Shown: positions 1 through 56,941, counted from the first letter of the whole stretch. The stretch is 56,941 bases of DNA, filler included, from Sphacelaria rigidula (GCA_964200075.2; 8 parts of 8 records of this genome joined end to end with filler, not necessarily neighbours in it); one strand, 5' to 3'. Notes: generated by a model from the sequence alone, not told the origin. Program-made: numbers and translations.

Positions 1-932
1 CCACGGGTTCGAGAGATCGAGCTAATGTGATGGATATAATAATAACATAATAATTACAGTAATTTGTTGATGTAGATCTTTTACGAAACGTGTTCTATTT
101 CGACAAAATACCCTCATCGTTATCAGTGGTTATCATCGACATGTATCGTTTGCCAGCAACCGTGGCGATGTTCTTCACCTGTGTTGGTATGCATGTCCTC
201 GGATTCCATTTCTCGTTTCTAAATTTTCCGGTCTCTCTTCCTCTCATCTCTGGTATCTCGTCTGTCCTCCTCTCTTTCGTTCCTTCATTCCCTGCGGTTT
301 TGATTATGCTGTTGTTTGGTTAATAGCGTAGCAATGTTTTGTGTTTCGTCCTCGCAGAGCTCGTGGGTGATGGTTCGTACCCAAATACTGTATTTTTCAA
401 CAGCTGAGCCGCAACTTGTTTCTATGGCTCCGGTCGTCTCTCTGTCGTCTCTCTGTCTTCGTTGTACGGCCTCCTCACACCAAGCAATGCGGCAGGTGGC
501 GGTAATTTGTTCTTCCTTCCTCCGCAGGATTACTTTTTTCATGTTTTTGGCAAGACCGGTACTGTGCATGCATTTATTTTAGCATTTGATCGTTTTTTTC
601 TTGCCCCTCCCTCTGTCTTCTATTATTTTCTCTTCTTCTCTTCGTCTCTTCATCGTTTGTGGTGTCATGTCCTTGATGTCGAGTGGTGTCCCTTGCTGCC
701 GTATAATACTTCGAAGTGATGACTAATATTACTGATATCACTAATATCACTAATACTACTTATATCCGATCACTAACCTCGGGTACGTCCATGTTGTGAT
801 CACGGCCGGTTTCTTCGGGAATCAATCAGCTAATTTGGGACAATCGAAATGTCCATTAATGATGTAATGTACTCTCTGCTTATGCTTTCGGGGTACTGCT
901 AGTTCAGTGGCGGTGCTAGTACGCATGTAGCA

Positions 933-1233
933 TGTTGTGATGTTGCACCGTCTCATCTTGTCTCATCGTGTACTGCTGCTGAACTGTGCATAACACAATC
1001 AGTGCGCCATGGCTCTTGACCCCATGCATGCGGTCTACGCTCTGTCAATCTGTGCTCGGTGATTGACAAGCACAGAACCGTGTGAAGATGAGCTGACAGC
1101 ACGCGGGGGGTGCGGGGGCGGGATATCGCGAAGTAAACAAATCAGATCTGCCAAAGAACGGGATGATTATGAGTAAAGCAACAGACTGTACACCCCAAGA
1201 GAGTAATGTATTCCACGTGAGAGTCCAACAACA
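933..1233 (-). mobile_element. Possible LTR remnant
   Basis: Segment bounded by TGTTGT...ACAACA; on the minus strand it is directly preceded by purine-rich AAGCGGGGA (PPT-like). No pol sequence or partner LTR recognised. Confidence 0.3.
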
Positions 1234-1936
1234 TCCCCGCTTAGGTCACACCATGGAGGAAAACACCAATTTTTAAAGGGAGACACCAGGCTCACTAGCG
1301 AGCATAATGCATGATGAGCTAAGTGTGATGTTCAGGCGACCTCCAATAGTCGCAGAGGAAACTCTAGAGGTAAAACAGCATCATGAAGTTCGAAACGTTA
1401 CTTTCATGGCGCGCGTTGTTCAAGTACATTGACACATGTACTATATGAAATAAGTGATTTTATTCGCCATGCACTTCTGCCTCCCTCATTACTCCTCTCG
1501 TTATGAGCCCCTAGACTCTTGAGACCAACCTATCTCTCCCCTGGCATCGACCTTGTGGTCTAGTTTGAAGCATTGGATGATAAATATCAGCACTCTCGCA
1601 GCCTCCTGAAGTTGATCGACGCTTTTGTTCGCTCACATGTCCATGCTGTCCCTCACGGAAACTAATGAGGTGACCCGTTGTTGTCGGGAGTCGAAGCTAT
1701 TAGGGCCTGTTTGCCTCATTGGTACCGTCAAATCGGTTCGAAGGGTCAGTTTGTAAACAAGACTGCACCCACAGTGACAGCGTTCAAGCCTTGTCGGTAT
1801 CACTTGTTTTTGTCCAGCTAGATCTACTAGCATATGCGAAGATGTGACATTTCTCGCTGTGGTCGCAGGCCCATCATCTCCTGGCTGAAGAAAGATGCGA
1901 CAGGAAAACACAAAACGTACACCCCTTTGCGTAGTC

Positions 1937-2089
1937 CTATTTCAATCCGTCCAAAAGTGCGTTTTTCAGTCGATTTGCGCGAAACGATTTCTGGATTATT
2001 TTCTCCGGAGGTTTTATCGCACCAATTAATCACTTCCTTGTCACGCACTCCTATCTCAATCCGTCCAAAAATACGTTTTTCAGCCGTTT
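1937..2089. repeat. Direct repeat pair, about 39 bp units, 114-bp spacing
   Basis: CTATTTCAATCCGTCCAAAAGTGCGTTTTTCAGTCGATTT at 1937 and CTATCTCAATCCGTCCAAAAATACGTTTTTCAGCCGTTT at 2051. Confidence 0.7.
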
Positions 2090-2469
2090 GTTGTGAACGA
2101 AACGGTTTGTAGTGGATTCTTCCCTTTTGGGGTGTTATCGCACCGATCAACCAACCACAGGGCAGGCAGTAAACAGCGAGCTGATTTTGAGAAAGCCGAG
2201 GGTCCTTCGGTTTCAGTTTGACACGGCCTTACGTAGTCCGAACGGACCCATGTATCGCTTTCATCCGCCGGGGCGCGGCGTTACATACTGTGAAAATCAA
2301 AATGCGCATTAGTAACGCACGCGAACACACACAGACACACACGGGATGGACGCCTGTGAGTATTCCCGTTACAATTAAATTTGAAACATGATACTGTATT
2401 CGAATTATTTCAAGGCTAATCTGTTGCTTCTGCATGCCAGTGGTAGCAGTGTTCCCCCGGGGGGAGCGA

Positions 2470-2625
2470 AGGGGTAGGGGTGCAGTCATGATCTTTCATC
2501 TCGTCAACATCAAACCATTGACAGGACACTCGTTCAAAGTCATGACGAAGCACGCCGGGTTATCGCCGTACCAGGCTCGTAATCACTGAGCGCGAAGTGC
2601 CGTAATGTGTTCGGTGAGTCGCCTG
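2470..2625 (-). mobile_element. Structured short interspersed element, subfamily A (long, diverged copy)
   Basis: Aligns by eye with the reverse complement of 23563-23706 (ACCATTG...GACGRAGCACGCCGGGTT...GCGAAGYGCCGT..TGTGTTCGGYGAGTCGC). Confidence 0.65.
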
Positions 2626-2958
2626 AGGGGTGCCTGCATCCTGCTAAAGTTGCTCGACCTGAGGCGTGCTGACTATACGGGCATTGCATGTGAATGGCAG
2701 CCTCGAACGAGTTGCTTCATTTTCTGCTATCGCCAATTCCAGAGACAGCCACGGGTTGCACTGCCTCGTGGGTGTCTCGCCATTTGGATACTTCGTAGTA
2801 CGAGCATCCCCTTTGCGCGGAGTTGAATTTCTCCTACCCCGAACAACATGATCTAGCTCGACAACCATCGTGGTTGCCGCAAAAAAACGCAACAAACAAA
2901 AAAAAGGGAACTTGGTTGTCTAGCTTCAGTCATATAAGCATTGAGGGAGGGCGGTGGG

Positions 2959-2996
2959 TGTACTCATGATCATGCTTGCCATAGTCATCAGACCAT
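2959..2996 (-). mobile_element. Structured short interspersed element, subfamily A (truncated, 15-bp TSD)
   Basis: TGTACTCATGATCATGCTTGCCATAGTCATCAGACCAT flanked by AGGGAGGGCGGTGGG at 2944-2958 and 2997-3011. Confidence 0.8.
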
Positions 2997-4478
2997 AGGG
3001 AGGGCGGTGGGGGGAGGGGGGGGGTACGTCACCATTTACTTCATTTTACTTAAATAAGTCGGAGGGGGTACAACACTTTTTTAATTCTCATCCGTTCTTT
3101 CTAGAGCCTTTTCATCCGTCCTTTTTAGAGGTTCACAAGTTAGTGAGACATAAAACAACCCGCGGGCGTGTCTTGACCAAACTCACGATAATATCGGAAT
3201 CCAACTCCAACTCGAGTATCGATGTTTGATGTCGCCGTCGGGTATGGCATCGCCGGCAACATATTCGACACAAAATGTTGGCCGACTAATATCGATAGCC
3301 AACAAACAAGAATCGATCCCAATTATGGAATCGTGACCAAGATAGTTGCGCTGCCAATCAAAGTGTGCGTGATACCCCAAGATACTTGTGCTGCTGCAGA
3401 GTAAACGCAAACGTATATCATATTGCATGTATTGGCTTCGACCCGTGAACATACTGTGCAACGCCTTCGCAAGACGTAATGTGCGCAAACCTGCGTATGT
3501 CGGAAGAAAAAGTCGACACATTTCCCCCAAGTATCGTTAGTGCTTTTTGCCCAATATGGAACCTAGCGCATTCAATTAAAGCACCTCATGTCGAATGCAT
3601 TTCAGTGAAGCTCTATGTGGGAATGTGCTCGTCCCCAAGGGCGTTATGCTCGCGAATTTCGACCCTCGTTTTCATGTGCACGGACGTCCCGACGTCCGTG
3701 AAAGCATGTTCCCAGCGTCGTTGAAACGAGTGCTTAAGGGTTCATGTGTTCGTATTTTCGAGCGAAAGTCGGGAGTTCCACGGGGATCGAAAAATCGGAA
3801 GCAGCGTAGTTTCGTTCAAGAGCAGTGACCAATGCAGCTTCCTGTTTTCTGTTCCTTTCGATTGAATACCCCATGACGGGTGACAGGGAATGGCCGACGA
3901 TACGCCGTAGCAGCCGGTCGTTGCAGCGCTTGGCCAATGTTGGCCAGCATGCCTTGTTGCAGTTCTGCCCAAAGGTGTATAATAACACCGAGTATGCACG
4001 TACACAGGGAGAAGGCAAAATATGTGGCTGATCACGTTGGTGTGGTAGTTGTTGATGTTTGCGTCGCTGCGTGTGCTGAGAGTCTTGGGAATGGCACGCG
4101 TCTCTACCGCTGAGGGACGTGCGCTGACTTTGCAAGCGACTAGATAGTGATTTTTCGGTAGCGGTACACTCTTCAGGCGAAAGGGTTCCTAAGGCTCGAC
4201 ACTTGGGGCGAGATGTTTGTAATCGAAAAGCTCCTGAAGTGAAGAGTCCCGGGAACGAATTGTGCATCCCTACCGTGGAACCACCCCAGAGCGTCGTTCC
4301 GGCGATTTTTCCCTCGTGGTTTTGATCACATGGTTTATGGTTGCCATCTGCACTATTATGCATAATTGGTGTTGTCCCCGTTGTTTGAATGTCGATGCTC
4401 CTCACACGTTTAAGCCACTTGCTGACTGCCAACTAAGCTTCTGATCATGGTGTGATTGCTTCTCATCTCGCTGTGCAG

Positions 4479-6859
4479 GGTCCGCAGCGAATGATCGCTC
4501 GGAGTTGTGCAGATTTTACGACGCCAACGGCGGCCCCGAATGGCCTGAAAGCACACGGGAAAACTGGAAAAAACTTGATGACCTATCGCACTGGTCTAGC
4601 ATTACCGTGAATGCGGAGGGGCGTGTCATCAAGCTGGATCTGTCTGGTGACCCTTTCAATGAGAACAGGTTGACGGGTGAGCGACGAGGTTGTACGCGGG
4701 ATATTTCAATCAAAGTTTTAGGTCGGCCCCTGCCATGACCTTCCTTGACTGTAGTAGCAGGGGACTTCAGTACGACCAACCTTTTAATCAGGCGTTTTGA
4801 GGCCTTGTCGTGGTTGGGTCTGGTTGAGGTTATTGATAGGCCGAGCATTCAGAAGTACATGATCGGATTCGAGCCGTTTCATCGTGCTGTCCTTGCTCCC
4901 TGTAAGTCAATGGCGTAATTATTGGCAACATCTAGTCATGAGACAGGTGTTGGGTTGGCGTGCGTAGATGCTAGCGACCTGCCGTAATTATTTCCTACCC
5001 ATTTGATATATATGGACATTGCAGTACGGTCTGGACTCTCTCGCGAGAAATCTGCATCTGAAAGAACCGAATGAGATATGCTGTAGGATGTGTAAGCCTT
5101 GGACCAAACCATTTGAAACCATGTCGCCCAAATGTAGAATTCCAGCAACCGAGAGTTTCTGCACATAACAGCCGATCATCGAAATTTAGGATGGAGCTTT
5201 TCATTGAGGATGAAAACCCGGAGGAGAAACATAATCGTATACACACCAAATCTTCGAAATATGGTTTCATTCCTTCATCTTCATCTACTAGTAACGATTA
5301 TCGGATCGCCGAAATTCCCCCACATTCGTTTCTCATCTAGGACCTCGATATTTCGGTCATCGAAATCAAAATTTGTATGATGCGTAGTACTTGTCAATAG
5401 CTACTAGTAGATGAAGGAATGAAACCATATTTCGAAGATTTGGTGTGGATACGAAGATGTTTATCCTCCGGTTTCTCATCCTCAATGAAAAGCTCCATCC
5501 TCAAGTTCGATAATCGACTGTTACATACTATGATGCTCAAAAATCGTTCAAACAAGTGACACGAAGACCGTACTTTTTGTGTCATAATACAGTCCTATCA
5601 TCAGTTGGATCTCGTCACGTCGTCTTTCCTTGGCCTGGCTTGCCCTGACCTGACTTGTTAGGTATGTCGACCTATGCAGTTTCCTTTTTTTTGGTTTTTG
5701 GCCTATTATCGCCCGAGTACATGTAGCAGATGGTTTTTCTAATTTTTGTTTGTCATTTGGAGCCGTACGTATACCCACTGTGTCCTGTTTTTCGCTGACA
5801 TGTTCGTAGAACTCTGCCCTTCGGAGGCCTTCCGCCGTATCTTCCTGTTCGTTGGCGTATCACTCATGTTTTGCATGTAGTCTGTCTTTTTTGCCTAGTG
5901 CTTTGTGGTCACGATCGCTGCAGTTCTGGAAGATGGCTAATATAGGAAACATTCCACGGTTCGGGGCAAAGGCGTTGTCCAACGACTTTCTGACGGTCTT
6001 CCCTCCGATTTCGCCCAATCGCTTGGGCGATAAGTCTGTTTTACGAAAAACTTTGCCGGCTAACTTTCGACTTCGGTGACCCCGGCTACACTGCAATAGT
6101 GGAGCAGCTCCCACCTGTTAGAGAGTAGCATCCATAATGACGCTGTGCCATGGATTCCGTGGTCCACTCGCAGCTGTTATCCAACTGACGCCCATTGTTT
6201 TTACATATATTTCCTAGTGGTCGACGTAGGGTCCATTTGAGGCTGATCGGCATCCAACGGATCAAACGAACCCACACTATAGAAATTTTAGGTCAATATC
6301 CGTGAGCAAAATACAGTAATGATATTTTTTCGATATTTGAAGCACCCAGAACCTGCAGGCTACTATGAAGTGTTAGCCTCCTGTGGACTTGGATGAACAC
6401 AAGATTGCCCTCCCCACCGCGGGAAGCAGAGCACCGCGTCGGTTTTCGTAGATAGTGAGCGCCTTGTTCAAGGCTCCAGCATTTGGCTCTACTCGTTCAC
6501 CACTCACCTTTACACTGGCGTCCGTATTAGCTTCAATGCCTGAAGACAACTGCTCGCTACTTCTCCTGAATACGAACACTCTGAAGTGCTCAAACTCTAC
6601 GTTGTTCAGCACGGCTGAAAAGCGCCCAAACTGTGGGAGAATGCTTGATCCCGCTAGTCGTCGGGTGCTGAGGAGTGCTCCCGTGCGTAAAATTGGATCC
6701 CCTCTGAGTGGATGCACATTCGCAAGAGATGAACTGTAGCTCGATACCTTACCGCGGGTTCCATGCGTGATTTGCCTTTGTCATTTCCAGGTTCACTATT
6801 GGAGCTTGCAGAGCTCGGTGCGCTCGAGGAGTTGAACCTGTCCCGATGCCAGTTGACAG
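4479..6859 (+). CDS. Leucine-rich repeat protein, brown-algal LRR / LRR-ROCO-type N-terminus (partial; exons 4479-4676, 6791-6859)
   Basis: Exon 4479-4676 (cag|...|gtgag, phase 1-1) gives SAANDRSELCRFYDANGGPEWPESTRENWKKLDDLSHWSSITVNAEGRVIKLDLSGDPFNENRLTG, an LRR N-cap. Exon 6791-6859 (ccag|...|gtgag, 69 nt, phase 1-1) gives GSLLELAELGALEELNLSRCQLTG, one LxxLxLxxxxLxG repeat. Confidence 0.9.
5166..5523. mobile_element. Foldback / MITE-like element in LRR intron
   Basis: Inverted arms of about 125 bp (5166-5293 and 5402-5523); the ORF track reads MELFIEDE.PE.KH.RIHTKSSKYGFIPSS on both strands. Confidence 0.8.
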
Positions 6860-6981
6860 GTGAGTGTCTAGGTGAAGAAGTAGTAGTTAGGACTTCTCCC
6901 GAGAAGTATTGAAGATGTACTTACAATTGTTGGAAATGCGGATCGCGACTTTTCAGGAATGTTTGTGTCGAACGGACGGAC

Positions 6982-7031
6982 GGGGGGGGGGGTGGGGGTG
7001 TACTCATGTTCATGCGTGCTATAGTCATCAG
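6982..7031 (-). mobile_element. Structured short interspersed element, subfamily A (at contig end)
   Basis: G tract followed by GTACTCATGTTCATGCGTGCTATAGTCATCAG, running into the gap. Confidence 0.75.
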
Positions 7032-7131
7032 NNNNNNNNNNNNNNNNNNNNNNNNNNNNNNNNNNNNNNNNNNNNTTAATTAATTAANNNNNNNNNNNNN
7101 NNNNNNNNNNNNNNNNNNNNNNNNNNNNNNN
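7032..7131. other. Artificial contig linker
   Basis: N44-TTAATTAATTAA-N44, a six-frame stop spacer. Confidence 0.98.
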
Positions 7132-7174
7132 GATTATGGCATGCATGATCATGAGTACACCCCTCCCCCCCCCC
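7132..7174 (+). mobile_element. Structured short interspersed element, subfamily A (at contig start)
   Basis: GATTATGGCATGCATGATCATGAGTACA followed by a C tract. Confidence 0.75.
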
Positions 7175-10027
7175 GGCTGGTGAGGGAGGCCCGCCGGAGG
7201 CCCCTCCGCTTTAGATGTATTTGAAATCGTGTTGATTGTAGCCGATCAGCGATGGCACTTCGAGCATCCTACTGGTTAAAGAGGATAAGTGAAAGTATGA
7301 AGGGAACAGAAAATGACAGGAATTGGGAAAAAATACACCATAAGTCCCCGCGGGTGTTTCATTCAAGGACTGGAAGCGCCTCAAGAAACTAGCGAAAGAT
7401 CGCGAGAGGATTTTCGGTAACACTATTCACTAGTTTTTGGTATGTTCTGCGCATAGCAATCTTATTCAGTGGATCAAATGCTTACGTTGACAAATATCCT
7501 TCCCTCGAGTAAAACGTGTGAGGCTCGGGATGACGTTCACAAGGCCCACTGTTGTTAACATTCGGCGCATTTTTCTGAACTCATTCTTTCTTGAGTCGCT
7601 GTGCTGCTGAGATCGATGTCAACGGCATCGCTGCCATCAGCTTCGCTGCCTGCCGCAACACTCGCTGCGGCAATGTGTGCAGTTTGGGTTTCTCCCCTGT
7701 TGCAAGGTATTCACATCGCTGTCATTGCTGGTGGTATCTGAGATGCTGCTGCCGCTGCTGCCACTGCTGCTGATGCTCATACTGTGATGGTGGGGGGGAC
7801 GCTCGCGTCTGCGTGCCATTGCAGCACCGTCACCACTTCTCAGAGTAATTGGAACGTGGTCACACATTGGGAAGGGCGAGTAAAGTATGGCCATTGCTCA
7901 CCAAGAACCCTTGCAATATGACACATGCAGCGGGGAATAACCGACCTAGTGGAACTGAAACGGATTAGTTATCCGGTCATCCCAGTGAACTGAAACTGAC
8001 CAGTTGGACTGGCGACCGGTTCACAACTCTACGTTATTCGCCCGCCGGAAGCGACAAATATGTGTGTGAAAGTGAGGCTAGAGCCTGGAGAAGGGAAAGC
8101 TTCGAAACTCCTCGACTTCCCAACAAAGTCCTGCCCAAGCAAGGTTCGACATGTTGTCAAGACAGGCGTGCACAGAAACTATTGACCTGTAGGTGCTTTC
8201 TCTACGCTCCCCGCGTGCGTTCGCGAGCAACGCAACTCATCCCGTGCGAGATTGACCACTCGCGGCAGACATGCTGCCTGTACCCACCGGAGAGAACGAG
8301 TCATACTCACGAGTGTGTAGAGCACTCGCTTGCGTTGTAGGGGCGACGAGCGTGCCTGCTGTGCTGTCTGCCCACCCTTGCTCTGATTCCATCACTGGCC
8401 CCAGTCGGCCGGGAAGCGACTGGCAAATTAGTCCTATTCGTCGCGACGTGTTCACTCTGGATGGAAATTAGATACCGTTCGAAATATCATGATGGGATGG
8501 GAGCAACTCATGTGAGCGAGCCCGCTGTGTGATGAAATCGCACGTGTTCCTTCTAAGGCGACGATGTCGGTTGGTTTGATGCCTCATTCACTGCATCATC
8601 GGTGATACTTCTTTGTTACTGTTGTCTCTGCCCCCTTGTCAACGGCATAAGTGTTGATCATGCTGGTAATTCTATCCACGTTCCGTAGAATGTTGAATAA
8701 CTGAAGATCGCTTGCCTCCCGTCCAACCAGGTGGTGAATGCCCAGCTGTTTGCTCTGGAAGGGGATCCTTCCGACCCACGTGAGACTTCAAATCTTCTCG
8801 AGGTGGGAGCTGGTGGTTGTTGCGGAAGTGCACCATCCGGTATTGGAGAGGCGACAAGGACTAGCCACCGTGAAGGACACATATATCCGGGGACTCCATC
8901 TCTTTCTCAATCGTGCAGGGCGGCTGCAAATCTAGTCGTCGGGGTCGATAAAGCGAGAGAAGCGTGCTGTCATCTTCAAATGGCAGCGATCTCGTTTGCC
9001 ACCAACAGCCTGCGCTTCTTTGGACGTCAGTGATGTTGCAACATATACGACTGCGGCGAGAGGAGCTCGCACGAACAGCTTGTCCCAAAACATTTGCTGC
9101 GGTAGCACCATTTTTGATTGGCGTTTGTACGTGCCAGATGACGTAATCTTGAGCCGTGTGTAGGGATATCTCCATGGTTATGATGAGGGTAGATCAGGCA
9201 CTTTCCCTCTCGTGAGTACGATACGGTAACCGGCGCGAGCAGCAACTCAACATATCTAAATATAGATTCTGCGTCGCCCGTGCATCGGTTTACGTTCGTG
9301 CTGCAGTCTACCCACTCCGTGTTGAAGCAGCAAGCCGTCGTGGTCCGTGGGTAGGGGGACGGACGGGGCACGACAAGGACTGCATTGCGCTTCGTCTCGT
9401 AGACTTTTGTGCAACACGTCTCTAGTGTACTCGTTGTGCGTTGTGTTCTGTGGGATCTGTAAGATCCTTTATATCGGTTTGATCGATCGAAAGCAATCGC
9501 ATGTATGAAACCTGTACGGTAACTTGTGTGCATAGCGCCTCTGCTCTGTAGATCACATGACCTACTACGTAAAAGCCATCATCTCGTGGGTTGCTGCTTC
9601 GCCAGCGCAGAGTACCATTCTTGAGCAGTGTTTTCGCGTACGGCGTTCCCTCTCCGGGATTTAAGCCTGTTTGACCATTGCTCATTCATGTTCCATGGCG
9701 AATATCGCAAAAGCTTTGAAGAGGACCAAAAAGGACGTTTCAAGTGGCCACGTTTGGCCCTTTGGCCGACCAGGATGTCAAATCGGATCCATGTTTTTTT
9801 TCAACGAATAATTCTTAGGCTCGGGTGTCTATCTGCAGTTGCTCAAAAGCTCGAAATGGATCCCGTGTCCTGATGTTTCGCATTCCGAGCTCGAACCAGT
9901 TGTTTTGGATTTGCTGACGCCACTGCTTGACCCATGATGCACGCGAGGTTATACGGGCACCGGTTCTCGAAGGATTTCCCAGTGGCCAACACAGCAAAAA
10001 AGAGAGGATCTAGAGAAAAGAAACAAA

Positions 10028-10376
10028 AAAATAAGCCTCAACTTCAAAACACTGCTCTTTCTGCACGAAGAGTAATTGCGTTTAGTGAATGTTTGTCTGC
10101 CTAATGCCCCCCGATCGCATGAAAGCTGATTCAGTGCCTTTTACCGACTACGTGAGCCCGCAGCGCTGAGAAAAAGCGTATCTTACCCCGAGTTCGGGAT
10201 AATGGATTTTCCCGGAATGACACGATTTCGCTCACCGCTGTGGGCTAGCAAAGTCAGAGAAAGGCACTGAAATAATTTCCATGCGGTCGAGGGGCATTAG
10301 GCTGACAAGACTCGTCGTTGGACACAATTACTTTTCGTTTCGGCAAGACTCTGTTCTGAGGTTGAGACTCACTTTC
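10028..10376. mobile_element. Diverged foldback / MITE-like element
   Basis: Imperfect inverted arms of about 145 bp (10028-10170 and 10231-10376), e.g. GCCTAATGCCCC / GGGGCATTAGGC and TTCAGTGCCTTT / AAAGGCACTGAA. Confidence 0.75.
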
Positions 10377-11345
10377 TTCAATCCCAATTCTCAGTACCCT
10401 CACTTGGAAATGACACTTAAGGGCAGGTTAATTGTCACGTAGGCTCACAAGACCAGGCGCCTGCTACCCCACAGTCCAGCTGCATGGTAAAACCAATAAT
10501 CGTACGCAGTGTCTTTTCCCAACAAAGTTTAGCCCTTCATGTGGAGTAAATCCTAGTGACCATGACAGAATAGTTTGCGCTGAAGCACTGAACATCATCA
10601 AGAACAGAGATCCCCAGAGAATTTCCTTGAAAAAGCTTGCTGTTTCCTGTACGTTTGCCCCGACGTAGTCGACGAATAAGAAGAGCAGTATGCACACGGC
10701 GTTAGCCCTGGAGTCATTTCACGCGAGGAACATCGCGTGGCGTATTTTAAGCAGAGTGTGTGCGATATCTGATTGGTTAATCGCTGGCCAATGGACAACG
10801 TGCAAAAAATGACCGTCTATCATGTGTCATGATGCATGCCATGCATTTGCATGCTGTGGCTCGTATTTAATATTAGACGCCGACTCAGTTTGGAAGACCG
10901 CAGTAAGTAGTGAGCCTGCCGATGAACCATGGAAATGCATTATTTCAGCTGCTTGTTGCGCGAATGGTAGACGGCGGCTCCGCATGTTGCCATCAAAATC
11001 ACTATAAAGAGGTCGTCACCGAGTTGACAGCAACACGTGGGGAATCACCCAGTGACTCGCCGGGCGGGAACGGGCGCAGATTCGACACAGGACGTCAACT
11101 CGTTGCAACAACGAGGCAGCTGACTTTCCTCTCTCGCTCCAGAAAACTTGTTATCATGCCCGTGAATTGAGCAGGCCTTTCGCACACGGGAACAATATCT
11201 TGCACCCGAATAGACTAGCGAATGTAAATAGGACATCAAATGACGAAACACCGCGTAGAGAAGCATCCAACAAAGTCGTTGTGGGGCGGCACGTTTCTGC
11301 CGTTCTCAACACGCACCGCGCTGCTGATCGCACACGTGGCGGTAG

Positions 11346-11602
11346 GTTTCTCCGCATCTCGTGATCCCCCAAGTGTGCCGCACAAAGCTGGTGTCAAATC
11401 TAATAGTCTTGGAGATACCAGGAGCGGCACTGCCAAGGATGTTGCTGTTGCTCTGGTGTCGAATCCTGCCCCTAACAACGCGGCAAGACGACGCCACCTG
11501 CGGATCAGTCCTAGTATACAGGGAGCGGGTGAAGAACGAGGGCGACAGGGTCTGGCCGAAGACTGCTTTATCTCGGAAGACTGCGCTCCCGGCGTATTCA
11601 CG
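11346..11602 (+). CDS. Candidate internal exon, unknown protein
   Basis: gtag|GT TTC...TTC ACG|gtgagc with an open frame GFSASRDPPSVPHKAG...EDCAPGVFT; no family recognised. Confidence 0.35.
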
Positions 11603-12055
11603 GTGAGCAGTCTTCCCTTGAGTGCTCCCAGGATCCATGTGCTTAGTTTCAGAGTCTGGGTTTGTTGGTGAACTTCATCTTGTGACTCTCGTTGTTGTAT
11701 CCGTCATAGACAGGAGTGCGAGGGCGGGGGGGACTCATTGGACATGCCTGTTTATGCGCGGAATTATTGTTTTCTCATGTCCACCGCGAGCCAATCAAAA
11801 ATGTGTGGTGCAGAGGTGCGAGCGTCGACGGCGACGAGGAGGCCAGATGCATGCAGCACGCGGTACTCAATTGACGATAAGTTCATGTATCATTATGATT
11901 GAAGCGGCATCTCGGGGTTGCTGCAGTGAAATTTCACTGCCTGAATGTGTACCCACTCCAGTATCGTAAACCCGTGTAAAACGAAAATATGCTGCTGAGA
12001 TATCGTATGGGAAATTGAAGCCCACTTGGATTACGTCTCAAATTCAGAACAATTT

Positions 12056-12163
12056 ACGAGTGGCCACTGGGGTGCTTGCAACCTCAAATATGGACGTCAC
12101 AGGCGTTGCACAAGGTCCGTAACGTCCAAATTTGAGGTTGCAGGCACTCCAGTGGCCACCCGT
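12056..12163. mobile_element. 108-bp hairpin, mini-MITE-like or pre-miRNA-like
   Basis: 45-bp arms ACGAGTGGCCACTGGGGTGCTTGCAACCTCAAATATGGACGTCAC / GTAACGTCCAAATTTGAGGTTGCAGGCACTCCAGTGGCCACCCGT with an 18-nt loop. Confidence 0.7.
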
Positions 12164-12841
12164 GTTGAAAAGCCTTCAACACACATGTATATACCGACGA
12201 CGACGATGTGCACCAGCGCTGTCGCTGAAATTCTCGAGCCGATGTGGTGAAGAGGGTTTCAGAGGCTCATCATGAAACAACTACGGCACATGACGACAGC
12301 CGATTTACCAGCGTAGTCATCTGTCGTGAAGATATTGCACTGGCAAGCACTGGGACAACAAGCGTACATGCAGCGACTCGCATGTTGATCCATATTTCAT
12401 TGTTCTTCCGCCTGCACTACATTCTCTTCGGCGTGCGTGCTTTTGGGCTGTACTGCATTTTCGTCGTCATAATGAAGATGCAAGGATTCTGGACGCAGTG
12501 CCAAGTTACACCGCTCTCTGCTGGCAAGCCATGGTGCTGCAAGCCGTTTGCAACCCCATGCGATTCCGACCAGGTACCTGTCACTCCACTGTACCCCATG
12601 AAAGTCCCGCCAAAGACGGCGGGGGGCTTCAAACACACGCTGTCAAATTCAGTTCAGAACATGGCGCCTCAGTAGCGTCGCCCGGGGTCCGACATAATCA
12701 TTTTAGAGCGTCGCAAAATCAAATATTGATCTGAACAGTGAAATGACAGCAGAAGAACTCTGGATACGAGAAACAACATGCATGTTTCTCCAAAGCAGGA
12801 TAGAGCGCGTTTTCGCCAGCTTCCCCCGAAACGGCGATTAA

Positions 12842-12960
12842 CCCTTTGGGAACTAGACCCCCAGGGAGTGCTGGTTTTTGTTTTGGTNNNNNNNNNNTCA
12901 AAATGATGCCGATTCACAAAGATTTACAAAACAAGAATCAGCACTTGAGTTCCCAAAGGG
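12842..12960. mobile_element. piggyBac-type non-autonomous element
   Basis: TTAA|CCCTTTGGGAACT...AGTTCCCAAAGGG|TTAA plus subterminal inverted repeats; internal 10-N gap makes the true length unknown. Confidence 0.85.
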
Positions 12961-13436
12961 TTAAATCGCGATCATTCACTCTATATCCTCAGCACGTACC
13001 TCCAGTAGCGCACCCTTCGAACTGCTGCTGCGAGTGTATCTGGATGAGGTTATTCACCGTCGAGGTATGAGCGTTCCCGTATAGGTTCAGCAGTAGATAA
13101 TAACGGCTTCCCATGTGTCGGTAGTCTCTATGGCATGGCGCACATGAAACATCTTGCTGGGCGACGATCTGCGCTTTTACTACTACAGTGCAAGCAACTA
13201 CGGCAGCTAGCGGATGCATGCACAGTGTGTTGAACATCTTTCGAAGTCTGATCGCTGTATCGAAAAAATGATAAATGTCCCGTCCTACTTGAAAAACCGC
13301 ACCTAACAACGTTTTCCTGAAATTGAGGGTTGAAGGTTGACTGAGAGTGAAAAGCGGTCAGTTAGTGAATAAACCGTTTCAGTTCCGAAATGAACCTCTA
13401 CCGGGCCCAATATTCTCTCTGTAGTAGCTTGCCACT

Positions 13437-13602
13437 GAGGCCCTCGATACCCCTGAGTAGGATATCAACGTGTAGCTTTAAGCACATGTCAGTGATGAGA
13501 CGACGAAAAGCACACACACGGAATGAAAAATTGGCCAAGTTAAAGCGAATGATTAAAGCCACTCTTAATCCGCACCCAACTCTCAATCTCACGAAAACCC
13601 TG
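13437..13602 (+). repeat. Dispersed repeat, about 165 bp
   Basis: Matches 35727-35888 (TGAGTAGGA..ACGTGTAGCT.TAAGCACA..CACACGGAATGAAAAATTGGCC.AGTTAAAGCGA) and partly 35658-35723. Confidence 0.8.
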
Positions 13603-13663
13603 TCATCTCTCGGTTTGTTTGCCGGCTGTCATCATGTGTACGTTCATCGTCAAGGTCGTATTG

Positions 13664-13869
13664 TCATATCGGGCGTTCGATTTAAATATGAAGGTTTACC
13701 CTGAAGGTCCATCCTTAAAATACAAAGTTGCTTCGAATCAGAGTGAGCGCCCAGATTGATTTCAACGTCGGATCGTCATGTCAGGTGCTCGGTTTGAATG
13801 TGAAGGTTCACCCTGAAGATCCATGTAAATACAAAGTTGCTTCGCATCAGAGTGAGTGCCCACATTGAT
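13664..13869. repeat. Diverged tandem duplication, about 110-bp unit
   Basis: Two copies of TGAAGGTT.ACCCTGAAG.TCCAT...AAATACAAAGTTGCTTCG.ATCAGAGTGAG.GCCCA.ATTGAT. Confidence 0.8.
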
Positions 13870-14161
13870 ATTTTTACCCGTTCACCATCAAACAAAAAAT
13901 GGTCAAGCTGAATCGATGTCAGTCACGCAGCGTATGTTTTCAACTTAACGTCGAAGTTCACTGAGAAACAGTGGATCGTAGAAAAATGGGGTTCGTCTAA
14001 AAAATGAGGTTGAAGTGGCATTTCTCTTGTACAGGGATGACGCGAAACACTTACGACCTAGCGAAGCAATCATTCCCCCCAAATATCCACAGCAGCTAAG
14101 CAGCTGTGGCTAGATGCACCTAACGAATGCGGTGTACACTCGTGTCTATGACGATATCACC

Positions 14162-14261
14162 NNNNNNNNNNNNNNNNNNNNNNNNNNNNNNNNNNNNNNN
14201 NNNNNTTAATTAATTAANNNNNNNNNNNNNNNNNNNNNNNNNNNNNNNNNNNNNNNNNNNN
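14162..14261. other. Artificial contig linker
   Basis: N-TTAATTAATTAA-N, 100 nt. Confidence 0.98.
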
Positions 14262-14775
14262 CCCCCCCCCCCGAAGCATCAAATGTCAACTTCAGGGGCC
14301 TTGATGTCTTCTGTCCGCTTTGTGGAGTTCCCTGACAGAACCAAATGTCCGAATGACCATTGTCGAGAATTGCCATCACTTCTTCCTTTCAATCGCTAGT
14401 ACCAAGCCCAGGTGAGACATGCTACGCCGTAAAAGAGCATAGACCGAAGGTAAAAGCACCAGGAAGTTCACAGGCGTTCTGACCGCAAGTCAGTTGAGTT
14501 AACGCTGCAACATGTGAACCGTTGTATTGGGTAAGTTCCCCCCCCCCGCTTTTACACTGTCTCTTTGAAGTGCCGAGACTAAGAACAACCGATATTTCCC
14601 AACTTTAATAAAGGACAGAATGAGTGTGTGTGCTACTCATTTTCACTACTCCCTGGCCCACCATTCATCCCTTGAAGGCATCGGGGGGGAGGGCGCGCCG
14701 GTGTGTGTGTGTGTGTGTGTGAGGGGGGGGGGGTGCTATATCCCGTTGTACACCGGACATGATCCAATATCTCAC

Positions 14776-15099
14776 CGTGTCAATGTGGCTGTTAAAAAGG
14801 ACCCTTGGTACATGTCCCGGCCAGTGCGCGTAAACGTTGTGCCTGACCTGACCGCCAACGACCGATCTCTGCGGTGCCACGGGTTGCAACTGCACTGTCC
14901 AGCCTCGCTCCTCGAGAAGCTGCTTCAGCGCGATGGCCATCGGCTGCTCGTGCCCAGACAAGGACTCGATGTTGATCAGCCGAACAGCCAGTGCAACTAG
15001 CGGATCGCCGTCATGATCATGATTTTTTTGGTCGTCATCATCGGCGCGTTGTGAGCCGCATGTAGCAACCTGCTCATTGATGATACCACCCCTTTCCAT
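14776..15099 (-). CDS. M20-family metallopeptidase / acetylornithine deacetylase (ArgE/DapE-like), N-terminal exon
   Basis: LVALAVRLINIESLSGHEQPMAIALKQLLEERGWTVQLQPV...HNVYAHWPGHVPRVLFNSHIDT ends at a GTGAG donor. IESLSGHE and the metal-binding NSHxDT(V) motif are typical of M20. No further exon found on this contig. Confidence 0.9.
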
Positions 15100-17540
15100 G
15101 GTGATGAATCTGGCAAAACAGCTACTTCAGCCCGTATAGACTGTGACTCTCAGCCTGTACGGTTTGACAGGTGCTATACGAGTACCAGCACCCAGGAAAT
15201 GCGATTTAAAATAAGCTTTCCTTCGGAATTTATTACCATGTTCCATCACTCTTCCACTGGGATTATAATTATCTACTTATAGTCTTTGTAGTAATACGCA
15301 AACTTCTGGGCTGGAGCTACTTGTGGATACTAATGAAGCTTTGTTATGTATGTTTAATGTAAGTGATTGCCGCAGTGTCATTACTTGACATGGACGTGGA
15401 ATCCCTCCCGGACTGCGATTTTTTCTCAAGTATTATGTGATGATGAAAAAACAAAAAGTAATAGGCAAACTTAAAATTGGCATCTCTTCTTTTTCAGCGT
15501 GAAATGACCATCGCACAGTACAGTTAGTAGGGTACTGTATACCACGACGACTTGATGGCGTTGGTCTCTCCACTGGTATCTGCTTAATTGATCTTCATAA
15601 TATATAGTGAGGAACCTGCGAACCGAAAGCATCCAACGGTGAAGCCCAATACGCGGATATCGAGGACATCAGCGGCGCGCTACATATTGCACATCGTCAG
15701 CGCTGAGGGTGCAACGTTACGCGTTACCCTACTCGTCATAGATGAGACTTGCCGCTTGGGCGAGGCTTGCTCCCAGTCTGTCGTCGTTTGCTGTGAACTC
15801 ATCGCACAAGATCCTCTTCGCTGGCAGCAGAAGTTCGTGTACCTCGATGATGGCTGCCTCGTGGCAAACGCTCTTGTCGCAAAGGTGCGTACTGACGATA
15901 CTACTGTTGTGTACATCGCATGCTCCAGGTGCAACTGAGATCGGAATATCTCTCCCCTACATTGGACATTCGCCACGTCGCGCGTAAGTCCAAAATTGGT
16001 GGTCCCTCAATCGCTGTATGTTATCGATGCTCGCCCTAATACCGAAGCGTATCCCATGCCGTAGTTTGATGAATGTATGAGCTAGGCTGGTACATACCAT
16101 GGTTAAGGGGGCGTGTGGAACGATCCGCTCAAACCTGCGGTGACTGGATACTGGATACACAAACGGCCTGACGACAGGTTGTTTCAGTGTTGTTCCTTTT
16201 CAATAGTACTCCGGAGTATGGAGGCGGTATTTTCGGAGGTTAGGCCTCCTAACACAGCACACCTGGCATCTGATGGTGCTGAAACTTGACCTATGTGCGT
16301 CTTGAGGCCGCAGGTTGGTGTTGACGCAGCAGTTTCGGCGACCCAAGGCGTTTCGTGCGCTGCTTGGATTAAAAAGGACCATCATGCACGATGGTCCCGT
16401 GATTCCAAAAATTAGATGGCTTTCTGATGACAACTGTAGGGGAACCGACATGAAACCCACCCCGAGGCAGCGGCAGATCTTGCTAGCTTTGTTGTTTACG
16501 TCGAACCCCTGTCGATCGAGGCTGGCACCAAGACGGGAAATAATCACCACTTAAGGTTCTCCATATTTTAGAGGGGGATGGCATTGGCTCTTATACGCCG
16601 TGTCGAGCAAGACACGGCCGTGCAGCCGAGCCGAGCCGAACACGGTCTTTTGCCAAGGACCACTGTGGAGTTGTTCGGGGAGGGGGTGACGTCTCCTTCC
16701 AGAGAGTGCCAGACTTACGTGGCCGGGTACCACGATGATCTCACGAGGACGAGAGCGGTTGCTGTGGAATTCCTCTAGCAGAATCAACCGGAAATTCGTT
16801 CAGCAGACGCCCCCACGTCAATATCTTGAGCTTTCTTCGACAGTCGTCTCATCGCCCTTGTGCGGAGTTTTTTTTAATCTCACTTGGTTCCAGACTAGGA
16901 CAGAGTGCAAGTTGCACTTTTCAATTTTACGGGTGGATCGCAGGTATTCCATCCGTCCCGAGTCTTGATTCGTATGGTACAGTCAGTATGACAGTACTCG
17001 TTCTACTGCCGACTGTAATAGTAGCACACAGTTAGCTAATAACGGTCGCAATATCCTTCGTGGATGAAGTGCTTGTTCCCTCCTCAGTGTTTATATCCTT
17101 TCCATCCGGCTGCTCCAGTTTGTGCAGAGGTCTGCAGCGCCACCTTGCCGTGATAATGTGGGCCCGTCTCTCCCAAGGACGTTTGCCTCTTGAGTCTTAT
17201 CATTTTGTAGGCCTTGGAGCATGCCCGTCTTCAGTGACCGCGACGAATGGTGACTTATAATCGCGGTAAAATGCCTCCATATTAGTGAAAAGGAACAACA
17301 CCGGTTTGGCGTGTTTCTGTCGACAAGACAAGTCTGCAACAGGACAGCCTGGAAAGATTGCCCATTCCTGCGCGACTGCATGTGTTTTCAGTGATGTCTT
17401 GGCAAACGCACGTGAAGGTGTGACTTGGTGAAATGTTGACATGTCGCTATTACAGCGCAGCGTACGCACAGGATTTCGCCGCTTATCACGAATTATGGCT
17501 CATTGATGGGTGTACTGATTGTCGCACATTAACTAGTCCA

Positions 17541-17700
17541 CAGCACCGCAGAAGGAAGTGGACTACTAAAATAATTTGAAGAAGGAAAAACTCCTGTGGT
17601 GGTCTTCCTGCTGTGTGACCCCGGCTGATGCGCCCACATATACCGAAAGGTGTAGGCTGGCGTCCAGAATAAATGGGATGACAGCACACACAACACACAC
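17541..17700 (+). mobile_element. tRNA-derived SINE, 3' fragment
   Basis: GCACCGCAGAAGGAAG...TGTGTGACCCCGGCTG...GGCGTCCAGAATAAATGGGATGACAGCACACACAAC matches the 3' half of 25961-26327. Confidence 0.8.
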
Positions 17701-18932
17701 TGCGACCCAACCATGTTCATAAAGTAAAGGTACTCCTCCTCAAGGAAACTCTCCTCAAGAAACTCTCGAGGAAGAGGGGAGAAGATGGAGAAGGAAGAAA
17801 ACGTGAAGTTAATTGAACACGGGAAAGAACGAAGGAAAGGGTTTGGAAAAGGAAGTGGAACGATTGCACGATATTGCTGCTGCAGGAACCTTTCTGCCCG
17901 CCATGCGGGTACTTTTTTCGCGTAGCCTCTGCTATTGCTCTTTCCAAATGAGGTTCGTGTGCTGAATTTCCGATGAACATATCCACCCTGGTGTCTAGGA
18001 TTGAAATAAAATACAGCACCTAGAATGGCATTCAAATGGTTGATGTGCACCTCTCCTCAAATTTTGGGGTCCCAACTCCCGAACCTCGCGTGAGAGGTCC
18101 AAGACATGAGCATTCCCAAGGGCTTAGATATCTCTTGAGTATTGTTTGGACGTTTTCCCAAATGTTTGTTCCGGGCCAACTTTCGAGCGACGACAAGTTG
18201 GGTGTCGAAACAGTGATCCCTGTCCTCACCTCGGTGTCAGCAACGCGTACACCAATTTTCAGGACAATGAAGCAAGAAATCACTGGATTTTGTTTTCATC
18301 AATACTTCCCCTAACTGTCGCTACCAGGCCGTATCCAGCATGTAAGCGTCGTGCGAAATGATGAACGTACCTGAATGATCGATCACACCGCGCGACGCAC
18401 CCCAGGGTGGTTGCACAGTCGCAGGGATCCTACTGTTGCGCTATATTTTGTTACTGCTCGGGCTCTATGCCCGGGGACGACTCTTCCCCTCGATGTAGTG
18501 GAACCAGCCTGTACATCACCGTGCCGTGTACGGCGTAATTTTTCATAGTTTAGTACCCCGATTGGTGCGCACAGCACTGCGTAGCCACTGCCTACTGTGT
18601 CTCATCCGTGACCATGATTTCAGAATTTTTCAAAATGCTGTCTGAGGTCAAACGTGGAGCACGTAATAACTCCTGTCGAGGAGCAAACACCTGCATGAAC
18701 GATATGACGCATATTGAGAGATTCGGCAGCGATGATTTTCTCTGGCTGACAAGTCAATTATCATACAGCCAACTACGAAGTACCTCGGTGAGGGCGCTAA
18801 CGTCCATGTTCCTTTACACTCCCCTGCTGACCATCTCCATCGGTTCTCAGCTGCTCAAAATATTTCAACCGTTCGCTGGACCACAACCTGAACGTTATGA
18901 ATTTCCTTCACCGCATTTTCAACCGGCAAAAG

Positions 18933-19111
18933 CATCGCGAAGCACAAGAAGGACCCCACTGCCAAGTACTGCCAGCTGGCCACCGCTGCCGTCGGGGGAG
19001 GAGCTTCATGTCGCACTTGGGTTTTCCGAGGTTTCTATAACGACACTGGCGCACTCAAGTTCATCACAGATCGCAGGAGCAACAAAGTTGCGGAGATCGC
19101 GGCGGATCCTG
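18933..19111 (+). CDS. Pyridoxamine 5'-phosphate oxidase-related FMN-binding protein (Alr4036-type), internal exon
   Basis: aaag|C ATC...CCT G|gtgagt gives IAKHKKDPTAKYCQLATAAVGGGASCRTWVFRGFYNDTGALKFITDRRSNKVAEIAADP, matching QLAT...RTxVFRGF...LKFITDxRSxK. This frame is absent from the ORF track. Confidence 0.9.
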
Positions 19112-20269
19112 GTGAGTATTGTGACCAAAAATGTACGATACCTTAATCCTTCTAGTGTGTAGTCGTCGTACACTGTGGCCACCTATTTCGAGGGGGCTCG
19201 GAAAAGTTGTTTTGGGTCGAAGAGCTATATAAAAACAGAGGAGTAGGGGCCCGTCAAGTCGTTTATCGTGCGTTGTCAAGCGCAAGGCGCGCGTCGGTAT
19301 TCTGCGTGGACAAACACAAGCAGCAGCATGCACTATGGCGTGCACCAAGCTTTGCCGGGTGTGTCCATCGAACCGACACTACGCCTTTGGTGGACACAGC
19401 TGAGGTTGAAATATGAAAAATAAAGGAATAAAAATCCTAACCCACCCGCTCGACGATTGACCTAGATTACTGCAGTCTCCATCTGCCGAGATTTAGAACA
19501 CCGAGAAAGTGGAGTTAGAGCCCAACCGTTTAACCTGCAACCATCTACGTCTACAGTGGTCATGCTCCAAAACCTCACAAGACTGTCAGACGGCCCACTG
19601 GCGACTGGGCGCCTTGATGGCTGTCAATGGTCAAATTAGGTGGTGACCACTCGACTGCATTCAAATGTACTTTTTAGCTTGAGAATGGCATTAAAAACAG
19701 CAAAACTCCGTTACACAGTTGCGGTGGCACAGCGTCCATAGGGTAATATTGAAAGATGGAGCGTGTATATGCGCCCGTAAATACAGCCAAGGAAACAGGT
19801 AGTCGCTCAATTGGTGCGATAAAGGTGGAGTAGTAGCCCCAACGACGATATGACATCGAAAACAGATGCCTGTGCTCTTGGTTGAGGAATAACATAGTCC
19901 AAGGACCGTCTTTGCTGCAGTGCAGCAACGGGCGCGGCTTCATTCTGGGTAGTGAGAGATGACAATCACCGCCGCGAATGACGCAAAAGCGCTTCGATAC
20001 CGGTGAGGTACACAATATAAAAAAAATGATGTAGTGCCAACAGAGGCGTGGTCGGGTGACACCGGAAAAACATTTGTCAATTGACGACGCAACCGATTGG
20101 ATTCAAAACCAGCTTGTAGAAGGCAGATGAATGTTGGGACAGTACCAGAATCGTAAATCTTTTGGATGAGCAATAATACCTATTTTTGTACTTGTTTACC
20201 GAAGCTCCGATAGGAGGTTCAGCCTCCGTCAGTGAACATAGATAAGTGGGACATTGTATTGGCATGCGT

Positions 20270-20615
20270 CACCCCTTGATCGATTGACTCCCAAAATTCG
20301 ATTCCAGCGCACATAGTGAATCTCGCGCCGCTCGATACATCTCTGTGTAGTCAAAATGATTTCCTGAGCTCTCATACGTTTTTTTAGCAGCTATCTATCC
20401 CTGCGGTGTGCGAAAATCGATCTTGCGCTTTCAGACGACGGGAGAAACGCCAAGCCTGCCGCAGATCCTAAATCAAACACGACCCTTTCACAGATTCTTA
20501 TACCGTTGGATCACCCCTCGATCTATCGATTTCCAAGAGCTGATCTCAGCTCACAGTGCAATCTCGCGCCACTTGATGCATCTCTGTGTGGGCGAGATGA
20601 TTTCGTGAGCTCTCC
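20270..20615. repeat. Diverged direct repeat pair
   Basis: AATCTCGCGCC.CT.GAT.CATCTCTGTGT...ATGATTTC.TGAGCTCTC near 20320 and 20560. Confidence 0.65.
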
Positions 20616-21017
20616 TTTGTATTTGAAGCAGTTATGATCTCTTACTGCACGCGACAATCGATATGGCGTTCTCAGATGGCATCTGCCGTAGATGCTTAAT
20701 GAAATCCGAACCTGTTGGGTATCGGATGTTCCGCCGTGCGATCCACAGTTCAAGTGTCAAGCCCACCTGCCGTGGATCCTAAATTGTATGAGACGCCATC
20801 ACGGATCACCTGGTTGGTACCTGAGGCTCTTGCGGCCCGTCAGGATCTTTAGAAGCGCTAGATACTCACCACACGCTTGGCAACCCTTCGACTCGCTTAA
20901 ACATATCTTACACAAGATCGGAAACGTGGAGTTTTGCACCTGTACAACAGCACCCGAAGAAGACACAACGGCTACAGAGTCGTCACGTGACTTTTTCAAC
21001 CTTGTTTAGATGGAAAG

Positions 21018-21095
21018 TGTTGAGTAGCCGATTGACTGCTGAGCTAATCAGCCAGCGCTGGCTGATTAGCTCAGCAGTCAATCGGTTACTCAACA
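21018..21095. mobile_element. 78-bp loopless palindrome with TGTTG...CAACA ends and 4-bp TSD
   Basis: Arms 21018-21056 and 21057-21095 are complementary at 38 of 39 positions; AAAG at 21014-21017 and 21096-21099. Confidence 0.75.
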
Positions 21096-21291
21096 AAAGC
21101 CAAGTTCGATGGGTCCGATGCATAACCCCGAGCACTCACGCCCCAGGGTTGCCATCCTTGTAACCAACGCTGCGCTGGTGAGTCCAACCGGTTTGACTTC
21201 GACTGCGCTCTCGATGGGTCTTACGTCGAACTTCTTTGGCTCGCACCCGGTGCTCATTTTTACCAAAGGATCCTTATGACTGTCCTGGGGA

Positions 21292-21391
21292 NNNNNNNNN
21301 NNNNNNNNNNNNNNNNNNNNNNNNNNNNNNNNNNNTTAATTAATTAANNNNNNNNNNNNNNNNNNNNNNNNNNNNNNNNNNNNNNNNNNNN
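21292..21391. other. Artificial contig linker
   Basis: N-TTAATTAATTAA-N, 100 nt. Confidence 0.98.
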
Positions 21392-21588
21392 TTTTACGCT
21401 CTGTCGGCGCCGTGTCTTGTGTTTCGACGTCTCCGCCGTGCTCTGCTGGGCGGTGAGTGGTGGGGGGGGGGGGGGTTACACGCTTGCTCTAGTCGCGGAG
21501 GTGGAGGCCACTCAAGTTCGTCCGGATTTCGGCGATACCAGAATAGAATAGGAATGAGCCGCGGTGAACGTCTTGGTTATCATGAAAA

Positions 21589-21872
21589 TTTCAAACGTCG
21601 GACAGCTCATGAGCTACCTGGGTACTACTTCTCATTAGAGTACTGATCTGGATCATGAGCTAGCTCATTTGAGAGCTAGCTCATTTGACCACTATTTTTG
21701 TATTAGCTTCCGACAGCGATGGAAGTGGAGCACATGGTGTAGCGGAAAGGTAACGCTCTGGCTTCTCGGACACTGCTGTCATGTTTTTTGTGTTTTTGTA
21801 CAAAGGATCTGAGAGTTCTCTTCGATTAGTTATTTCTGGTATAATAGCTCATGACCTGTCCTACGTGTGAAA
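21589..21872. mobile_element. MITE-like element with 28-bp inverted ends
   Basis: TTTCAAACGTCGGACAGCTCATGAGCTA / TAGCTCATGACCTGTCCTACGTGTGAAA (25 of 28 complementary), with internal GAGCTAGCTCAT repeats. Confidence 0.7.
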
Positions 21873-22950
21873 AAATTCGAGCCTTTTTTTTTTACACAAT
21901 ATGTGTGTACATGCGGAGCGCAAGCTAGAGTTTACTTGTCAAGTATGTCGTGTACCCGTACATGTCTCGGTTGGTTTTGACTCTTCGTGCTTCTGTGAAA
22001 ACGAATGGGGCATTGGTTTGTTTTTTTCCCTCTTTTGGTTCAACTCGCTGCTCGCTATACCCTTCGTCTCGAAAGAACAACTGAGGACGTATGTGTATAA
22101 CACTGACGTTCCTGATGGTGTTCCTGAGCTGGTCGGAACTCCCGCCCCCGACACAACATTCACCAGGTCATTCCTCACGACGAACGGTTTGTTGATTTTC
22201 TGGTCCCCCCTGAAGGCTCGCTATATGCTACCAGGGAGCACGTGGTGTGTACTCCACACTTATATACACGAATTTGACTCGACAAGCATGGTGTGGAGAG
22301 TTTACGATAAACGTAGACAATTCCCACCGTGGCCGGGAGAATATATATATATATATATATATGATCAAATAATAATTAAAATAATAATTAAAATAATAAT
22401 TATTGTACGTCTATCATGAGACCACGGCTGGACCCCTGGGGGGTCCGTTAGGTCCGTTACAGTGACACAATCAATCAAAATAAAATTGAAATCAATCGAA
22501 TCAATGAATGTTTGGATTTTGATTGTTTGATTTTTGTTTTCGGACAAGGGGAAGACAACAATATTTTTTAGGATGGCTGGTTGTGATTTAATTTGATGTT
22601 TTGGACAAGAGGAAGACACTATATGTATTAAGTACAAATCTACTTTTCCATACAAAAAATATAGCGTTGCTTTTTTGGTAAAGCCGTCTACCACAGGATA
22701 TCCCCTAGAGGCGCGCTCTCCCTGCAATAGTATCGCGGCTCGGAAGCGGTAGAGGGAGGCCCCCTTGGTGGTGGTTTATCGCCTGTTTGACTGTCGGAAT
22801 TGACTGATGCGCTACGAATACAGCCGTGGCCATCAGATAAAAGAGCCCAAGATGTGAAGGCATGGAGAACACAGTCTGAAGAGAACTCCAGAAATGCAGA
22901 AAGAAAAAAGGCGAAATATGGGGGAAAGGGGGGAAGGGGAGCGGGGGGCA

Positions 22951-23019
22951 GGACTCATTTGTTGCTTGGCTTAGTCGTTTGACCGTTGACTACGTACGCA
23001 TCCATTTCGAGACGGAGCA
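22951..23019 (-). mobile_element. Structured short interspersed element, subfamily B
   Basis: GGACTCATTTGTTGCTTGGCTTAGTCGTTTGACCGTTGAC...GCATCCATTTCGAGACGGAGCA after a G-rich tract. Confidence 0.8.
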
Positions 23020-23562
23020 GGATACTTGAATAAGCAGGCAGAGAAACAAGGGAAGGAACAACAGAAACTACAGGAACCACAGAAAAGAGGGAAAGGGGAA
23101 AAAGAAGAGGAGAAACACGCTGGGCAAAGATCCAGAACTGGTTACGAGAAACCCCCCGACAGGTAGTGTATACTCCGAACGAACTCACACCACAGATGAC
23201 GCTTACATGTTTTCCTCACACTACTTATACTTACCGCCCCCCGCTCCTCACCAAGAAAAATATCTCGAAGCATTTCCCCTCCTGTGGTATCTCTTATCCA
23301 CTTCACCATATGTCTGAATTTCTCGCTATCCACTCCCACACTTATCCGATCGACAACACACGCAGATAATAAACGCTTTTGGTGGTGACAACCACACACA
23401 AGTCCCCGCCCCTCCACCCATGAGGCAAAGCGTAACCCGTGGCTGTCTCCGGAAGTGGCAACATCAGAAACTGAAGCAACTCATTCAAGATTTTCATCTA
23501 TAAGCAAGATATTTAGTGCGCGTCGGGCCGAACAATCGTAGTAGGATGCAGCTCGCCGTTTC

Positions 23563-23719
23563 TGCGACTCGCCGAACACAAGACGGCGCTTCGCCCTTGG
23601 TGATCGCGAGTCTGGTGGTCCGGCGAAAACCCGGCGTGCTCCGTCCCGGCCTTTTAGGAATACAATGCCAATGGTCTTGTGACTGCGGTATGCAAGATCA
23701 TGAGTACCTCGCCCTCCCC
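23563..23719 (+). mobile_element. Structured short interspersed element, subfamily A (longest copy)
   Basis: GCGACTCGCCGAACAC...CCGGCGAAAACCCGGCGTGCTCCGTCCCGGCC...AATGGTCTTGTGACTG...GATCATGAGTAC plus a C-rich tail. Confidence 0.8.
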
Positions 23720-23966
23720 GTCCTTCTCACGGCCTCTCACAAGAGGGGGAAATGTATGTGGACTAAACGAATAGGACATGAAAGCGTTCGGTACGTTAGA
23801 TAGTGGCAAGAAAGCGACCGCCATACTAGGAGATAGATGGTGGCCACATACAGCGAAACAGGAAGAGGATGCGTAAGATATATATATATATATATTGTCG
23901 TGAAGGGTAAAAAAAACGCATTGAGCTCCCGAATGATGGAGGTGTCTCTATTTGGAGTAGGGAACG

Positions 23967-36640: not shown

Positions 36641-37380
36641 AAGCCGTTCCGAATCTCACGAACATGCTGTTACATGCAAGATACTTGACTTGCTGAACGG
36701 AGGAGGTTGATCCATATATTGAATGACTATCAACACAAGGCTGCCATGACGCTGAAAGCTCACGTCTGGATCGCGTAATACTACAGGTGAAGTTCCTAGA
36801 AACATCGTATCGCTCATGTACTGACACCTCAAAAATATCACCCATCCGTGTAGTCATTTTTGACCAGGGCCTGGGATGCGTGTAAACCGTGCAGTGGCTA
36901 TATACGAACCAAAAACAGACACGAAGTGAACCCCAGTTCAAACATTCAACGGGTAAAGCAACGCGGCGGGAGTAAAGCCTTGCTTGGTTGAGGAAGTTCC
37001 ATCGTAACTCAGTGACACTCTCACAGCCCATGTATTATTCTGTAATGATTTTGCATAGCACAACAGACCTAACGTAGCAAACTACTCACGCGCATAAACT
37101 GTCAGCCGCTATTGATCCGCCAACCACACGTGACCCTGCCCCTCGACACTTCGTACGTAGTCTGTGAAGACAGCGTTCAGGGCTTGTTCCCGATGGGGGT
37201 GCCGCGCAGGGTCTTTCTTCTTACAGCCTTCGCTCAACGTCAATACTTCTGCGTGAACACCAACCGACTCAGTCGACTATACACTTGTGTTCATGAGGTA
37301 TCCCTTGACAAAGAATCCAACTGCAACATAACCAAATCACAACATCTTCGACGACCGAACGTGAGCTGGCACCCGTGCGT

Positions 37381-40300
37381 TCATCCGTCGTCGTCGTCGG
37401 AGAAGTTGTCATCATTGAATCCTGCTCGTATCATGCCCATCGAGTACTGCGGTTTTTGCTCCGGCTTGTCATGCTGGTTGTACACAATCGCCTGTGATTG
37501 AGAGCAGCAAGTCATCGGATGGGACAGGACAGGGTGGGGTGGGATGGGATGGTGGGGAACGGGGCAGGGATCAGTGTCGTACATAATGCGAAGCAAGGTT
37601 GTGTGCGTAAGTGCTCAAATTTTGTCAAAAATATCAAAATATACAAGTTCTTGACGGGGGCGGCATAGATTGAACGTTCGGGCACCAGCACCCTCCCCGT
37701 TTCTAAGCAGGAACGTTAGTTTTCAGTCGCCTAGAACATGAAAAGTGTTGAGCTTTTTAATCACAGGATGGTCGGGCAGCGGGTAGTCGACCCGTCGACC
37801 TCCATCTCCCTGAAGGAAAGATACCAACTCCTGGTAGGTACTCATTAGATGAAAAAAAAATGTCACAAAAGATGCGACTACTAGAACACATCAATATCCT
37901 GATGCCATTATTTTGGTTGATATTGGATTCATTTTGGAATGCTTGACTGCTAGGACATTTGACGCACGTATTAGCTTCAAGACAGAAAATTCCACGACCG
38001 CGTGTCTTGGACGCTGCGCGTCGCCTCACTGAAGGGGATCTAGCCCACTCATCAATTTACCTCAACTTCGATGTTTAGAAAACGGCCCCTTAAAAGAAGT
38101 CTCGCCAAAAACGAAAGACGTAGATTCTGCGGTGATATTTGCAAACGCTTCGCATCTTCTCATTTCCAGTAGTTTTTAGTTTGCTCCCACACCGCTTTCA
38201 GATATCGGAGTCGAGAGAGTCGGACAAGTATGCCAGGCCCCTCTCAGTAGAATGATACATAGTGTTTTGGGGACTAACAACGGTGTCAAATGACCCAAAA
38301 ATGAAGGTAAAAAAAAGCAACCTCGAACAAATACAATTACAATCCTCACGACGGATGGCCTACACACGTCCACTCGCACGCGTTGGGGTTGCCTCCTCCG
38401 TAGTGATTCCGGGAAGTCGAGGAAAGCTGACGTTCCGCCACCTCGGATCGTTGTCCATTTGGTCACACCCGCACCCCTCGTCTGACGGTTGTGGGTGGTA
38501 GCCTTAGGAAACCAAGAAGGATGGAGCTGAAGCCACCCTGAAATCAAGCAGCTTTTGGAACCACACCATGCTTCAGTACATCTTCGAATCGAAGTGAAGC
38601 CAATTATGGACTTCGTCACACTAAACAGATGAAGGAGGCGTTGGCAGACATCATCCTGAAACCAAGTTGTTCTTGATACCACACTGAAACCGATCATGTA
38701 CAGTAGTGCTGCCATGATGAACCCAAGGAGCGAAGGAGTGGTTCGACACTTTAAATTCAGGCGGAAACCAAGACAGTTTTGAATCACGCTCTTCAAGATA
38801 TAGGGCACCAACGGGTAACGAAGTATGAACAGGGAGAGTAGGGGGTATGTTTCACATATCGGAAAACCTAAGCATGGACGGTATTTACTCCATCCTCCAA
38901 CCTCTCCGACACAAAATGCGAAAGGTCAACGTTAACGCCCTGGGCGTTCAAGTTCTAGTCCACGGGTCTCTATGGTACCGAAGCTCATCCTTCAAAGTAC
39001 AATATGGCGGCTCCATGAAACAATGCACGCCTACTTCTTTTGTAAACTCAGCGCGATCATATTGCAGGTTGCCGTTCCTAGCGGTATCTCCACGTACATA
39101 CAGCAAGTTTACATGGCGGTGCCGGAAAAGAGGGTCGGGTACGTGTACCTATCAGTAGTTCTTCATGAAGAAATGAGTGCGCGCCTGTGTGTGTCAAGCC
39201 AGGGATGCTGAAATACTTGAAACTGACACAAACTCGTGCGTAATACCGCAATACCCGCGTTGTCCCACACGACGCGAAGAATCTCTCCGACATGGAATAA
39301 AAGCAACCCTCCCTTTCTTTCAAGGTAATATTACGTATGCCACGTGCCACTCGAGTGAAGACAAAACAGAGAAAGAGGAAGGATAAATGAACGCTGTCAG
39401 TACCTTGGCAAGAGCGAGCTCTCGGGCGAGAGCGGACACTGGCCATTCGTCCAACTTGTCGGCCGGCAGTCCGGCAGTTAACCCCTCGAATCCGATGATG
39501 TGGTGGACGGCCACTCCATCGTTGAAGCAAACCACGGTTGGCAGGATTTTCACCTGACCGGCGAAGGAGGGATGGGTGATATTTTCTCCTTGTTGTCCTT
39601 CTGTACAACTATTTCAGCCCCATCGCCCCCCCCCCGCCCCAAACAAAACCATGGACACAACACTCGTATTATGACCCCCGTGGGACTGGAGTGGACTAAC
39701 CCTTGTGAGGCTGGAGTGGACTAACTGGGGGCGTGAGGGTCTTTTGTGAACCGGCATCATCTTCACGTGAATACGACTGAAATGGTGCCGATTCACAGAT
39801 GGCCACTGCGTGCAAACCAGCTCCCCACCCCTGGTTAGTGGGAGTGCGGTCCTAAAGGGGTTGAGTCATGATTCACAAGCGCCTCGCGCAAACTCAATCA
39901 TGACTTCATCAAGGCCTCCCGGACGAACTTTTGATTACAACTCTGGTTCGTCTTCATAACTCTCATACCTACCCCGTATCCTGGATGGCGATAGGTAAGT
40001 GTTACAGTAAGGCGATCTTGAGTAAAATACGATCGTGCGCACTAAGTTACTACATGCACACTACATGCATCACCGATAAATGCACTGACCCCTCGCGGAA
40101 ACCTAATGTTTACAAGGACGGTTCATCCGCGAGAAACGCACGAGTCGTAGCTACCATGCTTTGCGTAGGTCAACATTAGACCGGGCCACCTACTTTACTG
40201 TACTGTCATTGTACAAGTTTTGGGCATAGCTGTTATGCCACGCACCACTCCAGTTATTCTACACGCGCCTAGCGAGTGCGAAACTTATTGGTATAATAAT

Positions 40301-42236
40301 ATATTGATGGATTATAGCACATTGACATCAAGTCACCCGCGACGAATCCAGCCATGGTCACAACATACAAGACGTACTCAACGTTAATACGCGGAAACAG
40401 TCACTGGAGGAACCGAGGAGGGGGTGGAGTGGAGGGAGGGGGGGGGGGGGCGACAAACAGGAAAAATAAGACAAAAAAACAAAACAGAACAAAACAAGCA
40501 ACCACCTCTTAGTCATGAAGCAGACCAGCAGTATCGGAGTGGTCAAACACGCACACACTAGAGGCCGACAAATACAGAACACAAGGCGAAATAACGGGAA
40601 CTCCATATAAATGAGCACACACACACACACACACACACGCACATCCACACATTTACCTGTAGCTTCTCGACGAAAAACGGAGCTTTCTCCGCGTCGATCC
40701 TGAGAAACTTGCTCTCCAAATGCCTAGGGGCCAGCTCGCCAAGTCGCAAGTCCATCACCTTACACCTAGGTATTTTTCAAAACGGATCGCACGCCTGGCT
40801 GCTCAGTGTAAGATCTAGGATTAGGTAGCAGATGCGAGCCTTGCGCCCAAAAGAAACGCGTCTGAGGGTGGATCCCCATCGAGGCTGCACCGCCGCTCCA
40901 CTGAACCGTTGCGTATACAGACAAGCAGGGTCCCACATATGTTGTGACGGCACAAGCAATATGTGGTTCTACATTCGAAAAACGATCAGCTTCCTATCAT
41001 GTGCAGATACACAACTTGAGGGCAGTAGCATAGGTGCGAGCCGCATCGCTAGGAAAACTCTAGCGTGAAAAATACTGCTCGAGAGCGTCTGCGAAGCGTT
41101 GTCAACTTTTCAAGAAAACTCGCAACTTTAACTCTTTATGCAGCTTTCCGCGCGCCGCGCAATACCCGCGGTGAGGTCACACGAGAGGACTTTTCATCGA
41201 CAGATCCTCAACCACAATCCGGGCGATTCTTTTCATGGGTTGTGACAGCAATCTGTGGGAGGGGTCGAGTGCGCCCTGGTATCCGGTCCCAGCACTTCGT
41301 CGCCAAAAACCTTCGTCGTTCCGGTCTGCTTGCTTATTTCACCTCGCAAAGTCCTTGTGGAAGAAGTGCACGATGACCTTTTCGCTAGACGTAACTTCCG
41401 GAAGAAACTCGTCTTGAACAATGTCGCGGTACTGCAAATGACAACACGCAGCGCCGATCAACGGCGGAGCAAAGGGGGAAACGGCATCATTTGCTTGATG
41501 CGAAGAATATCTGAATCGATTAGCGGGACGGGGATGCAGAGGGATGGGGGTGAGCAGGGGGGGGCGCAGAGATAATGATTACCCGTACCATCGTGCACAC
41601 CACAGTCATGGGAGTATTCCAGGGAGCAATGACGTTGAACACGGGGAATACTAATGGTACGCTTTTGACATGCCGAACAGGGACATATGGAGCACGACCA
41701 TACGTCAGAAACAAGAACAAAAAACATGTGTTCCAAGTATCATTGCAGTATGTACATGTGTGCGCTGAGGCTTCAAGAGCAATTTTTTGAAACATGTCTA
41801 CGTGATTGACAAAAATAACAAACGCATTTGTCACGGAGGGCAAAGCATGCTCGTGCGAGACCGGATGCCGATTCGGCTTCCCCCTACCAATGATGCGTGC
41901 GCGTAGGGCAGCAGCAGGGTAGGCGACAAGGTCCTCTAGCGCCAGTGGCAACTGCACTTGCTCAAGAACTGCCGATATGGCGTCGTCCTGGGGAGGGGAT
42001 AGGGAGAGACCAAGGGAAGGTCGGGCACTATTGAAACATGCAACACTTGTCATCAACTCACCACCGTGCTCAGCAGCATTGCAGCTGGGGGACGTCGACG
42101 CCAAAAAGGCGTTCGCTCGACGGACCACGGACAAGACGAAAACACACACCTGGCCGTGTCCCTTGGCTATGTTCTCGGCTCGCGCCTCGTAGACACGCTT
42201 CATTTCGCGCATGCGGGTGTCTCGTATCCGCCGAAT
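37381..42236 (-). CDS. TXNDC9: Thioredoxin domain-containing protein 9 / phosducin-like protein 3 (5'-partial; exons 42236-42150, 41431-41343, 40765-40657, 39553-39404, 37491-37381)
   Basis: Phase-compatible GT-AG exons give IRRIRDTRMREMK...KGHGQ|YRDIVQDEFLPEVTSSEKVIVHFFHKDFAR|CKVMDLRLGELAPRHLESKFLRIDAEKAPFFVEKLQ|VKILPTVVCFNDGVAVHHIIGFEGL...|AIVY...FSDDDDG*, the PhLP3 signature. Confidence 0.93.
39672..39864. mobile_element. Degenerate relative of the piggyBac-type element at 12842
   Basis: Shares AAATGRTGCCGATTCACA; internal palindrome TGTGAACCGGCATCAT / ATGGTGCCGATTCACA; decayed CCC...GGG ends. Confidence 0.5.
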
Positions 42237-42315
42237 CTGTCGTGGGTACAACAAGGCACAACAAGGTGTGCGTTTTATCGCGAGCGAGCGAGCCGGGTGG
42301 GCAAGGAGGCGGGTT

Positions 42316-42381
42316 GTTATTCTCTGTTGCTGGCCCTAGTTATTTAACCATTGGCCAAGCATCCCTTCCGAGACGGAGCAC
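42316..42381 (-). mobile_element. Structured short interspersed element, subfamily B (diverged)
   Basis: TGTTGCTGGCCCTAGTTATTTAACCATTGGCCAAGCATCCCTTCCGAGACGGAGCAC. Confidence 0.75.
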
Positions 42382-42530
42382 TGTCCCTACTCCGAATAGA
42401 GACGTCTCCAACTTTTGGGTGCTCATTGCGTTTCGTCCATGTCCTACACAAAAATATCTTACATATCTTATCCTCTTCCTGTTTCGCCCCCTGTAGAGCA
42501 GGAGGGGGTACTCGCGGGGGGGAGGGGGGC

Positions 42531-42593
42531 GTACTCAGTTGTTGCTTGCCTTAGTCGTTTGACCATTTACCACGCATCACTTTCGAGACGGAG
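42531..42593 (-). mobile_element. Structured short interspersed element, subfamily B
   Basis: GTACTCAGTTGTTGCTTGCCTTAGTCGTTTGACCATTTACCACGCATCACTTTCGAGACGGAG between two GGGGGGAGGGGGG tracts. Confidence 0.8.
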
Positions 42594-42681
42594 GGGGGGA
42601 GGGGGGGGGGGCGAGCCTATTTGTTGGTTGTCCGCGTATTTTGAAAAATAAACCCGCACACCTTCCGAGAACGGGAGAGCG

Positions 42682-42781
42682 NNNNNNNNNNNNNNNNNNN
42701 NNNNNNNNNNNNNNNNNNNNNNNNNTTAATTAATTAANNNNNNNNNNNNNNNNNNNNNNNNNNNNNNNNNNNNNNNNNNNN
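42682..42781. other. Artificial contig linker
   Basis: N-TTAATTAATTAA-N, 100 nt. Confidence 0.98.
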
Positions 42782-43062
42782 CTGTGCTATGTTTTGTGTT
42801 ATTTGCTTGGTGTGGTTTATGTACTGTACCTAGGGGGGAGATGGAAAGAAGGGGGTCAGGGTAGTTGGATTCAGATCTGCACGGGAATTTTGCGGGGGAA
42901 CTATTTGTTCCTGTCCGTGTTGTTGGTTATTGATTTTTCCATTGCGGCTGTTGTTGTTGTAGCTGCACGGGCGGATTCCAACACATGCCCCTCTCGCAAA
43001 CGGTAGAGTATTCCCTAACAAGAAATGGCCCCACCTTCCGATTTTGATGAACGCGCGCACAG

Positions 43063-44892
43063 GTGCTCAACCCAAGATCACGGACTTTGACATCGTACGA
43101 CGAGTCGCTCCGCAAATCTCGATTTCGGGAAGCCCTCGACCGAAGCCTTGAGGTCGGCAACTCGGCCGTCATTGCCGCCTTGCTGGACAACCTGATGGAC
43201 CGTGGGGGCAACGCTCTACAGATGGCGTTGTCGGGACGGGATGAGGCGGGGCTTGCCCCCGTGCTCAAGTACATCACAAAGTGAGTGCCTCTGTTGGGTT
43301 GGTAGCGATGCGGGTGGCACCAGGTCGTTGTATGGTACAGTGGTGCTTGCCACGCTTTTCAAGTTTCCAACAGGTTGCCTTTTTATGTCGCGGGTTGGGT
43401 GGTGTTGTCCGTTTGTCCACCGCGGGTAGGAGTAGCGATCTTGGTCGTGGAGTGAATGAAAAATTTGCGTGAGCCGTTTGAGGTGTTGATGGCGGAAAAG
43501 GAGAATCGAGAGGGGCTGACGGCGAAACGAACAACACTCCGGGAAGCCCCGAGAACGAAAACGGAAGAAATACCTGGGGTATGGTTAATCACAGAGAAAT
43601 TTCCCCGAAGAAATACTGCTCTCTGGGGCGTCGCAGTCCAGGAAAATGCTTCGCTCTGGTCCATTACAATCCGGGTAAACGGAGCAATTGTGGAAAATGA
43701 CAGGTGCCTGCAGGGAAGCCGTTCGAGAACAACGATGATTCGCGAAAGACTTTCACCCATTTTTCCAGTTGCCTTGCGAAGTTTGTAAAAATCAGAGTTG
43801 GCAAAGTGATCTATGTGATGGAACATGATGGGCTGTGCGAGTGGGCATAATTCAATTCTCGAGAATAAGGTGTGAAGAGAGTACTGGGAGAGGGGTGGGT
43901 TGATCCTTGGAGAATTGGGGGGGGATGGAGTAGGACAACAAGGACAACACTTGGAAAATACACGGACCCCGACTGCAAGAGCTGTTCGATAGTGACAATA
44001 AACGCGTGCAATATATCTGACAAAGCAACGTTGACAACGTGCGGCAATTCTACCCTACAGGTATCTGACAAACCCTCGGCATACGCACCAGCTGCTCAGG
44101 GTGACGGAATGCGTGTTGGATATATACGGGGACGTCGCGAGCCGCTCCCCGGGTGCGCTGGCCCTCCTATCCAAGCTCCGAAGAAAGGTTCGGCCTTTCC
44201 ATTGAGATTGTCCTGCTTGTCGTCGAATTTATATCCAGCAGCGAGTCTACCATCGCTTCGTCCTTCAGCTCTATTTAGCTGCACAGGTAGATGCACATAC
44301 ATGACTAGAGTGTGGGTTTTTCGTTTCTCTCGTGAAATACATTATTCTATTTGTAGAGTGCGCTCACCCTAACCTCATTCCTCTCTTCTCGCTCTCAATG
44401 AATAAAAGAAGGCAGAAGAATATAAAAGAAAATGTCGAAATACCGCAAATGCGGTTCGGCGTCTTGGTAGTAAGAACAAGTTTGGTCCAGTCGACCTGAT
44501 CTGATGGTATGTCCGAATCTCACATTCGTGGAGACATGTCGTGGCATCTTTTGGAGGATCTCGCAAGTGGTGTATCGTGATGCAAGAGTGAGATCAGGGT
44601 GTAGATTATCCAATTTCAGTGATATCTCTCTGTATGCTTTTGTTCAAACATTTACTTCGCTTCATTGTGCGCCTTTTTGCCATCATCCAACTTTCTCCTC
44701 GTTTTCGTTATTTCGAATATCGTGCCCTCTTGCGTGTGTGGCATGCTGCTGCAGGTGCAGACGGAGGTCGGGTTTCAACGAGACATGCTATCGATGCTTG
44801 GTGCCATGGACGGGGTTGTGTGCGCAGCAGGAGGGGCAGCGCAGGGAGCAACCCGCGATGTAGACGCAGCGGCTATGCCTGCCGTGCTGTAA
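43063..44892 (+). CDS. UTP15: U3 snoRNA-associated protein 15, C-terminal domain (exons 43063-43280, 44061-44187, 44755-44892)
   Basis: Phase-compatible exons give LTSYDESLRKSRFREALDRSL...LQMALSGRDEAGLAPVLKYITK|YLTNPRHTHQLLRVTECVLDIYGDVASRSPGALALLSKLRRK|VQTEVGFQRDMLSMLGAMDGVV...*, matching UTP15_C motifs YD..LRK.R..EALD, AL.GRDE..L.P and PR...LDIY. Confidence 0.92.
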
Positions 44893-45135
44893 GGAGTGTA
44901 GGGGTGTCGTGCGCCTGGGGTTTGTTCTCACTAGGGGGTAGAGTGGAGACGCTGATCACGACCCCTACACTTGTAATGAACAGTCTGGTCCGGTTTGATT
45001 GCGGAGCATTATTACTAAACGAAGGTGTATCCAGTCGCCCATGAAGACCAATCCATTCCACGGAATGTCCTCGTCAGTTGCTTACACAAATTCGCCCTCT
45101 GTCCGATAAGGTAGGTGGACTATAGGGTGGCAGAT

Positions 45136-45365
45136 CATGTCTCCCCAACAGAGGTGCTGACGATGACATGACGCGGACGATGCTAACTGTAACAAGAAAG
45201 GGGGCTACATTACTATACAAAGCATTAGGTCAAAGCATACGTCATTTGCACATGTCTCCCCAACAGAGGTGCTGACGATGACATGACGCGGACGATGCTA
45301 ACTGTAACAAGAAAGGGGGCTACATTACTATACAAAGCATTAGGTCAAAGCATACGTCATTTGCA
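45136..45365. repeat. Exact 115-bp tandem duplication
   Basis: 45136-45250 is repeated at 45251-45365 (CATGTCTCCCCAACAG...CGTCATTTGCA). Confidence 0.92.
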
Positions 45366-48344
45366 CTTTCTGAGTGTTTTGGAAATTTGGGGACAGGTGT
45401 ATATGAGGGCATTCCGGGGTAAGGGCAGGGGGCGGGGACGTTGGGAAGGGTGGAAAGGTACGATGGGAAGGCCTTCGGAACAGCTTGGGTCTATCTAGCC
45501 TCAAACCCCAGTGACGAAGAGGACGCCTAATATTTCTGTCTTTTTTCCCGACGTGTTTCAGCGTCCGCAATAGGAGAGAAATTCGGCCGCGTTCGGGCTA
45601 ACTCGGTTTTTTCGGTCGTTCGAACGCATGCTAAAATTACCGTGGACAGAAAAAAAGGGTTTCAACCAAAGAAACGCTGGGAAGACTCGACGGAAAAATC
45701 GAAAAAAGAATCGGACACGGCAAAGGACCTGCACAAACATAGTTCGCCCAACCTGTTGGGCAAATTCCTTCGAGACCCTCAGAGCTGAAAAAGGCTGCTA
45801 CTGAACCGAAGTTCAAAAGTTGTCCTGTCCTGTCCTATGCGTCCGGACCTCATCACGAAGCTCCGAACCACGCACTTTCACCCCCGAATTGATTCGAAGC
45901 CGCGCTGCGCGAAAAAAATATCCCATCGCTCTTCTATAATCAATCGAGACGCCCTCAACAAGTATCAGCTTCATTGGTGCTCATGGCGTTGTGTTTCTGT
46001 GTCTGGGGGCACTCGAGAACACCCCAATTCGACCCCTGTTGACCAGAGCGAGTCTTGATTGAGTTTCTCAGACTTGACTATCGCAGCTTCAATCGAGACA
46101 TTTTTGGAGGTTAGAGGCATCACACGCAGCTACCGGCTCTCCGAATCACTCTAAACACCCTCAAGAAGAGCCGGTAGCTTTCTTCATTGTCTTCGCTTGT
46201 GCGTACTGACGCCGTCCGTGGCTGAGGTGGAGGGGGTGTTGAAGTACGTGATCGACCTCCCGCTTCATTCGCTCGTGAAGCTTCGTACAGGGATAAAGGA
46301 GAGAGCAACCACGAACCTGCCAGGAAATCGATTCCAACAAACATTAAGGTGAGTCCTCCCGTTAAACAGTGTAGAACTACAGACATTGCCGACAACACCG
46401 CTGCCGAGTCCGAGCTTTTTTGTGTGCAGAGTATGTGTACTTGTATCGTTGTACTTTCTATAGTGTATAGGAACCTAATAATGTGTTCGCGAGTACAGCC
46501 TGTATTTGCAACCTTGCACTACTGAACTGTCTGTACCTGCAGAGCTGCGCTTCGCACGGGGTTTGACAAGCGGATAATAAGTGTTGACGCCGTACCCTGG
46601 TGCGATGGTAATGTTTTATGCTGCACTGCGCTACTGTCTGTGTATATCATCGCAGGCGGTACTACTATACTACCCTACCCTCTGCCGTCGCTGTACTTGA
46701 AAGGCGATGAATGGCATTGCACTCGTGAACTCTTGTCGCACACTGTGCACTATTCTCACAATATCGACTGTATCGTCATGTATTACCACACGGCATAACC
46801 GTGTACCGTGATTGTGGAGTGTACTGCACTACATTAGACCCTAGCGTACCACGGTACGACGCTGCTCTTGAAAGATGATTCACTGCCTGTTTGTTCTTCG
46901 GCTTCATCGTGGCACTGCACCCCTGCAGAAAATGATCCTCCATGTACAGAACAATTTCAACAAATCTGAGTTTTGCGAGCCCCCTCGATATGGCACAGTT
47001 CGGGGTCCCATCAGATTCGGGATTGGCTGCCAAACAAGTTGGTCTAACGCCTCAGATTTAGAAAAAGTGGGCTCCGGAATATATAAAACGACGCGGAATC
47101 GGTCATAGTAGAAGATGTGGGTGGATTCTTATTTCTTCCTATTATTGGTATTTTTTCGCAAAAAGGAAGGCTAACACAGGAGTTTTTTTTAATAGATTGC
47201 CCTGTCTCTAGGGCGCTTCCAATTTCAATTTATTTCGGGGTTTGTGACGTTACGGTCTCGGATTTCGGCGGTGAAATCGGAGTGGTCTCGGCTGGGCCCT
47301 CCAACTCTAAAATGAAGATCTGCCCGTAACTCATTCATCTTGTATTTACACGTGGCATCTATCTTCCTACGGTAGGTAGTGGAGGGACTGGTGGACGCGT
47401 TTCATAACCAAAATGCTCAGGTATTGTAATGTAAATGCTTTGTTTTGTGTCTCATTCGAATCACGTGTTTCATGCTAATAATAAAAACTGCTTGTACTGC
47501 AGTATGGTTGAGTGCTGGCATTCCTTGACAAGGACTACGCTTCCCGCACCTCGTGTACAGTTCACAGCTCATGATAACCAGAGCATGTCGGTGCCGTTTA
47601 TATCATGCATATCCGTTTTTGAACTGGCACGGTATACGTTTTGGTACAGCACGCAGCATCGGCAGTACTAGACCAAAAACAAACTGGTTCGCCGCACCTC
47701 CAAGTGCAACAACGATGGACTCGCTGGCATCCCTACTGCGTGTTTTCGAATGAAGCGTGGTGAAACATAACGAGCAATACCGTCACGGGCTGCCACAGGG
47801 GATGACAACGCTGTAGTGCACAAGCGCGCTGGCACGATGTCGGCAACACGGAAAATCACGCACACGCTACGAGTAGCGCGCGTTTTGCTCGAAAATAACG
47901 CGCCCCGCGCGTTTAATATAATTCAGTGCGTTTTATTTACTTTAATGCAGAGGCTAGTTACCCTATGGGTGTGAAGGCGACACTGCGAACCACCCGCAGC
48001 ATGACGCCTGCGGCGGTACTACCTGCGCACTGCACAACGGCAGGGTGCAGGATGACAAGGTACACCGCAGGACGCGACATCCTTAGCCTATCCCTGTCCT
48101 GCATTGATTTCGCGTTGTCCTATGTAGTTCACCACATCATGAACACACCCGCTTCTATCGCGGCCAACGTGTACGCAGGATATCACGCCTCGCTACGCGC
48201 TATATTGCCACGTCACATTTTGTAAAGCTGCCCATGTTGCAGCTAAGGTGTGCGTTTGCCCCAGGTGGCGCACGCAAGAGTGAAAGGCCGCCTCAGCCGC
48301 TGTAATGGCTGCCCGTATCTTGAGCGAAGCTGTATGGTGACACA

Positions 48345-48425
48345 GCCGCGGCTGGTGCGCCCACATATACTGAAAGGTGGAGACCGGCGTCCAGAATAGA
48401 TGGGACGACAACACACACAGCACAC
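48345..48425 (+). mobile_element. tRNA-derived SINE, 3' fragment
   Basis: CGGCTGGTGCGCCCACATATACTGAAAGGTGGAGACCGGCGTCCAGAATAGATGGGACGACAACACACACAGCACAC. Confidence 0.8.
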
Positions 48426-49189
48426 TGACTTTGCGCAGTACACTTTCAAGAACGTCTTCGTACTGACTGTAGAAATCGTTTGTCCACGGTTGGGTCCATC
48501 TTCATACATAATGCAGGGTCTGGTACATCTCGACTTATAATGTAACGGAGGGTCTGGTACGTTTCCATCTGTACCTGTATGTAATGTTACTCGGCGATAT
48601 CGAGAAAAACCCCGCAACATCTGGGTGAATGGCAGGTGAGGCAATCGCCGAAATATTCAACTGCAAACTCTGCTCCAGTGCACTGTAAGTTGACATCGCT
48701 AGAAGAACACTACCATAACCACCTTCCCGGCTGCCAGACTGTCACAGACTGTCAGGACGTAGGATTCGCTAGCATTGCTACTGTCTGTATGGGGATGTTG
48801 CCCTCTTGTCAGGTACGTTTTGGAGGATGATACCAGATGAAGATCATCCTTCCTCGTACATGGGCACCAAACGCTGGGGGTCCTCACTCAAGACTTCAAT
48901 TTGGAGGATGATACTAGGCAGGCAGCGGCAACTGCTGTGTGTCCAGGTGTCCCTTGGAGCAGGATACGTTCGGTGTCTGTTTGACAAAGGTATTCCCAAA
49001 AAACCGAGATCGATAGGGGTTTCAGACTTGAAAAATCTAGCAAAAAATATATATTTCAAGAATCGGGTCGCAAAATCAGGTCGCAGAAATCCCGACGCAA
49101 AAACGGAGTCGCAAGAAAACAGTTAGTCGAATTTTTACCCGCAGCAGAAACCAACTTCACTTTGGGAAATTGGAATTTCTTTTGAGCAC

Positions 49190-49282
49190 TCCACCTCCCT
49201 TCTGCGGTGCTTGCCTTTCTTTATACCAAGAGAAGGGTTCAGCGATCCCTCCCCTCGTCGACCGTGAAGTCGAACTTTGTGC
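49190..49282 (-). mobile_element. tRNA-derived SINE, internal fragment
   Basis: CCTTCTGCGGTGCTTGCCTTT...GGGTTCAGC...CCCTCGTCGACCGTGAAGTCGAA matches about 26105-26195. Confidence 0.75.
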
Positions 49283-49691
49283 ACGGGAGCGCTGCCCGAG
49301 GTAAAAAAATCACTGTGGTTGACTTACTTCCCCTTCAAAACCGTGAATAGTTGTAAAAAATGTAACCCCTCACATTACCAGCTAAGAGACTTGTATTGCT
49401 CGAAAATGTCATTGAACGTAGTGAGCGATTCGGAAATCATCCATCTGTAGTAGGCAACAGCAGAGACTCTCCATTGATAGGGAGCGGAGGATGGGAACAA
49501 GTGAGCCAAGGCTGGCTGTAACCGGGGACGAGGGCGCAAAATCCTCCACGTCCGGAGCAAAAACCACCCCTGTCGTTGAATAGAATGCCTGTGGAGTTTG
49601 TGATCGCGGGTTATCATTTGTTATTGTTTTTCCAGATGAGGTATATATCTGCTGCATCACTTCGACGTGTAGTGTGCATGTACTGCATCAT

Positions 49692-49799
49692 GTAACAGCC
49701 GATTTTATATTTTGGGGTTCACACAAAATATGGGGCTGAAGTGGCATATAACAGCCGATCCTATTTTTTGGGGTTGAAACAAAATATGAGGTCGAAGTC
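49692..49799. repeat. Two-unit tandem repeat, about 57 bp
   Basis: TAACAGCCGAT...TTTTTGGGG...ACAAAATATG.GG..GAAGT twice; begins with the same TAACAGCCGAT as the 5166 foldback. Confidence 0.7.
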
Positions 49800-49811
49800 C
49801 CATCCCTTCAT

Positions 49812-49911
49812 NNNNNNNNNNNNNNNNNNNNNNNNNNNNNNNNNNNNNNNNNNNNTTAATTAATTAANNNNNNNNNNNNNNNNNNNNNNNNNNNNNNNNN
49901 NNNNNNNNNNN
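49812..49911. other. Artificial contig linker
   Basis: N-TTAATTAATTAA-N, 100 nt. Confidence 0.98.
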
Positions 49912-51379
49912 AGTCGTAATGATTCGACCAAAACAAAAAATGAAGATTGCAAAAAAAAAAAAAAAAACGCAAGCACAAAAAAAAACTGTAACCCTCCTAG
50001 CTTATGGAAAAATGATGGCGTGTTTTACAGCATCGTTGACAACCAAATCCAACCCTTTAATGGTGGAGGAGGGGGTACTTTCAGAGAACAAATTGATCGG
50101 GTCAGAAAAAATGGCCATTTTCGCTCAACATTTTCGGATCCGCTTGAAGCTGAAGTTGTACTGGTAGGGAGCTGGAGTTGTACTGGTAGGTATCCATGTA
50201 TTTCAGCGAGGTACCGTGAGCCAGAACTAGAGAACTGACGATGCAGCCGCCTGCGGCGGGGGGTCAGCACCGCAACTCCGTCCGTCTACTGAGGGGACCC
50301 CGTGGGGGGAAAACAGCATAAACATCATTTGCTTTGACACCCGTTCAACTCGCGTTAAATTTGGTCTATAAATAAGCAACGGTAGTTCGAGCATCTCCGG
50401 TGGAGCAAAGAATGAGGAGAAAGAAACGCATGGAGAAGCTCGAGAACGACATTGAATTCGAACGCTTGGCTTGGAAACGACGGGGGGAACGGGAGAAGGC
50501 ACACCATAACGTTCGGCGCGTGTTTAAACCACTGAAGATCTAGCAAATGCACCGTAAAACAGCGCGAAAGCGCCAGACGATTTCGGAAATATATTTTGGT
50601 GATTGATCAGCCGGGAAAAGGGAAATTTTACATGTCCCGAAACATGAACCTGTTGTCTCCTGGGAGCATGAGCTACAACTTTCATGCCACCTTCACCAGC
50701 TATGTACCACCGGACATTTAGACCTAACAGCCAAAAAACAAAAAAAGTACAAAGATGCTCAGGAATGCAGCTCCTTTTCACATGCTCGATCCGTTCGGCT
50801 GATTGTGTCCACTATCGACTATACCTCGACTCTCTGGGCTTCACGTTCGCAACGAACCGTCATCAGTGTGGTACAGCACACTGCAGATCCGTGCCGACTG
50901 CTTACGATACTCCAAACTCCACCGCGAAAACCCACATATATATATATGTATATATAGAGAGATATATACTAGAAAACGACGAAACGGATTGAACGCAGAC
51001 ATCTGCATCTGCCGTAACTGTTCCTGCTGTGTTATGTGTTGTATTTTCTCCTTCGAATCGTTGCATTCGCCTTCTTTTTTCAGATCACGCATGCAGAACA
51101 TCCAAACTTGTTGGAGTAGGATAACACATTGGGAATACCGCTCGAGTTTCGACACTTCTATGCGAAGCACATACTTGGAGTATGTCACATGTATCAGGAG
51201 AAAAAACTGGTGAATAAAAGCGCTACCGACCAGTTATCCACTCACACCAAGTGACTGTGACCGCCCATTTGAACTGGCCGCCACTTTTCAGGTCTACTTG
51301 AAACGGGACCCGACCACGAAACGCAGAACAGGTACAGGTTCTATGAATCATTTGTGCCCTAAACATGCAAGAGACGTGC

Positions 51380-54156
51380 CTGGAGATAGTCTAGTACACG
51401 GCAAGCGCCGTCATTGCCTAGACTGAGGAGGAAATTGTGCTCTGGCACCAGTCCAAGACAGCAAACCGCGAGGCTGTGTAAATGGCTCCATCTCCGTTGG
51501 AGTGTGACCTCGGAGTCTGGTAACCTGAGATGTGGAAATGTGTACATGAGTGATGCCGCAGTAGGGGTGAAATTTTCAGTCCAAAAGCTTTCTGAGGCTG
51601 CACACTAAGGCCCGGATATTTGTCATCGAGAGGCTGCAAAAACAAAAAGCCTCAAAAGAAAAAAAAAGGGCACTCCTATGATGGCATTGCTTGCATACAT
51701 ACTTCCTCTGTCCCATAGGTAAAGGTACCTAAATTTGTACTGGCCCTTAACGATGTCCGCTCGTTTGTTTGTTTTTTCAATGAACTCTACGGCGTTTTTT
51801 GGGTTGAGAAAATGTGTGTAAAATTTGCAGCTCGTGCTTGAACCATGCCGCCGAACAGCTGCAAAAAAAGTAGTCGGCCCAAAAATGACAGTTTTTTTCG
51901 CCCCTCTCCGTACTCATTTGTTGCTTGCCTGAGTCATTTGACCATTGACCACGCATCCCTTTCGAGACGGAGCACCCCTCTTCGAGGAGAAAAAAAGTGT
52001 CGCTTTTTTTGTTTTCTTTAATCACCCCCGCCTCCACTGGGGCTTGCTGCCAGGAAGACCCACGCGATTAAAAAAAAGAAAACGACATATTTTTTCCCCT
52101 GGGAAGGGGGCAAAAAACGGTCATTTTTGGGCCGACTACTTTTTTTGCAGCCGTTCGGCGGCATGGTTCAAGCACGAGCTGCAAATTTTACACGCATTTT
52201 CTTAACCCAAAACACACCGTAGAGTTCATAAAAAAAAAAAGGATCGGACATCGTTAAGGGCCCGTACAAATTTAGGTACCTTTACTTATGGGACAGAGGA
52301 AGTATATATGTATATATTCAAGCATAGATTACTTCGTGAATCTTGGGTCTTGGACTCGACGCTGTCGACTGCTACTGCTAGCACTGTACCGCTGCGTAGA
52401 GCAGGACGGACTGAAAACACCCTGGGACAACGACCAATACACCAAGGGTTCAGTGATCAGCCATGCCGCGTGCGACTTGTTACGGTAACGCTTTAATTTT
52501 GTGACTGGCGCACGGCGTTTTTTCACCTTCTTGGCACACTTCTACCCCTTTCGCTTGCTCAGAACGAACCCGTGGTCTCAAGGGATCAATCACCCCAGAT
52601 CTCTCACGGTACACGCGTGTACATTCTCTTGGTCCCGCGGACTGGATGATGACCACTCCCACCGCGTCGAATCTCGTCAAATGAACATTTTGGCCTTCCA
52701 TATTTCTCACGTTTACAAACGATGGAAAGCAGATACGTTTGACGAAACATCCCGAATGCATCCATCTGGTGGCAATCGATCGAGAGTTCTTCCCGACCTA
52801 ATGGCTTCAGTTGTCCCAATAGACCACCGTGGCACGGCAGATACACCAAGATACGGCCATGTCATATTGAATCGGGCATTCAACATGATGCGTACGAAGC
52901 ACTCACTGTCGCGTCACGATGCCGTCTGACCGTTCTCCCGCAGGGGCGAGACGTTCCGATGCAGAGGTGGAGTTTCTACAGAAGACGGACACGGTGCCGT
53001 CGCTGTCCCCGCAGTACATGGACCATTCTTCTCCTCCCTCGACGCACGCCACCGTCGGCCACACTTCCATCAACGGGATTTAGGGGTCCAGATCAACGAG
53101 ATCGCAAGGATCGGAAAGCAACACACTAGACGAGTCAGCTGGCAAGACGAGAACATCTGGTGAGAAAATGACGAGCAGAGAAGCAACCGGTGTGGCGTAC
53201 TGTACTGTCCTGTAGCTACTGCGTGCGCTTCCCGATCTCGAAGAGAGATCTGTCTCCCCCCGAATCAAAAGTGCGATGGCGTGATTCTTGCGGTGGATAT
53301 ATTGGCGAATTGCTTCACGGGGGAAATTCCCGAGGGATTCTGCCACAGCGGTAGGTAATTGCCTTGTCGGCTACACTTTGAATCTCTTACCGGCGGAGAG
53401 GCTGGCCTGCCTGGAGTAGAGGGAGAGGGATTTTACACAGCAAAAGAACTGGAATCGTAGAAGCTTGCGCCCTCTTTGGGGACGCCAGAGTCTCACGCTG
53501 CCGTCTCTAGCTGTGGATATCAATGTGTTCCCGCCGGCGAACGCTAATCCTGTGATACCCCCCTTGTGCTCCGCTAGGGTTTGCACACACGATTCTTTAG
53601 ATGGAGCTCCTCCCCACACGGTCCATACCTTCACCGCAAGAATGCCGCGGCCAAAAAGCGGCAGGAGCAGCAGCAGCAGCAGCAGCAGCAGCATACGGGC
53701 GCGAGAGACTTCTTATTCGGATAGCCTACAATCCATTGAATTTTATAAGCTGCTGCTCGAGTGCGTGTGTAATACAAAACAAATCCGGTTCGTCCACTTT
53801 ATCGCCGAGCATGGGGGGCGTTTATTGCGTGTCTATTTCGCTTTGTGTGGCTCCCCACGTATTTTGAGTGTTAGACGGGAATTCGGCCGACACACGTGGG
53901 CTAAGATACGGCGGAGATGAAATCCACTCCATCCGCGGCATACATTTCTTACCTTAATGGTATGGTCAGTTGCTCCACTGAAGACAAGTGGTCCTCCGAG
54001 TGCCCCGTAGGTGCCTCGCGGAGTGTGTGCCAAGCACATGACTGCACCTTTATGAGGCAGTGACGTGGTCATGGCCTCCTCTGGACGGTCATTCTTGTTC
54101 GCCCCTCCGAATAGGTTGCGTGGCACGATGCGCCAGAATATCACGGCGCCGTTGCT
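51380..54156 (-). CDS. WD40-repeat protein (partial; exons 54156-53953, 53628-53391, 53063-52907, 51524-51380)
   Basis: Phase-compatible exons with WD repeats: PHKGAVMCLAH...VFSGATDHTIK|VW...TLAEHKGGITGLAFAGGNTLISTARDGSVRLW...|VWPTVACV...MYCGDSDGTVSVF...|...HLHSLAVCCLGLVPEHNFLLSLGNDGACRVLD. Confidence 0.88.
51702..52302. mobile_element. Tc1/mariner-type (Stowaway-like) MITE with long TIRs
   Basis: TA|CTTCCTCTGTCCCATA...TATGGGACAGAGGAAG|TA; inverted arms of about 200 bp (51702-51904 and 52106-52302); lies in a WD40 intron. Confidence 0.9.
51910..51975 (-). mobile_element. Structured short interspersed element, subfamily B, nested in the MITE
   Basis: GTACTCATTTGTTGCTTGCCTGAGTCATTTGACCATTGACCACGCATCCCTTTCGAGACGGAGCAC flanked by CCCCTCTCCG (51901-51910) and CCCCTCTTCG (51975-51984). 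Confidence 0.85.
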
Positions 54157-54824
54157 CTGTGGGTGGAGAGAGAAACGAGTACACCGCGCGCAGCACATGG
54201 ATCCGCTGTTGCGCCGTGGTGAAGTAACGATGCCTTAGCACACTGCGTCGAGGGATGGGTCACGCTGCCCGACTTATTGGGGACGGCATCGCTTGATGGG
54301 GGAGACAGTGGGGACATACGGCTCCTGAGCCAACATACGAATGTCGCGCGGTCGGACGTGTGCAAGACAAGTCCTTCGAAAAGGCACCATACGATATGCT
54401 CTATTTTCTGCGCACTCAAGTCAGAGCACACAGCACAAAAGGGACGACGAATCAGGGAGTGGGGTGTGTGCATGCAGCGCATGGGCGCGACACCCCGCCT
54501 CGGATGCAAACCGAGGTCATCTGCACGGAGATTTAGGACCAGCGAACCAAAGCGATCTCCACGTCTTCAATGATCCGAACCAAAAAGGGCCGATGTTTGT
54601 GACGATACTCCAACATCTTGTCTCCTTCTTGTCTCAGTACCAGTCGCACGACAGAAGCGCACCCACCCGGCGAGCACACGTACTGCCGCATGGACCCGAG
54701 TGATTGATGAGAAGTCATTACAAGTAGTTACACAGTAGATGTTTTCTCTAGCTCAACCTGACTCTCGTTCAAGATTATTCCCACATCATTGGATCTAATA
54801 TCACAACTGTGAAAAAGTGATTCC

Positions 54825-55207
54825 TCGCCGGACACCTATGGGAATTTTCCCCTTCTATGTGGTGGTACCCGCATCATCCCGCCCCCCTGATGAGTCTCCT
54901 CGTACATTATTTTACCGAGAAGAGACTTGCAAGGGTAACGTTTTCCGCCGGCTAGCGGTGAAGACATACACCATGTTACATATACTTTTCTACGTGTTGG
55001 GTACCCAAGTGAACAATCTCCACAGCAGACCTTCCCGTAAGTCTGTGACCCCCGCTTCGAAGTTATCCACCTGTTGTCTGGTCCCCTGCCATTTTACGCT
55101 CTTTTGTCGCCGCTTAACACTCTCATCTCTTCTTGGTGGGAGCCGGGATTCTAACCGGGGACCTCCTGTTGATGAGGCGTAAGAGTTATCTCATGGCGTC
55201 GTCAGGG
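54825..55207 (-). mobile_element. Probable second tRNA-derived SINE family (degenerate)
   Basis: Minus-strand tRNA-like T-arm GGAGGTCCCCGGTTAGAATCCCGGCTCCCACC near 55135-55170; the far-end motif GGACAC...GGGAATTTTCC...TCTATG...TGGTACCC.CA recurs at 55228. Confidence 0.5.
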
Positions 55208-56289
55208 TGAAAAGGGTATTCCTCGACGGACACTGTTGGGAATTTTCCATTTCTATGCGATGGTACCCACACAATATTTGTTTTTCAGCGTTGAAAAAAT
55301 CCGTTCATACCACCACTCTTCGGCGTTCCGACGAGCATCGACCGTGCGCGCCCAACGAAATATATTATGTCATTTCCAACGTCAGTGGAGGTACTTTACA
55401 GGAATATCGGGAACCTCTCTAACGCGCAGGGAGCATTCCGCAATCGCGAAAAAATACGCGAAAGTTTCGCCTCGACGAAAGCGGGAGTCAAAGCGTCGCT
55501 GTGCGAAGTGTTATCTCAGAGATCTCTGAGTGTTGCGGGTATTTCGGATTGTACGTTCAGACTTCTCCGAAAATTGATTGATTGATTGATTGATTATCCC
55601 ACATTAGCTGATTGCAACAATCCAGCCCGTGGTCAGGAGCAGCAAAAGTAGAACATAATGCAAAAAAAAAAAGAAGAAAGGAACAGAAAAAGACAGAAGC
55701 AACGACCTCAGAAAGATCGAAAATGAAGCGACTTGATTTTTCCTCCGTAAGCTTCATTTTTGGAGAAGTCCAAAAAATTGAGTGTGGACATCGAGGGGGG
55801 GGGAACACCGAGCTTCGGATCTTTAGTAGAGCTGACGGGTCCAAATGCTTCCTAGCGTGCACATAGCGCGTGTTGTCCAAATCGGTGTCACAGACGCCCG
55901 TTTGAGGTTTGCCAACGCACAGTTTGCCTAGGGCACTCTTCGCACCTCCCTTGCCCGAGGGTGCTCGGTATGACTTGAGTTGCGGTCAGGGTTAGGGTTA
56001 CCTATATTTGAAAAATGTACCAACCATGGAAACAATGGCCCCGAAATGGGACGAGCCCGCTCCAAAAAGACACATCGTCTTTTTTCTTCCCACCGAATCT
56101 CCAACTGCCCCCCTCCCTCAGGATGAGTCCGTAGTGTTTAGGTATCGACCCATCTCTCCCGGGGTGTATGTATGGTTAACATTTTGGTATCGCAGGCTGA
56201 AGCAGCACTTTCGCACCGCGACAACTTTCGTCAATTTTTCATTGGCTACTTCATGTCCCCACGTTTCCACCAGGTTTTACTATTATACT

Positions 56290-56380
56290 ACCCGGACACT
56301 CCCCCGTATTTGTCGAGATTTGAACCCGTGACTCCCGCCGTAAGCAGATAAAGGGTGCACCACTTGAAACCACCGCAGTA
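56290..56380 (-). mobile_element. Degenerate tRNA-like SINE head
   Basis: Minus strand GGTGGTTTCAAGTGG...GAGTCACGGGTTCAAATCTCG, resembling A and B boxes. Confidence 0.4.
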
Positions 56381-56861
56381 CAGCGCGTCTTTGAGACACA
56401 AGTATCGAGACGTATCACTTAGTGTTATGTGTAAATGTGATTTCGTGGAGCGTTATGTCACATTTGAATATTTGGTACCACCGCCAAGATCTGTACCGGA
56501 ACACGTTTCACTCCATCTCGTGGCAAAACATGCGCTACGAGCCTCGTGCCCGAGGAAAAGCCCCCTCTCAATGTTGATAGGGCTGTATGGAAGAAAATTT
56601 TGAAAGATAAGGCTGGAGTAAGGTGGAGTAAAGAAGCCGAGAAAATATGGAAGGAGATATGAGGGAACCAAGACGAAATACTGTTCATAGAACATGCTGA
56701 GTTAATTGCGTTTGTTCATGTAATTAGGCTGGAGTCTCTGAAAAAATAATGATGGAGGACTCCATGTCTTGTAAGGAATAGCAGGGACGGTATTGGAAAG
56801 ACGAGCCTACGTCTGTGACGACGGGTTCGAGAGTTCGGACTCATGTGCGCAAATAATGATA

Positions 56862-56941
56862 GTGTGTGTTGTTGTTGTGTGTTGTCGTCCCATCTATTCT
56901 GGGCCCCAGTCTGCACCTTTCGGGATATGTGGGTGCATCAG
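56862..56941 (-). mobile_element. tRNA-derived SINE, 3' end (cut by window end)
   Basis: TGTGTGTTGTTGTTGTGTGTTGTCGTCCCATCTATTCTGG...CACCTTTCGGGATATGTGGGTGCATCAG. Confidence 0.8.

Follow-up and report, generated by a model that had tools for sequence, protein, structure and literature searches.

A 66-nt unit dispersed in Sphacelaria rigidula DNA is probably the 3′ terminus of an RTE-X-like LINE and overlaps the end of its ORF

In stringent LINEs, the ORF2 protein binds the 3′ stem-loop of its own RNA and the partner SINE shares that end, as described in the accessible sections of PMC4176376, PMC3747384, and PMC6007223. A closely similar arrangement has been catalogued in the brown alga Ectocarpus. 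According to the accessible parts of PMC12477816, RTEX-1/2_Ec32 have a single EN-RT ORF, a (C)n 3′ end, C-rich target-site duplications (TSDs), 5′-truncated copies, and lengths of 5.5 to 5.9 kb, and no other EN-RT LINE among the 11 LINE rows of the Ectocarpus table has a (C)n end, RTE-1/2 ending in (CAA)n and CRE-1 in (CA)n. The same parts list two non-autonomous elements, RTEX-N1_Ec32 (607 bp) and RTEX-N2_Ec32 (188 bp), with heads of unknown origin, a 3′ end of 60 to 100 bp in common with the LINE (83% over 60 bp for N1), and C-rich TSDs, and they report RTE-X as the most abundant TE group in Ectocarpus, with 16,418 copies. RTEX is a recognized Repbase clade in the sections of PMC5753468 available. 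Here, we analyzed a short element that an initial annotation, made from the sequence of one stretch of DNA, had described as an abundant, structured unit that it could not assign to a known family. With a probability of about 0.88, we conclude that this 66-nt unit forms the 3′ terminus of a LINE of ∼5 kb, most likely a brown-algal RTE-X, in which one ORF encodes an APE endonuclease, an RT, and a C-terminal Cys/His motif and whose protein would recognize the terminal RNA.

The window, that is, the whole 56,941-nt stretch that was analyzed, is composed of eight eukaryotic pieces of ∼7030 nt with the spacer N44-TTAATTAATTAA-N44 between them. About 12 copies on six of the eight pieces had been listed in two subfamilies, A and B, and each listed place turned out to be a copy or its G-run flank. 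The B copies matched the copy at 51910 with blastn E values of 1e-14 to 1e-21, well above chance, and the GTACTCA end said to be common to most copies is exact in 7 of 12. While the copies were present as listed, several positions and extents had to be revised. For instance, 23563 is internal to a 292-nt copy (23416–23707), 2470 is the end of a 290-nt copy, and the copies at 23967 and 42316 are actually ∼270 and ∼180 nt long. An nhmmer search of the window added a 13th copy of subfamily B, old, short, and decayed (42619–42672, minus strand, E 0.001, 71% to L004, a LINE introduced below), that was absent from the original list.

To identify the element from which these copies derive, a metagenome collection was scanned with one pattern spanning both subfamilies. 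The scan yielded two loci, L001 and L002, and both are LINEs that carry the element at their end, followed by a C run. Each contains one ORF, of 1253 aa in L001 and 1426 aa in L002 (stop to stop), and both ORFs, when scanned, matched Pfam Exo_endo_phos and RVT_1 (RVT_1 E ≤ 1e-30), an APE endonuclease followed by a non-LTR RT; the nearest relatives of solved structure are L1 ORF2p and R2. A protein scan of a genome collection gave a third LINE, L004, with a 1382-aa ORF and the same end and C run. Among these three LINEs, the 66-mer differs at 0 to 2 positions, L002 and L001 being the pair with 2. The LINE is at least 5.0 kb long here, and neither L002 nor L004 has an ORF above 96 codons within its first 1000 nt. 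At the other end, the ORF continues through the 66-nt unit as 20 codons, a stop, and 4 nt. Its terminal reading is ...NGAPSRKGCVVNGQMTKASNK, and the stop codon lies within TGAGTAC, 4 to 5 nt before the element end. Since RTE-type LINEs have very short 3′ UTRs, this overlap with the ORF may not be unique. The strand that the annotation had chosen from its G-U bias is the coding strand of the LINE, as seen in L001 and L002.

Extension of the longest copies in the 5′ direction, which the annotation had suggested as a way to find an RT-encoding partner, led into the EN-RT ORF. Two longer B copies run upstream into it (tblastn E 2e-17 and 2e-12). The one with E 2e-12 is the ∼270-nt copy at 23764–24032 (plus strand; 76.6% over 278 nt to L001), and the other is the ∼180-nt copy at 42316–42494 (minus strand; 81% over 170 nt, tblastn 67% over 57 aa), which has an in-frame stop; both are 5′-truncated and decayed. 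An internal piece of the same ORF, corresponding to residues ∼1000 to 1047 of P0002, lies at 56546–56692 (plus strand; tblastn E 6e-9, blastn E 9e-13). Together, these matches indicate that subfamily B is the truncated LINE itself, and a candidate 188-nt non-autonomous B family was rejected because 23764–24032 proved longer and coding. The shorter B copies, all on the minus strand, are truncated at 22951–23019 (69 nt), 32833–32888 (56 nt, adjoining an A copy), and 42531–42593 (63 nt, with a 14-nt C-rich duplication on each side). The B copies of the window align to the LINE over 56 to 278 nt, every one at its 3′ end, and no complete LINE was found in the window.

The same shape was apparent in sequencing runs, from which contigs were placed on L001 at a likeness of 80%, some runs with a word share of 0.09 being left out. 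Run X1 contained 0.83 of the sampled words of the A copy of the window, as did X2, and these two runs may derive from the source of the window itself. The X1 contigs cover 30 of 30 L001 bins. The two 3′-most bins have summed depths of 7.4 and 7.8 million versus at most 1.5 million elsewhere, a difference of at least 5-fold, where the depths are sums of contig depth and not copy numbers. Runs X15, X18, and X7 are likewise 3′-heavy along L001. We set X18 and X7 aside as evidence of transcription, since they are contigs whose RNA origin is a guess.

The closest named relatives of the LINE ORF are Ectocarpus proteins. One of these, the NCBI protein P0005, named Ectocarpus sp., shows 69% identity along the final 294 aa and carries an identical C-terminal peptide. 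These relatives, together with the algae metagenome label of one run that contains words of the A copy, suggest a brown-algal host. We weighed the class of the element against described families. Penelope-like/Chlamys and CRE elements were rejected as its identity, since the ORF that the unit accompanies is APE-RT and the ends of those families are (A)n or (CA)n. The LINE most likely belongs to the brown-algal RTE-X group, a label borrowed from the described features of RTEX-1/2_Ec32 rather than from a tree. Several other scan results were discarded as termini: L005 is an internal LINE fragment, L006 and L007 (genome scan) are weak matches of 17 to 23 aa, and L003, the one hit in the viral collection, is a chance match whose flanks are without similarity. 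L010 is a more remote RT, at 34%. L004 (G001:C43, a 5.3-kb contig) and L005 (G002:C178) are short stand-alone contigs in two bacterial assemblies, presumably contamination from the algal host.

We also observed that a ∼400-nt 5′ non-coding region is shared between L002 (sense 361–760, approximately L002:4351–4750 on the minus strand) and L004 (approximately 500–900) at 83 to 92% identity, which exceeds most of the ORF of these two LINEs (mostly 63–88% per 100 columns); the region has 1- to 2-nt indels and no long ORF. Just upstream, L002 sense 201–320 folds with a z of −4.8 and a similar L004 window with −2.5. The conserved region is possibly a promoter, a translation-entry element, or a ribozyme, and an E-value-level search of Rfam with L004 returned no match. 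Upstream of the part shared with L002, the L004 contig starts with an imperfect tandem repeat of ∼80 nt (L004:6–146, 82%) that may be the LINE 5′ end or its flank.

The annotation had offered two readings of the element, and these results separate them. The first, in which the unit serves a non-tRNA SINE/LINE pair as its 3′ recognition element and the end is C-rich, is essentially correct in that a LINE and a partner were found, recognition itself being suggested by analogy. The second treated the unit as an unclassified structured-RNA mobile element. A self-standing RNA of this sort, ribozyme-like, or the end of a single-strand DNA transposon that is not a LINE, would fit the strand-biased fold described below. 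It would also fit the Rfam searches, in which the window at gathering level and 23380–24060 and L004 at E-value level gave nothing near threshold and no covering family. However, in all three long loci that contain it, the unit is the physical 3′ end of the LINE, joined without interruption and in frame to an EN-RT ORF, and the longer window copies extend into that ORF. This refutes a non-LINE origin, and we consider such an origin extremely improbable. Identification of the unit as the terminus of an EN-RT LINE also comes close to the outcome, a match to the end of an already described transposon family, that the annotation had named as counting against its own proposal.

Subfamily A has a different composition. 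Its two apparently full-length copies, at 23416–23707 (plus strand, 292 nt) and 2483–2772 (minus strand, 290 nt, more decayed), have a common 5′ start. When compared to L001, L002, and L004, the match was confined to profile positions 230 to 291 (E 0.002 for L001 and L004). It starts at the GTGCTC strand of the predicted closing helix, such that the terminal ∼62 to 70 nt are shared. As family A matches the LINEs solely at the terminal unit, we interpret it as their non-autonomous partner. The remaining copies are a 5′-truncated one of 93 nt at 32742–32834 (minus strand), a truncated one of 39 nt at 2960–2998 (minus strand) with a 15-nt C-rich duplication on each side, and two 3′ ends cut by the spacer, at 7000–7031 (minus strand) and 7132–7158 (plus strand). 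ARAGORN found no tRNA in the window, a relaxed run giving wrap-around artifacts only, and Rfam searched with 23380–24060 to E 10 returned no relevant match for the head of family A. With one regular expression for Pol III signals, a B-box-like motif was seen in one of the two copies and no A box. Family A is hence described here as SINE-like in behavior and is not classed as a strict SINE. It was not found in the two assemblies that carry L004 and L005, a result that is uninformative. A hammerhead suggested by CTGATGA in the copies at 2960 and 7000 was rejected, as no GAAA follows it and two other A copies are without CTGATGA.

The C-rich tract noted beside the end of the copies was confirmed: the next 20 nt are at least 60% C in 8 of the 10 copies examined versus 0.2% of background 20-mers. 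The annotation had suggested that it might be a C-rich tail. Two of the 10 copies have clear C-rich duplications on both sides, of 15 and 14 nt; one further copy is borderline, and in seven none rises above background, several of these being decayed or nested. Because the flanks of the copies are C-rich and are duplicated in two, we interpret the tract as mainly target-site DNA and not an encoded tail, besides which the RNA may still carry a short C tail. Copies also occur in clusters: 23416–24032, where a B copy lies at most 60 nt after an A copy; 32742–32888, where a B copy abuts an A copy; and 42316–42672, where three B copies lie within at most 360 nt. Such clustering is expected if C-rich earlier insertions draw later ones.

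The copy on which the annotation was centered, 51910–51975 on the minus strand, agrees in sequence with its quotation. It comprises the last 66 nt of the LINE (the last ∼20 codons, TGA, and GTAC), its 5′ truncation falling on the border of the predicted closing helix. Compared with the L001 and L004 ends it has one difference in 66 positions, and it gives a tblastn match to the ORF C terminus. This copy is an exception to the C-rich flank, with 10% C in the next 20 nt and G-rich flanks on the sense strand. A probable 7-nt TSD, CCCCTCT, at 51901–51907 (plus strand) with a second copy at 51975–51981, has a polarity opposite to that of the usual C-rich flank and is borderline, since its score of 7 is the 99th percentile of background. 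The copy is hosted by a TA-flanked inverted-repeat element of 605 nt (51700–52304), with ∼200-nt arms that are 91% complementary and extend to the TA ends. This element is separate from the LINE; we take it to be a Tc1/mariner-type MITE, with termini that resemble Stowaway-type ends.

The annotation had further proposed a three-helix fold, strand-specific and under selection. Folding of three intact B-type ends gave z values of −1.7, −2.0, and −2.4 on the GAGUAC strand versus +0.4 to +1.1 antisense, in line with the claimed strand bias; 10, 9, and 4 of 200 sense-strand shuffles folded as well. The terminal window has the lowest folding z among 29 sampled along the ORF, and random synonymous recoding of the unit folds equally well in 19 of 2000 trials. 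A different test used synonymous changes between L001 and L002, whose overall identity is 79%. None of the 23 same-residue codons at the end carries one, versus 328 of 845 elsewhere (Fisher P 1.5e-5), and four-fold sites show the same pattern (0/10 versus 132/322, P 0.006); the lowest synonymous rate among 1145 background windows is 0.11. The test concerns one element pair, and a 3′-end exchange between families would mimic its result. Both differences between L001 and L002 within the unit alter a residue and keep the fold, one turning a U-G into a U-A pair and the other changing one loop base.

The covariation put forward for the fold did not reach significance. Within 15 rows, changes on both sides of a pair numbered 3 versus 1.0 in shuffled rows (42/500), and the covariation score was matched in 41/500. 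The “double compensatory change” reported for the copy at 42316 is one C-G to U-A pair, which creates the in-frame stop, and a neutral-decay simulation (assuming 70% transitions and divergences of 1–14 in 66, with 1–12 measured) produced one or more such changes in ∼50% of trials. As most window copies are dead, this sample has little power. RNAalifold gave no structure on 15 rows and, on 10 rows, only an interrupted second stem of 11 pairs. When 35 nt of upstream context were included, a local hairpin displaced the predicted closing helix (z −1.4 and −0.6), and all three family A copies compared disrupt a pair in the GNRA hairpin. In these models, the interrupted second stem appears to be the most secure helix, the GNRA hairpin would be specific to B, and the closing helix is uncertain. 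Given the covariation result, the three-helix fold is plausible but unproven.

An account in which the fold is incidental, and in which the terminal conservation stems from a needed C-terminal peptide or a recent 3′-end exchange between LINE families, would agree with the absence of covariation and with folding z values of only about −2. Moreover, 33 of the 83 homologs examined keep an open frame up to the end, an indication that complete translation is important. Yet a need for a peptide would leave synonymous sites free, and they are frozen. The unit is also retained by the non-coding family A, and a conserved position in distant homologs varies among N, D, and Y, residues that have codon letters in common and not chemistry. 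We judge this account to be improbable. The frozen synonymous sites argue that selection acts on the unit at the nucleotide level beyond what the protein needs, which we regard as well supported by the comparison of one element pair, and this part of the claim of a structure under selection stands.

We next considered where the short B copies begin. Five of the seven window B copies start within ∼6 nt of GTGCTCC, near the closing helix. Loose contig ends gather at L001 750–754 in three of four runs among the rows listed: in X1, 443 contigs have such an end behind L001 position 754, the consensus there being a G/C run, and the pattern is repeated at 750–754 in X18 and X7. These observations could be taken to mean that the ∼60- to 70-nt B copies are a discrete, promoter-less mini-retroelement, a bare recognition module that LINE enzymes copy and that has been amplified either from source copies of its own or from RNA cleaved at the foot of the closing helix. 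We think this doubtful, since the short copies have no common diagnostic changes relative to the LINE and their starts differ by several bases. Furthermore, CTCCGTCTC, found at the breakpoint, is the top-ranked pyrimidine 9-mer with 5 C in both purine-rich ORFs, so that microhomology with a C-rich target accounts for the truncation hotspot and is its simplest cause; stalling of the RT at the helix may be another. A truncation hotspot would in itself make the stub resemble a discrete element.

Lastly, we asked how far the terminal arrangement extends among homologous proteins. A C-terminal Cys/His motif followed by 55 to 259 more residues was present in 83 of 122, and 33 of these 83 end in a two-residue small/aliphatic pair, a residue X, G, and then 4 to 14 residues. 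Residue X is N, D, or Y in all but one of the 33, as compared with 11% among the 716 internal matches, and the number of residues that follow the Cys/His motif ranges from 98 to 157 in 32 of 33. In a quick, midpoint-rooted tree of 81 rows without clade labels, 24 of 27 rows of one branch (support 94) carry the terminal pattern, and most pattern-bearing rows lie outside the algal group, with RTs 44 to 52% identical to P0002. The codons for N, D, and Y all have the form NAY, which hints at an in-frame motif that is maintained at the RNA level. We defined the pattern after viewing the sequences, its rows are related, and it was read from proteins and not DNA, which makes it a lead only. Tentatively, then, a whole LINE subclade, comprising the brown-algal elements and relatives 44 to 52% identical in RT, might keep an RNA recognition signal in the last codons of its ORF with the stop at the priming end. 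The ribosome would thereby release the protein on its own site (cis preference), and the same fold might set the usual RT stop and seed ∼66-nt modules that give rise to non-autonomous families.

The window holds further repeats and genes. A second dispersed family with CA-rich repeat ends occurs at 17579–17698, 25962–26087, 48346–48425, and 56862–56941 (84–88% alike) and may be the (CA)n-ended CRE or “unknown4” of the Ectocarpus table. An inverted-repeat element at 5166–5523, with 115-nt arms that are 91% complementary and 128 nt apart, is likely a MITE. We also found a 91-nt family with two copies at 84% (13508–13598 and 35797–35887), an exact tandem duplication of 115 nt (45136–45365), and a 76-nt pair 241 nt apart (20319–20635). 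Two stretches on the minus strand are probable host exons: 14665–15126, which gave no Pfam hit and which we take to resemble an M20 peptidase, and 53833–54234, with a weak WD40 match (E 4e-4).

Taken together, we propose that the LINE protein would bind the folded terminal RNA, as the stringent LINEs UnaL2 and ZfL2 suggest, and would nick the G-rich strand of a C/G tract to prime reverse transcription there (TPRT). Early termination by the RT would leave the short B stubs, and family A, given that it carries the end of the LINE, would be copied in trans by the LINE machinery. There is no new class of RNA element here, and a false lead is thus removed; the 66-nt unit is instead a candidate cis signal of RTE-X LINEs. 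Because this signal lies inside an ORF, synonymous changes can separate its RNA role from its protein role, and the LINE offers a clean test of stringent recognition and cis preference.

How the fold, the ORF-overlapping signal, and the hotspot relate to published work was checked in literature that included few subscription papers and Repbase reports, and no earlier description of them was found there. The terms “stem-loop,” “hairpin,” and “secondary structure” are absent from the main text of PMC12477816, and its supplement rows, as far as available, make no mention of an ORF overlap. As described in the available sections on UnaL2 and ZfL2-1/2 (PMC4176376), the plant RTE/Au SINE pair (PMC6007223), and the pairs of PMC3747384, a structured 3′ end is common to a LINE and its partner, as it is here, where the structure is a predicted one. 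In those stringent pairs, the signal lies in the 3′ tail or UTR and the ends are, for example, (TTG)n, (TAA)n, or (TGTAA)n, whereas here it lies inside the ORF, with a 3′ UTR of 4 to 5 nt and a C-tract flank. Compared by description only, with the accessible parts of PMC12477816, our LINE, which probably comes from another species, resembles RTEX-1/2_Ec32 in its single EN-RT ORF, its (C)-run end, its C-rich target, and its 5′-truncated copies, and family A, at 290 to 292 nt, has a layout similar to that of RTEX-N1/N2_Ec32. The system is therefore of a known kind, a brown-algal (C)n-targeting LINE with a partner of a type already catalogued, and what appears to be undescribed is the signal overlapped by coding sequence, its frozen synonymous sites, the truncation hotspot, and the recurrence of a similar terminal motif in LINEs 44 to 52% identical.
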